Shown: piece by piece, positions 1 through 64,000 of the stretch
How positions within the stretch are numbered: the first letter of the stretch is position 1
How the letters are laid out: each line of letters starts with the position of its first letter
NCBI GenBank assembly: GCA_043821365.1
Contig: JBDRCX010000006.1
Span: 640,001 to 704,000 of the forward strand
Source: Candidatus Micrarchaeota archaeon
Lineage (GTDB): Archaea; Micrarchaeota; Micrarchaeia; Anstonellales; Bilamarchaeaceae
Direction: 5' to 3'
Length of the DNA: 64,000 bases
Made by a program: the position numbers and the translations under genes
Notes under the pieces: generated by a model
The model's database searches: none
What the model saw: the letters and a program-made list of their open reading frames with translations, nothing else
What the model was told of the DNA's origin: nothing

Positions 1-376
1 AAATTCGTTTAGCCCTATAATTAGTTTTTTCACTATTTCTTTTGATTCTATCATTTAGATTAATTGTTCGGCTTAATTTATTATTAACAACATGGATATC
101 ACCAGTAGGTTGCCATTTGATTCCAAAAAATTCTTCCGCGGTTCGACAACTATAGTAAAATTCATGTGTACCAAGATAAGCAGCAATTGCTCTTGTCAAT
201 ATCATCATTGGTTTGTCAATTGTTGTGGCCTTTCGTTCTTCGGACGTCGGAATATAATATATTTTCTTAAATGGGGTTGGAAACAAACTAAGGTTAATTG
301 TCATTGTTTTTATTTTAGTAGAATCCAGGCCCTCATCGAGCAATGTCTTGTGTGTTACAACTTGCTTAGGCAGCAC
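1..376 (-). CDS. Partial (runs off window) AbiEi-like antitoxin / hypothetical partner of the adjacent nucleotidyltransferase
   Basis: Not in the ORF track; read manually from GTG at 376, overlapping the upstream stop: MLPKQVVTHK...FYYSCRTAEEFFGIKWQPTGDIHVVN...NYRAKRI, open to the edge. The YYSCRTAEEFFG..Q segment resembles the AbiEi C-terminal motif. Confidence 0.55.
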   Translation of the reverse strand, partial: MLPKQVVTHKTLLDEGLDSTKIKTMTINLSLFPTPFKKIYYIPTSEERKATTIDKPMMILTRAIAAYLGTHEFYYSCRTAEEFFGIKWQPTGDIHVVNNKLSRTINLNDRIKRNSEKTNYRAKRI

Positions 377-971
377 GGTTCAGCACCTCTTCAAAGTAAA
401 CATAATCAGGTCCAGTCACCATACTTCTAAGTTCTTCGGTATTTTTTGGGTTCCCATACTTTTTTATCAGATCACTAGCGATTTTCTCACCACGCCCAAT
501 TTTTTTCAGTATAAAAATTACGTCAAATAGATCTCTAGCTTCGAGCCTCCCAGCATAAGCTTCCAATTTCATATTTAACAGGTCTTCTATAGATGCGACC
601 TTCATTTTTTGTTGTCCGATCTGAAATTCCTTATTTTTCTTAATATCTTTTTCCGGAGTAAAAATTTCAACTTTGACTGAACAATCTTCAAATTGGATAA
701 CAAATTGGTTGAGATACGCAGTTCTTTGGGTTCTGTACCCTTTTTTAGAAAGCGCGCCTTTTAGCTTTTCTTTGATGATTTCATCATTTTGTGTTTTAGA
801 AGGAACAAAATCTAGGTCAACACTGACTCTATGTTTTAGATAAAAAAGAGCTAATGCAGTTCCTCCAACTAAAATCAGTTCCCCTTGAGTGCATTCTGCT
901 ACGTCTTCTATTGATTCTAGAATTCGATCGTATTTTTTCTGAAATACGTTTTCCATATGAAGATTATTCAA
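366..971 (-). CDS. AbiEii/AbiGii-family nucleotidyltransferase (type IV TA toxin)
   Basis: LVGGTALALFYLKHRVSVDLDF motif and C-terminal K..A...R..ARDLFD motif. Confidence 0.85.
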   Translation of the reverse strand: MNNLHMENVFQKKYDRILESIEDVAECTQGELILVGGTALALFYLKHRVSVDLDFVPSKTQNDEIIKEKLKGALSKKGYRTQRTAYLNQFVIQFEDCSVKVEIFTPEKDIKKNKEFQIGQQKMKVASIEDLLNMKLEAYAGRLEARDLFDVIFILKKIGRGEKIASDLIKKYGNPKNTEELRSMVTGPDYVYFEEVLNRAA

Positions 972-1045
972 AAAACATTTATAAATATATGTTTTAATCT
1001 AGTTATGTAATTTCATAACCTAGCTAAAACAAAATCGACTGTAAT

Positions 1046-1066
1046 AAAAATGCTCCTGCTGGCATT
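1046..1066 (-). repeat. Degenerate copy of the tRNA-Glu 3' end (att-like direct repeat)
   Basis: aaaaatgctcctgctggcatt (1046-1066) vs aaaaatgctcctgccgggatt (2593-2613): 19/21 identical. Confidence 0.65.
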
Positions 1067-1156
1067 CTATCTCAATTTAGCCTCGTTTGCTAATCGTACA
1101 ACATCATGCGTTTTCTAGTAGGATTATTGCATAAGAAGTATGAATATCTTTTTGTA

Positions 1157-1209
1157 AATTTGTAGTGTTAAACCAATAACGATAATTTTAAAATACCTTT
1201 AACACTACA
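1157..1209. repeat. Split inverted repeat TGTAGTGTTAAA-N25-TTTAACACTACA, copy 1, bracketing the fic promoter
   Basis: Arms at 1161-1172 and 1198-1209; a TATA-like ttttaaaata lies in the spacer; ATG at 1218. Confidence 0.85.
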
Positions 1210-1217
1210 TTATCAGT

Positions 1218-2177
1218 ATGTACATAACCGTGAAATACATCAACGGCGGATACTATTACTATCTTGTGAAATCCGAGAGAATCAGCGGAAAGGTATATCA
1301 GACAATCCTACGATATCTTGGCAGCAAAGACGATGCAGAAGCTTATGCGACAAAACACAAGATGAAGATGCCTTCCACAAAGCCCGGAATGGAAAAATCC
1401 GATATTGCGCTGGACCGGCAGATAGAAGAAAAAAGAGCCAGGCTGAAAAAGATCCGGCCTTCAATCTCTCCGGTTCTACAAAAAAAACTAGATGAAGACG
1501 AAGCCATATTGTGGACCTACAACTCAACTAAAATAGAGGGCAGTTCCCTTTCGCTGCCAGAAACTAGCGAATTACTGAAACATGACATATCTGCCGCAGG
1601 AAAACCTTTGAAAGACCATGCCGCGGTCAAAGACCATAAAATCGCGATCGATCTTGTCAGGGAGCTTGCAAAGAGCAAAACACCCTTGACCGAAAGCGAG
1701 ATATTTTCCATCCACAGAGCCGTGCTTCATGCAGAAGTCGGAATACATGTCGGAAGGTACCGAGAAGTCCCTGTTTACATTACGAACTCAAAATTTGTCC
1801 CGCCTCCTCCGGATCAGGTTCCACGTATGATGCAGGATCTCATAAAGCAAGTGAATAAAAACCCAGAAAAACTCAGCCCAATAGCTCTTGCTGCAGTTGC
1901 CCACCATAGTTTTGAAACCATACATCCATTCGAAGACGGAAATGGAAGGACCGGGCGGTTACTTTCCAACCTCATTCTGATGAGGAACGGGTATCTCCCT
2001 GTAATCATCGAAAACAGGGAACGAAAAAGGTATTTCCTACTACTGGATGAAATACGAAGGACTCACGATTACGGAAAAATAATACTCTTTTTCAAAAAGA
2101 AAGTGGATAAGTCATTTTCGTTCTATCTGAAATATTCCGATCCGAAATATGAAGAATGGAAAAAGGATAATTTGTAG
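1218..2177 (+). CDS. Fic-domain protein with an N-terminal putative DNA-binding beta-sheet domain
   Basis: Canonical HPFEDGNGRTGR Fic motif; N-terminus MYITVKYINGGYYYYLVKSERISGKVYQTILRYLG; codon usage visibly more GC-rich than neighbours. Confidence 0.9.
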   Translation: MYITVKYINGGYYYYLVKSERISGKVYQTILRYLGSKDDAEAYATKHKMKMPSTKPGMEKSDIALDRQIEEKRARLKKIRPSISPVLQKKLDEDEAILWTYNSTKIEGSSLSLPETSELLKHDISAAGKPLKDHAAVKDHKIAIDLVRELAKSKTPLTESEIFSIHRAVLHAEVGIHVGRYREVPVYITNSKFVPPPPDQVPRMMQDLIKQVNKNPEKLSPIALAAVAHHSFETIHPFEDGNGRTGRLLSNLILMRNGYLPVIIENRERKRYFLLLDEIRRTHDYGKIILFFKKKVDKSFSFYLKYSDPKYEEWKKDNL

Positions 2178-2221
2178 TGTTAAACCCAACTGCCAATTTA
2201 CCGATCAGATTTAACACTACA
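2169..2221. repeat. Split inverted repeat TGTAGTGTTAAA-N25-TTTAACACTACA, copy 2, overlapping the fic stop codon
   Basis: Arms at 2173-2184 and 2210-2221; the 18-bp AATTTGTAGTGTTAAACC is identical to 1157-1174. Confidence 0.85.
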
Positions 2222-2597
2222 CTATTTGCAGGCCATCATAAAATTCATCAGTCATTGATGGATGAATTAGTCAAACACTGTCTGACCTATTTGAATATTG
2301 GAGACACTGTCTCCAAAATTAGTTGTCAAAGTTATACCCACAAACTCGAAAGGTAAATGTGGGGATAACTAGTTTGAATATAAATTTTCCTACAACCTGT
2401 TGCATAGGTCCCAATAAGACTTATCAGCTATCGTCTGATGAATTATTCCTTTTCTTTAGTCCCGCGATATTAATTCTGACCGTAAGATCTCCACTGAGGC
2501 ATGTATTTTGATAGTTTCTCCGACCGATAAATCGACGAATCGATTTATGGCCCATTGATCGTTGCGACGACCAATCGGACGTGAAAAAGTAGAAAAA

Positions 2598-2850
2598 TGC
2601 TCCTGCCGGGATTTGAACCCGGGTCCTCAGAGTTCTCTCGCGCTTTTTTAGGAAAACATCAGAGAACGGAATTCTCTGTGCCCCATAAAAACGAGGAATC
2701 GTTTTTATAGGGAAGCGCCCAAAAAACCGTGAACAGCAAACCCGCTCAGAAAGCTGGTTTGAAATTAACGAATTTTTTTGATCGACCTTTTTTTGTAAAA
2801 AAAGGTCGGATGAGAGTCTGATATCCTTGACCGGTCTAGACTACAGGAGC
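2598..2850 (-). tRNA. tRNA-Glu(CTC) with a 178-nt intron at canonical position 37/38 (intron 2633-2810); CCA not encoded
   Basis: 5' exon GCTCCTGTAGTCTAGACCGGTCAAGGATATCAGACTCTCA; 3' exon CTCTGAGGACCCGGGTTCAAATCCCGGCAGGAGCA; central helix CTCT/AGAG with an AA/C bulge. Confidence 0.85.
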
Positions 2851-2932
2851 GAACTTCTGTCTATTGTTAAAATAAGACAGGAGCTGACCTTTCAAGTTCA
2901 TGATAAATAGAATTTAAAAAAGAAAAGGAAAA

Positions 2933-3211
2933 TTAGTCAGAGCCAATAATCTCCCCTTGGCTTATCCAATCCTCATCAAACTCCTCACTCAAGTCGATAT
3001 CTTCTAACGTTAAGGTAAAATTACCGACTTCTTCTTGAGAAAGGACTGGTTCTACTGGTTCGTTCTGAACCGAGGTTTGGTTGTCACCAATTTGGATATT
3101 ATTGGATGGCTGAGTTGGTACATTTACTTGTGGAGCCCCCTGATTCCTGCTCATGGCAAAGCAGCCTATTAGCAGGATACCAAGAACCAAGAAAACCAAC
3201 AAACGCATCAT
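2933..3211 (-). CDS. Small secreted/lipoprotein-like hypothetical protein
   Basis: Hydrophobic N-terminus ending LLIGC; acidic tail; overlaps the stop of the upstream gene. Confidence 0.6.
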   Translation of the reverse strand: MMRLLVFLVLGILLIGCFAMSRNQGAPQVNVPTQPSNNIQIGDNQTSVQNEPVEPVLSQEEVGNFTLTLEDIDLSEEFDEDWISQGEIIGSD

Positions 3212-4056
3212 CTCAACTCCCTCATTATATCCTTAAGTGCTTCTGCAGCATCCTGTAGGGGTTCCCAGACAGCATCATATTCACCTTCTGCGTAAACATT
3301 ACCTCCAACTGATGCCAATGCATTATCAACATCATCTAGATAATCATTTACTTCAGAGAAATTTGAAGTGAGATTTTCTGCTCCTGGCATTTCCTTTAGG
3401 TAGTCAGTTATGGCTCTTAATTTTACAACATCAAACCTTGCAGCAAAATGGTAGTTCTCACCAAAGTAGCACCCATTGTACATACAGTAGTTTGTTTCAC
3501 CAGACTTTAATGGATCAAGTATTTCAGATTCTGCATCTTCAACAACTTCCTCCATGTCTGTGGTATCAATGCCTTTTCCTGCAAGATCATCTATTCTTAG
3601 CTTTGCATTTGCTAAAATAGTGGTGTAGCTGTTTATCTTTGCCTCTCTATAGGAATCTATGGCAGTTGACACACAATCAGTATAGTCTTGGAAAAACTCC
3701 CAGTACTGTGAATTCAATGCTAGTTTTTCTTGAAATGTCAAATTTTCCCTATATTCTGTTACTGCATCTTTAGCTTCTTTTAATGCAGCATCAAAATCTG
3801 CAACATCATCACCGAATCCTGTTAGGTCGTCAATGGTGTATTCATTGAGTGTGTCCATAGCATCCTCAATGTTATCTGCATATTCATCAAGAGAGCTGTC
3901 TTCATGCGAACCTATTATATCTACATAAAAGTCAGCTTTGCACTCAGCATAGTCTTGTGCAGCACTTAATCCTTCCCCTGTGAATACTGTTCCATATCCA
4001 CTTGCTGCAGTTACAAAAGGAACCAGCAGCAACATCAACACATATTTCAAATCCAT
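3208..4056 (-). CDS. Secreted acidic helical hypothetical protein
   Basis: Signal-peptide-like N-terminus; D/E/A-rich 282-aa ORF. Confidence 0.7.
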   Translation of the reverse strand: MDLKYVLMLLLVPFVTAASGYGTVFTGEGLSAAQDYAECKADFYVDIIGSHEDSSLDEYADNIEDAMDTLNEYTIDDLTGFGDDVADFDAALKEAKDAVTEYRENLTFQEKLALNSQYWEFFQDYTDCVSTAIDSYREAKINSYTTILANAKLRIDDLAGKGIDTTDMEEVVEDAESEILDPLKSGETNYCMYNGCYFGENYHFAARFDVVKLRAITDYLKEMPGAENLTSNFSEVNDYLDDVDNALASVGGNVYAEGEYDAVWEPLQDAAEALKDIMRELR

Positions 4057-4138
4057 TCCATCACCTTTCGATAAAAAAACTTTCCTGGAACGCTATTTAT
4101 ATTTAACCTGAAACAAATGGAACAACTATCGACTGAGA

Positions 4139-4975
4139 TCACTGGAACATAGCCAAAGTGATCAATTTTCTATTGCCTTTTTGCGATCTTTTTATTATCC
4201 CTTTATTTTCAAGTGAATTTAACCTTCTAGAAAGAGTTGCTTTTGGAATATGTGTATGCAAATAGATGGAAGCTTGTGTTGATTTTCCTTTATTATTGTA
4301 TAGTAATTTGACAATTTCCTTATCAGTTTCATCTAAGGTTTTGAAAACAGGATCATCTTCTATTGTTGGTCTTATTATTTTTGTTTGTTTATTTTTGAAT
4401 ATAAAATAAAGAATTATTGCAGCTGGTATTAGCAGAAGTAAATATGGAAATCCAGATGCTTCATATGTTAATGTATAAACTGCCCTTAGATTTGCCTTTG
4501 TTGTTTTCAGTAGACTTGCAGTCCAGCTTAAACTTAATGAATTTTTTTCATTATTTACAGCGCCATTTGATTTTGTAATCATTGCATTTTTTGGCAAATT
4601 AATCTTTGCATTAAAAGTATCAATGTCTTCTGAAAATGCTATTGTAAAGTCATAAATCCATTCTGAACCATTTTTTGAAGTAAAAGAATCAGACCATATT
4701 TGAAATTCAACATAATCCACTGGAACAGTTACTAAAATTTCTGTTGATATATTCTGATTTATAGAATAATTTAGGAGTAAACCACTCTTGTCTCTTACCT
4801 CTATTTTAGTAGGAATTCCAGAAACTGCAATGGAAAATGCCTTTCCTTCTAAATCTGATGATGAGATTTTTATTTTAGTATAACTTTGACCAGAAACATC
4901 TACTGATCCTTCTAGGTCAGCAGAAACTGCATATACTGAACAAAGCAGGAGTAATGAGAAAAAAACTGCTTTCAT
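4139..4975 (-). CDS. Membrane-anchored transcriptional regulator (extracellular domain, TM helix, C-terminal winged HTH)
   Basis: Signal peptide, TM segment FPYLLLLIPAAIILYFIF, wHTH QASIYLHTHIPKATLSRRLNSLENKGII. Confidence 0.8.
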   Translation of the reverse strand: MKAVFFSLLLLCSVYAVSADLEGSVDVSGQSYTKIKISSSDLEGKAFSIAVSGIPTKIEVRDKSGLLLNYSINQNISTEILVTVPVDYVEFQIWSDSFTSKNGSEWIYDFTIAFSEDIDTFNAKINLPKNAMITKSNGAVNNEKNSLSLSWTASLLKTTKANLRAVYTLTYEASGFPYLLLLIPAAIILYFIFKNKQTKIIRPTIEDDPVFKTLDETDKEIVKLLYNNKGKSTQASIYLHTHIPKATLSRRLNSLENKGIIKRSQKGNRKLITLAMFQ

Positions 4976-5000
4976 AAATAGGGATAAAGAGGCAAAATTT

Positions 5001-5687
5001 TTATTTGCGCCTTTTCTTTATTTTTTTAGTAGACTTTTTTGTGGATTTTACGATCTTCTTTTTTACTGCTTTTTTGTGTTTCTTTACTAGCCGAGGTTTC
5101 TTTTTTGTTAATTTTTTCTTTGGTTCAATTCCATTTGAGCTGTGCGATTGGATATTCTCAACAAGGCGGCGCAATACATGTTCGCCAGAGGATTTATCCA
5201 TTGAATGTGCTTGGAATTTTGGTTTTTTAACTCCTTCCCACCTTCCTTCAAACATATTTGGTTTTGATAATAATGCTTGGTTTTTCTCTCTCATAAGAAA
5301 AATGTCCAATCTTGGATCATTTGTAAATTGTGGCTTTGCACTAAGAGTTCTATCTTTTGGATCCAATTGAAAATAGGTCTGTGGACGAATTATTTTCTGA
5401 TAACTAGAATCCTGTTTTTCAATTAATTCAGGTTTATAACTGGCAATTTGTATCAATGCTTTTTGTTCATATGGGGAGAAAGTGGCTGATTTCATTAATT
5501 CAGGCATTAATGCACCCAAATCTGAACTGTTTCGGTAGCTGTGAACAAATTCCATAATTGCTGCTTTCATTGCAACTGGGCCTTTTGCAGATGCCCAGTT
5601 CCTTAGTTCAGACCAGGTTATTTTTGCTGGTTTGCCTGATTTTGTGATTTTATGAGCGTCCTTCCTAAAATCAGCAAGAGTTTTCAT
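5001..5687 (-). CDS. Hypothetical protein with a Lys-rich C-terminal tail
   Basis: 228-aa ORF ending KKKLTKKKPRLVKKHKKAVKKKIVKSTKKSTKKIKKRRK. Confidence 0.65.
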   Translation of the reverse strand: MKTLADFRKDAHKITKSGKPAKITWSELRNWASAKGPVAMKAAIMEFVHSYRNSSDLGALMPELMKSATFSPYEQKALIQIASYKPELIEKQDSSYQKIIRPQTYFQLDPKDRTLSAKPQFTNDPRLDIFLMREKNQALLSKPNMFEGRWEGVKKPKFQAHSMDKSSGEHVLRRLVENIQSHSSNGIEPKKKLTKKKPRLVKKHKKAVKKKIVKSTKKSTKKIKKRRK

Positions 5688-5782
5688 AATTTGTATTAGT
5701 AAATAAGGTTAAATTAGGTTTTGGTAACCGATTACATCTACCTACCAATTATATTATACTGTTGATGCAACAATCGATAGCT

Positions 5783-5812
5783 TTTAATACATTTTGTTAT
5801 CATATTTGATAA
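5783..5812 (+). promoter_or_regulatory. TATA-like box followed by palindrome TTATCA-N4-TGATAA (putative operator)
   Basis: ttttaata near 5782-5789; palindrome 5797-5812; ATG at 5826. Confidence 0.5.
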
Positions 5813-5825
5813 TAAAGTGAGCTAA

Positions 5826-6392
5826 ATGAATGCAATAATCGAACTCTTAAGGAAGAAAGCTGCCTTCAGTACAAAAGAGTTTTTATCCATGATAAAGAGA
5901 GCAGGCTATGGGCGTGTTTTACTTTATCGTTTGAAAGAGAAAAAAATAATTGTTCCAATAAAAAATGGCTGGTGGGCCTTTCCAAATTCACTTCCAGAAG
6001 CAATCGCATGTGAGATGTCTAAACCATGCTATCTCTCATTCCATACTGCGCTTTTTCTCCATGGCCTAACTACTCAGTCACCAAGAACAATTCAACTTGC
6101 AGTAGCAAGAAAATCAAAAAAATATAGTATTCTGGGCTCTGTTGTTAATGAATACAAGATAAAAAAGGAACAATTCCAAAAGTTCTATAGAAAAGATAAT
6201 TTGCTATTAGCTACTCCTGAAAAAGCCTTTTCAGATGCTATCCACCTTCCAAGATCATGCCCCGATATTGTACTTTTTGAAGCGATGGGATCTATTGATC
6301 TTGTATTGGTTGAAGCTTTATTAAGCAGTAAAGCAGCTAAAAAACGTTTAAAGAGGTTGATTAAAAATGCTAGATCGCAACGAACTGAATAA
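5826..6392 (+). CDS. AbiEi-family antitoxin (type IV TA)
   Basis: YLSFHTALFLHGLTTQSP and ATPEKAFSD motifs; overlaps the downstream toxin gene. Confidence 0.85.
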   Translation: MNAIIELLRKKAAFSTKEFLSMIKRAGYGRVLLYRLKEKKIIVPIKNGWWAFPNSLPEAIACEMSKPCYLSFHTALFLHGLTTQSPRTIQLAVARKSKKYSILGSVVNEYKIKKEQFQKFYRKDNLLLATPEKAFSDAIHLPRSCPDIVLFEAMGSIDLVLVEALLSSKAAKKRLKRLIKNARSQRTE

Positions 6393-7125
6393 ATATGGAC
6401 CCCCAGGGTTTCATCTGGCTCAAAAAGAAAAAGATTATGTGCAACATTGGATTCTCTCATTCATATCTAGATCTGGGTTCAAAGGAGTCTTCAAAGGTGG
6501 TACATGTCTTCAAAAAACATCTAATCTTCCAAGATATTCTGAAGATCTTGACTTTACATTAAATGATGCCATTCTTGTAGATATGGAAGCAGTTGAAGCA
6601 TTTTTATCATCTGCAGGTTTTACTGGTTTAAAATGGAAAACTGAAACCAAACCAGTTTCTGAAACAATAAGATTGCGTTTCCGTGGACCATTATTCAATG
6701 GTTCTGAAATAAGTGAAGGCTTTGTCACCATGGATTTCAGCAAAAGAGAGAGAACATTGATGGAAGTTGAACCGGTTATGATTATTTCTCCCTATCCTGA
6801 TATTTTACCTTACAATCTGAATATAATGAATAAAGATGAAATTGCAGCAGAAAAAGTCCGTGCAATAATGACGAGAAATTCTGCCAGGGATCTTTTTGAT
6901 CTTTATTTTTTACTTCACCAAAAGGCCAGATTAAATATTAATCTAATCGAAAAAAAACTTTTATTTTATAATAAAAAATTTGTCTTAACTGATTTCGACA
7001 AAAAAATCGATGGTTTATCAAAAATCTGGAAAAAAGAGATAAATGCCTTAACCCCCAACATGGTCGATTATGAGTTAGTAGCAAAGACTGTGAAATCAAG
7101 TACTAAATCTATTCACCAGACATAA
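6367..7125 (+). CDS. AbiEii-family nucleotidyltransferase toxin (type IV TA)
   Basis: VFKGGTCLQK...LPRYSEDLDF and AEKVRAIMTRNSARDLFD motifs. Confidence 0.9.
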   Translation: MLDRNELNKYGPPGFHLAQKEKDYVQHWILSFISRSGFKGVFKGGTCLQKTSNLPRYSEDLDFTLNDAILVDMEAVEAFLSSAGFTGLKWKTETKPVSETIRLRFRGPLFNGSEISEGFVTMDFSKRERTLMEVEPVMIISPYPDILPYNLNIMNKDEIAAEKVRAIMTRNSARDLFDLYFLLHQKARLNINLIEKKLLFYNKKFVLTDFDKKIDGLSKIWKKEINALTPNMVDYELVAKTVKSSTKSIHQT

Positions 7126-7352
7126 TATTGCCTAATTTTATTTCAAGGTTTTCGATATATCGAAAGCCGTTATTTGTTATGTAGCCATTTTTTTAATTTC
7201 TTTTTTCCACGGCATTTAATTCTTTTGGTATATTATTTGAGCTTTTCCACATTGAATTTTGGCATTATATTTGCAAAAAACTAATTAAATCATATAAAAT
7301 CATATTTTCATCGTATTTAAATAAAACCATCAAAAAGCTAAAGTATTTAAAT

Positions 7353-7376
7353 ATAGTGAAAGTATACTTTCACTAT
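7353..7376. promoter_or_regulatory. Perfect 24-bp palindrome between the TATA box and start codon of the ATPase gene
   Basis: ATAGTGAAAGTATACTTTCACTAT, directly after tatttaaata and overlapping the ATG at 7375. Confidence 0.7.
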
Positions 7377-8502
7377 GTATTTGCTAAGGGAAGAAGAACA
7401 GATTTTGTTTAAGTATTTGCAAGCTAGTGAAGCACTAGCGTTAATTGGACCAAGAAGGGCTGGGAAAACAACTTTGGCTAAACGATTGCTACGTGATTGG
7501 AAAGAAGCTGGTGGAGCTGGTGAATATTTTGATCTTGAGGAAATTAATGCGCCTTCTTCTGCAACTGACTTACACAGTGAAATTCAAAAACTACCTAAAA
7601 AAAGCCTTGTTGTCCTTGATGAAGTTCAAGTGTTAGATAAATGGGAAAAAGTCGTCAGAAGCGAAATTGAAAACAAAAAAAGAAAAATTTTAGTGACAGG
7701 TTCAAGTGCATCCTTACTCTCTAATGAAATCGCCAGTTCTTTGGCAGGCAGGGCAATACCACAAACGGTGTTTACGCTTTCCTACAGAGATGCAAAAGCA
7801 TGGGGCATCAAGTCGTTTGATGAATACTTGATGGTGGGTGGATATCCTGAGTGCGTATTAAGACCTACCGAAGCACCAAAACTCCACAAACTTTATCTTG
7901 AGCTTACTGTCTTGCGTGATGTTGCTGCAAGATGCGGAATCAGAGAGATAAAACCGCTTTCTGATCTTGCAATTATTCTATTATCAGAACCAGGAAAATG
8001 CATTTCTGCAAGAAAAACAACTATGAAACTAGGCATAAGCCAGCCAACGTTTCGCTCTTTTGTCCAGGCTCTTGGCGATGCATTTCTTATCCTTTCAGTG
8101 CCACCATATATTCGCTCACCAAGGGAACGATTAGTGGCTGATGCAAAACATTATGCGTATGACATAGGGCTCCAGTCATCAGTGAGTATTTCAACAGAAC
8201 AAGATTATGGAAGAAAACTAGAAAATGTGGTAGCTAACGAATTAGTGAGAAAAGGTTATAGTTTGTCATATCTTTCGAATAAAGAGTGCGAATGTGATTT
8301 TATAGCTCAAAAAATAGGAACTGGTAATCTGGCTATTCAAGTTTGGAGTGGTGATAAAACATTACCAAAGAGAGAGCTTGATGGTTTGTTGCTTGGTATG
8401 AAAATAGCCAATGCAAAAGGTATGGTATTAAGTAAAACAAAATTAGACTTAGAGTTGCCTGTTGGGGTTACAACCCAAACCATAGAAGAATGGTTATCTT
8501 GA
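7375..8502 (+). CDS. AAA+ ATPase (AAA_14 plus DUF4143-type C-terminal domain)
   Basis: Walker A GPRRAGKT, Walker B VVLDEVQ, LVTGSSASLL, LENVVANEL...ECDFI. Confidence 0.85.
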   Translation: MYLLREEEQILFKYLQASEALALIGPRRAGKTTLAKRLLRDWKEAGGAGEYFDLEEINAPSSATDLHSEIQKLPKKSLVVLDEVQVLDKWEKVVRSEIENKKRKILVTGSSASLLSNEIASSLAGRAIPQTVFTLSYRDAKAWGIKSFDEYLMVGGYPECVLRPTEAPKLHKLYLELTVLRDVAARCGIREIKPLSDLAIILLSEPGKCISARKTTMKLGISQPTFRSFVQALGDAFLILSVPPYIRSPRERLVADAKHYAYDIGLQSSVSISTEQDYGRKLENVVANELVRKGYSLSYLSNKECECDFIAQKIGTGNLAIQVWSGDKTLPKRELDGLLLGMKIANAKGMVLSKTKLDLELPVGVTTQTIEEWLS

Positions 8503-8535
8503 TGGCTATTGGTTTACCTGTTTTTGCGAACTAAT

Positions 8536-9315
8536 TCAGATTTTAAAACCAGTAATATCCCACCAACCCATGAGGTTTGTGGCCAAAGCAATGCCCAATG
8601 CAAGTACCAAAATTCCTATGGCTGCTTTGAGTTTATTTTCATCTACATTCTTAGTTATTGTTGGTCCTATTACTCCTCCTAGTAATGCACCAGAAGTCAG
8701 TATTATCAAAAATGACCAGTCAGAGAAACCTTTTGTTGCAAAATAAGCAAGAAACGAACCAAGACAAATTGGAACTTCTGATAAAGTGGTAATGCTAATT
8801 GCATTTTTACTTTTTTGACCAATTGCAACCTGTCCTCCAGTTACAAATGGTCCAAATCCTCCTCCACTTACAGTTTTATTGAACGAACTAAGAAAACCAA
8901 TAAACCACATTTTCTTCCATGAGAATTTGAAACTTAATTTGAAAACTATCACTATACCTACTAAAATTACCAAAAATGCAATGTATGCTTTCAAAATTTC
9001 TTTTGGAATATTAATTGCAATTATAATGCCTATTAACACTGCAATTAATCCAGGCACCGAGATTGCTAAAAATGATTTGAAATCATCTGTTTTAAAATGA
9101 AAATTAGCATTTCCAAATTTATGGTGTCTTATTGCTGCAGTTAATCCCCCTAGTCCTTGGCTGAATAAGATGGCAGGAACAGTTACAAAAGGGTCAAATC
9201 CCATGATTATTAATATTGGGGATAATGTGGTTCCGTAGAGCATTCCTAAGGATGCATCAATTAATTCTGCAATTATCGCCAAAAGAAAGATGATTATGAT
9301 TAAAGTTGGATCCAT
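8536..9315 (-). CDS. TauE/SafE-family sulfite exporter-like membrane protein
   Basis: IDASLGMLYGT and SGGGFGP motifs; about 8 TM helices; sits in the sulfate-activation cluster. Confidence 0.8.
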   Translation of the reverse strand: MDPTLIIIIFLLAIIAELIDASLGMLYGTTLSPILIIMGFDPFVTVPAILFSQGLGGLTAAIRHHKFGNANFHFKTDDFKSFLAISVPGLIAVLIGIIIAINIPKEILKAYIAFLVILVGIVIVFKLSFKFSWKKMWFIGFLSSFNKTVSGGGFGPFVTGGQVAIGQKSKNAISITTLSEVPICLGSFLAYFATKGFSDWSFLIILTSGALLGGVIGPTITKNVDENKLKAAIGILVLALGIALATNLMGWWDITGFKI

Positions 9316-9319
9316 ATTC

Positions 9320-10009
9320 TCACTTTATCAAATCGTAAAATTCAGTTGGTTTTGGATTTTTGAAGTTGTTTTCAAAATTTGTTGACCAGAAACCATGGCC
9401 AGAATGATCTCCGTACCTTCCAACTGATTCCATCCCATGATCTGAAATTACAATTAGTTTGTCTGCTTTTTCTGATGCTTTTTTTACAATATCATCCATC
9501 TCTTTGTATATGATTTTCATTTTTAGTTTCATTCCAAAGCTTAAATGTCCTATGACGTCCGCAGCTCCGAAATATCCAAAAACTAAGTCATGATCCTTGT
9601 TTAAACTATCGAAGAATTTGGCTTTGATTTTTTCATGATGGGCAAAAACCATCTTATCATATTCTTCTAAAGTGAGTTTTTTATCGAAAAATGCTTTCAT
9701 TGATTTTCTTTCCAAATCATGCTGTATTGGGTCTTGTGAATAGCCAGGAACATCAATTGCAATTGGATTCTTAAATTTATTTAGAAAAGTTTCTTCCTTA
9801 CTTAATTTGAAACCCCACAAATCTGGTTGCTCCATTATTCTTTTTTCCTGGTTTTTTCCTGAGAGGAAAGAGGACCAAATCACCATTGTTCTTGGTTGCT
9901 CAAATTCTGATAAATCTGTTTTACCATAATGTGTTTGTAATAAATTTGGTAATTGGAGATCAGTAACGTAGTCGTATTCTAATCCGTCAATTCCAACAAT
10001 AACTATCAT
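9320..10009 (-). CDS. Alkaline phosphatase-superfamily (nucleotide pyrophosphatase-like) protein
   Basis: IVGIDG, D..GH and ISDHGM...GDHS metal-binding motifs. Confidence 0.75.
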   Translation of the reverse strand: MIVIVGIDGLEYDYVTDLQLPNLLQTHYGKTDLSEFEQPRTMVIWSSFLSGKNQEKRIMEQPDLWGFKLSKEETFLNKFKNPIAIDVPGYSQDPIQHDLERKSMKAFFDKKLTLEEYDKMVFAHHEKIKAKFFDSLNKDHDLVFGYFGAADVIGHLSFGMKLKMKIIYKEMDDIVKKASEKADKLIVISDHGMESVGRYGDHSGHGFWSTNFENNFKNPKPTEFYDLIK

Positions 10010-11202
10010 CTAATTATTCCTCCACCTTCAACTATTCCATCTCTGATTAAGACAAATCTTCCCATTGGCGGTATTTTGTTGAAACTGTCAATTGCTACTT
10101 TTTTGTTTAATTTTAAGGTCACTTCAGCAGCTTCTAATCCATTTATGGTTGGTGTTATCTCTAATTTTTCCAAAGTTGATGAATTAAACTTTGAGTTTAT
10201 GCTTTCTATTTTGCATTCTGATTCTTGTGTTGTTGATTTGTAAATTAGTAATTCTTCTTTTCTCACTGGATTTTCACCCATCCAGAAAATAGTTGCATTT
10301 ATTTTTTCTACTATTGTTGGTTCCTTTCCAATAGAACAAACAATCTCTCCTCTGTCTGCAGTTATACCTTCTAGAACAATTCCAGTGCTTTGCCCTGCTT
10401 TGATTTTGTTATCTTTTATTTTTTTTATTGTTGTTTTTTGCATAGATGGCACTAGCATAATTTCTTGTGAAAGAACACCACTTTCTATTCTTCCAACATA
10501 TGTTTTTTCGTTGTTTAAATTGTAAACATCCTGAATTGGCAATCTCAATTCTTGATCTTCTAAGTTTGGTTTATTTTTTAATTTACTTAAAGCTTCAAGA
10601 AGAGTTGGACCTTGGTACCAATCCATGTTTTTTGAATTATTTACTATGTTATCTCCTTCCATAGCAGAAATTGGTATGAATTCTTCCGGTGTTGTACTGA
10701 AATTTTTGAAGAATTCTTGCAATTTTTGTTTTACAGTTTCGAATCTTTCTTTTTGATAATTGATTCTGTCCATTTTGTTGAAAACTGCAATTACTTGTTT
10801 GATTCCAAGCATGTTTAGCAAGTAAATATGGCGCTTTGTTTGCTCTTCCAAACCAATTTCTGTGTCAATAATAACAACAGCCGCATCTGCCTGGCTTGCA
10901 CCAGTAAGCATGTTTTTTATGAATTCCTTATGACCAGGTGCATCAATAATGACAAATGGCTTGTTATTGTATTTGAAAAAAGTTTGTGAAGTGTCAATTG
11001 TCATCATTTTTTCTCTTTCTTCATGCAAATGATCAATAACATAGGCAAACTCAAATGGTCTTCCTAGCATTTTACAAGTACTTTTTACTTCTTCTATTTT
11101 TTCTTCTGGCAATGAATTTGTATCGTAGATCATTCTGCCAATTAACGTAGATTTTCCATGGTCAATATGGCCGACAATTACAAAACTAAGGTATTTTTCC
11201 AT
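10006..11202 (-). CDS. cysN: Sulfate adenylyltransferase large (GTPase) subunit, CysN-like
   Basis: GHIDHGKST, DAPGH and NKMD translational-GTPase motifs; directly downstream of cysD. Confidence 0.8.
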   Translation of the reverse strand: MEKYLSFVIVGHIDHGKSTLIGRMIYDTNSLPEEKIEEVKSTCKMLGRPFEFAYVIDHLHEEREKMMTIDTSQTFFKYNNKPFVIIDAPGHKEFIKNMLTGASQADAAVVIIDTEIGLEEQTKRHIYLLNMLGIKQVIAVFNKMDRINYQKERFETVKQKLQEFFKNFSTTPEEFIPISAMEGDNIVNNSKNMDWYQGPTLLEALSKLKNKPNLEDQELRLPIQDVYNLNNEKTYVGRIESGVLSQEIMLVPSMQKTTIKKIKDNKIKAGQSTGIVLEGITADRGEIVCSIGKEPTIVEKINATIFWMGENPVRKEELLIYKSTTQESECKIESINSKFNSSTLEKLEITPTINGLEAAEVTLKLNKKVAIDSFNKIPPMGRFVLIRDGIVEGGGIIR

Positions 11203-11206
11203 AATA

Positions 11207-12010
11207 TCACATGTAACCCAATGTTCTGAGCTTTTGCATCATGTATGCTTGCTCTTTGTCCTGTGCTCTTCCTGATCTTTCTGCTAATTTTGTTGTTTTT
11301 AGTTCTTCAATTATTTCATCAATGTTAGTTGCATTTGATTCGAAAGGTTTGGTTATTGGCATACAACCTAAACTTCTGTATCGTTTTCCGTTTTTGGAGA
11401 AATATAATTCGTTTATTGGAATGTTTTCTCTTTTGATATATTCCCAGATGTTTAATTCAGTCCAATGAAGTAATGGATGGACTCTGATATGGGTTTGGTT
11501 GTTTTCTTTTACTGTGAATTGATCCCATAATTCAGGAGGCTGATCTTTGTAGTTCCATTTGAAATCTTCATCTCTTGGAGAGAAATATCTTTCTTTTGCT
11601 CGAATTCCGTGTTCGTCTCTTCTAATTCCTACAAATAATGCTTTGAATTTGTGTTTGTCTATTGCTTGTTTGAGAGCATTTGTTTTCAATTCGTTGCAAC
11701 AGGTGAAAGCATCATGGGTGGAATATCCTATTCCATTTTTTAGTGCTTCTTCGTTTTTTGCTATTAATAGTTCAATATTCCATTCTTTTGCATATTTATC
11801 TCTAAATTCGTACATTTCTGGAAATTTGTATGTTGTATCAATATGCATCATTGGAAAAGGGACTTTGTTGTAAAATGCCTTTCTGATTAGCCAAACTAAA
11901 GTTGTTGAGTCTTTGCCTATTGACCAAAGGGCTGCTACGTTTTTGTATGCTCTGTAAGCTTCTCTGATGATGTAGATACTGCGGCTTTCGAGTTGATCTA
12001 AATGATCCAT
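11207..12010 (-). CDS. cysD: Sulfate adenylyltransferase small subunit
   Basis: WSIGKDS PP-loop, GIRRDE, RVHPLL.WTE, RYRSLGC motifs; start placed at MDHLDQ. Confidence 0.9.
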   Translation of the reverse strand: MDHLDQLESRSIYIIREAYRAYKNVAALWSIGKDSTTLVWLIRKAFYNKVPFPMMHIDTTYKFPEMYEFRDKYAKEWNIELLIAKNEEALKNGIGYSTHDAFTCCNELKTNALKQAIDKHKFKALFVGIRRDEHGIRAKERYFSPRDEDFKWNYKDQPPELWDQFTVKENNQTHIRVHPLLHWTELNIWEYIKRENIPINELYFSKNGKRYRSLGCMPITKPFESNATNIDEIIEELKTTKLAERSGRAQDKEQAYMMQKLRTLGYM

Positions 12011-12023
12011 TTTAGCACCTTTT

Positions 12024-12245
12024 TTATAAGTAACCAAGTGCCTTTAGACGGTCTTTGATTTTTTTCTCGTCATCTGCATTGAATGTTTCTTTTTCTTCTT
12101 TTTCATCTGTTAATAATTCTCTTAAAACAAAAACAACATAATCAGAAACTGATGTAAAACCAGTGTCTTTTATTTGTTCTTTTAGTTTGTTGTGTAATGG
12201 AACTGGAATAGAGACAGTTGTGTATTTGTTTTCTTCTTTTTTCAT
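12024..12245 (-). CDS. Ribbon-helix-helix (CopG-like) regulator with a RLKALGYL tail
   Basis: YTTVSIPVPLHNKLKEQI...GFTSVSDYVVFVLRELL. Confidence 0.8.
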   Translation of the reverse strand: MKKEENKYTTVSIPVPLHNKLKEQIKDTGFTSVSDYVVFVLRELLTDEKEEKETFNADDEKKIKDRLKALGYL

Positions 12246-12289
12246 TTTATCACCTTAATTATTAGTAATTAAGATTTAATGATATATAA

Positions 12290-13251
12290 TTAAAGCTTTT
12301 TGTTCATTTTTGCTCTTAATTTACTTATTTTTGACTTAAGATTTGAAAGTTTTTTGTTTTTTATTTTACTATTTTTATTATCGACTATGAACCAAGGGAT
12401 CTCTATTAAAACAGGTAATTTCGAATGACTAGGATGCCCATATACTGGGATTTTTAGAACTGGGTCTCTTTCACCACAAGCTTCTCCATGATCTGATGTA
12501 ATTATTGTTTTTCCAGGCAGATGTTCATTTAGTCCTTTAACTTCGTTTAAAACTAAAATTAGATTTGCATTATATTCTTTTAGGAACTCTTTTTTTGGTC
12601 TTAGTATCATAACATCCGATATAATCTGCTTTTTCCAAGTGCGATATAAGGTGCGTGAGGTTGCATATAATGTACAATTAATCTTTTGTTTTTGTATTTA
12701 TTTTTTGTTTCTATTCCTTTTTCTGTAACTTTTGACGGATGGACTACTCCGAGTTTCTGATCCCAACTATCTGTCCATAAATTAATTGTTTTGTGAAAAC
12801 TATCTCTAGTAATTGTGTGTACATAAGGATTAGTTGTTACATAAACTATATCTTCATTGTGGCGTTCTCTAAAATTTTTAGTTAAAAATTCTAAAGTTGA
12901 ACTTCCTTGGGAAACAACTTTTTCTAGTTTTCCTTTGAGTTCAATCTCATTTAGTGCGTTTGAAAAACTGTCATATCTACAAGCATCTAGAATGATTAAG
13001 TTATCCCACTCTTGATCAACTATCTTTATTCCATTATTTTTATTTCGATTGAGTAGTTTGTAAACTTTAGATAAGAAAAAGGTTTGAAAATTGAAGTACA
13101 ACCACCTAAAGTTAGTCCAATTCTGAGATATTTGAATTAAAATAAATTTTATCCTATCAAAACCTTTACTAATGGAACCTCTAGCTATTATGGAAACTCG
13201 ATTATCATTACTATTTTTTGACAACATCTCTACATATCCCGTTTCAAACAT
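12290..13251 (-). pseudogene. Sulfatase-like (AlkP superfamily) protein split into two overlapping ORFs (12607-13251 and 12290-12610)
   Basis: N-part has IILDACRYD and HYMQPHAPY; C-part has IITSDHGE and YGHP; the ORFs overlap by ATGA in different frames. Confidence 0.55.
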
Positions 13252-14608
13252 TCGATTTCTTGAATGCCGTTGTATCTAATGTTTTTTCCATCTTTTTTAT
13301 TTTATATCTTAATGATAATAAAAATAATTTTTTCTTTTTATCTAAATGCATTTTTAACTTTTTTACTAGCCTATTATGAATTTTTTTATGGTTTTTAGTA
13401 TCTATTGTTTTCAACTTTTCTTCTTTTGTTCCGTCATTGTAAATAAGAGTGTTCGATCCTTCTCTGATCGCATAAACATTACATCCTAATCCACGTACTT
13501 CGGATATTGCTGGTTCCTCCATGTTTGTGATTATTGTTTTTCCATACCATATTGCTGGTTTCGTTATGCCAACTATATCTAAGATTGTTGGTGAAATATC
13601 AACGAGACTTACAACCTTTTCTACGTCCTTATTACCAAGCCCAAATATGGCAAGTGGGACGTGTAACAATTCCTTACAAAGCATTTTGGTTAAATCTTTC
13701 TTATCGTTAATTGGGTATGCATGGTCATATAGACCATTCTCTCCGAACAATTGGCCATGATCTGATGTTATAATTAGTAAGTAGTCTTCAAGTGCTCCTA
13801 TGCTTTCTAAGTGCCGTATTACGTTAATTATCTCTCTTGTGATCTGCGAAAGTTCATTTTCATATATCTTTTTTAGTATCCCTATATCACTTTCCTCTAT
13901 TTTTTTACACCCATTATTTATTTTTATAAAAATTTGATTTGCTGTTATTGTATCCTCCTTAGTTATTGTTGCATTATGTTGTTTTGTTTTTCTGAACGAG
14001 AATGGACCGTGGGCATCCATATAATGTAAATGCAAATAAATTGGTTTAGCAGTTCTTTTCTTTAATGTCTCCTTTACACGTTTTGTTATTTCTTCAGAAT
14101 TTAAGTAGGGTAATCCTGTTGTTAATTTATAATTTGAAAATTTGTTTATCAAAAATTTTATCTTAAACCAAATCGCGTGTATGTATTTATATAAAACTGG
14201 TAACTTTTTGAATAATAATTGTGCCAGTATTTTTTGTTCTGAGTCAAGACAATGATCTATGTCCTGGTCTGAAGTGACATATGGGATATAAGGATTGTTA
14301 TGTAGTGCGTAAGTTTCATAATCATGTTTTTTTAACTCAGAAACGAGACTCTTCCTAATACAATCTCTGTTGGGGAGGTATTCAATAATTTGTTTGCCAT
14401 CACTGAATTTTATATTTGTTGTCTCATCAGGCATGATGGTGAATTTAGAACACAACATTCCAGTAAAAGAGAATGCAGTTGCTGGTCCAGTTGAATAAGC
14501 ATTTTTGAATACAATTCCGTTACCAAGAGTTTTCTTTATTTTATTTACTAACTGTTCTGAGTAATCATATCTCAAACAATCTATGGTTATTAATATTATA
14601 TTTTTCAT
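13244..14608 (-). CDS. Sulfatase-like hydrolase/transferase
   Basis: LITIDCLR, HLHYMDAHGP, ITSDHG, YDH, LHVPL, VSLVDISPTIL motifs. Confidence 0.8.
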   Translation of the reverse strand: MKNIILITIDCLRYDYSEQLVNKIKKTLGNGIVFKNAYSTGPATAFSFTGMLCSKFTIMPDETTNIKFSDGKQIIEYLPNRDCIRKSLVSELKKHDYETYALHNNPYIPYVTSDQDIDHCLDSEQKILAQLLFKKLPVLYKYIHAIWFKIKFLINKFSNYKLTTGLPYLNSEEITKRVKETLKKRTAKPIYLHLHYMDAHGPFSFRKTKQHNATITKEDTITANQIFIKINNGCKKIEESDIGILKKIYENELSQITREIINVIRHLESIGALEDYLLIITSDHGQLFGENGLYDHAYPINDKKDLTKMLCKELLHVPLAIFGLGNKDVEKVVSLVDISPTILDIVGITKPAIWYGKTIITNMEEPAISEVRGLGCNVYAIREGSNTLIYNDGTKEEKLKTIDTKNHKKIHNRLVKKLKMHLDKKKKLFLLSLRYKIKKMEKTLDTTAFKKSNV

Positions 14609-14618
14609 ATTGCCTCAT

Positions 14619-15392
14619 CTATTTAGTAATTTTTACAAACAATCCATTAGAATTTTTTTCATTTGAAAAAATATCAAATAATATTGATAACATGTAAAAT
14701 GGATAAAAAATAAGTCCTAAAACCACATAATTTTTCATAAACTTTTCGGTAATTCCAAATAATTTTTCAGTGCTATTGGAGCAATAATATTCGCACGACA
14801 TGAGTTTCAAATTTGTTTTACTACATAATTCTTCCATGGCATCTCTATCGTATCCTACCCTCACATGGCGGTATTTTTTGTATGTTTTTTTGTTTTTTTC
14901 TGATATTGATGGTACTGTCAATAGCAACGTACCATCTCTTTTCAAAACTCTTGATAATTCTCCCAGCACTTGAACATCATCTTGTATATGTTCTAGTACA
15001 TCCGAACAGATTACTGTGTCGAATGAGTTCTCTTTAAGTTTTAGATTGGAAAGATCCATCACTCTAAAGTCTAGATTTTTGTATCTATTGATCTCGTTTG
15101 CCTTTTTTATCAAATCTTCTTGTATGTCCACAGCCAAAACAGTTTGGAACCTTTTTGCAAGGCTGAAAGAATAAATCCCAGAACCACACCCCGCATCTAA
15201 GAGCTGTTTGTCAGATGTTTTTGGTAGATTTGATAGTATTTTTTTTGCCCTGAGTCTAAGACCTATGTGTGGTATTCCTATTAAGTAAAAACCAACCCTA
15301 GTAATTATGCTATTTTTGAATTCTACGTTTTTATCGTCTGCAGTAGTGAACGAAACCCTATCAAACTGTGCAAATACTGATCCAAAAACCAT
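14619..15392 (-). CDS. Class I SAM-dependent methyltransferase
   Basis: LLDAGCGSG motif I; FDTVICSDVLEHI. Confidence 0.85.
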   Translation of the reverse strand: MVFGSVFAQFDRVSFTTADDKNVEFKNSIITRVGFYLIGIPHIGLRLRAKKILSNLPKTSDKQLLDAGCGSGIYSFSLAKRFQTVLAVDIQEDLIKKANEINRYKNLDFRVMDLSNLKLKENSFDTVICSDVLEHIQDDVQVLGELSRVLKRDGTLLLTVPSISEKNKKTYKKYRHVRVGYDRDAMEELCSKTNLKLMSCEYYCSNSTEKLFGITEKFMKNYVVLGLIFYPFYMLSILFDIFSNEKNSNGLFVKITK

Positions 15393-15471
15393 ATCCGTAT
15401 ACCTCTCCTTAAATTAAAAAACCTATCAAAATGAGTAATATCAATTTAATCTTTTCTACTGTCTACTATCT

Positions 15472-17745
15472 ATGCTTAATTTTTTCATTATCACTACCCT
15501 ATCTGCTTCAATTATTGGTGTTGGTTCTTTATTCTATAAACTACTTTTCGGTAGAATTCAAAAACATTGGTTGTCTATTCTAATTGATTATTTTATTTCT
15601 GGTATTTTGGTGCTTATTACGATTTTGTTCATATTTTCTATTTTAGATCTCACTAGTTTTGCTGTGCCATTCTTCTCTCTATATACTGTTTTTGGTTTAA
15701 TTGGTTTTATTTTTCTGTTACTGGATTGTCATAAAAATCCATCTGTATTCAGAACCTTATTTTTAAATATGAAAAATACCACCCCCCAAACAATACTTAG
15801 ATATCTATGCCTTTTATCCTTACTAATATTATTGTTCTGGGTGTTAGTTTTCTATCCAAAGATGAACTGGGATGGTTTCAAATATTACTTAACAGATGCC
15901 CACAACATTCTACGTTCTGATTTTGCGTTTACAAATAATGGGCAGGATGTTTCAGTCATAAACATTCCCGATTTCCAAGTATCATTTGTAACTTCCTCTT
16001 ATTATGCATATTTTCTCAATTTTTTAAATCTCGAACCGTATATCTCTACCTTAGATAAGATAATTTTCTACAATGAAACATTCGGTATTGTTGTATTTTT
16101 CGTACTTGTGGCTCTCCTTGTTAGTGTATACCGTTTGGGACTTGCGTACTTTGATGATTCACGTAAAGCATTATTTGTTATGCTATTCGTAGCTTGTACT
16201 CCTCTTCTGCATCAATACCTAAAATTATATAGTTTATCGAGTGACCTTTTTTTTGTTTTCTTACTTGTTAATTTGGTTTATTATATCAAACAGTATAAAA
16301 TGCAAATAATAGAACATACTATTTACATCGTTGGAATCTTATTTTTACTTACGATAACAAAGATCAATGGTTTGGTTTTTGGCCTCATTTTTCTATTATT
16401 CTTGTCCTTTCCACAAATAAAATTTAATGCAGGTCTAAAAAAATCCATCGCCCTTTTCTGCCTCTTCCTATTGGCAGTTGTACTTACTCTTTTTATCTTT
16501 TTTAATATCCGGTATCCTCTTTTTGTGAGTGAATACTTTTTCCAACCAATTAATTTTGCGATTTTTGTTATTTCCTTTTTGATAATGTCATCTGCTCTAA
16601 TAATTGGTTCTGGGGATGATGGATGGCTGACTCCAGGTAACTTAAAAATAATTCTTTCAGATAAAATCTGTTTTTTTGTAATCGCTTTGTTTATTTTTTT
16701 AACCCTGTTGATTCCTTTATATTACTTTATTGAAACTGGTTCTCCGTTTCTTGGTTATCTAGTTAATCCTAATAATAATATACAAGAAATCAGAGCAGAT
16801 ACTGGTGATTGGCATTTTATTAATGATTTCATGTATGGTATCTTAGGCGCAGGTTATCTTTTTGGATTGTTCTTCATCTTTGTCGTGTTTTACCTAAAAA
16901 AAATCCTAATCAATAGGGAAATCTCACAGCTTTTATCAATGTTTTTATTTATCTACTTAATATGGTTAGTGGTTCTAACTCCCACAAGTATCAGGCATCT
17001 ACTAATTCTTAGTATTCTTGGCCCTTTCCTTATCATTCATATCCTCACAAATCACATTAATAACGATCATCTCAAAGTCGATAACCTCTTATTGTCATTT
17101 CTATTTTTTACTTTTCTTTCAGTTTTTATAGTTTATGTAGATGCTTTTGACTTAGACTTTTTATCTAGCATTAACTGGGTTAGTACTTCTGGTGCGATTA
17201 TATGCGGCATGTACTTTGGAATGGTTCTATCATACTTCATCTTCTATCCTGCTTATCATAAAATTAGTTTGAATCTAAAAAAGGTACTAACTACTGTTCT
17301 TCTGTTCATGTTGATAGGTTTGACATGGTACCTCTCGATCAATATTATTAATAGTGATCATAATTATTATCAAAAAGATGATGGTAGTATATCCTATTAT
17401 CTACAATATGAAGTTTTTGATTATATAAATGAAAACATTCCGTATAATTCATCTATAATTAACTACCGTATCTTTGGAATGGAGCTCTTTACTAATCATA
17501 ATTACAAATATTTTGATCTAAGGAAGCCTACTTTGGCACCCTATGTCGCAGAAATTAATTGCAGTGATAATCTATATATTCTTGAACCAACTGAATTTTC
17601 TATCTGGTACCCTACATGTGCGAAGATATTGGACAACTACCGTCCCGAATTCCTTACTAATAAAACTATCATATATACCTCATCTTCAAACATGTTCCAG
17701 ATTAGCAAGATCTCCTGTGGTGATATAAAAACTTTAAATAATTGA
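15472..17745 (+). CDS. Large polytopic membrane protein, possibly a GT-C-fold glycosyltransferase
   Basis: Many TM helices; NWDG...Y loop; TKING and RHLL motifs; located in a glycan cluster. Confidence 0.55.
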   Translation: MLNFFIITTLSASIIGVGSLFYKLLFGRIQKHWLSILIDYFISGILVLITILFIFSILDLTSFAVPFFSLYTVFGLIGFIFLLLDCHKNPSVFRTLFLNMKNTTPQTILRYLCLLSLLILLFWVLVFYPKMNWDGFKYYLTDAHNILRSDFAFTNNGQDVSVINIPDFQVSFVTSSYYAYFLNFLNLEPYISTLDKIIFYNETFGIVVFFVLVALLVSVYRLGLAYFDDSRKALFVMLFVACTPLLHQYLKLYSLSSDLFFVFLLVNLVYYIKQYKMQIIEHTIYIVGILFLLTITKINGLVFGLIFLLFLSFPQIKFNAGLKKSIALFCLFLLAVVLTLFIFFNIRYPLFVSEYFFQPINFAIFVISFLIMSSALIIGSGDDGWLTPGNLKIILSDKICFFVIALFIFLTLLIPLYYFIETGSPFLGYLVNPNNNIQEIRADTGDWHFINDFMYGILGAGYLFGLFFIFVVFYLKKILINREISQLLSMFLFIYLIWLVVLTPTSIRHLLILSILGPFLIIHILTNHINNDHLKVDNLLLSFLFFTFLSVFIVYVDAFDLDFLSSINWVSTSGAIICGMYFGMVLSYFIFYPAYHKISLNLKKVLTTVLLFMLIGLTWYLSINIINSDHNYYQKDDGSISYYLQYEVFDYINENIPYNSSIINYRIFGMELFTNHNYKYFDLRKPTLAPYVAEINCSDNLYILEPTEFSIWYPTCAKILDNYRPEFLTNKTIIYTSSSNMFQISKISCGDIKTLNN

Positions 17746-17769
17746 TATGCCTATTCTTTTGATATTATT

Positions 17770-18894
17770 ATGAAACCTAGCATTAGATTGATTATGTATT
17801 ATGATTCATCTAATCATAGTGGTATAATAAATAAATTTTATGACACCATAACTATATTAGATTCATTTGATGTTCTTGCTGAGGTAATGGCTAGGAATAT
17901 TGACAAAAGCCGTATTCTCAATCCAGATTCTATTTGTTTTGTGCCGTTTCGTGATGGTTTGTTCTCAGATATTTCAGCATGTTTACATATTTTACTTAAT
18001 AAAAGCGATTTTACTTATATGCAGCTGACTTTTGATACATTTTTCTTTATCCGTTTTTTATGTGCTAAGTTAAGTGGTAGTAAAATTTTGTTGTATATGG
18101 AGGATCCTCTATACGAAGTTATAAAATTAATGCCAACCGAAGTTCTTCATAGGGTGAAATTAAAATTGTTTGCATCAATTGTTGAATTTATTTCGAAATA
18201 TACGGAAATAATTATGCTCTTATTGGCTGACTACATATTTGTTACTTCTCAGAAAATGAAATCTAATTATCTGCGCATGTTTCCAAAAAAGAATAACATA
18301 TACGTTTTGTATAACAATGTACCTTCCAAATCACAAAAACCGAAAGATAAAACCTTTGATCTATTGAGAAATAAGTTCAATTATATCTTCTTATATCTAG
18401 GAATGATTCAACCAAATATCCGTGGCTATGAAAAATTATTGGATATTTTCTCTAAGATTAAGAAGAAGGATAGATGCTTACTTTTTATTGGGCCAGATCT
18501 TTCTCATGGTGCATTCAAAGACTTGGTAACAAAATATGCCCTCTCTGATTATGTTATCCATATTCCACCAGTTAAAAAAGAATATGCTATGTGGTACCTT
18601 ACTCAAGCAGATTTCTTTGTCCTCGGATACCCATCACCAGACTATATACTCCCAAATAAATTTTTTGATTCTTATCATGCTAATTTACCAATGTTGTTAC
18701 CCTGGAATCTGGCTGATGCTAAAAAACTATTTGATGGTTGGGTGATTGCGTATTCTTCAGATGTGGATCTACTAGAAAAATTTGAAAATATCGAATCCTA
18801 TAGTTTATCTAAGAAAAAACTTGACATACCAACTTACCAAAAATCAATTGAAAGATTGTTTACAGAAAAGCTTGGACTGAAAAAAAATCCGTGA
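17770..18894 (+). CDS. Glycosyltransferase (GT4-like, GT-B fold)
   Basis: FLYLGMI...RGYE and LPNKFFDSY..ANLPM C-terminal motifs. Confidence 0.7.
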   Translation: MKPSIRLIMYYDSSNHSGIINKFYDTITILDSFDVLAEVMARNIDKSRILNPDSICFVPFRDGLFSDISACLHILLNKSDFTYMQLTFDTFFFIRFLCAKLSGSKILLYMEDPLYEVIKLMPTEVLHRVKLKLFASIVEFISKYTEIIMLLLADYIFVTSQKMKSNYLRMFPKKNNIYVLYNNVPSKSQKPKDKTFDLLRNKFNYIFLYLGMIQPNIRGYEKLLDIFSKIKKKDRCLLFIGPDLSHGAFKDLVTKYALSDYVIHIPPVKKEYAMWYLTQADFFVLGYPSPDYILPNKFFDSYHANLPMLLPWNLADAKKLFDGWVIAYSSDVDLLEKFENIESYSLSKKKLDIPTYQKSIERLFTEKLGLKKNP

Positions 18895-18908
18895 TTCATA
18901 ATCTATAA

Positions 18909-19985
18909 CTATTGTTGATTTTTCATTAATATATCAACTATTCTTTTACTACTCTTCCCATCGCCGAAAGGGTTCTTCCAATTATTCTTTCTTTCTAACA
19001 TTTCTCGAACTCCTTGTATTATTTTTTGTTCTTCGTGTCCGACAATTATGTTTGCACCTGCTTCGATAGTTTCGGGTCTCTCAGTATTGTCTCTTAATGT
19101 TACACACGGTGTCCCCATTATACAAGCCTCTTCTTGTACTCCTCCAGAATCAGTTAAAATCAGTTTGGCATTTTTTTCTAACATCAAGAAATCCAAGTAC
19201 CCTATTGGTTCAATAATTCCCAGCCTATCTGTCTTAATATGAAATTCTTCAAGCATTTTTTTTGTGCGTGGATGCAGAGGCAACAAAAGCGGGACATTAT
19301 AATAGCTTACAATTTGCTTCAATCCATTAATGATTTTAGTAAGTTTTTCTTTATTGTCAACATTTTCCTGTCTATGCAATGTTGCCAAAAAGTATTCTTT
19401 TGATTTAATATTGTATTTTTCTTGTAATCTATTTCTTTTATCTAGAAGTTCAAAGCAAGAATAGAGCGTGTCTACTATAGTATTCCCAGTCACATAAACA
19501 TTTTTTACTATTCCCTCTTTCATTAGATTTTCCTTTGCTTGAACTGTTGGTGCAAATAAATATTTAGATAGGTGATCAGCCACTATTCTGTTAATCTCCT
19601 CTGGCATACTACGATCATAACTTCTGAGCCCAGCTTCTACGTGTCCTATATCTATTTGTAGTTTGGCTGCTGCAAGCGCACCTGCAAGTACTGTATTTGT
19701 GTCTCCTTGGATTAATACAAGGTCGGGTCTATTTTCTGCAATAATTTTCTCTATACCTATAAGAATTTCTGCTGTTTGTTTTCCATGGGTTCCTGAACCA
19801 GTATCTAGTCTGTAATCTGGTGGTTCCAATCCCAGTTCGTCAAAGAAAACTTTCACCAAACTATTTGAATAATGCTGCCCGGTAAAAATGATACGATATT
19901 CAATATTCTTTCTCTGTAAAGCTCTAATTATAGGATATAGCTTAATAATCTCAGGTCTTGTTCCAATTATTATGTCTATTTTCAT
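18909..19985 (-). CDS. wecB: UDP-N-acetylglucosamine 2-epimerase (non-hydrolysing)
   Basis: GTRPEIIK, QGDTNT, HVEAGLRS, TDSGGVQEEA, RDNTERPE motifs. Confidence 0.95.
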   Translation of the reverse strand: MKIDIIIGTRPEIIKLYPIIRALQRKNIEYRIIFTGQHYSNSLVKVFFDELGLEPPDYRLDTGSGTHGKQTAEILIGIEKIIAENRPDLVLIQGDTNTVLAGALAAAKLQIDIGHVEAGLRSYDRSMPEEINRIVADHLSKYLFAPTVQAKENLMKEGIVKNVYVTGNTIVDTLYSCFELLDKRNRLQEKYNIKSKEYFLATLHRQENVDNKEKLTKIINGLKQIVSYYNVPLLLPLHPRTKKMLEEFHIKTDRLGIIEPIGYLDFLMLEKNAKLILTDSGGVQEEACIMGTPCVTLRDNTERPETIEAGANIIVGHEEQKIIQGVREMLERKNNWKNPFGDGKSSKRIVDILMKNQQ

Positions 19986-20013
19986 GATATTTAAGCCTCA
20001 ATATTCCTCTCAT

Positions 20014-20802
20014 TCATATCAATTTAGCATCGTTCAACACCAATAAATTTGTTTCGTCATTTAAAAATCTATAAATTGGTGTTATGATCCATCTTGGGAT
20101 TTTTATTTTCGGAAGTGGTGTTCTTAAGATAAGCCATAATCTTATCACTGATAAAAACATCTTCAGTGGTGTCTTGATTATGTCTATTTTGCTTTTCATA
20201 CGGTGATTATACTCTATGTGTTCCTCAGCTATCTTTCCATATTGTTTACTTCTAAATAACAATTCTACATCAAATGCCCATCCTGTCAAACCTAATTTAG
20301 GAATTATTTTGTCAATTACTGTTTTCTTAAAAATTTTCGCACCACATTGTGTGTCTTCTATATCTAAACAAAACAAAGTATTGACCAGAATATTAAAACT
20401 TCTTGATAGGAATATGCGTAATAATGGCATCTTACTTTTTGATCTAGTTCTGAATCTTGACCCTACTATACCTAAGTGGTCTTCCGAATTAATGAGCTTG
20501 TTTATTAATTTTTCATACTCCTTGTATGGTATTGATCCATCTGCATCCACATAACCAACAAACTCGCATTTAGCTTTCTTTAATCCCTCTATTATTGCTC
20601 CTCCTTTTCCCAACCTTTTATTATATTCCAAGACAGTTATTTTGTTATTTTTATTATTATTCGCTACTCTAGCAGTGTTGTCTGTCCCATCACAAATAAC
20701 AACTATCTCTTTTATGCTTTTTATCGAAGAATAATCTTGGATTGTTTTAAGTATGTGGTTTTCTTCATTATGTGCAGGAATTATAAGAGATAGATTACCC
20801 AT
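20014..20802 (-). CDS. GT2 glycosyltransferase (dolichyl-phosphate sugar synthase-like)
   Basis: IIPAHNEE, GKGGA, YVDADG, DTQCGAK, GWAFDVE motifs. Confidence 0.85.
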   Translation of the reverse strand: MGNLSLIIPAHNEENHILKTIQDYSSIKSIKEIVVICDGTDNTARVANNNKNNKITVLEYNKRLGKGGAIIEGLKKAKCEFVGYVDADGSIPYKEYEKLINKLINSEDHLGIVGSRFRTRSKSKMPLLRIFLSRSFNILVNTLFCLDIEDTQCGAKIFKKTVIDKIIPKLGLTGWAFDVELLFRSKQYGKIAEEHIEYNHRMKSKIDIIKTPLKMFLSVIRLWLILRTPLPKIKIPRWIITPIYRFLNDETNLLVLNDAKLI

Positions 20803-22375
20803 CGTATTCGCCTTCTATATGGTATGCAACTAAGCACCCTTCACTTTTATAAATTTCTGCTTGATCGGCAATCCAACTAAAATTTTCTTTATATATTGTA
20901 CAAGTATCAAGTATTACATAAGTTAAATTATTGCTAATTATACAATCAATATTTTTGCAATTGTAAAGTGATTGGTATTCGCCATTCCACCAACTATAAT
21001 CACTCTCTTTTGTAATGAAAATAATTTTTGGATAGCCATCCTTTTTAGCAGGGGTTATCACTCTACCATCTAGCCCAATTGATCTGCTCCAATTGTATGT
21101 CCAGTATGTCCCAGCAGGTAAATATAATGCTTTTTCTGGTACCATCTCTTTGATGTTAAGGTACTCTTCAGGAATTGAAATTGGATGTAATTGGTTTGCT
21201 AATCCAATTATCGGATAGTTGTAAATAATGACTCCGATAATAAACAATGAAAAAACAAATTTCTTCTGCTTAGTTGCTATTGAGCCCAAACCCACAGGCA
21301 ATAAAAATGCATAAAAAAGTGTAATCAATTCAACAAACTTGTTACTATCTCTAAAGCCAGAAAAAAGTGGAACAAAATCAACTGCAAAATTAAATATTGG
21401 CGAAATTGGGCCAAGAGCCAATACAAAACCAATAATGGCTGCAGCAGCTAATCCATATCCAAATATTTTTTCCTCCATAACACCTAGAGTTGACAGGTAA
21501 ATAAACAAAACAACTGCCAAAACAAAAGCAACATACGGCAAAGTGTTATAACTAAGCAAAAGCCCTGCCTCCCTCCAAGAACCAAACTGGGCAGCTGTTT
21601 TCAAAAATACATTAAATGAAATAGAACCACTTGGACTGAAAAAACCAATATCACCTGAATCAATAGAGGAAAAGACAGAAGCCTGAGGAAGAATGAAAAA
21701 TGCTGCAATCCAATATAAATTCAACAAAACAAAAGCCCCAAAAAAATACGGTACAGTCTCAATTATTTTTTTCTGATTTTTCTTATTTAAAAAATAGAAA
21801 AACCCAACCACAAAAAACAAAATAAAATGAAGAACAATCCCATGTATCTGGACAAAAGTTGACAACGTCAAAAATACTGCAGCCAAAATAGCATTATCTC
21901 TATTTGGTTCATCAAAATATTTCTTTGTAAAAAACAAAAACAACGGAGCCAATAAAATATTGAAGACAACTCCAAATTGCCCCATCATTATTCTTTCATA
22001 AACAAATGGAGAGAAACAAAGAATCGCTACTGCCAACAAATACTTCAGTTTGTCTTCTTTAAAAAATAAATAAAGCCCTGCTGATCCACAGGCAAACATC
22101 GATAAAAAGTACAATTTAGAAAAAATTCCAGAAGCCGCATGCCCAAATAACAAAATAAAAGGAACTTGGATAAGAAAATAAGGTATTTTCTTTACAGTTA
22201 TCCAATCTTGAAGAAAAAAATCAGAAAAGTGTTCCAAAGGCCAAAGACTGACGTATCCACCATTCCAATCTAAATAGATAAATTCGCCTGAAGAAAGGAA
22301 AAATTGATAGAGAATAGCAAAACAGGCAATCAAGCCAGGCAGGACTGCCCAAGCAATTTCTTTCCAATTACGCAT
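20795..22375 (-). CDS. Polytopic membrane protein, putative GT-C glycosyltransferase
   Basis: Multiple TM helices; SPFVYER and FSGFRDSNKF motifs. Confidence 0.55.
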   Translation of the reverse strand: MRNWKEIAWAVLPGLIACFAILYQFFLSSGEFIYLDWNGGYVSLWPLEHFSDFFLQDWITVKKIPYFLIQVPFILLFGHAASGIFSKLYFLSMFACGSAGLYLFFKEDKLKYLLAVAILCFSPFVYERIMMGQFGVVFNILLAPLFLFFTKKYFDEPNRDNAILAAVFLTLSTFVQIHGIVLHFILFFVVGFFYFLNKKNQKKIIETVPYFFGAFVLLNLYWIAAFFILPQASVFSSIDSGDIGFFSPSGSISFNVFLKTAAQFGSWREAGLLLSYNTLPYVAFVLAVVLFIYLSTLGVMEEKIFGYGLAAAAIIGFVLALGPISPIFNFAVDFVPLFSGFRDSNKFVELITLFYAFLLPVGLGSIATKQKKFVFSLFIIGVIIYNYPIIGLANQLHPISIPEEYLNIKEMVPEKALYLPAGTYWTYNWSRSIGLDGRVITPAKKDGYPKIIFITKESDYSWWNGEYQSLYNCKNIDCIISNNLTYVILDTCTIYKENFSWIADQAEIYKSEGCLVAYHIEGEYDG

Positions 22376-22406
22376 GTTTTTAATTTATCTTGAATGTTTA
22401 TAATTT

Positions 22407-24290
22407 GTGTTGAATCAGAAATTTTTTGTTATTATCTTTTTTCTATTAGTTGCATCAATACTAACAGCCCAAATAATGTGGAAAAATTCAATATCATCTG
22501 AATTAGCTTTAATTCCTTATTTACTTTTCATACCATTATTCTTCATAAAAAAAATAGATGGAAGATGGTTCATTGTTGGAGCCTTGGGATTTCTTATACT
22601 ATCAGGGTTAATCTTAATTTTAAAAAATAGTGAAAAATTAGCAAATCTTTCTGCAATTCATGCATATTACTCTCTAACAGCAGGAGTAATTTTGATGATA
22701 ATAGAAATGATCACAAAAAGAACTGACAAAGAACTTTATTTTATCGAATGGAAAGACATAAAATTCAAAACACCAACAGTACATTTCAATAGAATACCTC
22801 GAATGCAAAAAGTTCATTACAGTAGCGGTAAAAAAATATCTGTTCCAAAAATCCAATTAAACCTCATCTTAAATGCATTTAACTTTCTAGCAGACTGGTT
22901 CTGGGAACTAGCAATTTTCACATCAGTTATGTTCGGAGGTTTATTATTTTTAATTCTAAAAAAATTCGATGAACCAATCTATTTCATTGGAATTGAAAGA
23001 GAACTTGCACCATTCTTAATCGGTTCATTACTCTTAACACTAATTGCAGGATACTTAAGATACAAAGATCATCTAAAACAAAACAAAAACTACGATCTAA
23101 TGAAAAATGCAGGATTTTTCTCTTTTGCAAATATCATTGGAAATGCATTCAATTTTATTTTCCATTTCTATGTTGCAAGATTTATCACAATAACAGAATA
23201 TGGAGTTTTAAACGCATTAATTGCAGCAATTTCATTATTCCTTCTTCCAATCGGTAGTTTCTCTGCATTAATAGTAAAACAAATAGCAAAAGAAGACAAT
23301 AAAGAAAAAATCTCAGGAATTGCAAAGGCAACCATAAAAACTGCCATTCTCCTTTCATTGTTTATAATGGCAGTTTTATTCATAGCAAAAGAACCATTAC
23401 AAGACTATTTTCATATCACTGATGATCTAATTATTTTCTTGTTTGTAATAAATGTTGGATTACTTCTGATTTCAAATACACTAAACGGTATTTTACAAGG
23501 TTTACAAAGATTTTTCATCTCAGGTTCTGTTTTCATTTTCTCTTCAGGTGTTAAACTTGCAATAATGTTCTATTTGGTGGCAATAGTAAGCTTAGGTTTA
23601 GTTGGTGCAGTTACAGCCTATGCTGTTATTCCACTAGTTACTATCGTACTAATCTTCTATTTTGTACATTCATTCTTACTTCAAAAATCAGAAAGCTTCA
23701 ATATTTTCAAATTAAAAAGAGAATATCTTGCAATAGTGGCAATAGATATTGGTTTATTCCTTGCATTAAGTGGAGATTTATTAGTTTTAGGAAATTTATT
23801 TCCAAATGATGATCTTGGTTTTTACGCGGCAGCTTCTGTTATTGCTAAAATACTAACATTTGCTTTACTTCCATTTGCAAATGTTGCTTTCCCAAAAATA
23901 GTTTCTCAAATCAAAACAGGTTCAGAAAAGGCAACTTTTTGGCTAACTTTAACTGGAGTTCTACTTGGAGGGTTGGTCTTCCTTGCTGTCTATTATATAT
24001 TAGGGCATCATATAATTTCATTTGTATACTCAACAAAATACACAGAAGCAATGCAATTTTTACTAATTCTAACGGTTTCTGCGATTTTTTATACTGCAAA
24101 CATGGTAATCTCAAGATATATGATTGCACATGAAAAAAGAGCATACTCTATTTTTGCATTCTTAATTCCAATAATTGGACTTGTATCAATTTACATCTTA
24201 CTTCCAGCAATTCAAGACGTTCCATTTTTCATGCTAGGTATAAATCTACTATTGGCAATTATCGGATTGATATTCGTCACTAAGAAGTAA
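22407..24290 (+). CDS. Oligosaccharide flippase (Wzx/MATE-like) with an N-terminal membrane extension
   Basis: NIIGNAFNFIFHFYVAR...EYGVLNAL and D...LGFYAAAS motifs; more than 12 TM helices. Confidence 0.75.
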   Translation: MLNQKFFVIIFFLLVASILTAQIMWKNSISSELALIPYLLFIPLFFIKKIDGRWFIVGALGFLILSGLILILKNSEKLANLSAIHAYYSLTAGVILMIIEMITKRTDKELYFIEWKDIKFKTPTVHFNRIPRMQKVHYSSGKKISVPKIQLNLILNAFNFLADWFWELAIFTSVMFGGLLFLILKKFDEPIYFIGIERELAPFLIGSLLLTLIAGYLRYKDHLKQNKNYDLMKNAGFFSFANIIGNAFNFIFHFYVARFITITEYGVLNALIAAISLFLLPIGSFSALIVKQIAKEDNKEKISGIAKATIKTAILLSLFIMAVLFIAKEPLQDYFHITDDLIIFLFVINVGLLLISNTLNGILQGLQRFFISGSVFIFSSGVKLAIMFYLVAIVSLGLVGAVTAYAVIPLVTIVLIFYFVHSFLLQKSESFNIFKLKREYLAIVAIDIGLFLALSGDLLVLGNLFPNDDLGFYAAASVIAKILTFALLPFANVAFPKIVSQIKTGSEKATFWLTLTGVLLGGLVFLAVYYILGHHIISFVYSTKYTEAMQFLLILTVSAIFYTANMVISRYMIAHEKRAYSIFAFLIPIIGLVSIYILLPAIQDVPFFMLGINLLLAIIGLIFVTKK

Positions 24291-24329
24291 CTTTTATAAA
24301 CATTCACCACAAGTTCTATTCTGATTCAT

Positions 24330-25943
24330 ATGTTAAATAAAAAAATTCTAGCTCTTTTTGTAGCATTGGCAGTTGTATTTGTTTTAGTTGTAATACCAAG
24401 CAATGCTTTGTCAGTTTTGTGGACGTATGTTCAGTATAATTCATCATCTGGTATGGTGGATTATATATTATCCATCCCAATTGAAAATTACGAAGCTATT
24501 GAACTTGGTGATCCCCCTATTTTATTTATAAGTAGTGATGGTGGGAGTAGTTGGCAAGAACTTTCTTGGGGAATTGATTATAGTGCATATGGTGTAATGT
24601 ATTGGTTACAACCAGGTTATGGATACGGAAATGCTAGTGGGTATGGGTACGGATATGATTACGGTCCTTTCCCAGGTGGATTTGACCATATGTTCTATTA
24701 TCCTGGAACGTATGGTACTGCATATGCATATGGGGATTTGTTTGAAGGTTATGGTTATGGTTATCCAGACGGAGAATTAGTAGTATCTGGAACAATCAAT
24801 ACTTCAAATTACGCACCAGGAACTTATAGAATTAGAGCAGCATTTATTGTTACTACCTTAGATGGTGAACATGCTTTCTACAGTGATGAAGAAATCTTCA
24901 CAATCCCAGGTGGAAACAACAATGGTGGCCAATCAGATCCAGAACTTTCTATTGAATTTGAAACTGATTGTTACAATCATACAATCATTGTAACAAGTGG
25001 TAATAATCTAATATCAAATGCAAAAGTTGTAGTCAATGGAGATACAATAGGTTATACAGATGAAAACGGTGAAATAGAATTTGAAGGATGCACTGATTCA
25101 GTAATAATCCGTGCAACCAAAAGCGGTTATGATTCAGCATTATACAAAGAAGACTTAGACTGTGATTGCAGCGAATCTGGACAAGAAGAACCTGATTGTA
25201 CTACTGACCAAAACTGTGCATACAATGAAGTGTGCACTTCAGGCGAATGCACACCAATAACATGCGACTGCGGAACAATCCAAGATCATGAATGTGTTTC
25301 CTATGAATGCTGTTCAGATTCAGAATGTTCTACAGGCTATTCATGTATATCAAACACATGCGAACAAACTCCAGAAGATGAATGTTCAACTGATGCAGAC
25401 TGTGCTGAAACACAATACTGCTCAAACGGAAGCTGTCTTGAAGTAACAGGAGATTGTGGTTATATTGCAAATCATGCATTCGTAGCATACGAATGTGGTA
25501 CAGATGCAAACTGCCCAACATGTACAGATGGTCTTTGCATCAACAATGAATGTGTTGCAAATGATCTTACTTGTGAAGATGGTTTAGTTGGAGGCACAGC
25601 AAATTGTGCAGCAACAGAAGATAATGCTCCTTGTGCAAACTGTGAATATGAAGTAACAACTCCTGATGGTCAAACTCTAACAGGAACAACAGATGAAAAT
25701 GGTAACTTTAATCTACCATTAAACCTTGTTGGTACCTATACAGTTTCACTCATTAAAGGTGGAGTTGAAGTATCCTCAACTGAAGTAACTTCAAGTCAAA
25801 CTACAGTTGTTGACGATGATAAACCACCAGTTGTTGGTTCTGATCCAATGCAGTTTATTTTCTTAGCAGTAATTTTGTTGTTACTGGCTGCAATAGTGAT
25901 ATACTGGTATAGTACAAGGGGAAAAAAGAGTAAACACAAATAA
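24330..25943 (+). CDS. Surface protein paralogue 1 (signal peptide, Tyr-Gly-rich domain, Cys-rich repeats, C-terminal TM anchor)
   Basis: MLNKKILALFVALAVV... leader, GYGYG repeats, CxxDxxC repeats, TM helix plus basic tail. Confidence 0.8.
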   Translation: MLNKKILALFVALAVVFVLVVIPSNALSVLWTYVQYNSSSGMVDYILSIPIENYEAIELGDPPILFISSDGGSSWQELSWGIDYSAYGVMYWLQPGYGYGNASGYGYGYDYGPFPGGFDHMFYYPGTYGTAYAYGDLFEGYGYGYPDGELVVSGTINTSNYAPGTYRIRAAFIVTTLDGEHAFYSDEEIFTIPGGNNNGGQSDPELSIEFETDCYNHTIIVTSGNNLISNAKVVVNGDTIGYTDENGEIEFEGCTDSVIIRATKSGYDSALYKEDLDCDCSESGQEEPDCTTDQNCAYNEVCTSGECTPITCDCGTIQDHECVSYECCSDSECSTGYSCISNTCEQTPEDECSTDADCAETQYCSNGSCLEVTGDCGYIANHAFVAYECGTDANCPTCTDGLCINNECVANDLTCEDGLVGGTANCAATEDNAPCANCEYEVTTPDGQTLTGTTDENGNFNLPLNLVGTYTVSLIKGGVEVSSTEVTSSQTTVVDDDKPPVVGSDPMQFIFLAVILLLLAAIVIYWYSTRGKKSKHK

Positions 25944-25961
25944 TTTTTTTCTTATTTTTTT
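25944..25961 (+). terminator. Oligo-T terminator-like tract
   Basis: tttttttcttattttttt directly after the stop; a near-identical tract follows paralogue 2 (27804-27820). Confidence 0.5.
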
Positions 25962-26030
25962 AAATTTTAATTCTCTAAGGAAAAAAACAAAAGCTTATAA
26001 ATCTCTTTTTTAAGTTATTATCGGATTCAT

Positions 26031-27803
26031 ATGTTAAACAAAAAAATTCTCGCGCTCTTTGTAGCATTGGCAGTTGTATTTGTTTTAGTTGTAATACCAA
26101 GCAATGCTTTGTCAGTTGTTTGGGATTATCTTGTATATAACACTACTAGCGATACTGTTGATTTCGTGTTAAACATCTCATTGAATACTAATGAATTGAT
26201 CGATAATCCTATGGTCAGTATATTCTTCTTTAATACAACAAGTGGGCAATGGGAAGATATTACTTCGCTTGCAGACTTTGCCTGTTCTTATGGTAATAAC
26301 CTCATTCAAGTGCCTGGTTATGGCTATTCTTATGGATACGGCTATGGCGATTTTGTTGAAGCTTTTACACCATCTTATTTCGGTTACGGTGGTTATGGCT
26401 ATTCCTATGGATACGGCTATGGTGATGGGTGGTTTGCTACTGCACCAGATTCCATGGTTTGTACAGGTGATATAAATGTGTCCTCATTTGAACCAGGGAC
26501 ATACGACATAAGAGCAGTTCTTATTGTTGACAGTACATTTGGTCAACATGCTTTCTATAGCGACACTGGTCAGTTTACAAAAACTTTTTCATCACCCCCA
26601 GTATTAAACCTAATCCAACCAGCAGATGAATATTATACTGGTTTAACTTCAGTTAATTGGAGCTTTAATGTTAGTGATGATAGTAATTCCACTAACTGTA
26701 CTGTCAATCTAAACGGAATTCCAAATCAAACAAGAACAAATCTAGCTAACGCGCAATACAATGGCGCATTCACTGGTTTACCAGATGGAGAATACAATTG
26801 GAGTGTTAACTGTACTGACGGTGTAACTCCGGTATTTTCTGAAGTAAGAGACTTCACAGTTGATACTGAAGATCCAATTGTAACACTAGTCTCACCAGAT
26901 GATGGAGATGAAACAACTGATAGAACTCCAGCATTTAGATATACATTTACTGATGATCTTTCTCCAACTGCAGAATGTTCATTATACGTTGATGATGAAC
27001 TAGAAGGAACTGATACAGAAGAAGAAGGTGCAACTGGTCAGATAGTCTCATCAACTTTAGACTTAGGAGATCATGAATGGTATGTTGAATGTACTGATGA
27101 AGGTGGAAACTCTGACACAAGCTCAACCTGGGATCTTACAATCATCTCAGGAGGCGGTGGCGGAGGAGGAGGCGGTGGCGGTGGTAGTGGTGGAGCTGCT
27201 ACAACTGATCAAAACGTTACTGTTCCACATGACGACGACGACGAATGTAACAAAGATTCACAATGTGCAGCTGATGAAGCATGCTTTGGTGGAGAATGTA
27301 CTGAGGTAACAGGCATCTGTGGTTATGCAGCAAATCATAAATGGAATTATTACGACTGCTGTGATGATTCTGGCTGTGATGCTGGTTACACCTGTGTAAG
27401 CCATGTATGTAATGCATTGCCTCCTGAGGACGAATGTACAACTGATGCAGACTGCGATGCAGGACAAGCTTGTGTAAGGGGAACTTGTCAAAATAAAGTC
27501 AACCAATCAACTACAATCAACCCACAAGTAGAATGTACAACTGACAGTGAATGTGGACTGGGTGAGAATTGTGTGGAGAATGTATGTACTCAGCCAACAC
27601 AAGGATGTTTCCAAATCCTTGGTATATGCTGGTATTATCTTGCTGGTGCATTAGTGCTATTACTACTGGGTGGTTTGTTACTACTAGGTGGTGGAGCAGC
27701 TTTATGGGCATCTCAGGGCCAACATCCAAAGAAATACAATTTCAAAGAAAGAGAACACCACAGAAAAAGACACTATAAGCATCACAGAAAGCACAAAAAA
27801 TAA
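26031..27803 (+). CDS. Surface protein paralogue 2 (Tyr-Gly domain, Ig-like domains, poly-Gly linker, Cys-rich repeats, TM, His/Lys/Arg tail)
   Basis: Same leader as paralogue 1; long poly-Gly run; C-terminal HHRKRHYKHHRKHKK. Confidence 0.8.
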   Translation: MLNKKILALFVALAVVFVLVVIPSNALSVVWDYLVYNTTSDTVDFVLNISLNTNELIDNPMVSIFFFNTTSGQWEDITSLADFACSYGNNLIQVPGYGYSYGYGYGDFVEAFTPSYFGYGGYGYSYGYGYGDGWFATAPDSMVCTGDINVSSFEPGTYDIRAVLIVDSTFGQHAFYSDTGQFTKTFSSPPVLNLIQPADEYYTGLTSVNWSFNVSDDSNSTNCTVNLNGIPNQTRTNLANAQYNGAFTGLPDGEYNWSVNCTDGVTPVFSEVRDFTVDTEDPIVTLVSPDDGDETTDRTPAFRYTFTDDLSPTAECSLYVDDELEGTDTEEEGATGQIVSSTLDLGDHEWYVECTDEGGNSDTSSTWDLTIISGGGGGGGGGGGGSGGAATTDQNVTVPHDDDDECNKDSQCAADEACFGGECTEVTGICGYAANHKWNYYDCCDDSGCDAGYTCVSHVCNALPPEDECTTDADCDAGQACVRGTCQNKVNQSTTINPQVECTTDSECGLGENCVENVCTQPTQGCFQILGICWYYLAGALVLLLLGGLLLLGGGAALWASQGQHPKKYNFKEREHHRKRHYKHHRKHKK

Positions 27804-27898
27804 TCTTTTTTCTTATTTTTTATCTAATTTTTCTGTCTTACATGCTCCTCAAAAAGATTTATAAAGATCGTAGCTTTTGTCTATAGTGAGTGAGGCTT

Positions 27899-30800
27899 AT
27901 GTTAAATAAAAAAATTCTAGCTCTTTTTGTAGCATTGGCAGTTGTATTTGTTTTAGTTGTAATACCAAGTAATGCTCTTTCAGTTGTTTGGGATTACATA
28001 GTCTATAATGGTACTGCAGATGCAATTGATTTCCAACTTAATGTTTCTCTAGAAAATTCTGAATTTGTGAATATTGATGATGTAAAAATTTTCACTAATG
28101 CTAGCGGTAGTTGGGAGGAAGTTCCTGCTTCTTTAGATTGGGATTATGTTCAAATGGGCCTCACACCATCTGATGGCTATGGTTATGGGGCATATGGATA
28201 TGGTTATGGAGATTTTGTTGGTCCTTTCTTAACAAGTTATCTTGGCTATGGTGGATATGGATATGCTTATGGTTATGATAATGGTTATAGGGCCGTCGGT
28301 GGACCTGGTTTAATATTAATAAATGGGCAATTTAATGCAACTGGAATACCTCCAGGAAAATATTATCTCAAAGCAGTTGTTATTGTGAATACTCCAACTG
28401 GCCAGCATGCTTTCTATAGTGATGTTTATGATGTAACCATACCAACCTTACGTTTCCTTCACTTTACTGATAATGGTGTGATAAATAGAGATTACATAAA
28501 AGCAATGATTGATGCAGATGATGAGTATAAAAATTTCACTTATTATCTTTACAATGATTCTGGTTTTGTGAATAAATCATATTTAGCAAGTGAAACTGTT
28601 GGAGTTGCAACTGGAATTGCATATACTTGTTTCCTAAAAACAAACGGTTCAGTCCAATGCCAAGGTTACAATCCCAGTGGTGAAGCGAATAATTACACTG
28701 GTAATGATGTAGTCCAAGTTTCTGCAGGTTATCACCATACTTGTTTCCTCAAAGCAAACGGTTCAGTCCAATGCCAAGGTCAAAATGGTTTTGGTCAATC
28801 AAATAATTATAGTGGTAATGATGCTATACAGGTTACTACACAAGAATACCATACTTGTTTCCTCAAAGCAAACGGTTCAGTCCAATGTCAAGGAGATAAT
28901 TGGGATGGAAGAGCAAATAATTACACTGGTAATGATGTAGTCCAAGTTTCCGCAGGCTGGTATCATACATGTTTCCTAAAAGCAAACGGTTCAGTCCAAT
29001 GTCAAGGCCAAAATCCCGATGGTGGGGCAAATAACTACTTTGGTAATGACGTAATCCAAGTTTCCGCAGGCCATCAATATACCTGTTTCCTAAAAGCAAA
29101 TCGTTCAGTCCAATGCCAAGGTTACAATGACTATGGCAGAGCAAATAATTATTCTGGTACGGATGCTATTCAAATATCTACAAACCAAGACCATATGTGT
29201 ATTCTAAAGGCAAACGGTTCAGTCCAATGCCAAGGTCAAAACGATTCCGGTTCTACTGATCCATATATTGGTAATGACGTAATCCAAGTTTCCGCAGGTG
29301 AACAACATACCTGTTTCCTCAAAGCAAACGGTTCAGTCCAATGCCAAGGTGACAATGACTATGGCCTGGCAAACAATTATTCAGGAACAGATGTTCAAAA
29401 AGCGCCATTCCATGTTTTCAATCATCTACCAGAAGGAAGATATTATCTAAATGCAACTGCATGTGATCTTTCTGGTGATTGCGATTCAACTGAAACTAGA
29501 ACAATAATAATAGATGCAATTCCACCACAAGAACCAGTGATAACATTTAATCATCCATATTACGGATGGACAACTAACAATAATGGATCATACAATATAG
29601 ATGTAATTGTGAATGGTACACTATCAGAAAGTATTGAATCAATTGAATTTTATCTTGATTCAAGTACCTATGGTTTACAATATCTAGGGGATGAATCGCT
29701 CTGTTCACCAGTTGGTCTTATTTACTATTGTTCATTTTCACCAGCTGCTCCTGGAGGAGGTTGGGCAGAAGATGGATATGAACTATGGGTTGAAGTAGAA
29801 TATGGTGGCTATTACGATACTGATGATTCAGTATACTTTATAATCGACGTTACAGCACCAGAAATAGAATTATACAATCCAATAAATGAATACAATACTT
29901 CAAACACAACACCAAATTCTGCTAGTATACTATTCAATTTCTCAGCAGATGATAATATGTTTGATGAAAGTGAATGTGTAATTTATGTAGATGGTATTGT
30001 ACTTAGTCCTCCAGATGAGATTATCACAACTGATGATCCAACAATGCATTGGCAGGGTTTTGGTCTTCCAACTTCTGAAGGAAAACACGAATGGTACCTA
30101 AACTGCACTGATAAAGCTGATAACTGGAATATAAGCGAAACAAGAAACTTTACAATAGATTCAATTCCTCCACATATCACAATGAATGCGCCAACAGATG
30201 GTTATGAAAAGAACTTCACAGATGTTGTTCAGCTTAATGTTACAGTTACTGATAATCTTGCAGACCAACTTAATTGTAGCTGGATGATTAATGGTGTAGA
30301 AGTATCACTTGGACTTGTAGCAAATGATTCAATACTAAACCTAACCCGATCAAACGAACCATATGAAGGAAAATACTATTGGAATATGACTTGTATTGAT
30401 GAGATTGGAAACCAAAATACAAGTGAAACTTGGTATTATTTGATAAATGATAGCACTGCTCCAACTGTGAATCTAATCTCTCCAGCTACAGGCTATTCAA
30501 CAACAGACAGAACACCAACAATGGAGTTTAATTTCACAGATCCATACTCTCCAACTGCAGTTTGTACATTATATGTTGGTGGAACTGCAAAAGGCTCAAA
30601 AACTGTAGATAATGCAACGAATGATGAAATAACATCAACAACACTTTCAGTTGGCAGTTACACTTGGTACATATCCTGTACTGATCTTGGTGATAATGTT
30701 GGTAATTCATCAACACGTTCAATTACCATAAACTCGGTGCCAGGCCAAGGAGGCGGTGGCGGAGGTAGTGGCTCTGTTGACACTGATAGAAACACTACAA

Positions 30801-31378
30801 TTCCACACATAAACAATACTCCTTCCGTATCATGCAACAAGGACTCTCAATGTCTAGGAAGCCAAGCATGTCTTGGTGAAAGCTGCCAAGAACTAACTGG
30901 AATTTGCGGTTATGCAGCAAATCATAAATGGAATTATTACGACTGCTGTGATGATGCAGCCTGTGGCGAAGGTTATGGTTGCTTTAGTAATAGTTGTTAT
31001 CCAATCCCACAGCAAGAATGTTCAGTTGATGGAGATTGCAGCGAAGGACAAAAATGTGTGAATGGTTATTGTAAACAGCAAACCACAACTAACACATCAA
31101 CAATTCCAAAAGAATGTACAAAAGACAGTGAATGTGAAGCAGGCAAACTTTGCGTTAATTACCAATGTACTTCAATTGAAGTTCAACCAGATCAATGCTG
31201 TCCATTTGGTATTTGCGGTCCAAAAATATTTGGCGTCTGCTGGTACTATATAAATGTTTTAATATTGATTGTAATCTTATTAGGCATAACTGTACTATGG
31301 GGTGGCATGTCAATACATAATCACCACAAACCTCATCACAGACGTTACAAATACAAGAGGAGACACAAACATGAATAA
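27899..31378 (+). CDS. Surface protein paralogue 3 with an RCC1/BLIP-II-like seven-repeat propeller, Ig-like domains, Cys-rich repeats and TM anchor
   Basis: Same leader (start moved to 27899); seven HTCFLKANGSVQCQG repeats. Confidence 0.8.
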   Translation: MLNKKILALFVALAVVFVLVVIPSNALSVVWDYIVYNGTADAIDFQLNVSLENSEFVNIDDVKIFTNASGSWEEVPASLDWDYVQMGLTPSDGYGYGAYGYGYGDFVGPFLTSYLGYGGYGYAYGYDNGYRAVGGPGLILINGQFNATGIPPGKYYLKAVVIVNTPTGQHAFYSDVYDVTIPTLRFLHFTDNGVINRDYIKAMIDADDEYKNFTYYLYNDSGFVNKSYLASETVGVATGIAYTCFLKTNGSVQCQGYNPSGEANNYTGNDVVQVSAGYHHTCFLKANGSVQCQGQNGFGQSNNYSGNDAIQVTTQEYHTCFLKANGSVQCQGDNWDGRANNYTGNDVVQVSAGWYHTCFLKANGSVQCQGQNPDGGANNYFGNDVIQVSAGHQYTCFLKANRSVQCQGYNDYGRANNYSGTDAIQISTNQDHMCILKANGSVQCQGQNDSGSTDPYIGNDVIQVSAGEQHTCFLKANGSVQCQGDNDYGLANNYSGTDVQKAPFHVFNHLPEGRYYLNATACDLSGDCDSTETRTIIIDAIPPQEPVITFNHPYYGWTTNNNGSYNIDVIVNGTLSESIESIEFYLDSSTYGLQYLGDESLCSPVGLIYYCSFSPAAPGGGWAEDGYELWVEVEYGGYYDTDDSVYFIIDVTAPEIELYNPINEYNTSNTTPNSASILFNFSADDNMFDESECVIYVDGIVLSPPDEIITTDDPTMHWQGFGLPTSEGKHEWYLNCTDKADNWNISETRNFTIDSIPPHITMNAPTDGYEKNFTDVVQLNVTVTDNLADQLNCSWMINGVEVSLGLVANDSILNLTRSNEPYEGKYYWNMTCIDEIGNQNTSETWYYLINDSTAPTVNLISPATGYSTTDRTPTMEFNFTDPYSPTAVCTLYVGGTAKGSKTVDNATNDEITSTTLSVGSYTWYISCTDLGDNVGNSSTRSITINSVPGQGGGGGGSGSVDTDRNTTIPHINNTPSVSCNKDSQCLGSQACLGESCQELTGICGYAANHKWNYYDCCDDAACGEGYGCFSNSCYPIPQQECSVDGDCSEGQKCVNGYCKQQTTTNTSTIPKECTKDSECEAGKLCVNYQCTSIEVQPDQCCPFGICGPKIFGVCWYYINVLILIVILLGITVLWGGMSIHNHHKPHHRRYKYKRRHKHE
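28625..29400 (+). repeat. Seven intragenic tandem repeats of 114 nt (38 aa), RCC1-like
   Basis: Unit starts at 28625, 28739, 28853, 28967, 29081, 29195 and 29309 (exact 114-nt spacing). Confidence 0.9.
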
Positions 31379-32774
31379 ATCTTTGATTTTTTTATTCTTA
31401 TTAATTGGAATATATCTGGCAAGTGCTGAAGAGTACGAGCACCCATTATTTGCAACTTCCTATGCAAATGCTAATGATAATGTGACGTTATATCGTTTTA
31501 GGATTTTGAATAATGAAACTACTCAAACATTGCCATTTAGGGTTTGGCTTACCAGTGATATGAATTGGTTTGATCCGTCAATATTTAGCTATGCACTACA
31601 ACCTGATGGTTCGGATCAAGGTAAACCATACTGGGACTTACCACCAATATATCCAAATGAAAGCTCTGAAATTTCTTTTACAGTAAATAGGACTGTTGGG
31701 CTCCCAGACAGAATATCAGTTTCCACACAACAAATAGATAGATGGAGTGGAGAATGTAGTGATTTTGCACCATATAATGGTTCAAGTTCATCAAAAGTGA
31801 AAATACAAACCTATCTTCAGTCATTAAACAAATCCGGAAATGTTACACTTTATTATGAAGAAGGGGATTATGCAATCGCATATCTTGAATACTACAAAAC
31901 ATATGCAGTTTTCACCATAAATAATATCACGATGGTGGATGATGAAACTATAATCTCAAGTTTAGCATCAAATTATACTAAAAAAGTAGCAACTCCTGTT
32001 TCTGTAGATTTATCTGAAATAACTTCAGCATTTGAAGGATCAGTTACTTTGAAAGCAGATGCAGAAGCAGAATGTTATCGGATAAGCGGTATGGATAGAA
32101 ATCCATGTGTTGACCGTGATAGTTGTCTTTATGCCTGTTTCTCAGTTCCAGTGTGTTCCAATATAGGTCAAGTTGGCTGGGATTTTATGGACACACTATT
32201 AGACTTTAATCAAACAGTATCAACTACCAATTTAAAGCTAGATCAAATGATAGTATCAAGTGCTGATTTTGAAAACTCTCCAACATATGAAAAAGCAGAA
32301 GCATTATTGGAAGAGATGATTGACCTTAACAGGCAAGAAACTGAGGTCATCTATCATCCACTTTACATATCATATGGTTTTTGTCCTCCTGCAGAATATG
32401 GGATTCCCCAACAATTAGGTGCAAGAAGAATATTACTAGATTATTTAGAAGAAAATTGTATTTATGGTAAGGAAAACTTTATTGTAGAAGAAAGTTTACA
32501 CACTGCTGAAGTTTTAGCACCTCCAAAGCCAAAACCACCAGTCAATGTTAATCAAACAATTAATACGTCAACAAATACCTCCATTCCAAATGTAACGATT
32601 ACTAATAATACTATTCAGAACACCTCTCAGAATACAACTGAATGCTGCATTGGCAGTATTTGTTCAATCGGGGGGGTAAAAACAATTGCAGGAATCTGTT
32701 GGCAGTGGGCAACAATAGGAGTTGTTCTAATTTTGGCAATCGTCTTCTATATAACAAAACCAAAAAGAAGATAA
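31371..32774 (+). CDS. Secreted, C-terminally anchored hypothetical protein
   Basis: Signal peptide MNKSLIFLFLLIGIYLASA; Cys cluster; Thr/Asn linker; C-terminal TM like those of the upstream paralogues. Confidence 0.7.
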   Translation: MNKSLIFLFLLIGIYLASAEEYEHPLFATSYANANDNVTLYRFRILNNETTQTLPFRVWLTSDMNWFDPSIFSYALQPDGSDQGKPYWDLPPIYPNESSEISFTVNRTVGLPDRISVSTQQIDRWSGECSDFAPYNGSSSSKVKIQTYLQSLNKSGNVTLYYEEGDYAIAYLEYYKTYAVFTINNITMVDDETIISSLASNYTKKVATPVSVDLSEITSAFEGSVTLKADAEAECYRISGMDRNPCVDRDSCLYACFSVPVCSNIGQVGWDFMDTLLDFNQTVSTTNLKLDQMIVSSADFENSPTYEKAEALLEEMIDLNRQETEVIYHPLYISYGFCPPAEYGIPQQLGARRILLDYLEENCIYGKENFIVEESLHTAEVLAPPKPKPPVNVNQTINTSTNTSIPNVTITNNTIQNTSQNTTECCIGSICSIGGVKTIAGICWQWATIGVVLILAIVFYITKPKRR

Positions 32775-32777
32775 ATT

Positions 32778-33617
32778 GTGATTAGTGTGGAATTCGATGA
32801 AGACTTAGCAGCTATTCATGCTTATTTGTGTGCAGACGGTTATGTTATAAAAAACCCACCCTCCCAGAAACACAAGTATTACCACATTGGTCTTAGAAAT
32901 ACTAATTATGTTTTGTTGGAGGATTTTCAAAAAAGATTTTATCGATACTTTGGCATAACTCCCATCATAAAATTTGGGAGAGCGAAGATACAGAATAAAT
33001 TGATATATGAAAAACTGACTGAACGTTATACTTATTATTCTGATAAATGGAATATGCCAAAATTAAATAAGAAATATCTAAGTTATTGGCTCAGGGCATA
33101 TTTTGATTGTGATGGTTGGGTCTACGTTCTTAAGGCTAAGAATAGAAAAATAAGTTTAGATTCGATCAATCACACTGGTCTTTTAGAGATACAAAATTCA
33201 CTCTTCAAAACTTTTCTCATTAAATCTATCATTAAAAAGAGGAAAAATAGACATATTTGGTCATTGTCAATATTCGGTAAAGATAATATTGAGAGATTTG
33301 CTAAAAACATTGGATTTTTGCACCCAAAAAAGAAGAAAAAACTAAATGAAGCCATTCTCTCCTATGTGGATTATAATTGGTTAATCCCAGAAAACAAACC
33401 AGCATTGATCAAGTTTATAAAAACCAGAGGGAGATTGTCTAAAAAAAGAGGGCAGGTTAGATTTAATTCTATTTTAAAAACTAATTTGTCTCGATTTAAA
33501 TCAATTCTTAATAAATTCGGTACCAAATCAATTATATCTAAAAAGTTCTTTAATGGTAATAAAAACGGATACTATACATTATCAATCAAGTTGAATGATA
33601 TAGATAAATGGAGGTAA
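32778..33617 (+). CDS. Free-standing LAGLIDADG-family endonuclease-like protein
   Basis: Two motifs: LAAIHAYLCADGYV and WLRAYFDCDGWV; no intein splice motifs. Confidence 0.75.
   Translation: MISVEFDEDLAAIHAYLCADGYVIKNPPSQKHKYYHIGLRNTNYVLLEDFQKRFYRYFGITPIIKFGRAKIQNKLIYEKLTERYTYYSDKWNMPKLNKKYLSYWLRAYFDCDGWVYVLKAKNRKISLDSINHTGLLEIQNSLFKTFLIKSIIKKRKNRHIWSLSIFGKDNIERFAKNIGFLHPKKKKKLNEAILSYVDYNWLIPENKPALIKFIKTRGRLSKKRGQVRFNSILKTNLSRFKSILNKFGTKSIISKKFFNGNKNGYYTLSIKLNDIDKWR
33610..33615 (+). promoter_or_regulatory. Shine-Dalgarno GGAGGT for rtcB
   Basis: 6 nt upstream of ATG 33622, inside the end of the upstream gene. Confidence 0.6.
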
Positions 33618-33621
33618 CTGA

Positions 33622-36547
33622 ATGGGATTTGGAAAAAATATCAAAAAACCCAATTTCAAAAAAATAAGCGATTACATCTGGGAAATTGGAACCGATTATA
33701 AAGAAGGAATGAAAGTTCCAGCCAGGATATATGCTAGTAAAAATATCCTTGATCAGATGGACATGAACGTCTATGATCAGGTTACAAATGTTGCAACTTT
33801 ACCAGGTATTGTGAACTACGCCTATTGCATGCCCGACGGCCACATTTCTTTTGATTAAAAAGAAAGGCAAATCCGGGTATGGATTTCCAATAGGTGGAGT
33901 TGCTGCCATGGACATTAATGAAAATGGAGTAATTTCACCAGGTGGTATTGGATTCGACATTAATTGTGTCCATCCAGATACTAAAATACTTGCAGAATAT
34001 GGCTATTATAAAAAAATAAAGGATTTTCAAGATGATTTCTCTGAGGAAAGATTATCCTGTATGGATTTGGCAGATAATAAAAAGAAATCTGCAAATCCCA
34101 TACTAACTCTATGCAAAAAAGCAGATTCGCCAGTATTATCTATAAGAACAAAAACTGGTCAAGAAATACTAGTTTCTGCAGATCATCCCTTACTTTCGGA
34201 TAATGGTTTTAAGGAGGCCGGAGATCTAAAAGAAGGTGATAGTTTGCTTATCCATCCCTTTGTTGGTATTGAATATGAGGTTCCAAAAGATTATACAATA
34301 CTAGATGAAAAAGATGTAATCAATCTGGTCGGTAATAGAAAAAAATTAATTGCCAAACTAAAAGCAGAAGGTCTACTACCGCTAAAATCAAATTCAAAAA
34401 ATCTTCCAATTCTTGCAAAATTAGTTGGTTTTATAACTGGAGATGGGTGGGTAGGTTCTTATTATTCTAAAAAAAGAGCAATGGATATCTGGTCAACCAG
34501 AATAATCGGCAAACAGGAGGATTTGGAAAAAATACGGGAGGATCTTTTACAATTGGGGTACGAAACCAATTTTATCCGAACAAACAAATACTCCAGCAAA
34601 GTGAATCTCGAAGATGGAACTGATCGGGCAATAACAGGCGAATCAACACAATTGTATCTTAATTCTCAATCATTAAGTGTACTTCTTCATTTACTCGGAG
34701 TGCCTAAAGGTAATAAATCTAGAACTAAAACATCAATACCAAAATGGGTTAAACATGCACCATTATGGATAAAACGTTTATATCTGGCAGGATTATTTGG
34801 TGCCGAACTTAGTAAACCAGCTCAAAGAAAAAATGAAGAATTCAGCTTCATAGAGCCTAACTTTAGCCAAAATAAGATTGATAGTTTAAAACAGGACAAT
34901 CTTAATTTTATGTTAGATCTAACCAATCTGCTTCTGGATTTTGGGGTGAGAGTGAATAAGATATATGAACAGAAAGGAGTTGTGAATGTTAGGGGTGAGA
35001 GGACCCATAAGCTTGCATTAAGAATTTCTGCCAAACCTGAAAATCTTATTCGATTGTGGGGTACCATAGGTTATGAATATTGCCACGAAAGAACTGTGTG
35101 TTCAATGCTTGCTATTTCTTATTTGAACTATAAGGTTGCTGTTTTAGAAAAAACGGATGTAGAAAATGAGCAATCATCGGGAGCACAAAAAACAATTTCC
35201 CGAATTCGGATTGGTTCGTCATTTCCAACTTTCAAAGAATTTATCGAACAACATATTGTAAAAAATTCCGTATTCATAAAAGATGAAATATCAGACATCA
35301 AATTTTCAAATTATGGTGGATATGTTTACGACTTTACTATGAATGACAAAAACCATAATTTTATTGCAAATAATATCGTGTCTCATAATTGTGGAATGCG
35401 TATCATCCGTACAAACTTAACCTACAAGGATGTCCAGCCAAAATTAAGAGAACTAATTGATAAATTATTCAGAAGTGTACCAGCCGGAGTTGGAAGCAAA
35501 GGGTTTGTGAAATTAGATGCATCAACATTCAGAAAAGTAATTGAAGAAGGATCAGAATGGTGTATAGACCAAGGATATGGTTGGAAAGAAGATTTGGAAG
35601 TAACTGAATTAGGCGGTAGAGAAAAAGATGCAGATAATAGAACTGTAAGCGATAAAGCAGTTCAAAGGGGAAAAGACCAAATCGGTACATTGGGAAGCGG
35701 AAATCATTATCTAGAAATCCAAAGAGTTCTAGAAGAAAACATTATCGACAAGCAATTAGCTAAAAAGTGGGGTATTTTCCCAGATCAGATAGTTGTTATG
35801 TTCCACTGTGGAAGCAGAGGATTTGGTCATCAAGTTGCAACAGATTATCTTAATCTATTCCTAGATGTGATGAATTCAAAATATAAAATAAAAATATTAG
35901 ATAGAGAACTTGCATGTGCACCATTTAATTCTCCAGAAGGTCAGAATTATTTCTCTGGAATGAAATGTGCTATGAATATGAGTTTTGCCAACAGACAAAC
36001 AATTCTACATCAAGTAAGAAAGGTTTTTTCAGATGTATTTGCAACTGATGCTGAAAAACTTGGTTTGCATCAAATATACGACGTTTCACATAATCGCGCG
36101 TCAATTGAAAAACATGATGTTGACGGAACTATGAAAGAATTAATTGTACACAGAAAAGGTGCAACTGCGGCTTTTGGACCAAATAGGCCAGAAGTAACAG
36201 CAAAATACAGAGAGGATGGTCAGCCAGTTATTATTGGCGGTAGTATGGAAACTGGTTCATATTTGCTTGTTGGTGCAGAAACAGGTGCACAAACATGGTT
36301 TACAACTGCTCATGGCTCAGGAAGAACAATGAGCAGAACAGAAGCAAAAAGAAGGTATAGGGGAGACCAATTGCAAAAAGACATGGAACAACATGGTATT
36401 CTAGTGAAAACAAATTCACTGGCAGGACTTGCTGAAGAAGCAGGAGCTGCATACAAAGATATAGATGAAGTTATTGAATCTGCTCATTCTGCAGGTATCT
36501 CTAAAAAAGTTGTTAAGTTAATTCCAATAGCTAACGTGAAGGGCTAA
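33622..36547 (+). CDS. rtcB: RtcB RNA/tRNA-splicing ligase, join(33622..33843,33872..36547), containing an intein
   Basis: Joined ORF gives MPDGHSGYGFPIGG, GFDIN/CG, GSGNHYLE, HCGSRG, HRKGAT, HGSGR, EEAGAAYKD: 965-aa precursor, 490 aa after intein removal. Confidence 0.9.
33844..33871 (+). other. Putative 28-nt BHB-like mRNA intron in rtcB
   Basis: ATTTCTTTTGATTAAAAAGAAAGGCAAA holds an in-frame TAA and an 8-bp hairpin; removal restores frame and motif. Confidence 0.75.
33965..35389 (+). mobile_element. Intein (475 aa) with a LAGLIDADG homing endonuclease, inserted before the catalytic Cys of RtcB
   Basis: DIN|CVHPDT...IVSHN|CG junctions; block B SADHP; endonuclease motifs LVGFITGDG and YLAGLFGAE. 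Confidence 0.95.
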
Positions 36548-37475
36548 CTTCATGTTCCTGAGGATTTGGTCCCCCAGTGAACATTCCTAATTTTTTAATT
36601 AAATATTCTTTGCATACCAAATTGAATTCAGAATATGCAAAGGTTGATTTCATAATTGATGAATTTGATGGGCGGATGTTTTCAGAATTATAACTGCATC
36701 CTTTGAAATAACCAATTTCAAGATCACCTTCACCCTGCCCAACAAGATGGCCCCACCACTGTTCAGCAGTTGATTGGTTTGGTGCACAATTTGGATAGCC
36801 AGAAGCATTCTTTCCACCAGTATAGAAATACTCATCTTTCAAATCACCAAAACTATGGCCAAATTCATGAACAAGCATAGTTATGGAAAAAGGATCGAAT
36901 TTACCTTCTGAAGAGTATGAATGGGATAGGTATGCTTTGTTTGATCCCCATGAACCATAGGATTGGCAGTTGGCATTGCAAAGATAAATTGGGTATGTAT
37001 TGGGCAAATTACATGTTTTTTCAACATCACTTATGCAATAATAACTACAGTAATTATTTCCACTTATTTGGCTAGGTTCAGTAAGTAGTTGTGACGATGG
37101 AATATACCAAAAATTAAATCTATCTTTGTATAATGAAAATGGATCTATACCTAATAATCCATTGAAGATCATTGTTTTTGTTTCTTCAATAAGTTCAAAT
37201 CCTTCTTCAGTACGCAACCTATGTTTTTTTTCTATTGTAGTTGTGAGTCCAGTGCCATTAAAATCTACATAATATGGAAGTATGGTTACCATATCTTCTT
37301 GTGACATGTTGAATGCAACAAAAACAACATTGATTCTGTCGAGATCTGGATTATTGTGCCCAGGTATTATCTCAAGGCAAGTTTGGTCTTGGGCTATTAT
37401 CGTATTTTGTGTTAATAAAAATACAATTGCAATAACTACAACAATGATAGGTGGAACTAAATAAACTAATCTCAT
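36531..37475 (-). CDS. Membrane-anchored zinc metallopeptidase (M64-like)
   Basis: N-terminal TM; LVHEFGHSFGDLKDEY; RPSNSSIM. Confidence 0.75.
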   Translation of the reverse strand: MRLVYLVPPIIVVVIAIVFLLTQNTIIAQDQTCLEIIPGHNNPDLDRINVVFVAFNMSQEDMVTILPYYVDFNGTGLTTTIEKKHRLRTEEGFELIEETKTMIFNGLLGIDPFSLYKDRFNFWYIPSSQLLTEPSQISGNNYCSYYCISDVEKTCNLPNTYPIYLCNANCQSYGSWGSNKAYLSHSYSSEGKFDPFSITMLVHEFGHSFGDLKDEYFYTGGKNASGYPNCAPNQSTAEQWWGHLVGQGEGDLEIGYFKGCSYNSENIRPSNSSIMKSTFAYSEFNLVCKEYLIKKLGMFTGGPNPQEHEVSPSR

Positions 37476-37525
37476 GATTTATTATCAAGAATTAGATTAA
37501 ATACATTTTTGGTGAATTAGGATTC

Positions 37526-38398
37526 ATGAAAACTCCAGTAACAATAGTAACGGGATATCTTGGTTCTGGCAAAACCACTCTTCTTCGCAAAATTATTGGT
37601 GAAACAAAGAAAAAAATCGCCATTTTAATGAATGAATTTGGTAATATTGCTATCGACGGAAAAATAATCGAAGGAAAAAACATCAAAATCACAGAATTAG
37701 CAGGTGGTTGTGTCTGCTGTTCATTGGCAGGAGAACTAGAAGAGGCTATGAAAGAAATAATCAAAACAGTGAATCCAGATTGGATGATTGTTGAAACAAC
37801 TGGAGTAGCAGAACCTTCTGCTTTGGCATATGATGTAATGAAGAATATCGAAGGGGTTAGGTTGGATGCTATTGTTACGGTGGTTGATGCTGATGCTTTG
37901 GTTAAATTCACAAACCTAGGGCACACAGGTACCGAACAAATAGAACTTGCAGATGTTCTAATTGTCAACAAATCAGATCTAGTAACAAGAGAACAATTGG
38001 TTGGAATCAAACAAAAACTAACAACAATGAATTATAGGGCAATTCAGGTTGAAACCAGATATTGCCAGGTTGATCTTGATTTTATCTTTGGTGTTGAAAG
38101 AGAAGAAATACCAACATATACTCATGGGCATAGGCCAGAATTTCAATATTTTGATTTTGTTTCTGATAAAACATTCAATTATGAAAAACTAGAGAAGTTT
38201 TTTGAAGAACTTCCCAAAGAAATCTACAGAAGTAAAGGCTTTCTACTTACTGATAAAGGAACTTTTTTAGTAAATCATGTCGCCGGAAGAGTTGTTTTTG
38301 ATAGTTTTAAAACAGAAAAAAACGAATTGGTTTTCATCGGGAATAATATTAAACAACATGAAAAAGCAGTAAAACAAAAATTAGAACAATGTATTTAA
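37526..38398 (+). CDS. CobW/COG0523-family metallochaperone GTPase
   Basis: GYLGSGKTT, NEFG, GGCVCC, ETTG, NKSD; CobW_C domain. Confidence 0.9.
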   Translation: MKTPVTIVTGYLGSGKTTLLRKIIGETKKKIAILMNEFGNIAIDGKIIEGKNIKITELAGGCVCCSLAGELEEAMKEIIKTVNPDWMIVETTGVAEPSALAYDVMKNIEGVRLDAIVTVVDADALVKFTNLGHTGTEQIELADVLIVNKSDLVTREQLVGIKQKLTTMNYRAIQVETRYCQVDLDFIFGVEREEIPTYTHGHRPEFQYFDFVSDKTFNYEKLEKFFEELPKEIYRSKGFLLTDKGTFLVNHVAGRVVFDSFKTEKNELVFIGNNIKQHEKAVKQKLEQCI

Positions 38399-38418
38399 TT
38401 AGTTCCTAAAAAGAAATG

Positions 38419-38588
38419 TTTGGATGAACCAAAGCTTCGATGATCTGTTTGCCAAGCGTATGAGAAGCCGCGGTGACTGGTTGCGCTTTTTGAAAAACAA
38501 CATTGTTGCATGGCAACAATGTGCCAATTGTTCGACTTATCGAACAATAAGGAAGCGCGCAAAAATTGGTTTTGCTAATTTGTCCAAA
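38419..38588. ncRNA. Candidate structured RNA/DNA element containing a four-way-junction module (38483-38558)
   Basis: Perfect hairpins CATTGTTGC/GCAACAATG and TTGTTCGA/TCGAACAA inside GCGCTT/AAGCGC; outer TTTGGA/TCCAAA pairing. Confidence 0.5.
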
Positions 38589-38634
38589 TACAAAATAAAC
38601 AGGGTTTGAGGGACATCCCCTTGAGTGAACAAAT

Positions 38635-39066
38635 ATGCCTTACAAATTTATAGATGGAGTAACAATGGCTGATATTGCATTCGAAGCAACTGGGAAAAGT
38701 TTAGAAGAATTACTGGAAAGTTCGGGTCAGGCGTTAATGAATACCCAAGTGTCTGATTTGAAAAAAATAAAACCAAAAATAGAAAAAAAAATCGAGATGA
38801 AAAGCCAGAATGAAGAAAGATTGGTTCATGATTTTCTTCAGGAACTGATTTTTCTTAAAGATGCAGAACTTTTACTTGTAAGTAAGTATAAGATGAAAAT
38901 TTACAGAACAGAAGTTGGAATAATACTGAAAGCTGTTCTGAAAGGAGAACCAATCGACAATACAAGGCATGAAATGTTAGTCGATGTGAAGGCAGTTAGT
39001 TGGCACAAATTCGAAGTAAAAAGAGAAAATAAAATGTGGAAAGCATTTGTAATTTTGGATGTCTAA
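38635..39066 (+). CDS. Archease (RtcB cofactor)
   Basis: ADIAFEATGKSLEEL, LVHDFLQELIF, DVKAVSWH, FVILDV. Confidence 0.9.
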   Translation: MPYKFIDGVTMADIAFEATGKSLEELLESSGQALMNTQVSDLKKIKPKIEKKIEMKSQNEERLVHDFLQELIFLKDAELLLVSKYKMKIYRTEVGIILKAVLKGEPIDNTRHEMLVDVKAVSWHKFEVKRENKMWKAFVILDV

Positions 39067-39079
39067 TTAAAAAGTTTAT

Positions 39080-40393
39080 ATGATAAATAAATTCATGAGA
39101 AAAGTACTTGTTCTTGGAGCAGCGGGTAGGGACTTTCATAACTATAACATCTTCTTTAGAAATAACAAAAATTACCAAGTAATTGGATTCACAGCAACTC
39201 AGATACCCAATATAACTGGAAGAAAATATCCAAAAGAGCTAGCAGGAAAACTATATCCAAAAGGCATTCCAATCTTTGATGAAAAAAATATGGAGGATTT
39301 AATTGAAAAATATGAAATAGATGAAGTTTATTTTTCCTATTCTGATGTTTCCCATGATTATGTGATGCATTTAGCTTCAAGGGCACAAGCAAAGGGAGCC
39401 AGTTTCATCCTGCTTGGTCCAAGGGAGACAATGCTGAAAAGCACAAAAAAAGTAATTGCAGTTACTGCAGTTAGAACTGGATGTGGAAAAAGCCCATTAT
39501 CTCAGAAAATCTGCAAAATCCTAGTAAAAAATAAGAAAAGAGTTGCAGTCATAAGGCATCCAATGCCATATGGCGATCTAACTAAACAAGAAGTCCAGAG
39601 ATTTGCCAGCTTAGAAGACTTAGACAAGCACAAATGTACAATTGAAGAAAGGGAAGAATATGAGCCACATATACTAAACAAAACCATTGTTTATGCTGGG
39701 GTTGATTATGAAAAAATACTAAGAGAAGCAGAGAAAGAAGCAGATATTATCTTGTGGGATGGTGGAAATAACGATCTCTCATTCATAAAACCAGATCTTC
39801 ATTTTGTTCTTGCAGATGCATTAAGACCAGGTCATGAACTATGGTACTACCCTGGAGAATCAAATTTCAGATCTGCCCATGTAATTGTAATAAACAAAGT
39901 AAGTGAAAACCCATCTGATGTTAAAAGAATACTTATAAATGCAAATAAAGCAAATCCAAAAGCAAGAATAATAGAAACAGATATGGAATTGACTCCATCT
40001 GAAGATATGCTAATTTATGGGAAGAAGGTTGTAGTTATAGAGGACGGGCCAACAGTTACCCATGGTGGAATGAAATTCGGGGCAGGATTTGAGTATGCTG
40101 CAAGAAATGGCGCGGAAATATTAGATCCACGTGGATTTGCCGTTGGAAGCCTCAAGGATATTTATAAAAAATTCGATCATTTGGGGAACATTGTTCCTGC
40201 AATGGGGTATTATGGGAAGCAAATAGAAGAACTTACACAAACCATAAACAACAGCAATGCAGATCTTGTTGTTTCAGGTACTCCTGTTGATATCACAAGG
40301 GTTGTTAAGACCAATATTCCAGTTTTGCACATATCTTATAGCATTAGAGAAAGAGAGCCAGCTATAGAAAAAATAATCAAAAGTTTCCTATGA
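39080..40393 (+). CDS. Cyclic 2,3-diphosphoglycerate synthetase-like P-loop GTPase
   Basis: GAAGRDFHN, AVRTGCGKS, RHPMPYG, WDGGNND, EDGPTVTHGG. Confidence 0.75.
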   Translation: MINKFMRKVLVLGAAGRDFHNYNIFFRNNKNYQVIGFTATQIPNITGRKYPKELAGKLYPKGIPIFDEKNMEDLIEKYEIDEVYFSYSDVSHDYVMHLASRAQAKGASFILLGPRETMLKSTKKVIAVTAVRTGCGKSPLSQKICKILVKNKKRVAVIRHPMPYGDLTKQEVQRFASLEDLDKHKCTIEEREEYEPHILNKTIVYAGVDYEKILREAEKEADIILWDGGNNDLSFIKPDLHFVLADALRPGHELWYYPGESNFRSAHVIVINKVSENPSDVKRILINANKANPKARIIETDMELTPSEDMLIYGKKVVVIEDGPTVTHGGMKFGAGFEYAARNGAEILDPRGFAVGSLKDIYKKFDHLGNIVPAMGYYGKQIEELTQTINNSNADLVVSGTPVDITRVVKTNIPVLHISYSIREREPAIEKIIKSFL

Positions 40394-40876
40394 TCTATTC
40401 TCCCCTTTATACTGTCCTTCATAAAGTTCATCTGTTGCTTCAACAAGCTTTATGAAAACCATCTGGCCAATTTTTGCATTTTTCTTTAGCACAATACCAT
40501 GATTATTATGGACAACTAAAAGAGCCTCACTTCTCCCTTCATATCCTGGATCCCAAACAGCACAATTTAATCCTACTCCACATCTTAAAAGCGAAGAACG
40601 AGGAAAACAAAGTCCAACAACATCCTTTGGAATGCGAACATATTCATTGAAAATAACCTTATATGTCCCTGGTTTTAGCATGATCTTGTCATTTTCATAG
40701 AGAAGTGGTTTAGTTTCACTTATCTTCCTTTCCTTATTGTCAAAATCAATTACTCCAGCAGATTCAAATTGATAAACCTCTTTCAAAGTTATATCAATTC
40801 CAGATGGCTGAAATTGGCTAGAATGTATCCCATCCATTAAATTCGCTTTCTCAAGATGTTGTTTTGGTAAAATCAT
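40388..40876 (-). CDS. Trimeric dUTPase / dCTP deaminase-family protein
   Basis: QPSGIDI, PRSSLLRCG, VWDPGYEG, QMVF, YEGQY. Confidence 0.85.
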   Translation of the reverse strand: MILPKQHLEKANLMDGIHSSQFQPSGIDITLKEVYQFESAGVIDFDNKERKISETKPLLYENDKIMLKPGTYKVIFNEYVRIPKDVVGLCFPRSSLLRCGVGLNCAVWDPGYEGRSEALLVVHNNHGIVLKKNAKIGQMVFIKLVEATDELYEGQYKGENRS

Positions 40877-40877
40877 A

Positions 40878-42416
40878 TTAATCACATGAACCATTATTAC
40901 ATACTGTACCATTTGTACATTCCATAAGAGTGTACTCTATTCCATCTTCAAATGTACAACTGACTCTTCTAACAACTATATCACTGGCGCAAGTATCATA
41001 TTCAGTTGAAACAACAGTACCATTTTGGTAAAAAGAAACTGAACCAAATGTAGAGCTGTTAAGGTGACTATCAATGCAAGTATAAGGGTAAACACATGCA
41101 CCATCAATACATTCAGCATTTTCCATGCATTCATAAAAATCAATTGCTGTTTTTGTACCACTGCAGGAATATTCAGCAACCATAGTATTAGAAGTACAAT
41201 AATCATATTTTACATCTTCTATGGAACTGCTTGATGTTAGGATTATATAGGAAGCGGTTCTGCGTCCATTGTAATAGGCACCACTATCAATATCATAACA
41301 TGATTCTGCTGTTATTTCATAACATTTACCCGAATAGCAAAATTCATCTGATTTGCATTCAACTTCTTCATATTCAATTTTACTATCAACACACTGGTAA
41401 TCTTTTTTTGTCATATAATCGAGGCAGCTATCTGTTGCACTATCTAGTGTTGATGTGCTAGTGTGAAGTTTTACTGTTCTCCCAGAATTTGTCTCTTCAC
41501 AAGTTACATTATCACTATCATAGCATCTTCCATTCTTGCAAATAATCTCGCAAGTTTCATAGTTTGGAATTGATAATCCACCATCACAGGTATAATCCAC
41601 AAGAGTGTATTTGTCATAGCAATAGTCATTGTATACTTGGGTTAGATCTTTGACATATGAAGCATTGTAGACATCAATTCCATCGTCACCATCTAAGCAA
41701 ACAGAGATACACCTTCCTCCACTACAAATCTCATCCGTATTGCACGGAAGTGTTTTGGAATTAATCTCACTACCATTGCAATAATATTCTCTAATAGTTG
41801 TGTTATCAAAACAAGAATCATATTTAGACTGCAGTACCAATCCTTGAGCAGACTGAACTATCTTACCAAGTTCATATTCATCTTCTTCATCAGTTTCTGT
41901 ACATGTTCTTGATGCATTCACACATGCATTCTCCTGACAACTATTACCAATCCCGCAGCTTATCACACTGTTCATCATTTTTCCGCCATCGCATAAATAC
42001 TCCAATACACTTGTTTGGCTGTTACACGAATCGCGGTATGTTTCATTTTGAGAAGTAACAAAACCAGAAACATAGACATTTGCCCCTCCATCGCTATCAA
42101 TACAGAAATCTTCTATTGTTCTATTATCTTGTACAATATTTATTATGCATGCTCCGTCTGTGCACACTGTTCCATTTGGACATGTCATAGTTTCAAAATT
42201 TACTGTATCATTATAACAAAAATATTCAGTCAATGAATTGTTTTCACAAAAATCAGTGTAACTTCCTAGTGATCCTTTGATAAAAATATTCGCTCCTCCA
42301 TCACTATCCGTACAATTTGGCATAGTTATGTTTGATTGTTGGGTGGTATTTTGCTGATGGGTGGTTGTTATGCAACCAAATAATAGTAATAAAGCAGTGA
42401 ATATGTAACGTGACAT
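40878..42416 (-). CDS. Cys-rich repeat surface lipoprotein
   Basis: LLLLFGC lipobox; repeated C.DSDGG...D.C......EY.C...C..G.C units. Confidence 0.75.
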   Translation of the reverse strand: MSRYIFTALLLLFGCITTTHQQNTTQQSNITMPNCTDSDGGANIFIKGSLGSYTDFCENNSLTEYFCYNDTVNFETMTCPNGTVCTDGACIINIVQDNRTIEDFCIDSDGGANVYVSGFVTSQNETYRDSCNSQTSVLEYLCDGGKMMNSVISCGIGNSCQENACVNASRTCTETDEEDEYELGKIVQSAQGLVLQSKYDSCFDNTTIREYYCNGSEINSKTLPCNTDEICSGGRCISVCLDGDDGIDVYNASYVKDLTQVYNDYCYDKYTLVDYTCDGGLSIPNYETCEIICKNGRCYDSDNVTCEETNSGRTVKLHTSTSTLDSATDSCLDYMTKKDYQCVDSKIEYEEVECKSDEFCYSGKCYEITAESCYDIDSGAYYNGRRTASYIILTSSSSIEDVKYDYCTSNTMVAEYSCSGTKTAIDFYECMENAECIDGACVYPYTCIDSHLNSSTFGSVSFYQNGTVVSTEYDTCASDIVVRRVSCTFEDGIEYTLMECTNGTVCNNGSCD

Positions 42417-42466
42417 GGAAAGCTATCGTTCAAAACATTTATAACACTTCAAATGAAACCATATGC

Positions 42467-43000
42467 ATGAAGGAATTAATCAGGAAACTTTTTGTGCTTC
42501 AAATTGTGCAAGGCGGTATTCCAGATGATGTTTATCACTTTTTAGAAGATAATGAAAAAAAACTACTTATAGAAGAAAATGGTAGATTTTTTTTGAAAAA
42601 AGATAAAAGAGCAAAGATAAAAGTGGTACTTACTGGAGGTGTATTTGATATCCTTCATATAGGGCACATAATCACATTAAATGAAGCTAAAAAACATGGT
42701 GATGTTCTAGTGGTTGCAATTGCAAAAGATGAACACATAATGAAAAAAGGAAGGGATCCAATCCATCCTCAAGAATATAGGAAAATCATGGTGGAAGCAC
42801 TAAAATCAGTTGATATTGCATTGGCAGGTTTTGATGATCCTCAAGACCTTATAACATTAGTAAAACCAGATCTTATTGTCTATGGGTATGACCAAAAGGA
42901 ATTTCTAAGACCAGAAGGGGTAGAAGTTATCAAATTAAATAAAAAAATAGACGATTCAAAGTTTAAAACAGGCAAAATCTTAGATAATTTTGGAATATGA
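42467..43000 (+). CDS. Cytidylyltransferase-superfamily protein (FAD synthetase RibL-like)
   Basis: GGVFDILHIGH (HxGH); KPDLIVYGYDQ. Confidence 0.8.
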   Translation: MKELIRKLFVLQIVQGGIPDDVYHFLEDNEKKLLIEENGRFFLKKDKRAKIKVVLTGGVFDILHIGHIITLNEAKKHGDVLVVAIAKDEHIMKKGRDPIHPQEYRKIMVEALKSVDIALAGFDDPQDLITLVKPDLIVYGYDQKEFLRPEGVEVIKLNKKIDDSKFKTGKILDNFGI

Positions 43001-43021
43001 ACTCACATTTATAAACATTTT

Positions 43022-43420
43022 ATGAGTCTTAAACTCATGGTAATTGGTCAGTTTAGGTCTACAATGAAAAGTCGTGAAGATGAATTCGAGTCAGCAACCA
43101 TAGAAAAACCTCCACAACAAAACAAATCATCGACTTCAGAAGAATTCATAAAAACCCCAGAAGCAAGAAGGTTTGTTGAAAAATGGGCAAAAAAAACCAA
43201 AGAAGGAAAGCACATGTACACTAAAAGAGGTATCATAGCTCTTCTTGGTTCTATATTCAAAATATCAAGTCTAGATTCAGATAAATCTGTTTTAGATACT
43301 TCAGAAGAGCTATTGAGTATGCTTGGCGGAATGGATGGATTACAAGGCTTCCTTATGGGTTGGAAAGCAAAATCCGAAGGTCTTATTACTGCACTTAAAA
43401 CAGCAATAGGAGCTAAATAA
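43022..43420 (+). CDS. Hypothetical protein
   Basis: 132-aa ORF after a tttataaa box; no recognisable motif. Confidence 0.5.
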   Translation: MSLKLMVIGQFRSTMKSREDEFESATIEKPPQQNKSSTSEEFIKTPEARRFVEKWAKKTKEGKHMYTKRGIIALLGSIFKISSLDSDKSVLDTSEELLSMLGGMDGLQGFLMGWKAKSEGLITALKTAIGAK

Positions 43421-43487
43421 CGCATTTTATCTTTTTATATAACTTTAAAAATACGTTCACACCTAATCAGTATGAGGCGGGAGGTAA

Positions 43488-44558
43488 ATGCGAAATAAAG
43501 AATACCTAGGGCGAATGGCAACTGCCAAACACCGCAAAGTACTCCAGAAAGCAATTGAAAGAGCAAAAGTTTTACATTCTACTTTTGGCGAAAAAGCAAC
43601 CCCTCTTCTTAGAACCCATGAAGGCGCAGATCCTGATGGAATAGGTGCAATGAAATTTCTTCAAGGTTATCTAGAAGCAAGATACCAGTTGGCATCCCAT
43701 ATCTATACTGGTCCAATATTGTTTACATCACGTCCTCTTGCAAATCGATTGGCTATTGACGCAGTTGATGTACCAACAACTGAAGGAATGCTTTTTGTTT
43801 TAGATACATGTGCAAAGCCTCTTCTCAATGGTAATGATTTTGTTCGTGATAGAACCACAGTAATCGATCACCATGTACCTGATATTACTTCTATAGATGC
43901 TGCTTTTATGGTAAGAAATCCAAATGCAGTATCAACATGCGAAATGCTTGCATCTTTGGTTCCTTTGAAATATATAAATGAAGAAGGAGCATTTGCCCTT
44001 GCAGTTGGAATAGCAAGTGATACTGAGAGACTTAGGGTTGCTGAAAGAAGAACAATTGCAATTTTTGAAAGACTGCTTAGAATAGCAAAAGTAAAACGGT
44101 CTGATGTTGATGAATTGGCTGATCCTGCTTGGGATCCAAGAAGAGTTTTGGCAATTGGGAGTGATATGAAAAATGTTCTTTGGGACAGCTATCTGAAAAA
44201 TGGAAAAGAGTGGGTATTTGCAGTTGGTTTAAGCACAATTGAGATGCCATTTGTACTTGCAGATGCACTTAGAAAATTAAATACAAATATATCAGTTGCA
44301 TTGAGCGAAATAGCTGAAGGAAGATTTAAATTGTCAGTCAGAATTGGTTTTGCTGAAGCAGATCAGACAGGGGTACATGCAAATGATATTGCAAGAGTAA
44401 TTAGTCTAAAATTGGATCTACCTCAGGAGCAATGGGGTGGTGGGGAAATTGACCGTGCCGGTGCAATCGTGGTTGGTTCAATAGAGAGGATTGTTAATAT
44501 TACTAATTTGGCAATTACTGAAGTTATAGATGCTGCAGCTAGAAAAATAGATTTTTAA
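43488..44558 (+). CDS. DHH-family phosphoesterase
   Basis: THEGADPDG, VLDT, IDHH, GIASDT; DHHA1-like GGG near the C-terminus. Confidence 0.85.
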   Translation: MRNKEYLGRMATAKHRKVLQKAIERAKVLHSTFGEKATPLLRTHEGADPDGIGAMKFLQGYLEARYQLASHIYTGPILFTSRPLANRLAIDAVDVPTTEGMLFVLDTCAKPLLNGNDFVRDRTTVIDHHVPDITSIDAAFMVRNPNAVSTCEMLASLVPLKYINEEGAFALAVGIASDTERLRVAERRTIAIFERLLRIAKVKRSDVDELADPAWDPRRVLAIGSDMKNVLWDSYLKNGKEWVFAVGLSTIEMPFVLADALRKLNTNISVALSEIAEGRFKLSVRIGFAEADQTGVHANDIARVISLKLDLPQEQWGGGEIDRAGAIVVGSIERIVNITNLAITEVIDAAARKIDF

Positions 44559-44586
44559 ATATAAAGTGATAACAAAACAACTTGAT

Positions 44587-44851
44587 GCCTCGGTAGCTCA
44601 GTCCGCCTTTTAGAAAAAGGCGGCCCAAAACTTATTGTTGAACACTTCGTGTTTTGGGTACGTCGTCTGTTAAAAGGCTGGAGTAACCGGTAGAGCGGCT
44701 GACTGTTACAAACTTTTTTGGAAAAAAAGTTTGATCAAAAAACTTTTAACGAGTTTTTTATCATTTTAGGAAATAGCAAGCAAGTTTTTGCGCCGCTTTT
44801 TCCTAAAAAGCGGCAATCAGCAGGCCGGAAGTTCGAGTCTTCCCCGGGGCG
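44587..44851 (+). tRNA. tRNA-Asn(GTT) with two introns: D-loop (about 44604-44687) and 37/38 (44709-44815)
   Basis: Acceptor GCCTCGG/CCGGGGC; D stem GCTC/GAGC; anticodon stem GCTGA/TCAGC with CTGTTA|A; T arm GGAAG-TTCGAGT-CTTCC. D-loop junctions are approximate. Confidence 0.85.
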
Positions 44852-44893
44852 AACGAAGTGAGCCACGGGGGATGGGTGGCCAAAAGCCAACCA

Positions 44894-44906
44894 CTTCCCC
44901 GGGGCG
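44894..44906 (+). repeat. Exact duplicate of the tRNA-Asn 3' end (att-like scar)
   Basis: CTTCCCCGGGGCG at 44839-44851 and 44894-44906. Confidence 0.75.
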
Positions 44907-44916
44907 TTTTTGTTTA

Positions 44917-45873
44917 CTAATTCTCCCACCACTGGCCTATAAAGTATATTTTCGAGTCATCTTTAGAAAAAATTGGAGAGTGGCACAGGAATTCAGGTGG
45001 AAAGTAACTTGGAGTTATGTCCCTACTATTAGTGCCGTCACTATCTATAATATAAATATCATACTTTCCTTGGTTATTTATTGCTGCAACTGTGTAAACT
45101 ATTTTATCTCCTGAATAAGACCAGCTTGCAAGACCTTGTGCATAGCCAGTATTTGTCAAGCGTTTTTCATCAGTTCCATCTGAATTAATAACAAATAAAT
45201 TGTATGCTCCATTGGAAACATTAGGATCTTCCAAACGTTCAAAAACTATTTTTTTACCATCAACACTCAAGCGTGGATCATAGTCTCCTATTGGAAGATT
45301 TGCACTTCCCCATACTCCTCCATTTACAGGATTTGTGATAGTTTTTGCTTCAGTGCCATCATCTTTCATAACCCATATTTTGGACCCAGATGTAAAAGCA
45401 ATAATGTTCTGTTTCCAATCAATGTCTGCATCATGAGAACCAGAATCATATAATTTGCTCTCATTATTCCCACCAATCACATATATATCCAAGTCATTAT
45501 CTCGCATTGAAAGGAATGCTATTTTGCTACCATCCTGAGACCATGCCGGGTAAAGATCCCAAAATGAGTTGTTTGTAATTCTTTGCAGACCACTACCATC
45601 AATATTTATGGTAAATATCTCTGAATTTTCATTAGCATTTCCATCAATCTTTCCAGAAAAAACAAATTTGTCACCTTTGCTGTTTAGTCGTAAAGATGAA
45701 GTATATACTTCATTTGGAAAACTATAGATTAGGGTAACATTTCCTGTTTGAATATCTAGTTCATATATCCCAAATTCATTCTGATGCGGTACAGTCTGGA
45801 CTGGTTCTGGTGAAATTTCATTCTGGGTACATCCAACAAGAAAAATTAATAAAAATAATATAACATATCTCAT
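44917..45873 (-). CDS. TolB-like (PD40) beta-propeller lipoprotein
   Basis: FLVGC lipobox; repeated PAWSQDGSKIAF-type units. Confidence 0.85.
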   Translation of the reverse strand: MRYVILFLLIFLVGCTQNEISPEPVQTVPHQNEFGIYELDIQTGNVTLIYSFPNEVYTSSLRLNSKGDKFVFSGKIDGNANENSEIFTINIDGSGLQRITNNSFWDLYPAWSQDGSKIAFLSMRDNDLDIYVIGGNNESKLYDSGSHDADIDWKQNIIAFTSGSKIWVMKDDGTEAKTITNPVNGGVWGSANLPIGDYDPRLSVDGKKIVFERLEDPNVSNGAYNLFVINSDGTDEKRLTNTGYAQGLASWSYSGDKIVYTVAAINNQGKYDIYIIDSDGTNSRDITPSYFPPEFLCHSPIFSKDDSKIYFIGQWWEN

Positions 45874-45972
45874 TTCAACACCATTGGAATATCCTAAACC
45901 ATAACTATTAATCTTTGCAGGATTTGCCAACTCCGTAAAGCTTTTAATAAATAGAGACGGTGTATAATCGGA

Positions 45973-47634
45973 GTGAATTTGATGGATTATATGAAGATCG
46001 GATTGATTTTTATTTTGGTGACAGTGTCTTTGGCATATGCAGGATTCTTAGACCCTATTCTTGATCCTATAGAGAATTTTTTCAGAAATCTAACTAATCA
46101 AGTTGAAGCAGAATTAGACAGGACCAGAGTTGGGCGTGAACTCAATAGAATCATAGAAGACATTGAAGGGGTTGCGCGCATAGTCAATGAGATTCAATCA
46201 ATTGCAACTGTATTAAGCAGCGTCAGTCCGCCTATAGCTATAATCAACCTTGCCACTCAGTATGGCCATGATCCAAGTGATCTTTTTGATAGATTTAAGG
46301 AGAGAGTACATTCTCTTGAAAACAATTATCCTGGTTCTGGAGGAGGTTCAAGTGGAAATCTTTCAAACACTGAAATAGCAGCTGCGTTGCAATCAGTTTT
46401 AGAAGAACCAGCACTACCAACTGGGGTGTATATGGGAGATGATTGTATTATTGACCTTACTCAATGTGATTTTAACGATCCATCTAGAGCTAGTCAATAT
46501 CGTGATAGTTTTTTCAGTTATTCATGTTATGTTGAGGGTATTGTTGCTAAGAAAAGTGCTAGTGGACTTAACCGTGCAACCTGTAGGGCAACATGGATAA
46601 ATACCTGGAGCGGTAATGTTGCACCGGTCCATTTCCTATATGATAATCAATTTGCAAACTACTATTGGGACCAATGTGCTAGGGTATATCTAACAAGTGA
46701 AGAACAAAATAATTTTATGCAGAATAAAAACTGTGAGCAACCCATTGCAAGACATGATCTTGGAGATATTTGTGCAGTTGACTATACAACCTGCCCAGCA
46801 AACTCCACTGCATTGTCGAATGCGCACAGAGTTGGTACCATAGCCTATGATAGAATTCCAGGAACAACCAGAAGAAGCTATTTCTGTGAATTACCATTCT
46901 ATGGTTGGGTGGCTCTTGATTCAAGTTTGAGACAATCATGTGAAGTTGTTTATGTTGGGCAGAGGGAAGTTGATGGACTTTTAGCCGCACAACCTGAAGT
47001 ATTAATCCCTCCAATCACCCCGCCAATCACTCCACCACCACCTGTTCAAACTACTCCGCCATCCCCAACTGAAGGATTAAACAACACAGGTACTTTGAGA
47101 TTTCCAATGACAAGACTCGGGGATTTGCCGATGTATGTTCCTCCCCCATCTTCAGAAAAAATAGTTTATGGAAGATACAATGCTCTTGACATAACTCCAA
47201 CTGTTTACAAACAGAAAAAAATAGCCGCAGATGTATCTGGAGAGAAGAATCTCTCTCTTCTTGATGAAGTTAAGGCTAAGTTGGTTGGACAGACTATACC
47301 TGATTCAACTATGCTATTATTTGGTAATGAAAAAACTCAACTAGAAGTGCGTATGAATGATGGAAATGCATATTATTTTTGTATGGATATCTCTGATGGC
47401 GTAATAAAATCACTTGACCAATGCAAAAAAGATGATCCAAACTTCAGTCCAACTCTTCTAGTTTCAGTATCGCAAACAGTTCTGCAACAATTAAAAGCAG
47501 GAGAAGATCCAGAAATCTTCTTCGAAGCTGTTGATCAAGGCAGAGCAGATTATGAAGGTGTTGGTTTCTTCAACAAATTGAAATATGATATCTTGACATT
47601 CATGGAGAAAGTTGGTCTATTTTCGTTAGGGTGA
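45973..47634 (+). CDS. Secreted hypothetical protein with a Cys-rich middle domain and Pro-rich linker
   Basis: Signal-like segment, multiple Cys, PPITPPITPPPP linker. Confidence 0.65.
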   Translation: MNLMDYMKIGLIFILVTVSLAYAGFLDPILDPIENFFRNLTNQVEAELDRTRVGRELNRIIEDIEGVARIVNEIQSIATVLSSVSPPIAIINLATQYGHDPSDLFDRFKERVHSLENNYPGSGGGSSGNLSNTEIAAALQSVLEEPALPTGVYMGDDCIIDLTQCDFNDPSRASQYRDSFFSYSCYVEGIVAKKSASGLNRATCRATWINTWSGNVAPVHFLYDNQFANYYWDQCARVYLTSEEQNNFMQNKNCEQPIARHDLGDICAVDYTTCPANSTALSNAHRVGTIAYDRIPGTTRRSYFCELPFYGWVALDSSLRQSCEVVYVGQREVDGLLAAQPEVLIPPITPPITPPPPVQTTPPSPTEGLNNTGTLRFPMTRLGDLPMYVPPPSSEKIVYGRYNALDITPTVYKQKKIAADVSGEKNLSLLDEVKAKLVGQTIPDSTMLLFGNEKTQLEVRMNDGNAYYFCMDISDGVIKSLDQCKKDDPNFSPTLLVSVSQTVLQQLKAGEDPEIFFEAVDQGRADYEGVGFFNKLKYDILTFMEKVGLFSLG

Positions 47635-47638
47635 TAAA

Positions 47639-47998
47639 ATGAAAAAAACTGTTCTGTTATTCTTGGGTGTGGTGGTTCTGGTTGTTCTTTTAGTTTTGAT
47701 TTTATCACTTAATCAAAAAGAAGAAGGTCCAGAGCTTCTTGAATATTATAAGGTTCTTGCAGAACAATGCGAAGCAAAGGGAAGTTACAGTTGTTGTATG
47801 GCTTCAGTAAATAACATGGCTGCTTATAATTACATGCTTGAACCAGCAACTGGGTGTCCTTCTGGGTATCAGAGAAATATGCTAAAATGCATTGATACTT
47901 TTGTCTGGTGCGAGAAAATGGATGTAATTCTGCCAATCAATAATACTAATCAGACTGTCGTAAATAATACGCAAAACAATACTTCTGTTGTGTCATAA
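47639..47998 (+). CDS. Small membrane-anchored Cys-rich hypothetical protein
   Basis: N-terminal TM; six Cys. Confidence 0.6.
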   Translation: MKKTVLLFLGVVVLVVLLVLILSLNQKEEGPELLEYYKVLAEQCEAKGSYSCCMASVNNMAAYNYMLEPATGCPSGYQRNMLKCIDTFVWCEKMDVILPINNTNQTVVNNTQNNTSVVS

Positions 47999-48053
47999 TC
48001 AATATCTGGTGAGTTTCGACAAGAATATAAAAACAAACCAATCAAATCTTTCT

Positions 48054-48902
48054 ATGGCTCAAAAACAAGCAGAAGGAGCAAAAACAGTACTTGAACAACC
48101 AGGTGTTTTTGCAATAAAAAAATTACAAGATGGTGGCTATTCACTTACTGTTCATTATTTGGATAGTTCTAGTGGCATGCAAGAAAGGGCTCAACAAACT
48201 ATTAGAATAACAGAGACAATGTTCAATAAATTCAGACAGGCTTTGGCTGGAGATGCAAGAATAACATTAAGAAAAAACGGGACAATTGAACCATTCCAAC
48301 CTGAAGAACTTGCAAGAGCACTTATTGGAAACAAATTTATGGGGGATTATAATCTAGGAAAAACACTTGATGATCAGGCAGTGCCTCGTGCCATTTCTCC
48401 ACAACTTAAAGAAAGAATTAGAGGAAAACTTCAATCTTCTGGAATTTATGAAAATGCATTAATTGGTCTCACACAATGGTTTGAACAGATTCAATCAGAA
48501 ATTCCAGGTGCTACAATTCCTGCTGGTTTTAAGCTATCTGTTGGCAGGGATGAAGTAACAGTAACATTAAGATTAGATGATAATAATCGCTCAGTAAGAG
48601 TTGTAAATCAAGATGGTGAAACTCGTTCTATTGCTGTTCTACCAGAAGTTATTACACTAAGATTGAATGAATTCGTTATTGATGGTTTGGATAATCATGA
48701 TCCTGAAACAATATTACGTGCAGTTGAAATGCAGATTAAAGCATGCGCAATGGTACCTCTGAGAGATTTGGGATTTGAAGGGAATGATACACTTCGCAAA
48801 GCCAGCCAGCTTGCAACAAGAATCCTAGGTAGCGAAGATGAAAGAACAGATTTAGCATCACAGTTGGGACGTGAGATAAGTAGGACACTTAGAGAAAGTT
48901 AA
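48054..48902 (+). CDS. Hypothetical protein
   Basis: Long ORF, start placed at MAQKQ; no motif recognised. Confidence 0.6.
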   Translation: MAQKQAEGAKTVLEQPGVFAIKKLQDGGYSLTVHYLDSSSGMQERAQQTIRITETMFNKFRQALAGDARITLRKNGTIEPFQPEELARALIGNKFMGDYNLGKTLDDQAVPRAISPQLKERIRGKLQSSGIYENALIGLTQWFEQIQSEIPGATIPAGFKLSVGRDEVTVTLRLDDNNRSVRVVNQDGETRSIAVLPEVITLRLNEFVIDGLDNHDPETILRAVEMQIKACAMVPLRDLGFEGNDTLRKASQLATRILGSEDERTDLASQLGREISRTLRES

Positions 48903-48934
48903 CTTATTATAAGTTTTCTGATGAACTAGATTGT

Positions 48935-49357
48935 ATGAAAAACATATATTTTTTACTTGCTGCTAGTTTTTTGGTCTTTTTTGGCTGCTTTGGTCCAAAT
49001 CCACCAGACAATTTATATTCATACAAAGGCGTAACAGTTGCTGCTGATTCTATTCCTGACCAGTGTCAGAATAAAGAAGATTGTGAAATGTTCTCTTGTA
49101 TGGTGTCTCAGTGTTGGTGCAAATCTGGTGGAGTATTTTACCTTTCTAATATCACTGTTTATGATGAGAGTGGGGCAGAGAATCTTGTAATGAACTATCT
49201 TGACTCTAATTCAATAACTTATAATCAATCTTCAATCAGAGCAGTGAGTCTGGATTCGATTTTCTATAATGTATTCTACGATGATCTATCAAACAATGAA
49301 CATGTCCTTACTGTGGCTGTTGACGGCACAATAATGGAAACTGTATGTGGTGTTTAA
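48935..49357 (+). CDS. Hypothetical lipoprotein
   Basis: VFFGC lipobox; Cys cluster. Confidence 0.65.
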   Translation: MKNIYFLLAASFLVFFGCFGPNPPDNLYSYKGVTVAADSIPDQCQNKEDCEMFSCMVSQCWCKSGGVFYLSNITVYDESGAENLVMNYLDSNSITYNQSSIRAVSLDSIFYNVFYDDLSNNEHVLTVAVDGTIMETVCGV

Positions 49358-49358
49358 T

Positions 49359-50027
49359 ATGCGTATTATCATTCTTTTACTTTTAATTGGTTTATTCTCT
49401 TTTGGTTGTATTTTTCCCCCACCTGATGGAAATGCTACAATAAATACAACAACAAATACTACAATGAATGCTACAAATAACACTACAAATGCTACAAACT
49501 ATTCTAATCTGAAATCAATTGTTCAATTAAAAACTGAATTTAATTGCGATCTTGAGGTTCAAAATGAAACTAAAATAAACAATCTTGTTGTTTGGACGTG
49601 TGCAAGACAATATTCATATGATGATTCTGACGAAGAAGGCATATATATGGTTGATGCTCATCCAATGGGTGCATGGGTCGTAACATATCTTGTTTATGAT
49701 GGTATGAACTATGTGGAAGTTAAAAAGTCAGATCAATTGACACAATTTTTTACTCCTATTGAAAGTGAAAACGAAGCTCTTACCTATACTTATTTGTACA
49801 AAGGACTTAACATGGTTCAAAGTGTCAGTGGGGCACCACTGTCAGGTTCAACAAATGCGCAAAAATCAGGTAATATTTTTGTAGTAACCATACTATACGA
49901 AGACTGGTCTATGTGTCCATGTTATGGAAGCTATTGGAAAACAGTTTATGATGTAACTAGTAATGGGACTATAACCGAGAAAACTGATGAATACGTATAT
50001 GGTTTTCAGGACAACTGTGTTTGTTAG
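49359..50027 (+). CDS. Hypothetical lipoprotein
   Basis: FSFGC lipobox; Asn/Thr linker. Confidence 0.65.
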   Translation: MRIIILLLLIGLFSFGCIFPPPDGNATINTTTNTTMNATNNTTNATNYSNLKSIVQLKTEFNCDLEVQNETKINNLVVWTCARQYSYDDSDEEGIYMVDAHPMGAWVVTYLVYDGMNYVEVKKSDQLTQFFTPIESENEALTYTYLYKGLNMVQSVSGAPLSGSTNAQKSGNIFVVTILYEDWSMCPCYGSYWKTVYDVTSNGTITEKTDEYVYGFQDNCVC

Positions 50028-50527
50028 TCAACCTCAGCAATATTGGCTACTTTCACCATTCTGTTTTCCTGATGTAATTTATCACTAATATCCTCTGGAA
50101 TGTAAATATCCAGTGTCATATCAAAAGAGTACCAGCTTGTATTTATCAATTCAGCATCTATTGGCACTATGAATGCTTTGCCAATTGGTTTTTTGCTTAT
50201 TCTAGAATAATACATTACATAATCTTCTTTTTCTACATCAAATGTCTGGAAATAAAATTGATTACCATCATTTTTCATTGTTATGTTTGCTTGTACTGGG
50301 GTTACAATATTATACCCTGGTTTGTTCATTAATATGAAATAGATGTAGTAGTCACCAGTTGTTCTGTTTTTTACCATCTCAAAATAACTCGGATAGATTA
50401 TTTTTGTCTCAGGGTTTTCAAAGAACGGTAAAGAAAATGGTTGCTCAGCAGGGTGTGCGTCATATGTTTGATTACATCCAGCTAGAAGAAATGCACCTAT
50501 AATTAGTACAATAATTAATTTCATCAT
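50024..50527 (-). CDS. Hypothetical lipoprotein
   Basis: LLAGC lipobox. Confidence 0.6.
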   Translation of the reverse strand: MMKLIIVLIIGAFLLAGCNQTYDAHPAEQPFSLPFFENPETKIIYPSYFEMVKNRTTGDYYIYFILMNKPGYNIVTPVQANITMKNDGNQFYFQTFDVEKEDYVMYYSRISKKPIGKAFIVPIDAELINTSWYSFDMTLDIYIPEDISDKLHQENRMVKVANIAEVD

Positions 50528-50549
50528 TTAGACAACTAAAATCATCTAT

Positions 50550-51389
50550 TTATTTCTTTGGTATAACATCAAGTCTTCTTCTGTCTATTTCACCTGAATA
50601 ATAAGCATAAAGGGCAAGAACGTCTGTTGCATACTGAACCTTATTCGAACTTCCATTGTAATCTTCAAACAATTGCCTAAGCCTTTCGATATCCCTGAGT
50701 TCACTTCTCTCAGTATACCTGTTCCTGTCCACTCCTTTTAGTAAAAATGTTCTTGCAGCCCAGACTGCATTGTAAAGTGCTCTCTTGTGGTAAAGATATT
50801 CCATATCCTGTCTATCAACTGTGATCCTTCCATCTGTTCTCTGGACTCGTGGGGCTCTTACTACTCCTACAAATTCCTGGCCTCCGAATCTTTCCAGTTG
50901 TTCTTGTAATTGTTCTCGTTTTCTTTCTCTGTAATCCTGGTCTGGATGCATAAGCTCCATGATTGCAGATCTTGATGTTAATTGTAATATCCCAACCCCT
51001 CCAGCTCCTGATTTGAAATCAAAATCACTTTCCTGATCACATAATGCCAGCAAAAGCGATGGTTCTAATCCATGGAGGTGGGCTGAAACAAATAGGCTTG
51101 TAACTATGTAATTTAATTTCTCCTGATTTCTATCTCTGAATTTTTCATTTATTGTTCCTATTGCTCGTTCTATGCGTGGTCCATTATCTTCAAGATATTT
51201 TTTTATGTCTGCAGGTGTTGTATTATATTCTTGAAGGATATACCCAAGTTCATATTTGAATGATTGCCAGTACATGCCCATTTTTTGTTGCAGGCTTAAC
51301 GGAAGGGTTGTTTCTATTAGTCGTGCATTTCTTTCTGCCAATGCCTCTGATGTTGCTTGCGGCGGTTTTTTAACTACTGGCGCTGCCAT
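50550..51389 (-). CDS. Lytic transglycosylase (SLT)/lysozyme-like domain protein
   Basis: LLLALCDQESDF (catalytic Glu), GVGILQL, DYNG motifs. Confidence 0.7.
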   Translation of the reverse strand: MAAPVVKKPPQATSEALAERNARLIETTLPLSLQQKMGMYWQSFKYELGYILQEYNTTPADIKKYLEDNGPRIERAIGTINEKFRDRNQEKLNYIVTSLFVSAHLHGLEPSLLLALCDQESDFDFKSGAGGVGILQLTSRSAIMELMHPDQDYRERKREQLQEQLERFGGQEFVGVVRAPRVQRTDGRITVDRQDMEYLYHKRALYNAVWAARTFLLKGVDRNRYTERSELRDIERLRQLFEDYNGSSNKVQYATDVLALYAYYSGEIDRRRLDVIPKK

Positions 51390-51395
51390 GATAAT

Positions 51396-52823
51396 CTACG
51401 CTGTTTCCGGGCCTGCTCTTTCTGTTTTTGTTCCATAATCAGCAGCTTCAGCAGCCCACCAGTTTCCATATTTTTCTCTGACTTTTTCCTCTATTGGTTT
51501 TGACTCTTTTATTGCCTTTTGAACGTCTTTTTTATCTATGAATTCCTTATTATCAGTCTTTGCCATGTCTCCAGCCATCTTTATTATCCCACTTAAGTTT
51601 CTCAATCTTAATGTGAATCCTTTTACATTGTCAATTTTTCTTGCAATATTTCTTCCTTCTTCTACAATAAGCCCAACTGCTTTTTTGTCTGCATGTGGAA
51701 TTTTGCCATCCTTTATTATCTCCTGTGCTATAAATTGAAGCAGTTTATCCTCATTTTCTTTATTGTCTTCCATGTAAGCATTCATTAGAACTTCATATCC
51801 ATCCCCTCTTATACGAGATCGTAATGGCGGGACAATTGATTTCAAATCATTGATATTGCATGCTCCTACAAAGATAAATTCACAAGGCATTCCTTCAACT
51901 CTAACAGCTGCACCACTACTCATTGGATTCCTACCTACAATGGTGAACTGTTTCTCTTGCATTGCTGTTAGTATATGTCTTTGTATGTCTCCCAATGTTG
52001 CCAATTCATCTATAAACAAAACTCCTTCATGTGCCTCGTGAACTGCACCAGGCACTACTCTCATGTATGATGCTGTGCCTAAATTTGGATGGCCACCATA
52101 TGGATCATGTCTAATATCACCAAGAAGCTCTGTTTCACTTCCTCCACTTGCCTGTACAAATGTTGGTCTTTTCAGAGGAACCAAAACCTTCCTCTTTGAT
52201 TTTCTGCTCATTTCTTCTATTTTTTTTATTTCATCTTGTTTAAGCATAAGAATTTTACCTTCAGATGTTCTATCGTAAATAATTACTTCTTCTTTACCTG
52301 TCATATCTCTTCTTGTTGTTGCAACTCGCATCTTTTCTCCATCGGAGGGGAAATTGCCCTGTTGTGCCATGTTAAAGCGTTCAAACATATTTTTTTGTGC
52401 TTTTGTAGCTCCGCATTGTGGGCATATTGATTCTGTAAATGAACTTAATGCTGAACATCTTCTACACCGAAATCCAAATCTCTCAGATACAAATGTGGGT
52501 ACGTCATATGGTCCAACTTCGGTTCCAATTTGTTTCTCCTGTTTTTTATCTTTCTTAATCTGATTTTCGTCCCTAATCTCGATTATTGGTCTTTCTGGGT
52601 TTTCAGGATTATCCATAACTGAAACTTCATATATTGGTGTTGTAAGAACACTGGCTATTGCCTGTGCTATCATACTCTTTCCAGTACCTGGCGGTCCAAC
52701 TAATAACAAGTGTCTTCTTTGGTGCGGTACCATCTTTGCAATGTCAACAGCTTCTGGTTGGCCGATTATCTTTTCAAATGGATCTTTTGGTATTACTATA
52801 TCTTTTGTTGTTTCGAAATTCAT
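51396..52823 (-). CDS. Archaeal Lon-like AAA+ ATPase lacking the protease domain
   Basis: PKDPFEKIIGQ, GPPGTGKS, GAVHEAHEGVLFIDE, LRSRIRGDGYEV; ends without a Ser-Lys protease domain. Confidence 0.8.
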   Translation of the reverse strand: MNFETTKDIVIPKDPFEKIIGQPEAVDIAKMVPHQRRHLLLVGPPGTGKSMIAQAIASVLTTPIYEVSVMDNPENPERPIIEIRDENQIKKDKKQEKQIGTEVGPYDVPTFVSERFGFRCRRCSALSSFTESICPQCGATKAQKNMFERFNMAQQGNFPSDGEKMRVATTRRDMTGKEEVIIYDRTSEGKILMLKQDEIKKIEEMSRKSKRKVLVPLKRPTFVQASGGSETELLGDIRHDPYGGHPNLGTASYMRVVPGAVHEAHEGVLFIDELATLGDIQRHILTAMQEKQFTIVGRNPMSSGAAVRVEGMPCEFIFVGACNINDLKSIVPPLRSRIRGDGYEVLMNAYMEDNKENEDKLLQFIAQEIIKDGKIPHADKKAVGLIVEEGRNIARKIDNVKGFTLRLRNLSGIIKMAGDMAKTDNKEFIDKKDVQKAIKESKPIEEKVREKYGNWWAAEAADYGTKTERAGPETA

Positions 52824-53129
52824 GATAGTATACCCCGACTAATGTTTATAATGTCTACTAAAACACATGGCTTACGCTGAAGAAATAAAATTCCTGGAAA
52901 CCGCATGGATTTCCAGGAGTGCTTTTTGGGAGGAATTGTGGCCAGCACTTGCCTTTAATTAGCATAAAAAAAAAGAAATTGCGCTAGAAGCCGGTCAAAG
53001 CCCCTAGCAGAGTGGGAGGATAACAAGTGAGAATGGATCATAAAATTGAGAGAGGCGGGAGGTAGACCCATTCTCAACCTTGCCATCAATATGAAAGAAA
53101 CCAAGGTTTCTTTCCAACTTCCTTGGCTT

Positions 53130-53558
53130 TTACTGAGGAAAGAAGTAAACCCTCTTCCCGACCTGCTGCTTTTTTAGCAGGTTCATTTCGCAAAGGCGAT
53201 TAAGCCTTGCCGATGCCGCGTTCTTACCTCGATAATTGAACTTTACTCGTACTTTTTCAGCAGTCACTTTTTCTGACTCCTTTACAAATGCGAATATTTG
53301 CTCGTCAATTTCTGATAGCGCAATTACATCTGTTTTTGACGGAGTTGCCCCCATCTTTGCATCTATTTGATCTAATTTTTGTAAGATGTTCTTGAGCAGT
53401 CTGTTTGTATTTTCTCGTTCTTCAAGCAAACGATAGGTCATTTCACCCAATATTACTGGGTCTTTGAACCTTTCCATGTACTGTTCGAGGTCATTTCGTA
53501 TTTCTTTGGTGAACGCGCTGTCAATAGATTTAAATTCTTTGTCGCTGTTGTCTTTCAT
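53130..53558 (-). CDS. Coiled-coil plus winged-HTH transcriptional regulator
   Basis: YRGKNAASARLNRLCEMNLLKKQQVGKRVYF. Confidence 0.7.
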   Translation of the reverse strand: MKDNSDKEFKSIDSAFTKEIRNDLEQYMERFKDPVILGEMTYRLLEERENTNRLLKNILQKLDQIDAKMGATPSKTDVIALSEIDEQIFAFVKESEKVTAEKVRVKFNYRGKNAASARLNRLCEMNLLKKQQVGKRVYFFPQ

Positions 53559-53804
53559 GAAGCATCACCGGTTGCGATAAAATCACGCAACTGTCATGAT
53601 ATGATCATGATACATTTATAAATCTAATTATATTGTTCTTAACGTCTAATCTTCGAGGTATTTTGATGAATCTAAAATCGAACACAATTAGTTAATTACT
53701 TCCACTTATTTTCCATAATACTTCAATTGGATTTTGTATGAATGGAGCCACGGTAAAGGTTAATTACTTAAAGTCTAACTTCCTAGCAATTTTAAGGTGA
53801 CCAT

Positions 53805-54350
53805 TTGTCAAAATTAAATTCCCTTGCAACTAGGATATGCTCTTCTTTTAAGTCACGTGATCAAAGAAAATTAAGAAAATTAAATGATGAAGTATTGAAA
53901 GTTAGTTATCTTGAATTTAATAGAATTACTTTTAATCTTGGAACTTTATCCTATGTGTTATCAAAAATAGTTTCCAAACCCAGATTTCTTAGTGTAAAGT
54001 ATTCCAGTTCATTAAAGACAATTGAAAAACAATTAGAAAAATTATCGCTTAGGATAGGTGGAGGTCAGGACGAAGAGATTCTATCTATATTTTCTGAACT
54101 TGAAAGAGCAATTGCTCATCTTGAAGATAAAGATCCACGATTTATTGTTGATCTTTTAACTAAGGGCAGATTGAAGATGGCAGCAACTTTTTATGCACAA
54201 GGAATGAGTCTCGGTGTTGCAGCAGATTCTACTGGTCTAGACAAACAAGAGATTCTTGATTATGCAGGAGAAACAATGATGTTTGATCGAATGAAAGACG
54301 AGATCAAAATCAATGAAAGGATGAAAGTTGCAAGAAAATTGATAAAGTGA
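53805..54350 (+). CDS. Hypothetical protein
   Basis: 181-aa ORF co-oriented with downstream genes. Confidence 0.6.
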   Translation: MSKLNSLATRICSSFKSRDQRKLRKLNDEVLKVSYLEFNRITFNLGTLSYVLSKIVSKPRFLSVKYSSSLKTIEKQLEKLSLRIGGGQDEEILSIFSELERAIAHLEDKDPRFIVDLLTKGRLKMAATFYAQGMSLGVAADSTGLDKQEILDYAGETMMFDRMKDEIKINERMKVARKLIK

Positions 54351-54354
54351 TTTT

Positions 54355-55035
54355 ATGGGAAGAGACATACTTTGTGATTCTGGTGCGTTGATTTCACTTA
54401 CATCTGCATGTCTAGATAATCTACTGTATTTTTTTGCAGAGAAATATCGTGTTCGTTTTATCATTCCACCTTCTGTTGAATACGAGGCAGTTCTACGACC
54501 ACTTCAAAGTGACCTGAGAAAACATCTTTTTTCAGCAATTCGATTAAAGGATGCAATAGAAGATGGCGTTATTGTAGTTGTTGATGCAAAAATTGAAGCA
54601 GAAGCGAGAAAACTGATGAATGCTGCAAATAATATGTTCTACATCAAAGGAAAACCAATCAAGCTTATTCATTATGGCGAATCTGAAATGCTTGCGCTAA
54701 CAAAAGAACTTGGTATTGATACCATCCTGATTGATGAGAGAACCACACGACTTCTTATTGAAGCTCCATTTAAGCTCAAGGAGCACCTGGAGAAGGAATT
54801 CGCAGTAAATGTCATGATAAATAAGAATGGTTTCAGAGACCTGGCATCACAAATTTCTAATCTAAAAAGTTTGAGAAGTAGCGAAATGGTGATGCTTGCA
54901 TATGAAACTGGCTATTTCAAAAACTTCCAAAAACTCCAAAAAGAAGCACTTGAAGCTGCACTTTATAAGATGAGGTATGCTGGCTGTTCAATTAGTTTTG
55001 AAGAGATCACTGACTATCTCGCAACGGTGAAATAA
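54355..55035 (+). CDS. PIN-domain-like protein
   Basis: LCDSGALI, PPSVEYE, GESE, ILIDERT acidic motif set. Confidence 0.65.
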   Translation: MGRDILCDSGALISLTSACLDNLLYFFAEKYRVRFIIPPSVEYEAVLRPLQSDLRKHLFSAIRLKDAIEDGVIVVVDAKIEAEARKLMNAANNMFYIKGKPIKLIHYGESEMLALTKELGIDTILIDERTTRLLIEAPFKLKEHLEKEFAVNVMINKNGFRDLASQISNLKSLRSSEMVMLAYETGYFKNFQKLQKEALEAALYKMRYAGCSISFEEITDYLATVK

Positions 55036-55715
55036 TGCAGCAATTTCTAGAGTCTGAACCATCTAATAAAGTTAGAATTGCAATTGATCATAGGGAAGAT
55101 CAATTGTTTGATGAGATTTTTGAAAAATATGGGGCAGAAGTAGACAGGAGGGTTCTTGAAGTTGGGGATTTTCTCTGTTCTTCTCGTTTAGTTGTTGAAA
55201 GAAAAACAAGATCTGATTTCGAATCATCAGTAATTGACGGTAGGTTGTTTACTCAATTACCAAATTTAGTAAAAAATTACGAGAGAGTTGTTGTTATTGT
55301 GGAAGGAACAATGGATGATGCGAGAATAAGCCGCAGTGCATTGATTGGAGCATACTCAGCAATCATGGCAGATTTTGGAGCATCATTGATATTTACTAGG
55401 GATAAACAAGGAACAGCTGATTTAGTCTTTAATATTGCAAAGCATGAACAAATTGCCAAGAAAACACCAATGAGGATCTATGCAAAAAAACATGCACTCA
55501 CCCCTTCACAAGGTGCGCGTGCAATAGTTGAAATGCTTCCATCTATAGGTCCAAAACTTTCAAAATCACTTCTGAAACATTTTGGCACTGTGGAAGATCT
55601 GTTGAAAGCCAGTGAAAAGGATATTGCATTTGTTGTCGGTAAAAAAAGAGCCAAAATGATCAAGGATATTATATCCTATGTTTACATTGAAGATGAAGAT
55701 AGGTCAATGTATTAA
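55035..55715 (+). CDS. xpf: Short archaeal XPF/ERCC4 structure-specific endonuclease
   Basis: IDHRE, GDF, VVERKT..DF..S..DGR; C-terminal HhH LPSIGPK. Confidence 0.85.
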   Translation: MQQFLESEPSNKVRIAIDHREDQLFDEIFEKYGAEVDRRVLEVGDFLCSSRLVVERKTRSDFESSVIDGRLFTQLPNLVKNYERVVVIVEGTMDDARISRSALIGAYSAIMADFGASLIFTRDKQGTADLVFNIAKHEQIAKKTPMRIYAKKHALTPSQGARAIVEMLPSIGPKLSKSLLKHFGTVEDLLKASEKDIAFVVGKKRAKMIKDIISYVYIEDEDRSMY

Positions 55716-55738
55716 TATTTTTTGTGTGAAGTATCCAT

Positions 55739-56629
55739 ATGCAAATCCCATGCAATGGTTTAACTATTGGTTTAGATTCTTCTAAAGGGGATATTGCATT
55801 TCTTTCGCATGCTCATTCTGATCATACAAATGGATTGAAAAGGCATAAACAAATTTTGTCAACCAAAGAAACTTTAGAACTTGCAAATCTCAATGTTGAT
55901 CCGTTTCCTCATCCGTCTGGTGTAGAAACAATAGAAGCAGGGCATATTTTAGGTGCAAAGCAATTAGTTGTTGACAATGATGGAGAAAAAATTGTCTATA
56001 CAGGTGATATCTGTGTTAAACCAAACATCTTTGGGATGAAAGCTGAAATTCCAAAATGTGATAGGCTAATCATGGAAGCTACTTACGGTAATCCTCGCTA
56101 TGTTTTTCCACCTGTTGAAGATGTTCATCAGATGGTTCACCAATGGATAAACGAAAATAAAGATAATAATCTGATTATTGGATGCTACGAACTTGGAAAA
56201 GCACAAGAAATGATCAAGATTCTTAATGAGTGTGGGGTTTCCCCTATTGTTCCTAACAAAACAGAGCATTTTTGTTCTATTTATGAAAAATATGGGGTAA
56301 AATTAGATAGAATTGAAGTTGGAACTGACGAAGCTGAAGAAACTATGAAAAAAAGTTTTGTTTCTATTGTTCCAATGAACAGAGCAAAAAGATATTTTGC
56401 ATATAAACTTGCCCAGGCTTTTGAAAGACCAACGTTTTGTGCAGTTGCAACTGGTTGGGCACTTCATCATAGGTTTGATACTGATGCTGCGTTTCCCCTG
56501 AGTGATCATGCTGATTTCAATGATTTGGTTGATTTTGTTGAACAATCAGAAGCAAAAAAAGTTGATTTCTTCTGTGGGGATGGTTCTGCTGTGCTGAAAG
56601 CCAGAAGGGGAGTTATTTTAAATAGTTGA
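55739..56629 (+). CDS. Metallo-beta-lactamase / beta-CASP nuclease
   Basis: SHAHSDH, AGHILG, YTGD, MEATYG, LSDHAD. Confidence 0.85.
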   Translation: MQIPCNGLTIGLDSSKGDIAFLSHAHSDHTNGLKRHKQILSTKETLELANLNVDPFPHPSGVETIEAGHILGAKQLVVDNDGEKIVYTGDICVKPNIFGMKAEIPKCDRLIMEATYGNPRYVFPPVEDVHQMVHQWINENKDNNLIIGCYELGKAQEMIKILNECGVSPIVPNKTEHFCSIYEKYGVKLDRIEVGTDEAEETMKKSFVSIVPMNRAKRYFAYKLAQAFERPTFCAVATGWALHHRFDTDAAFPLSDHADFNDLVDFVEQSEAKKVDFFCGDGSAVLKARRGVILNS

Positions 56630-56755
56630 CTGCACTTTTATGTAAAGTTAGACACAGCTAACTAACTAGTTATGTTTAGTGATTTTACTAAACGAATTTT
56701 CGCAAAGCGAAAATCAACTAGCTAGTTTTGATGAAACTTTTCCAAAAAGTTTCAT

Positions 56756-56868
56756 GGCCACGATAGTATAATGCCTTGAACGGCATTCAAGATTTGCCTG
56801 CAAGGCATGCAATGGTAGTATAGGGGCTTGTGGAGCCCTAGGCCCGAGTTCGATTCTCGGTCGTGGCC
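56756..56868 (+). tRNA. tRNA-His(GTG) with encoded G-1 and a 41-nt D-loop intron/insertion (about 56774-56814)
   Basis: G-GCCACGA/TCGTGGC-C; anticodon arm GGGGC-TTGTGGA-GCCCT; T arm CCGAG-TTCGATT-CTCGG. Confidence 0.85.
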
Positions 56869-56952
56869 CTCTTCTTTTTTTGGAAAAAAGAACCAAAAAA
56901 CGTTTTTGTTAAAGGTAAAGCCAAAAACTGGTTGTTAAAAAGAAGCCAAAAA

Positions 56953-57384
56953 CTATTTTATCTCAAGACCTTTTCTAATTTTCAAAGCAATTTTTTCCAA
57001 TCTTTCTTGACTTGTTTCATCAACATCTCGTGATGGTAATTTGAATCCAAATCCATCTCCCCTATATCTAGGTATAATGTGCATATGCACGTGGAAGATG
57101 TCTTGACCAGCTTCAGCACCATCAGCTAAAATATAGTTTATCCCTCTACAATTAAGCTTAGATTTCTTTAGCCCCTTACCTATCTTTTTGGCCATAATTA
57201 GCATTTGACCAACTAATCTATCATCAAGTTCTGTGAGCAAATCAGTGTGTTTTTTAGGAATTACTAATACGTGTCCTTGGTTTATTGGTTTTATATCCAT
57301 AAAAGCAAGCATATTGTCGTCTTCGTAGACTGTGGTGCTTGGTAACTTTCCCCTTATAATCATACAAAAAATACATTCTGGCAT
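56953..57384 (-). CDS. HIT-family hydrolase
   Basis: CIFC; HVHMHII histidine triad. Confidence 0.9.
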   Translation of the reverse strand: MPECIFCMIIRGKLPSTTVYEDDNMLAFMDIKPINQGHVLVIPKKHTDLLTELDDRLVGQMLIMAKKIGKGLKKSKLNCRGINYILADGAEAGQDIFHVHMHIIPRYRGDGFGFKLPSRDVDETSQERLEKIALKIRKGLEIK

Positions 57385-57440
57385 ATATATCTTATTCCAA
57401 CATACTATATAATCCTAATTAATTTATAAAAAAAGAAAAA

Positions 57441-57755
57441 TTAGTTTCTTTCTTTGAAATCCATATCTATTCCACCGCCAATACCAAGTATAATATTGTA
57501 AACAGTGGCAGTTATCACACCGAATATAAACATTACTATTGCCCCTACAACGAGGCCAACTATTCCTATACCAATCATTATTACTACACCTATGATTGCT
57601 TGAACTGGATCAACTCCTGCCATCAGACCAACTAATGCAAGTATGATCCCAACAACTCCATAAATAACAAGGCAAATTAATCCTAAAACAAAAGACCAAA
57701 TAGCCAAAAGCCTTCCAAGAGAAATAGCTCCAATGTGTGTTAAGGTTACCTTCAT
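57441..57755 (-). CDS. Small two-helix membrane protein
   Basis: Long hydrophobic helices; GGGI C-terminus. Confidence 0.6.
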   Translation of the reverse strand: MKVTLTHIGAISLGRLLAIWSFVLGLICLVIYGVVGIILALVGLMAGVDPVQAIIGVVIMIGIGIVGLVVGAIVMFIFGVITATVYNIILGIGGGIDMDFKERN

Positions 57756-57756
57756 A

Positions 57757-58932
57757 TCAAGAATAAAGAACACTAACTTTATTTAAGATATCACCAAATT
57801 TCTTGATATCATCAACGGTGTTGTAAACATATGCACTTGCACGGACAGCACCATCATTAGCATCTACTGCCTCTGTTGCAGGTTGAGCACAGAAGAACCC
57901 GCTTCTAACTGCAATTTTCTCATTATCAAGAACCATTGCTAATTCATGTGGTTTTGCATTTTTGAGATTAAATGAATAAAGTGCACCTTGTTTTTTACCA
58001 GAACCGTAAATAGTTGCACCTACTTTGGTTAGCTGATCATAAAGTTCTTTTGCTAAATTTTGTTCATGTTTTTCAACATTTTCCATTCCTAATTTGTACA
58101 AATAATCACATGCAGCAGCAAATCCAAAAATTCCAGAATAGTTCTGTATTCCAGCTTCAAATCTCTCATAATTTTCTAAACTTTCGACGTTTTTAACAGT
58201 CACTGTTTTTACTGATCCACCGCCGACATTCAATGGCTCAAGGTTATTCATGTGTTCTTTTTTACATGCAATTGCTCCAATTCCAGTCGGACCAAGCATT
58301 TTGTGGGCAGAAAAACAAAGAAAGTCAATATGGTCTTTTTTGAAATCTGTTTTATGGTGTGGAACTCCCTGTGCACCATCAACGCATATAGAAGCACCAT
58401 GATCATGTGTTATTTTTGCTATTTCTTTAATATCTCTTCCAGTGCCTGTAAAATTATTCCAATTATTAATCACAACCAAACCAGTTTCTCTATCTATTAC
58501 ATTTGAAAAATCAATCTCACCATCTTTGTTGCAAGGTGCTATTTCAAGATGGATTTTCCTCTGTTCGTTTAATCTCATAAGAGGAAGTAAAACAGAATGA
58601 TGTTCCATTACACTTGTTACTACTTTTCTTTTTGTGTAATCAAAACCATTTACAATCAAATTCAATCCTTCTGTTGCATTCCTGGTCCAGATTATTTCTT
58701 CAGTGTGCGCATCAACAAATTTTGCAACTTTCCCTCTAGCTTCATCTAATTTTTTGTTTGTCTCTCTTCCTAATCTATGCGAACTTCTTCCAGCACACGC
58801 ACCGAATTTTTTATAATATTCTAATTCAGCTTCTATCACTTGGTTTGGTTTTAACGTTGTACAAGCATTATCTAGGTATAATAAATCTTCATTGTTTACT
58901 AAAATCGGAAAATCTTTTTTATCTATTTTCAT
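57757..58932 (-). CDS. sufS: Cysteine desulfurase (SufS-like, PLP class V)
   Basis: YLDNACT, NATEG, DGAQ, SAHKMLGPTG, RSGFFCAQP, VRAS. Confidence 0.85.
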   Translation of the reverse strand: MKIDKKDFPILVNNEDLLYLDNACTTLKPNQVIEAELEYYKKFGACAGRSSHRLGRETNKKLDEARGKVAKFVDAHTEEIIWTRNATEGLNLIVNGFDYTKRKVVTSVMEHHSVLLPLMRLNEQRKIHLEIAPCNKDGEIDFSNVIDRETGLVVINNWNNFTGTGRDIKEIAKITHDHGASICVDGAQGVPHHKTDFKKDHIDFLCFSAHKMLGPTGIGAIACKKEHMNNLEPLNVGGGSVKTVTVKNVESLENYERFEAGIQNYSGIFGFAAACDYLYKLGMENVEKHEQNLAKELYDQLTKVGATIYGSGKKQGALYSFNLKNAKPHELAMVLDNEKIAVRSGFFCAQPATEAVDANDGAVRASAYVYNTVDDIKKFGDILNKVSVLYS

Positions 58933-59870
58933 TCCCACCACTGTCCAAATAAACATCCAATTTCTTTTACTAAATCCTTTTCTTCTATTTCACATTTAAA
59001 TTGTTCTACTGTTTTTGGGCCAATTATTGGTTTATCATTAATGAAAAATGTTGGTGTAGCATAAATATGCGAATCTTTTCCTTGTTGTATGTATAATTCA
59101 AGTTCGTCAGTTGTTCTGTTATTATCATAACAGTCGTTAAATTTAGTCATGTCCAGTCCGGAACTATTGGCCAACTCCTTTATGTCAAGTACTCCATCAG
59201 TTATACAAACCTCTTGCATGCTGAATATATTATCCTGTAATTCAAGATGTTTTCCTTGGTCTCTTGCGCATAGAACAGCTTGTGCTGCTTCATAACTATA
59301 ATGGTGGTTTGGAAGTGGGAATGGTTTGAAAATATAGTAAACATCGTAATCATCTACAATCTGAAGTATTGGGGCCTCTGCTTTTTTGGTATATGGACAG
59401 ACAAAACAGCCAAATTCAACTATTTTTATACTTGCATTATCATTTCCAAAAGTTATTCCATCATACGAAGTTGGGGCTATCAAGTCTTTTGGTTCGCTAA
59501 ATCTTCCATAATCACCAGTTATATCATTTAGCACACAGCTATTTACACTGTCAGGACCATCACAATTTCCATAAACATAGAAATTATAAAGTCCGTAAAC
59601 TGTGTATGCAAAACTTCCGATTGTTAGAAGCACAAATATCCACGAGAAAATCATGAAATTTTTGTTCAATATTCTTGCTAAGAATGGTGAAAACTTCAAT
59701 AATTCGGTGACTAGTTTGGCCTTTATTATGTCATCTAATCCAGTATCGCATGGTTTGAAAGTTATCGTCCTAAAAACGCATTTAAGTCCTTCTTTTGCAA
59801 GTGGCCTATATTTTGCAGAAAAAATTGACAATACTGCAAATACAAAAAATGCGATTATACAAAGTACCAT
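58929..59870 (-). CDS. Membrane-anchored DsbA/thioredoxin-fold protein
   Basis: FGCFVCPYT (CxxC); ATPTFFIN (cis-Pro). Confidence 0.85.
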   Translation of the reverse strand: MVLCIIAFFVFAVLSIFSAKYRPLAKEGLKCVFRTITFKPCDTGLDDIIKAKLVTELLKFSPFLARILNKNFMIFSWIFVLLTIGSFAYTVYGLYNFYVYGNCDGPDSVNSCVLNDITGDYGRFSEPKDLIAPTSYDGITFGNDNASIKIVEFGCFVCPYTKKAEAPILQIVDDYDVYYIFKPFPLPNHHYSYEAAQAVLCARDQGKHLELQDNIFSMQEVCITDGVLDIKELANSSGLDMTKFNDCYDNNRTTDELELYIQQGKDSHIYATPTFFINDKPIIGPKTVEQFKCEIEEKDLVKEIGCLFGQWWE

Positions 59871-59886
59871 TTTTTCACCATATGTT

Positions 59887-60750
59887 TTACGCTTTTGTTA
59901 AGGTTGCAACAGTATATCCAGCTGCAAATACGCTAACTGCACCAATAAGAGCTGCCAGTATTCCCCCCAAAGTTGTCCCAAATCCTGCCAGGGCATAATC
60001 CATAATTGGTGCACTGTAAAATTCAGTTGCAGCATTGAAAAAACCAAGATTGATTGCAACTCTTTCAAGTCCATCCGGTTCTCCTGATGCAAATGGTAGT
60101 AGAATTGCAACTATTAAAAATGAGACTCCGGTTCCTGTTAATGCTAGTTTCCATGAAAGATTTTGTAATTTATTTGTAAATGTCGAAATTGCTACTGTGA
60201 TAAGACCTTCCCCTATACCAATGATTGCATGTACTGTTGCCATTGCAGTTAAAGCAGGTAAAAAGCTCACAGTTCCACTTAATGCTAATTCTATTGCACA
60301 AACAATTGATGCAACTAAAACTGAGAACCAAGAGGCAACAAATCTTTTTACTAGTTCATTTGCTTGCAATCTATTCATAACAAAATTTGCTGAATAAATG
60401 GCAACAATTCCCATGTTGAATATGTTTGCTCCAAGTGCCAAAGTTCCACCATCTCCGAATACGAGAGTCTGTGTAACAAGTACCAAAGCCATGGAGATTA
60501 CTGCACCATCAATTCCCAGTATAAAGAGTGCAAGTGCAGCCCCAATCATATGTCCACTTGTTCCTTCTGCAATTGGGAAATTAAGCATCTGCCCAAGGAA
60601 TATTATGGCAGAAACAGTTGCAATTGCCATAATTTTTGAATTTGTGAGGTTTTTCCTTAAGTTTTTCAAAGCCAACGCTATTGGTATTGAAGATAGTAAT
60701 AAGAATAAAACACAAATCCAATTAGTGAGAAATCCATCTGGTGTGTGCAT
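59887..60750 (-). CDS. cbiM: CbiM/NikM ECF substrate component fused to a PDGLE (NikN) domain
   Basis: MHTPDGF N-terminus, GTSGH, EPDGLE. Confidence 0.85.
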   Translation of the reverse strand: MHTPDGFLTNWICVLFLLLSSIPIALALKNLRKNLTNSKIMAIATVSAIIFLGQMLNFPIAEGTSGHMIGAALALFILGIDGAVISMALVLVTQTLVFGDGGTLALGANIFNMGIVAIYSANFVMNRLQANELVKRFVASWFSVLVASIVCAIELALSGTVSFLPALTAMATVHAIIGIGEGLITVAISTFTNKLQNLSWKLALTGTGVSFLIVAILLPFASGEPDGLERVAINLGFFNAATEFYSAPIMDYALAGFGTTLGGILAALIGAVSVFAAGYTVATLTKA

Positions 60751-60800
60751 GCCTTTTTATCTTCATTATCTTTTTTAATTGAATCTGTGATTTTATTTTG

Positions 60801-61190
60801 ATGAAGATCTTAGTTTTTGGGAATTTGCTGGTAAAACAAGATTCTCTTGCCCTTAAACTAATGAAAAAACTATCAAAAGAATTCCCAGAGATTGAGTTCA
60901 AAGAATGTGATGGTGCAGAGTCAATCGAATCTGAGGGTAAGAACCTGCTAATTCTTGATGTTGCTCAAGGCATAAAAAAAGTGACCATACTGAATGGGAT
61001 GGATGATCTAGAGGTTACTCATCCATATTCAATGCATGATTTTGATCTTTCAATTACTCTGAGAATATTGAAAAAAATAAAAGTAATTGACTCGGTTAGG
61101 ATCATTGCCATTCCTATGCATTATAAAGAAAAACAAGCATTTGAAGAAGTCTCTAAAATCCTTTCCACTTTACTTTCAAAAAGTGTGTAG
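60801..61190 (+). CDS. Hydrogenase maturation protease-like protein
   Basis: VFGN.LVKQD, ILDV, SMHD motifs; adjacent to the large subunit. Confidence 0.7.
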   Translation: MKILVFGNLLVKQDSLALKLMKKLSKEFPEIEFKECDGAESIESEGKNLLILDVAQGIKKVTILNGMDDLEVTHPYSMHDFDLSITLRILKKIKVIDSVRIIAIPMHYKEKQAFEEVSKILSTLLSKSV

Positions 61191-62451
61191 CACAGCTCAT
61201 GCAAGGATCATAAGCACGTATTAGTTTTTCAAGTTCATATGGTATCCTACTTTTTTCCATTCCAACATCTATTTTTTCCTGCACTAATCCGCCTATGTCC
61301 TTATCCATTTTTATCTGATTCTGTGACGTTGGTATAACAAGATCAATAAATTCTACTTTACCAGCTTCATCTGTCTTTATATTGTAATAAAGTGTTCCCC
61401 TCGGAGCTTCTAAAACTCCAACTCCCTCAGCTTTTTTTGGTTTTATTGCCATTTTTGGTTCAGTTTTAAACTCAGTTGTTTCTAGAAGCTCTATTGCACT
61501 GTCTATGCAATGAACAATCTCTATTGCTTGGGCTAGATTATTGTGGAAGATATTATTTGATGGGAATACTTTGAGGTGTTTTGCTAAATCTTTTTGTGTA
61601 TCTTTATGGAGTGTATCTCTGCTAATATTCATCCTAGCAAGAGCACCAACAACATATGGTTTTCCAGCATATTCAAAACCAGGTGCCTGTGAATAAGGAA
61701 CAACAAATTTTTGCAAGTGTTCTCTAAAGTTTCTCTGAGGTATGCAGAAACCATCTGATGTCATTAAATGGCCGCCAAGGTAACTAAATGTATCATTTCT
61801 CAGCGCAATATATGTTGTTTCAGTATCAAATTTGAATTTTGATTTGTAGAATATATCTACAAATTCAATTGCAGGAGCTCGTATGTTTTTGAGTTTTTGT
61901 ATTAGTTCTTTTTTATCCTCATTTTTTGGTATTTTTAAAAATCCACCAACCTGGGGAAATGGAGAGTGTACTGCTCTTCCTCCAATAAAGACGCTGAGGT
62001 CATTTCCTACACTTTTAACATCAAATGCCTTATGAACAAGATCGTGCTCTGGTCCATCATCTGCAAAATCCAAAACAGAATCTTTACCAAATATATCCGG
62101 TAAACAAAACAAGTAAAGGTGCATTGCATGATCTCGTATATTAAGTCCATAGAGAAGCAAATCTCTCAATTTTATTGTTTGTTCTGATGGAATTATGTCA
62201 AATGCATTCTCAACTGCATTTATACAACACATGATGTGGGCAATGGAACAGGTACCACAAATCCTTGATACTAGTTGGTGAACTCCAATTGCCGGTTTTC
62301 CAGCAACTGCTTCATTGAAAAATCGTTTATTCTCATCTATCTTCAATTTTGCACGAACTACTTTTCCTTTTTTTACTTCAACATCTAAATCAGTATGTCC
62401 CTCTATCTTACTTAGATCTTGTATACTGATTTCAAAATCCTGGCTATGCAT
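61153..62451 (-). CDS. [NiFe]-hydrogenase large subunit (group 3b-like)
   Basis: RICGTC (L1), EAPRG, YDPCMSCATH (L2) with a C-terminal extension. Confidence 0.9.
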   Translation of the reverse strand: MHSQDFEISIQDLSKIEGHTDLDVEVKKGKVVRAKLKIDENKRFFNEAVAGKPAIGVHQLVSRICGTCSIAHIMCCINAVENAFDIIPSEQTIKLRDLLLYGLNIRDHAMHLYLFCLPDIFGKDSVLDFADDGPEHDLVHKAFDVKSVGNDLSVFIGGRAVHSPFPQVGGFLKIPKNEDKKELIQKLKNIRAPAIEFVDIFYKSKFKFDTETTYIALRNDTFSYLGGHLMTSDGFCIPQRNFREHLQKFVVPYSQAPGFEYAGKPYVVGALARMNISRDTLHKDTQKDLAKHLKVFPSNNIFHNNLAQAIEIVHCIDSAIELLETTEFKTEPKMAIKPKKAEGVGVLEAPRGTLYYNIKTDEAGKVEFIDLVIPTSQNQIKMDKDIGGLVQEKIDVGMEKSRIPYELEKLIRAYDPCMSCATHFLKVKWKGF

Positions 62452-62935
62452 CCTTTCCCTCCGCAATATTAAAAAGCTTCAAATATTTGTCCAATGTTTT
62501 CAAGAATGTTGCTTCAATCATGGGACAACCATCGACTTTGTCATCCACCTTAACTATCTCATCGAGTTTCAATACTTTTTCGTAAAGATTCCATTTATCT
62601 AGAAATGGCCGTATTTTTACTTTAACATGTTCCGGGAAATCATTTCTTTGCGCTGATGGATATCCCCCACAGGCGCAGGCACCAATGGCTACAAGGTACT
62701 TTGATTTTTTTCGTATTTCCAATAGCTTCTCCTTATCTCTGTCATTTGATATTGCTCCCTCAACAAATGAGACATCAAATTCATCGAATGTATTGTGTGA
62801 TTTTAGCATTTTACAGTATCTAAAATCGATGAGTTTTTTCCATGTGAAATAATTTTTGTTCATTAATTCTACAAATAGTATTGAGCTGTCTTCACAACAG
62901 GTAAAAGTAAACCAACCTATACGTAATTTTTTCAT
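62444..62935 (-). CDS. [NiFe]-hydrogenase small subunit (short form)
   Basis: TCCED, VEGA, GACACGG, GCP. Confidence 0.85.
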   Translation of the reverse strand: MKKLRIGWFTFTCCEDSSILFVELMNKNYFTWKKLIDFRYCKMLKSHNTFDEFDVSFVEGAISNDRDKEKLLEIRKKSKYLVAIGACACGGYPSAQRNDFPEHVKVKIRPFLDKWNLYEKVLKLDEIVKVDDKVDGCPMIEATFLKTLDKYLKLFNIAEGKDA

Positions 62936-62986
62936 TACACCAGATTATTAGCCAGAATTTAAAATACTTTTATGCGAACATAAGTC

Positions 62987-63880
62987 ATGCAACGTAATTA
63001 TTCATTAGGTATAATGTTGGCACTAGCAACAGCCATAATTAGCGGTATATCTGTTTTTATTAATGGAATTGCAGTAAATTCTGCCGATCCAATAGTATAT
63101 ACTATTATGAAAAATTCAGGTGTTTTATTATTTCTTTTTGCTACTGTTTTTGCTTTCAAAGAGATAAACAATTTCCGTAATCTTACAAAAAAACAATGGG
63201 CAACTCTTGTTTTAATTGGTATTATTGGTGGTAGCATCCCATTTGCATTATTTTTCTGGGGACTTAAGCTGGGTGGAGCAGTGATCGGCTCATTTATCTA
63301 TAGATCATTATTCATATTTGCAGGTGTATTCGGTTATCTTCTATTAAAGGAAAAACCAGAAAGAAATGATATAATCGCAGGAGTCTTACTTTTAGTTGGA
63401 AATGCAATTTTATTATCAGGTGAACTTACATTTGGATTTGCCCAATTATTAGTTCTTGGAGCAACAGTTCTATGGGCTTTAGAATATACAATATCCAGGA
63501 AAATTCTTGCTGATCTTCAACCAAGAACAGTAATGGTTTCAAGAATGTTTTTCGGTTCAATTGTTTTATCGCTGTTTGTTTTTGGTAGTGGAACTGCAAT
63601 TGCTATCGATGCCTCAATCCTACCTTGGTTGGGATTAACTGCACTTCTTTTATTTGGGTTTGTGATAACTTGGTACACTTCGCTGAAGTACATACCAGTT
63701 TTCAAAGCAACGGTGATCCTTGCTTTAGGTGGAATAATTACCACTGTACTCAATGTTGTTTTTCTAGATGCAATACTCTCTCTTACAGATCTACTGAGTA
63801 TACTGCTTATACTAACTGGAAGTTTAGTGGCTATGAATGCATTAAAATTAGTAAAAAAAATAAATTATTTAATTAGCTAA
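62987..63880 (+). CDS. EamA/DMT-family transporter
   Basis: About 10 TM helices in two EamA repeats. Confidence 0.85.
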   Translation: MQRNYSLGIMLALATAIISGISVFINGIAVNSADPIVYTIMKNSGVLLFLFATVFAFKEINNFRNLTKKQWATLVLIGIIGGSIPFALFFWGLKLGGAVIGSFIYRSLFIFAGVFGYLLLKEKPERNDIIAGVLLLVGNAILLSGELTFGFAQLLVLGATVLWALEYTISRKILADLQPRTVMVSRMFFGSIVLSLFVFGSGTAIAIDASILPWLGLTALLLFGFVITWYTSLKYIPVFKATVILALGGIITTVLNVVFLDAILSLTDLLSILLILTGSLVAMNALKLVKKINYLIS

Positions 63881-64000
63881 GCTTGTGCCATTGGTCTGTT
63901 GTCAGTTCCTGTTGATGCGTAAATGTGGCCGTCTTCAGGAGGTTGTTTTTTTCTTCGTTGTGCAAAACTATATACTGGTGGACTGACAATATCATCGTTG
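63877..64000 (-). CDS. 3' end of a partial hypothetical CDS
   Basis: Open frame NDDIVSPPVYSFAQRRKKQPPEDGHIYASTGTDNRPMAQA* running from the window edge. Confidence 0.35.
   Translation of the reverse strand, partial: NDDIVSPPVYSFAQRRKKQPPEDGHIYASTGTDNRPMAQA

Follow-up and report, generated by a model that had tools for sequence, protein, structure and literature searches.

A probable EndA-type pre-mRNA intron in the splicing ligase gene rtcB of DPANN archaea and its association with a neighboring LAGLIDADG gene

The cbf5 introns of Crenarchaeota (Watanabe 2002; Yoshinari 2006; Yokobori 2009; PMC2738675) are the only published case of archaeal protein-gene introns spliced via the endonuclease EndA, and our literature search found no paper on an intron in rtcB. 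In cbf5 pre-mRNA, EndA cuts unconventional BHB motifs between bulge nucleotides 2 and 3 (PMC2738675), and both the epsilon2 and the (alpha-beta)2 forms of the enzyme cut the relaxed hBH and HBh' motifs (PMC5829648). Non-canonical tRNA introns processed by an epsilon2 EndA are also known from ARMAN-2 and Micrarchaeota (PDB 4FZ2; PMC5829648, PMC12397907). A more distant parallel is HAC1/XBP1 splicing, in which a protein-only endonuclease and a ligase act on an mRNA, the ligase being RtcB in the case of metazoan XBP1. As for mobility, mobile archaeal rRNA introns encode LAGLIDADG endonucleases, e.g., I-DmoI. In phages, an intron devoid of an endonuclease gene can be moved by an adjacent free-standing endonuclease, a process called collaborative homing (PMC2790892; also PMC6083498).

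The window, i.e., the whole stretch of 64,000 nucleotides that was analyzed, comes from a tiny groundwater archaeon whose genome is labeled G000 in our comparison set. The genes and elements that concern us are as follows.

32778..33617, plus strand: intact free-standing LAGLIDADG gene, 279 aa (Pfam LAGLIDADG_3, E 1.8e-22)
33622-36547, plus strand: rtcB, interrupted at DGH/SGYG
33622..33843, plus strand: rtcB exon 1, 74 codons, C-terminal ...MPDGH (aligned to Pyrococcus horikoshii RtcB)
33844..33871, plus strand: candidate mini-intron, BHB-type (HBh'-like), 28 nt, in-frame TAA at 33856-58
33872..36547, plus strand: rtcB exon 2, intein included (Pfam RtcB, E 4.7e-150)
33965..35389, plus strand: intein, 475 aa (Pfam Intein_splicing, E 3.1e-18), with LAGLIDADG-like motifs of its own
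38644..39063, plus strand: archease gene (PF01951, E 2.1e-35; G000:C6:678644-679063)

From the ATG at 33622, the reading frame runs through ATG CCC GAC GGC CAC, whose last base is 33843, and then through ATT TCT TTT GAT to a TAA stop, giving an open reading frame of 78 aa (33622..33858). The rtcB frame resumes with TCC GGG TAT GG at 33872 and stays open through 36547. The preliminary description had placed this break at a conserved motif and ascribed it to a 28-nt insert carrying a TAA codon; coordinates and frames agree with it, and translation of the joined sequence after excision of 33844-33871 (28 nt) reads MPDGH/SGYGFPIGG, restoring DGH-SGYG. The exon 1 product aligns with residues 5-67 of P. 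horikoshii RtcB, the last motif being MPDGH67, while the C-extein aligns with residues 98-481 (E 1e-120) and retains the GNH, HxGSRG, HN, and HG(A/S)GR motifs. The mature protein of 490 aa previously announced is obtained if the 475-aa intein is excised as well (74 + 891 - 475 = 490 aa), not by intron removal alone. This intein had not been mentioned earlier. Its boundaries read C...SHN/C, with Cys1, a C-terminal His-Asn, and a Cys+1 extein residue as expected of an intein, and it sits in a conserved host motif just before the residue aligned to Cys98 of P. horikoshii RtcB; it is absent from the same-genus rtcB genes that were reconstructed. No Rfam family matches 33500-34200.

Folded without constraint, 33822-33888 reaches a minimum free energy (MFE) of -22.5 kcal/mol (z = -3.5; 1 of 200 shuffles was equally good), and the MFE structure is identical to the one drawn before, with an outer helix, a central helix, a bulge, and an inner hairpin. 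Its predicted elements are the following.

33828..33835 with 33874-33881, plus strand: outer exon-exon helix
33836-38 / 33869-73, plus strand: 3x5 internal loop
33838..33841, plus strand: exonic 5' strand GGCC of the central helix, 33839-41 pairing with 33866-68
33842..33844, plus strand: 5' bulge A-C/A, 3 nt, predicted 5' cut 33843/33844
33845..33865, plus strand: inner hairpin h', 8 bp (33845-52 / 33858-65) with a 5-nt loop (33853-57)
33866..33873, plus strand: intronic 3' strand GGCA of the central helix, then A-A/T-C, predicted 3' cut 33871/33872

The central helix thus comprises three Watson-Crick pairs, next to which G33838 faces A33869. The 5' junction follows the second bulge nucleotide, as first described; the 3' junction lies in the 3x5 internal loop, at the position predicted by a 4-bp helix plus 2 nt. 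The insert departs from the strict hBHBh' form, i.e., two 3-nt bulges on opposite strands with a 4-bp helix between them, and conforms to the relaxed HBh'/hBH form as defined in PMC5829648, in which a central helix is combined with a single 3-nt bulge and a flanking helix. It shares this relaxed motif with the ARMAN-2 tRNA introns, and its U-run/A-run hairpin with an A-rich tail resembles the tRNA-intron hairpins of the same genome. Unlike those introns, the substrate here would be an mRNA; the exon helix strands are coding sequence and are, therefore, constrained at synonymous sites. There are likenesses to the cbf5 introns as well: both have an unconventional relaxed BHB in which the cuts are predicted to separate bulge nucleotide 2 from bulge nucleotide 3, both need a broad-specificity EndA, and both show lineage-specific gain and loss. 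Splicing of cbf5 was shown by cDNA, whereas that of rtcB is predicted here from DNA sequence.

A single fold is weak evidence, but the comparative data put the structure far beyond chance. A motif-anchored scan in which each species was represented by one genome revealed an insert of 21-36 nt at the same rtcB site in 69 more DPANN genomes, spanning Micrarchaeota, Aenigmatarchaeota, Woesearchaeota, and Nanoarchaeota. Inserts in related genomes with compensatory stem changes, which had been proposed as a check, are therefore present in ~70 species with covarying helices. Among the 71 distinct inserts, 32 shift the frame and the remaining 39 of 39 carry an in-frame stop, so that an unspliced message cannot yield a full-length aberrant protein. 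We then carried out a blind test in which the sequences were folded to their MFE structure without frame information and cut by a purely geometric rule (after bulge nucleotide 2 and, on the other strand, after 4 bp plus 2 nt). The pattern of central helix, 3-nt bulge, and hairpin was found in 59 of the 71 sequences and was missing from the single MFE structure of the other 12. Applied to these 59, the rule restored MPDGH[S/W]GYGFP every time (59/59), in two registers, for a chance expectation of about one third. Moreover, the protein is also recovered by this rule where the intron sits 5 nt further downstream or at a second site, GVGY/DINC; unlike cbf5, rtcB hosts introns in several registers and sites within one gene. 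Two candidates were rejected: the short open frame of genome G004, which results from a frameshift of 1 nt within a G-run, close to codon 24, and L099 (Geobacteraceae), which is a chance pattern match.

Covariation was examined in the class-A introns (n = 59, related genomes not being independent samples). The middle pair of the central helix is C-G in 13, U-A in 39, U.G in 5, and a mismatch in 2, and the G.A opposition is kept in 53 of the 59; in the minority class B, the central helix is a fully paired 4-bp helix. The first four pairs of the inner hairpin are 98 to 100% paired across the class-A introns, with up to 5 pair types per position. With the strands aligned in the splice register, pairing reaches 99% of the cells in the central helix and 97.5% of those in the inner helix, compared with 16 to 65% when the partner strand is slid. 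For the 21 introns of equal length, pairing amounts to 95.6% versus 84.7% in shuffles, with a covariation score of 0.365 versus 0.154 that was attained by 0 of 500 shuffles; both sides changed in 5 of 12 pairs, and controls with slid strands paired at 32 to 51%. The helices are thus maintained by compensatory change. On the exonic side, the Gly codon is GGY in 71 of 71 intron-bearing alleles versus 11 of 27 intronless ones, a synonymous constraint confined to the former.

These data bear on a different reading, in which the break is handled at translation, either by ribosome bypass or frameshift of the T4 gene 60 type or by a split RtcB made of the 78-aa product and a remainder starting at TTG 33851. 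A stop codon just ahead of a stable hairpin does resemble a bypass signal, and an open reading frame with that TTG start is present. However, take-off and landing codons do not match, since CAC at 33841-43 lacks a CAY counterpart on the landing side, and the sole repeat, GGC...GGC, would remove the conserved His; the downstream start codons are not conserved across variants; the inserts vary from 21 to 36 nt and fall in all three phases, and it takes the BHB cut rule to obtain one and the same protein from them; and the covarying exon-intron central helix is needless for a bypass or for a split gene. We regard translation-level handling as very unlikely.

The possibility that the insert is an assembly error or a disabling lesion in a dead rtcB appears even more remote. 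The gene is indeed out of frame as assembled, and the genome is an 87% complete metagenome assembly. Nevertheless, support for the insert beyond this assembly, which had been called for, came from a contig of a different sample that covers 33680-33946 with 0 differences. This independent-sample check used assembled Logan contigs, one of which bridged the insert; contigs of a second sample covered 33600-33716 only, along with a divergent fragment, those of two others gave no coverage, and an exact search of metagenome contigs for the 35-nt joined exon junction gave no match, which is uninformative. The occupation of the site in ~70 species with a covarying structure argues against both error and lesion. 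Decay elsewhere in the copy, in the presence of intact relatives, had been named as the mark of a pseudogene; here, intronless relatives exist, and yet no further defect was found, the product being colinear with an RtcB of solved structure along residues 5-67 and again along 98-481. The dN/dS values of 0.04-0.11 across the rtcB comparisons indicate purifying selection on both exons (0.11 for exon 1 and 0.058 for exon 2 between the intron-bearing G005 and G053), and this is the sole rtcB of a genome whose tRNAs require splicing.

Within the genus, the intron occurs in 3 of the 37 rtcB-bearing genomes (G000, G005, and G053), while the closest relatives of G000, namely G015 and G024, have an rtcB without it. 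The carriers belong to two separate clades, implying at least two gains or losses. The outer-helix exon sequence is identical in the three carriers and shows synonymous differences in the intronless sisters; moreover, the 27 nt before and the 11 nt after the junction in G000 match those of G005 and G053, not those of its sister species. Between G005 and G053, nucleotide divergence is 5.4% in exon 1 and 12.2% in exon 2. The flank identity and the lower divergence of exon 1 could reflect structural constraint on the exon helix instead of co-conversion.

The host appears equipped for such splicing. It encodes an ARMAN-type endonuclease, a 393-aa protein (G000:C6:408560-409741) matching the broad-specificity ARMAN-2 epsilon2 EndA (4FZ2) end to end (E 3.5e-132), and its genome, as previously suggested, is rich in tRNA introns, 13 of the 19 tRNA genes found by ARAGORN containing one. 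A tRNA-Ser with an intron lies inside the window (ARAGORN, intron mode), where a default-mode search found no tRNA. The known carriers of the rtcB intron are DPANN with epsilon2 or other EndA types, compared with Crenarchaeota with the (alpha-beta)2 enzyme for cbf5. When the genome was searched for additional protein-gene introns of the BHB type, 9787 candidates emerged at first and 111 under a stricter filter. Most were ordinary gene boundaries, and the stricter filter dropped rtcB itself, whose exon 1 is shorter than 80 codons.

Altogether, the occupation of the same site in ~70 species, the restoration of the frame in 59/59 cases, the covariation, the purifying selection, and the epsilon2 EndA homologue provide strong comparative support for the BHB-like intron put forward earlier, and we conclude that the insert is very probably a pre-mRNA intron with a relaxed (HBh'-like) BHB, which EndA cuts out before RtcB ligates the exons. 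We propose the following sequence of events. In the transcript, the exonic GGCC would pair with the intronic GGCA, so that the 5' splice site falls within a bulge of 3 nt adjoining the 8-bp hairpin of the intron, and the 3' splice site lies at a distance of one helical unit, in an internal loop closed by the exon-exon helix. The epsilon2-type EndA would cut after 33843 and 33871, preexisting RtcB, aided by archease, would ligate the exons into ...DGH-SGYG..., and the intein would then leave the protein to give the 490-aa ligase. Archease is an activator of RtcB. The genome, 87% complete, holds a single rtcB, and, apart from it, the sole ligase-like gene is a member of the ATP-dependent RNA_ligase family (PF09414), which is not known to join the 2',3'-cyclic-phosphate and 5'-OH ends left by EndA. 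On these grounds it is a reasonable inference that new ligase is probably made only via ligase already in the cell. This sets rtcB apart from cbf5, which encodes the pseudouridine synthase aCBF5, since the rtcB product is the splicing ligase needed for its own message, and also from HAC1/XBP1, where the endonuclease is Ire1 and not EndA, splicing is regulatory and stress-induced, and the ligase gene is not the substrate.

Such self-dependence might have been selected as an autoregulatory circuit, the intron being kept to couple RtcB synthesis with splicing capacity and, as the preliminary description proposed, to balance ligase against endonuclease where introns are many. The single rtcB, the many tRNA introns, the position in a conserved motif, and the stop codons that bar full-length aberrant protein in all in-frame variants would all fit. 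We nonetheless consider this circuit unlikely: its wiring is a positive feedback and not a homeostatic one, less ligase leading to less spliced rtcB mRNA; a presence in 3 of 37 genomes of the genus, with none in G015 or G024, marks the intron as dispensable; and the co-occurring homing-endonuclease gene and same-gene intein are a signature of selfish elements.

The LAGLIDADG gene is wedged between an upstream 490-aa gene, which ends at 32774, and the rtcB start at 33622, ~230 nt from the intron insertion site, which is close enough for co-conversion. Homologues in the same place and on the same strand occur at 27 of the 69 other intron-bearing loci versus 0 of 29 intronless ones, and 16 of 16 evaluable homologue loci found independently adjoin an intron-bearing rtcB. 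The sister species G024 represents the empty site, without the LAGLIDADG gene and with the upstream gene abutting rtcB, and G005 and ~40 other loci have the intron without the LAGLIDADG gene. A linked endonuclease gene, a patchy distribution, and empty sites, as expected under collaborative homing, are found here. As in mobile introns, the distribution is patchy with an empty site in a sister species, and as in archaeal rRNA introns, a BHB-type intron is associated with a LAGLIDADG endonuclease; unlike in the latter, the endonuclease is encoded not within the intron but upstream of the host gene, an arrangement resembling that in phages. Phage collaborative homing, for its part, involves group I introns with GIY-YIG, HNH, or other enzymes instead of a BHB-type intron with LAGLIDADG. 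The link to a free-standing homing-endonuclease gene also distinguishes the rtcB intron from those of cbf5. Its patchy distribution, the empty site of G024, and its link to a homing-endonuclease gene suggest that the intron is a selfish element tolerated by the host instead of an evolved regulator. Judging from these genomic patterns, the intron is probably a selfish element mobilized with the upstream free-standing LAGLIDADG gene; the two would move together at the DNA level, the conserved sequence of the catalytic motif making a good homing site, and the need of RtcB synthesis for RtcB would be a by-product, not a designed regulator. More tentatively, and with rather less confidence than doubt, we suggest that intron and LAGLIDADG gene form a composite mobile element that collaborative homing carries from one DPANN phylum to another. 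This would be the first mobile EndA-type protein-gene intron and would lock its carriers in a dependence of RtcB on RtcB, with a potentially bistable, inherited ligase competence.

An intron thus appears to lie in the catalytic motif of the very enzyme needed to finish its own splicing, in dozens of DPANN species. If it is spliced as predicted, gene callers systematically misannotate DPANN rtcB, and probably other genes, as broken, and rtcB would offer a natural loop of self-referential expression, its product being required for the maturation of its own mRNA. It would also allow a tractable test of DNA-level mobility of BHB introns via a neighboring homing endonuclease, G000 and G024 constituting a natural filled/empty pair for the homing-endonuclease gene, the intron, and the intein in one gene.

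The rtcB gene opens with ATG 33622, four bases past the stop codon of the gene upstream, and its 5' frame reads as far as ...CMPDGH (to 33843) before continuing into ISFD and a TAA stop (ORF 33622..33858, 78 aa). The remainder of RtcB lies in the frame that begins with TCC GGG TAT GG (33872) and is open to 36547, with Pfam matches to RtcB (E 4.7e-150) and to Intein_splicing. Excision of the 28 nt at 33844-33871 gives MPDGH/SGYGFPIGG across the junction. The preliminary description had obtained a 490-aa mature protein from this excision by itself; the length is right once the following element is taken out as well:

33965-35389, + strand, rtcB intein of 475 aa (Cys1 ... His-Asn, followed by Cys+1)

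The mature RtcB is colinear with the solved RtcB of Pyrococcus horikoshii: exon 1 aligns to residues 5-67 with its exact end at MPDGH67, and residues 98-481 are matched by the C-extein (E 1e-120), in which the GNH, HxGSRG, HN, and HG(A/S)GR motifs are all present. The intein, which contains LAGLIDADG-like motifs, is inserted just before the residue aligned to Cys98, and none was found in the reconstructed rtcB genes of the same genus. Open rtcB frames of ~935 aa occur in some genomes of the same order.

Unconstrained folding of 33822-33888 gave a minimum free energy (MFE) of -22.5 kcal/mol, compared to -12.8 +/- 2.8 for shuffled sequences (z = -3.5), and the MFE structure is the one drawn in the preliminary description:

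33828-35 / 33874-81, outer exon-exon helix
between the outer and central helices, 3x5 internal loop
33839-41 / 33866-68, central helix, with G33838 opposite A33869
33842-44, 3-nt bulge A-C/A
intron hairpin of 8 bp with a 5-nt loop

The 5' junction falls after bulge nucleotide 2, and the 3' junction falls where a 4-bp helix plus 2 nt predicts, yet inside the internal loop and not in a clean bulge, so that the motif is predicted to be relaxed (HBh'-like) instead of a strict hBHBh'. The nearest known precedent is the intron in crenarchaeal cbf5 pre-mRNA, an unconventional BHB cut between bulge nucleotides 2 and 3 that needs a broad-specificity EndA; according to a 2009 paper, cbf5 was then the only archaeal protein gene with confirmed splicing (PMC2738675). 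Our full-text literature search turned up neither a report of an intron in rtcB nor one of BHB introns in protein-coding genes of DPANN archaea.

An assembly artefact or a dead rtcB was considered and rejected on several grounds. Support from outside this assembly came from a contig of a different sample of the same study that covers 33680-33946 with no difference and no gap. The gene is single copy in the 1.2-Mb, 87%-complete genome, and at precisely this site two other genomes of the genus (G005 and G053) have an insert of 33 nt, with identical splice-site parts, a hairpin 2 bp longer, and a different loop. The spliced genes of both are intact (490 aa), and both exons show purifying selection, with dN/dS of 0.11 (exon 1) and 0.058 (exon 2) between these two carriers and 0.04-0.06 between rtcB of the source genome (G000) and its intronless sisters. 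Across the genus, rtcB is present in 37 of 40 species genomes, nearly always uninterrupted, ~490 aa long, and reading DGH-S-GYG. In rtcB of another member, G004 (L103, G004:C7 ~61080-61100), the reading frame shifts by 1 nt within a run of G residues close to codon 24; we rejected this as an intron, and an assembly error is the probable cause.

One genome per prokaryotic species was then searched with a pattern built on coding motifs only (ATGCCNGAYGGNCAY, 15-45 nt, GGNTAYGGNTTYCC), yielding 70 loci, all but one from Micr-, Aenigmat-, Woese-, and Nanoarchaeota with inserts of 21-36 nt; the exception, in Geobacteraceae, was a chance match. Together with G000 and G005, these loci provided 71 distinct inserts. 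Translation through the insert is impossible in all 71, owing to a frame shift in 32 and to a stop in each of the 39 in-frame inserts; these in-frame stops may reflect selection against translating the unspliced message into an active-site insertion mutant, and may limit the harm done by such message. In a blind test, each sequence was folded without reading-frame information and scanned for a pair (p,q), a 3-nt 5' bulge, and a pair (p+4,q-1), the intron being defined as p+3..q+5. The pattern was present in the MFE structure of 59/71 sequences, and excision by this rule restored MPDGH[S/W]GYGFP in all 59, including L098, which is truncated by the locus end and reads correctly as far as its sequence goes. 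Two registers, leading to the same protein, were distinguished:

class A, cut after CAY, central helix GGYC/GRCA
class B, cut after CAT TG, central helix CCAT/RTGG, fully paired

The same cut rule restores the protein for class C introns located 5 nt downstream (HWG/YGFP; L111, L113, L114, L121, L123, and L124) and for introns at a second site (GVGY/DINC; L112 and L118) in other DPANN genomes.

Inserts at the same site were recovered at 69 DPANN loci, and the helices covary. Pairing and codon figures are given as descriptive counts and not as P-values, since related genomes are non-independent: with the splice register as anchor, the class-A central helix (n=59) has C-G at its middle position in 13, U-A in 39, U.G in 5, and a mismatch in 2, and hairpin positions 1 to 4 are paired in 98-100% of cases, where as many as five kinds of pair occur at one position. 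When the 3' partner is shifted by 1-3 nt, pairing falls from 99% (central helix) and 97.5% (inner helix) to 16-65%. With 21 introns, each 33 nt long, aligned without gaps, 95.6% of cells were paired versus 84.7 +/- 1.3% in shuffles (0/500 as high) and 32-51% in slid controls, 31 cells were changed on both sides versus 10.4, and the covariation score was 0.365 versus 0.154 (0/500). Moreover, the Gly codon is GGY in 71/71 carriers versus 11/27 intronless relatives, and the Pro codon is CCC in 53/71 versus 4/27. The exon strands are under synonymous-site constraint only where the intron is present.

The space between the 490-aa neighbour (ending at 32774) and rtcB is filled by an intact 279-aa LAGLIDADG homing-endonuclease gene (Pfam E 1.8e-22). 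In 27 of 69 other intron-bearing loci, as well as in G053, a homologue (E 1e-43 to 1e-123, in some cases split or remnant) sits at this position with the same orientation, versus none of 29 intronless rtcB loci of the same genus and order. The reverse search with the endonuclease as query returned 19 loci, and all 16 that were evaluable adjoin an rtcB with a mini-intron at one of the sites; class C and second-site introns both have a LAGLIDADG gene upstream. Some loci (L037, L049, and L076) have kept the intron with the LAGLIDADG gene broken into two ORFs or shortened to a remnant of ~70 aa, a state consistent with the decay phase of a homing cycle. In the closely related G024, rtcB directly follows the homologue of the upstream gene (59% identity), and endonuclease gene, intron, and intein are all absent, making this locus an empty site. 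Phylogenetically, the carriers of the genus, three in number, are split between two well-supported clades of RtcB that both include intronless members too, implying at least two gain or loss events. Over the junction flanks, 27 nt on the upstream and 11 nt on the downstream side, G000 has the same sequence as G005/G053, whose whole genes are only 66% identical to its own, and the sister species of G000 show synonymous differences there; G005 and G053 differ at 5.4% of nucleotides in exon 1 and 12.2% in exon 2. Such flank identity and lower exon 1 divergence fit co-conversion during homing, but could equally result from selection on the exon helices. Gene order here is similar to that in the collaborative homing of phages, in which a free-standing endonuclease mobilises an endonuclease-less intron (PMC2790892). 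We infer that the LAGLIDADG enzyme would cleave intronless rtcB.

Outside the window, a 393-aa protein (G000:C6:408560-409741, - strand) matches the ARMAN-2 epsilon2 EndA structure 4FZ2 over its full length (E 3.5e-132), and cleavage of relaxed hBH and HBh' motifs has been reported for the epsilon2 and (alpha-beta)2 types of EndA (PMC5829648). A second EndA-like protein, also outside the window, is a single-domain, alpha-like paralogue of 163 aa (G000:C6:480404-480895, + strand). The RtcB activator archease is encoded 2 kb downstream of rtcB:

38644-39063, + strand, archease gene

The sole other ligase-like gene of the genome belongs to the ATP-dependent RNA_ligase family, which seals 3'-OH/5'-P ends and not the ends made by EndA. 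We propose a model in which EndA would cut at 33843/44 and 33871/72, the exons would be ligated by RtcB inherited from the mother cell, and the RtcB protein would then splice out its own intein, the element spreading via endonuclease-driven gene conversion. Joined rtcB exons were not found among metagenome contigs. If RtcB is the only competent ligase, its synthesis would depend on itself; such a loop is positive, unlike the earlier suggestion of one that balances ligase against endonuclease, and most of the genus can dispense with the intron. Hence, we read the intron as a tolerated parasite in an ideal, highly conserved homing site, the G000 locus having three selfish elements in or beside one gene. 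This locus newly provides a Micrarchaeota genome with a demonstrable epsilon2 EndA and a filled versus empty comparison with a sister species.

Genome-wide, ARAGORN found only 19 tRNA genes, 13 of them with introns, so that fragmentation probably keeps many tRNA genes from being detected. A default tRNA scan of the window found no tRNA, and the intron mode of ARAGORN located one:

2598-2850 (G000:C6:642598-642850), - strand, tRNA-Ser(AGA) with a 178-nt intron

The tRNA introns of G000 (e.g., C3:29526-29643 and C6:368881-369095) have U-run/A-run hairpins that lead into a CAAAA(A)C tail. In the rtcB intron, the hairpin TTTCTTTT/AAAAGAAA with GGCAAA after it resembles these hairpins with A-rich tails and looks like the same module.

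Follow-up and report, generated by a model that had tools for sequence, protein, structure and literature searches.

IS200/IS605 elements have hairpin ends, transpose as single strands and leave no target duplication (PMC6006769). For tRNA introns, PMC4090602 gives the Thermoproteales as the only accepted example of intron transposition, and a 2026 census of tRNA introns in Asgard archaea identified no general route for their arrival (10.64898/2026.10.13.758758). Here we describe a short structured sequence that lies in a tRNA intron and in a gene spacer of a Candidatus Micrarchaeota archaeon, whose genome of 1.2 Mb is assembled in six contigs. The analysis started from a window of 64,000 nt (C6:640001-704000), and positions below are those of the window unless a contig is named. 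The original prediction held that two places in the window share a four-way-junction module, one copy in the intron of a tRNA-Glu gene and the other directly upstream of archease, the gene of the RtcB cofactor; it offered as readings an unnamed structured RNA or a mobile cruciform element, possibly serving the RNA-splicing machinery as a recognition tag. We concluded that the module is most likely mobile palindromic DNA, and that the four-way junction probably consists of two selfish palindromic repeats, one nested in the other. New here are the proposed nesting of the two repeat families, the preference for palindromes, the pairs of filled and empty sites, and the explanation of the archease-side copy through a small RNA.

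Two copies of a four-way junction in the window

Two covariance models were used. R1 covers the composite four-way junction and was built from three copies (copy 1 of the window and two copies from outside it); R2 covers the double-hairpin part alone. The features of the two window copies are as follows.

2640-2718, plus strand: composite four-way junction, copy 1, inside the tRNA-Glu intron and antisense to the tRNA (R1, 100.4 bits)
2640-2645 with 2713-2718 and 2646-2649 with 2653-2656: helices P1 and P2 of copy 1, followed by the module (2657-2712)
2657-2712, plus strand: double-hairpin module of copy 1, made of P3 and P4, with the conserved TGCCCCAT...ATAGGG core (R2, 65.7 bits)
2719-2727, plus strand: tail of the host hairpin-and-tail repeat at copy 1, CCAAAAAAC
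38483-38558, plus strand: composite four-way junction, copy 2, untrained (R1, 34.6 bits, E 1e-6)
38483-38488 with 38553-38558: helix P1 of copy 2, enclosing a T/A-run region (38489-38497) and the module (38498-38552)
38498-38552, plus strand: double-hairpin module of copy 2, with a P3 like that of the own-genome copy C6:321410 and a P4 of a different subtype
38559-38566, plus strand: tail of the host hairpin-and-tail repeat at copy 2, GCAAAAAT

Each copy has a P1 helix of GCGCTT/AAGCGC, a weak helix P2 between a T-run and an A-run, the hairpins CA-P3-TG and CC-P4-GG, and a (C/G)CAAAAA tail. The sequence is as the prediction described it, and the resemblance is far above chance: the common 5' motif is found twice in the window against 0.00 expected from 100 shuffles. 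The (C/G)CAAAAA that follows both copies turned out to be the tail of a repeat made of a hairpin and a tail, which is described below. With RNA parameters both strands of both copies fold better than shuffled sequence (z -4.0 to -4.9), and with DNA parameters they do so with z -6.3 to -8.2. The minimum-energy fold of copy 1 with DNA parameters is the full four-way junction on either strand; P2 is left unpredicted by RNA parameters. In copy 2, P2 is marginal: DNA parameters give it 2-3 A-T pairs at most, and neither centroid contains it. A tRNA-like reading of the junction was rejected, as it has neither T-loop nor D-loop motifs and gives no match to the tRNA model.

The surroundings of copy 1 are the following.

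2598-2850, minus strand: tRNA-Glu(CUC) gene, with exons 2850-2811 and 2632-2598 and a 178-nt intron (2633-2810) at position 37/38, delimited by exon alignment to orthologues
2783-2808, minus strand: intact (empty) hairpin-and-tail repeat at the 5' end of the intron (C6:642783)

Copy 1 thus lies within the intron of this minus-strand gene, as had been proposed, 7 nt from the 3' splice site. ARAGORN at default settings reported no tRNA in the window; with introns allowed it found the tRNA-Glu gene and its 178-nt intron, with the anticodon mislabelled. The size of the tRNA-Glu intron across the genus ranges from about 0 to 180 nt. The tRNA-Glu(CUC) gene and archease are on a shared contig, 3-11 kb apart, in at least 12 relatives, and are 36 kb apart in this genome.

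The surroundings of copy 2 include a candidate small RNA and the archease gene.

38422-38480, plus strand: small RNA candidate of ~59-68 nt with a K-turn-like motif, between cobW and archease
38635-39066, plus strand: archease gene (Pfam PF01951, 2e-35), a neighbour that lies outside the element

Copy 2 begins 2 nt after the end of the small RNA, and its end lies 77 nt before the start codon of archease. The small RNA candidate is present at 11 of 30 archease loci of the genus (the relatives are L048, L050, L052-L054, L057, L058, L062, L063, and L066), with a TATA-like box ~25-30 nt upstream and, in most relatives, a U-run terminator after it. Its 5-bp stem covaries (GCCCC/GGGGC, GCUUC/GAAGC, GCUCC/GGAGC) and is flanked by GAUGA and UGA in a K-turn arrangement, and its loop, UGCCAAGCG, is invariant; Rfam has no match for it. 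We rejected the idea that it is a C/D guide, as the box-like motifs are degenerate and there is no clear 3' CUGA. Pairing of its loop with the anticodon arm of tRNA-Ala(GGC) was also rejected, since the conserved complementarity of 8-9 nt is at chance level in this genome. In this genome and in G012, G011, and G047, the small-RNA U-run is replaced by the hairpin-and-tail repeat, and the T-run of the hairpin may now act as the terminator of the small RNA. The archease neighbourhood of copy 2 is therefore explained by a conserved small RNA that ends in a common hairpin-and-tail repeat. The copy does lie directly upstream of archease, as predicted, but there is no tie between the two: with R1 and filters off, just two of the 29 genus loci of archease have the element, one in this genome and one in G018, and the two copies differ in position and lie on opposite strands. 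The closest relative (G024), whose archease is 87% identical, has no spacer between cobW and archease. We concluded that the proximity to archease and RtcB is coincidental.

A genus-wide family with strong covariation

Searching the genome and its relatives with a covariance model, as the prediction had suggested, yielded further copies. R1 matched 25 of the 40 genus genomes, as many as 14 times in a single genome; such genome-wide counts are lower bounds, because the prefilter of the genome searches missed window copy 2 with both R1 and R2. A DNA search of relatives brought out additional copies with other closing stems, both in the same genome (C6:554305 and C6:321410) and in other species. 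With R2, over 150 matches came from 28 of the 40 genomes (12 had none), and many of these matches are outside the context of a T-run hairpin with no tRNA motif nearby. Beyond the genus, R2 has matches in 11 of the remaining 43 genomes of the family, while 77 genomes that represent 11 further families of the order gave none; the element is lineage-restricted.

The covariation on which the prediction was built is real and strong. In 32 clean, non-overlapping copies, 93.9% of the cells are paired and two-sided changes are seen in 29 of 33 pairs; none of 500 shuffles was as good, and slid partners were only 42-51% paired. Constant features are AAACA 5' of P3, TGCCCCAT...ATAGGGAAG around P4, and a bulged base in P3. 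P4 also carries a C.A mismatch in 24 of 26 copies, which is a G.U wobble on the opposite strand. Against Rfam 15 at the gathering threshold, the whole window gave one tRNA elsewhere and nothing for the element, and a permissive scan of 38380-38650 gave chance-level matches only (E 0.3 or worse). Covariation, however clear, is no proof of RNA function when the element is a repeat: compensatory changes of the kind expected of an independent non-coding RNA gene are present, and DNA hairpins under selection would look identical.

Among 31 four-way copies, 28 lie within tRNA genes, in introns at position 37/38, in the D-loop and in the T-loop, and the introns belong to many tRNA types, as expected of a transposed intron family. 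Ten of the copies in tRNA genes are on the same strand as the tRNA and 18 on the opposite strand, and the tail can be on either side. The constant orientation and syntenic conservation that mark an independent non-coding RNA gene are thus not seen here, as the element is also absent at orthologous sites. Outside tRNAs, the module is found in intergenic DNA, in the end of an insertion sequence (IS), and in a long open frame. The last of these is a 54-nt copy in a 1830-nt open reading frame of another genome (G018:C35:3498-3551, L037), apparently in frame. A replication-strand bias was considered and dropped: the clear own-genome copies are all on the plus strand of their contigs, yet they are too few and the GC skew of C6 is too noisy.

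These data weigh against the reading of the junction as a functional structured RNA, that is, a four-way domain shared by pre-tRNA introns and the archease leader that would serve recognition by EndA, RtcB, or archease or would stabilise circular introns. The compensatory changes extend over all four helices, the junction bases are conserved, the mismatch turns into a wobble on the other strand, most four-way copies are in tRNA genes, and a copy stands upstream of archease in two genomes; all of this could be expected of such an RNA. However, copies run with the host transcript as well as against it, the module is missing from orthologous introns and from the small-RNA hairpin of a relative (see below), 27 of 29 archease loci are without the element, the two archease-side copies agree neither in position nor in strand, copies also lie in an IS end and an open frame, and Rfam has no matching family. 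We regard this reading as improbable. The suggested family is indeed unnamed in Rfam, but its identity as an RNA gene is not supported, and neither is the proposal of a recognition tag for the splicing machinery, given the use of either strand, the empty orthologous hairpins, and the copies outside tRNAs.

Hairpins with and without the module

In the hairpin-and-tail repeat, one arm is 4-5 variable bases and CTTTTT, the other, across a short loop, is AAAAAG and the complement of these bases, and (C)CAAAAAC follows. The double-hairpin module is 49-61 nt long, with CA-P3-TG joined directly to CCCCAT-P4-ATAGGG. When CA...GGG is deleted from the first four own-genome copies, a perfect palindrome is left in each case: core, CTTTTT, loop, AAAAAG, and complementary core. 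The genome has at least 43 intact hairpins of this kind, with a CAAAA tail on one side in 40 of 43, and shuffled genomes have none. Filled hairpins number five, the first four and one in a T-loop intron (C3:58387-58467), which holds a different module subfamily at the identical A-run position. In the 31 four-way copies, the insertion point read in module orientation is always in the A-run just 5' of AAG or AGG. Both strands of the host offer an A-run site because the hairpin is palindromic. The hairpin-and-tail repeat is common in tRNA introns and at gene ends of this archaeal family. Further intact repeats of the window are those at C6:684603, 684709, and 684792 (window 44603-44792), in tRNA-Asn introns, and at C6:696733 (window 56733), which adjoins a tRNA match at 56807-56860.

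Orthologous sites, filled and empty, were compared at four places.

Second hairpin of the tRNA-Glu(CUC) intron: filled in this genome; uninterrupted in G022, G006, and G011
Hairpin and tail 2 nt after the small RNA, between cobW and archease: filled in this genome; uninterrupted in G012
Apical loop of the small RNA, with the module alone and on the opposite strand: filled in G018 (AA^AAG); empty in G005 and G053
Left-end hairpin of an IS200-type element: filled in this genome (C3:96443-96498); empty in G048 and G045

The orthologous empty sites cover T-run hairpins, the small-RNA loop, and the IS end hairpin, as distinct from the other flanking inverted repeats. In the tRNA-Glu introns of the three relatives, a central hairpin stands between two hairpin-and-tail units. 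None of the four filled/empty comparisons has a visible target duplication, and the flanking bases vary, though they are rich in A and often read AA^AAG. In the only sequence-matched pair, G018 against G005 and G053, the A count is unchanged, and in each filled window hairpin the T- and A-runs are balanced; the equal A count and the balanced runs fit insertion without target duplication. In metagenome contigs of three DNA runs (two studies) the module is present every time at 38483-38558, and the contigs neither differ there nor contain a joint across it. An empty allele at this site is thus not seen in these contigs, which are blind to rare variants. The public runs listed for this sequence, with biofilm and groundwater sites among them, include no RNA run. 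The module at C6:58029 was rejected as a clean pair with its closest relative (G024), as it is part of a larger insertion of ~120 nt beside the 3' end of a tRNA. This insert (C6:57940-58140, L139) is bounded by a direct repeat, TGGACTTG, that includes the last bases of the tRNA, an arrangement that suggests a different, larger insertion event.

We propose that the module inserted into the A-run arm of the hairpin, 2-3 bases from the hairpin base and apparently without target duplication. The insertion would split the hairpin into P1, consisting of the variable core and CTT/AAG, and P2, consisting of the remaining T and A runs; together with P3 and P4 of the module, these would give a junction without unpaired bases. 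The conserved bases next to the junction would then be the module ends and the constant part of the hairpin, and the distal stems, which differ and still pair, would reflect module subfamilies and a need for hairpin formation.

The surroundings of copies that were not selected by P1 are consistent with a preference for palindromes. A flanking exact inverted repeat of at least 6 nt is present at 22 of 47 copies vs. 10% of random positions, and one of at least 7 nt at 14 of 47 vs. 3%. With such a preference, the module keeps yielding three- and four-way junctions. We suggest tentatively, and with more doubt than confidence, that the module seeks palindromes, recognising DNA hairpins or cruciforms over sequence, integrating without target duplication, and enlarging tRNA introns stepwise. 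In a bolder version, perfect four-way junctions may be substrates of junction-binding or junction-resolving proteins that drive the spread.

Two further readings take the filled hairpin as something other than a nest. The first takes the four-way junction and its tail as a single composite element that was copied as one unit, with the intact hairpins as deletion derivatives. Dozens of copies do share one arrangement, in which the place of the module in the A-run is constant. Against it, the P1 cores are diverse (GCGC, GTAC, GTTC, AAAC, CCGC, and others), matching the diversity of the empty hairpins; core types and module subtypes occur in mixed combinations; two unrelated module subfamilies share one position; the module is also found without any T-run hairpin; and there are about 43 empty hairpins for 5 that are filled. 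This makes a single unit highly improbable. A twintron, in which the module would be a bulge-helix-bulge (BHB)-type intron excised by EndA both from the outer-intron hairpin and from the small RNA, is just as far-fetched: the module does lie within RNA genes, interrupting tRNA introns and, in G018, the small RNA, its flanks pair together like exon helices, and a splicing endonuclease of broad specificity is reported for the lineage (PMC3488258), but the helices abut with no unpaired junction bases, the two 3-nt bulges and 4-bp helix of a BHB are absent, insertion on either strand would need a spliceable motif both ways, and copies lie in intergenic DNA and an IS end without a host RNA.

Mobility and comparison with known systems

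The "mobile cruciform element" that the prediction had offered as its alternative fits the data: there are empty and filled sites, both orientations, and varied locations. The module would be a non-autonomous DNA repeat, either entering the A/T runs of palindromes or undergoing precise loss from them. It presumably moves as DNA, and selection would act on the hairpin shape needed for mobility, not on an RNA function; copies would survive where they are harmless, as in spliced-out introns, at the end of a small RNA, and in spacers. The strict TGCCCCAT...ATAGGG, the C.A mismatch of P4, and the bulge of P3 could nevertheless serve a function other than transposition, and an RNA role in either orientation may exist, since most four-way copies are in tRNA introns.

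A single-strand, hairpin-recognising (HUH-type) transposase is our best guess for the mobiliser; that the module is in fact moved by a Y1/HUH enzyme seems on balance unlikely. There is one Y1 transposase in the genome (C3:96623-97072), which scores 109.7 bits with the IS200 model and 31.1 bits with the REP-associated model (cut-off 80). It belongs to the sole IS200-type transposase element of the genome (C3:96443-97120; L077:1286-1962), which has a module in its left-end hairpin. The end hairpins of this element are of the CTGCGGGC type and unrelated to P3 or P4. By R2, the module adjoins only 2 of 13 Y1 loci. Y1 genes are present in 9 of the 40 genomes of the genus, with no enrichment for the module (6 of 9 vs. 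25 of 40 overall). The resident Y1 transposase was therefore set aside as the mobiliser, its end hairpins being unrelated and themselves interrupted by the module and its presence not tracking that of the module; it is kept only as a guess.

REP and REPIN sequences, which are mobilised by RAYT transposases (PMC3116915, PMC5581495), resemble the repeats described here in several ways. Both are short imperfect hairpin repeats that occur in tens per genome and form doublets, and both are non-coding, lineage-restricted, and long-persisting. Unlike in the REP system, no RAYT was found here and the sole Y1 gene fits the IS200 model; the present repeats are archaeal, occupy mostly tRNA introns instead of intergenic DNA, and nest in a second repeat family.

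With non-autonomous IS200/IS605 derivatives (PMC6006769) the module shares subterminal imperfect hairpins with a bulge or mismatch, the apparent lack of a target duplication, and what may be strand-specific insertion beside a short motif, which is here the A-run. These derivatives differ in that the module hairpins are not those of the resident IS ends, the module having instead inserted into the left-end hairpin of that IS, and in that the presence of a transposase does not follow the presence of the module. Rickettsia palindromic elements, to which there is no sequence relationship, are comparable in that a palindromic repeat is accommodated in a gene without breaking the frame, as apparently with the 54-nt copy in the 1830-nt frame.

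The closest parallel within tRNA genes is the intron transposition of the Thermoproteales (Fujishima et al., 2010, as reported in PMC4090602), where related intron sequence is likewise found in different tRNAs and at different positions. In contrast to those introns, the units here are short palindromic modules that are also found outside tRNA genes and nest in one another; the introns therefore appear to grow by accretion, not by whole-intron copying. The building blocks are visible, in that a large part of the introns consists of one palindromic repeat, into which a second inserts, and the lineage is thus a tractable system for intron accretion and possibly for palindrome-targeting transposition. 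If true, a palindrome-seeking module would be a concrete and observable route for the growth and diversification of enzyme-spliced introns.
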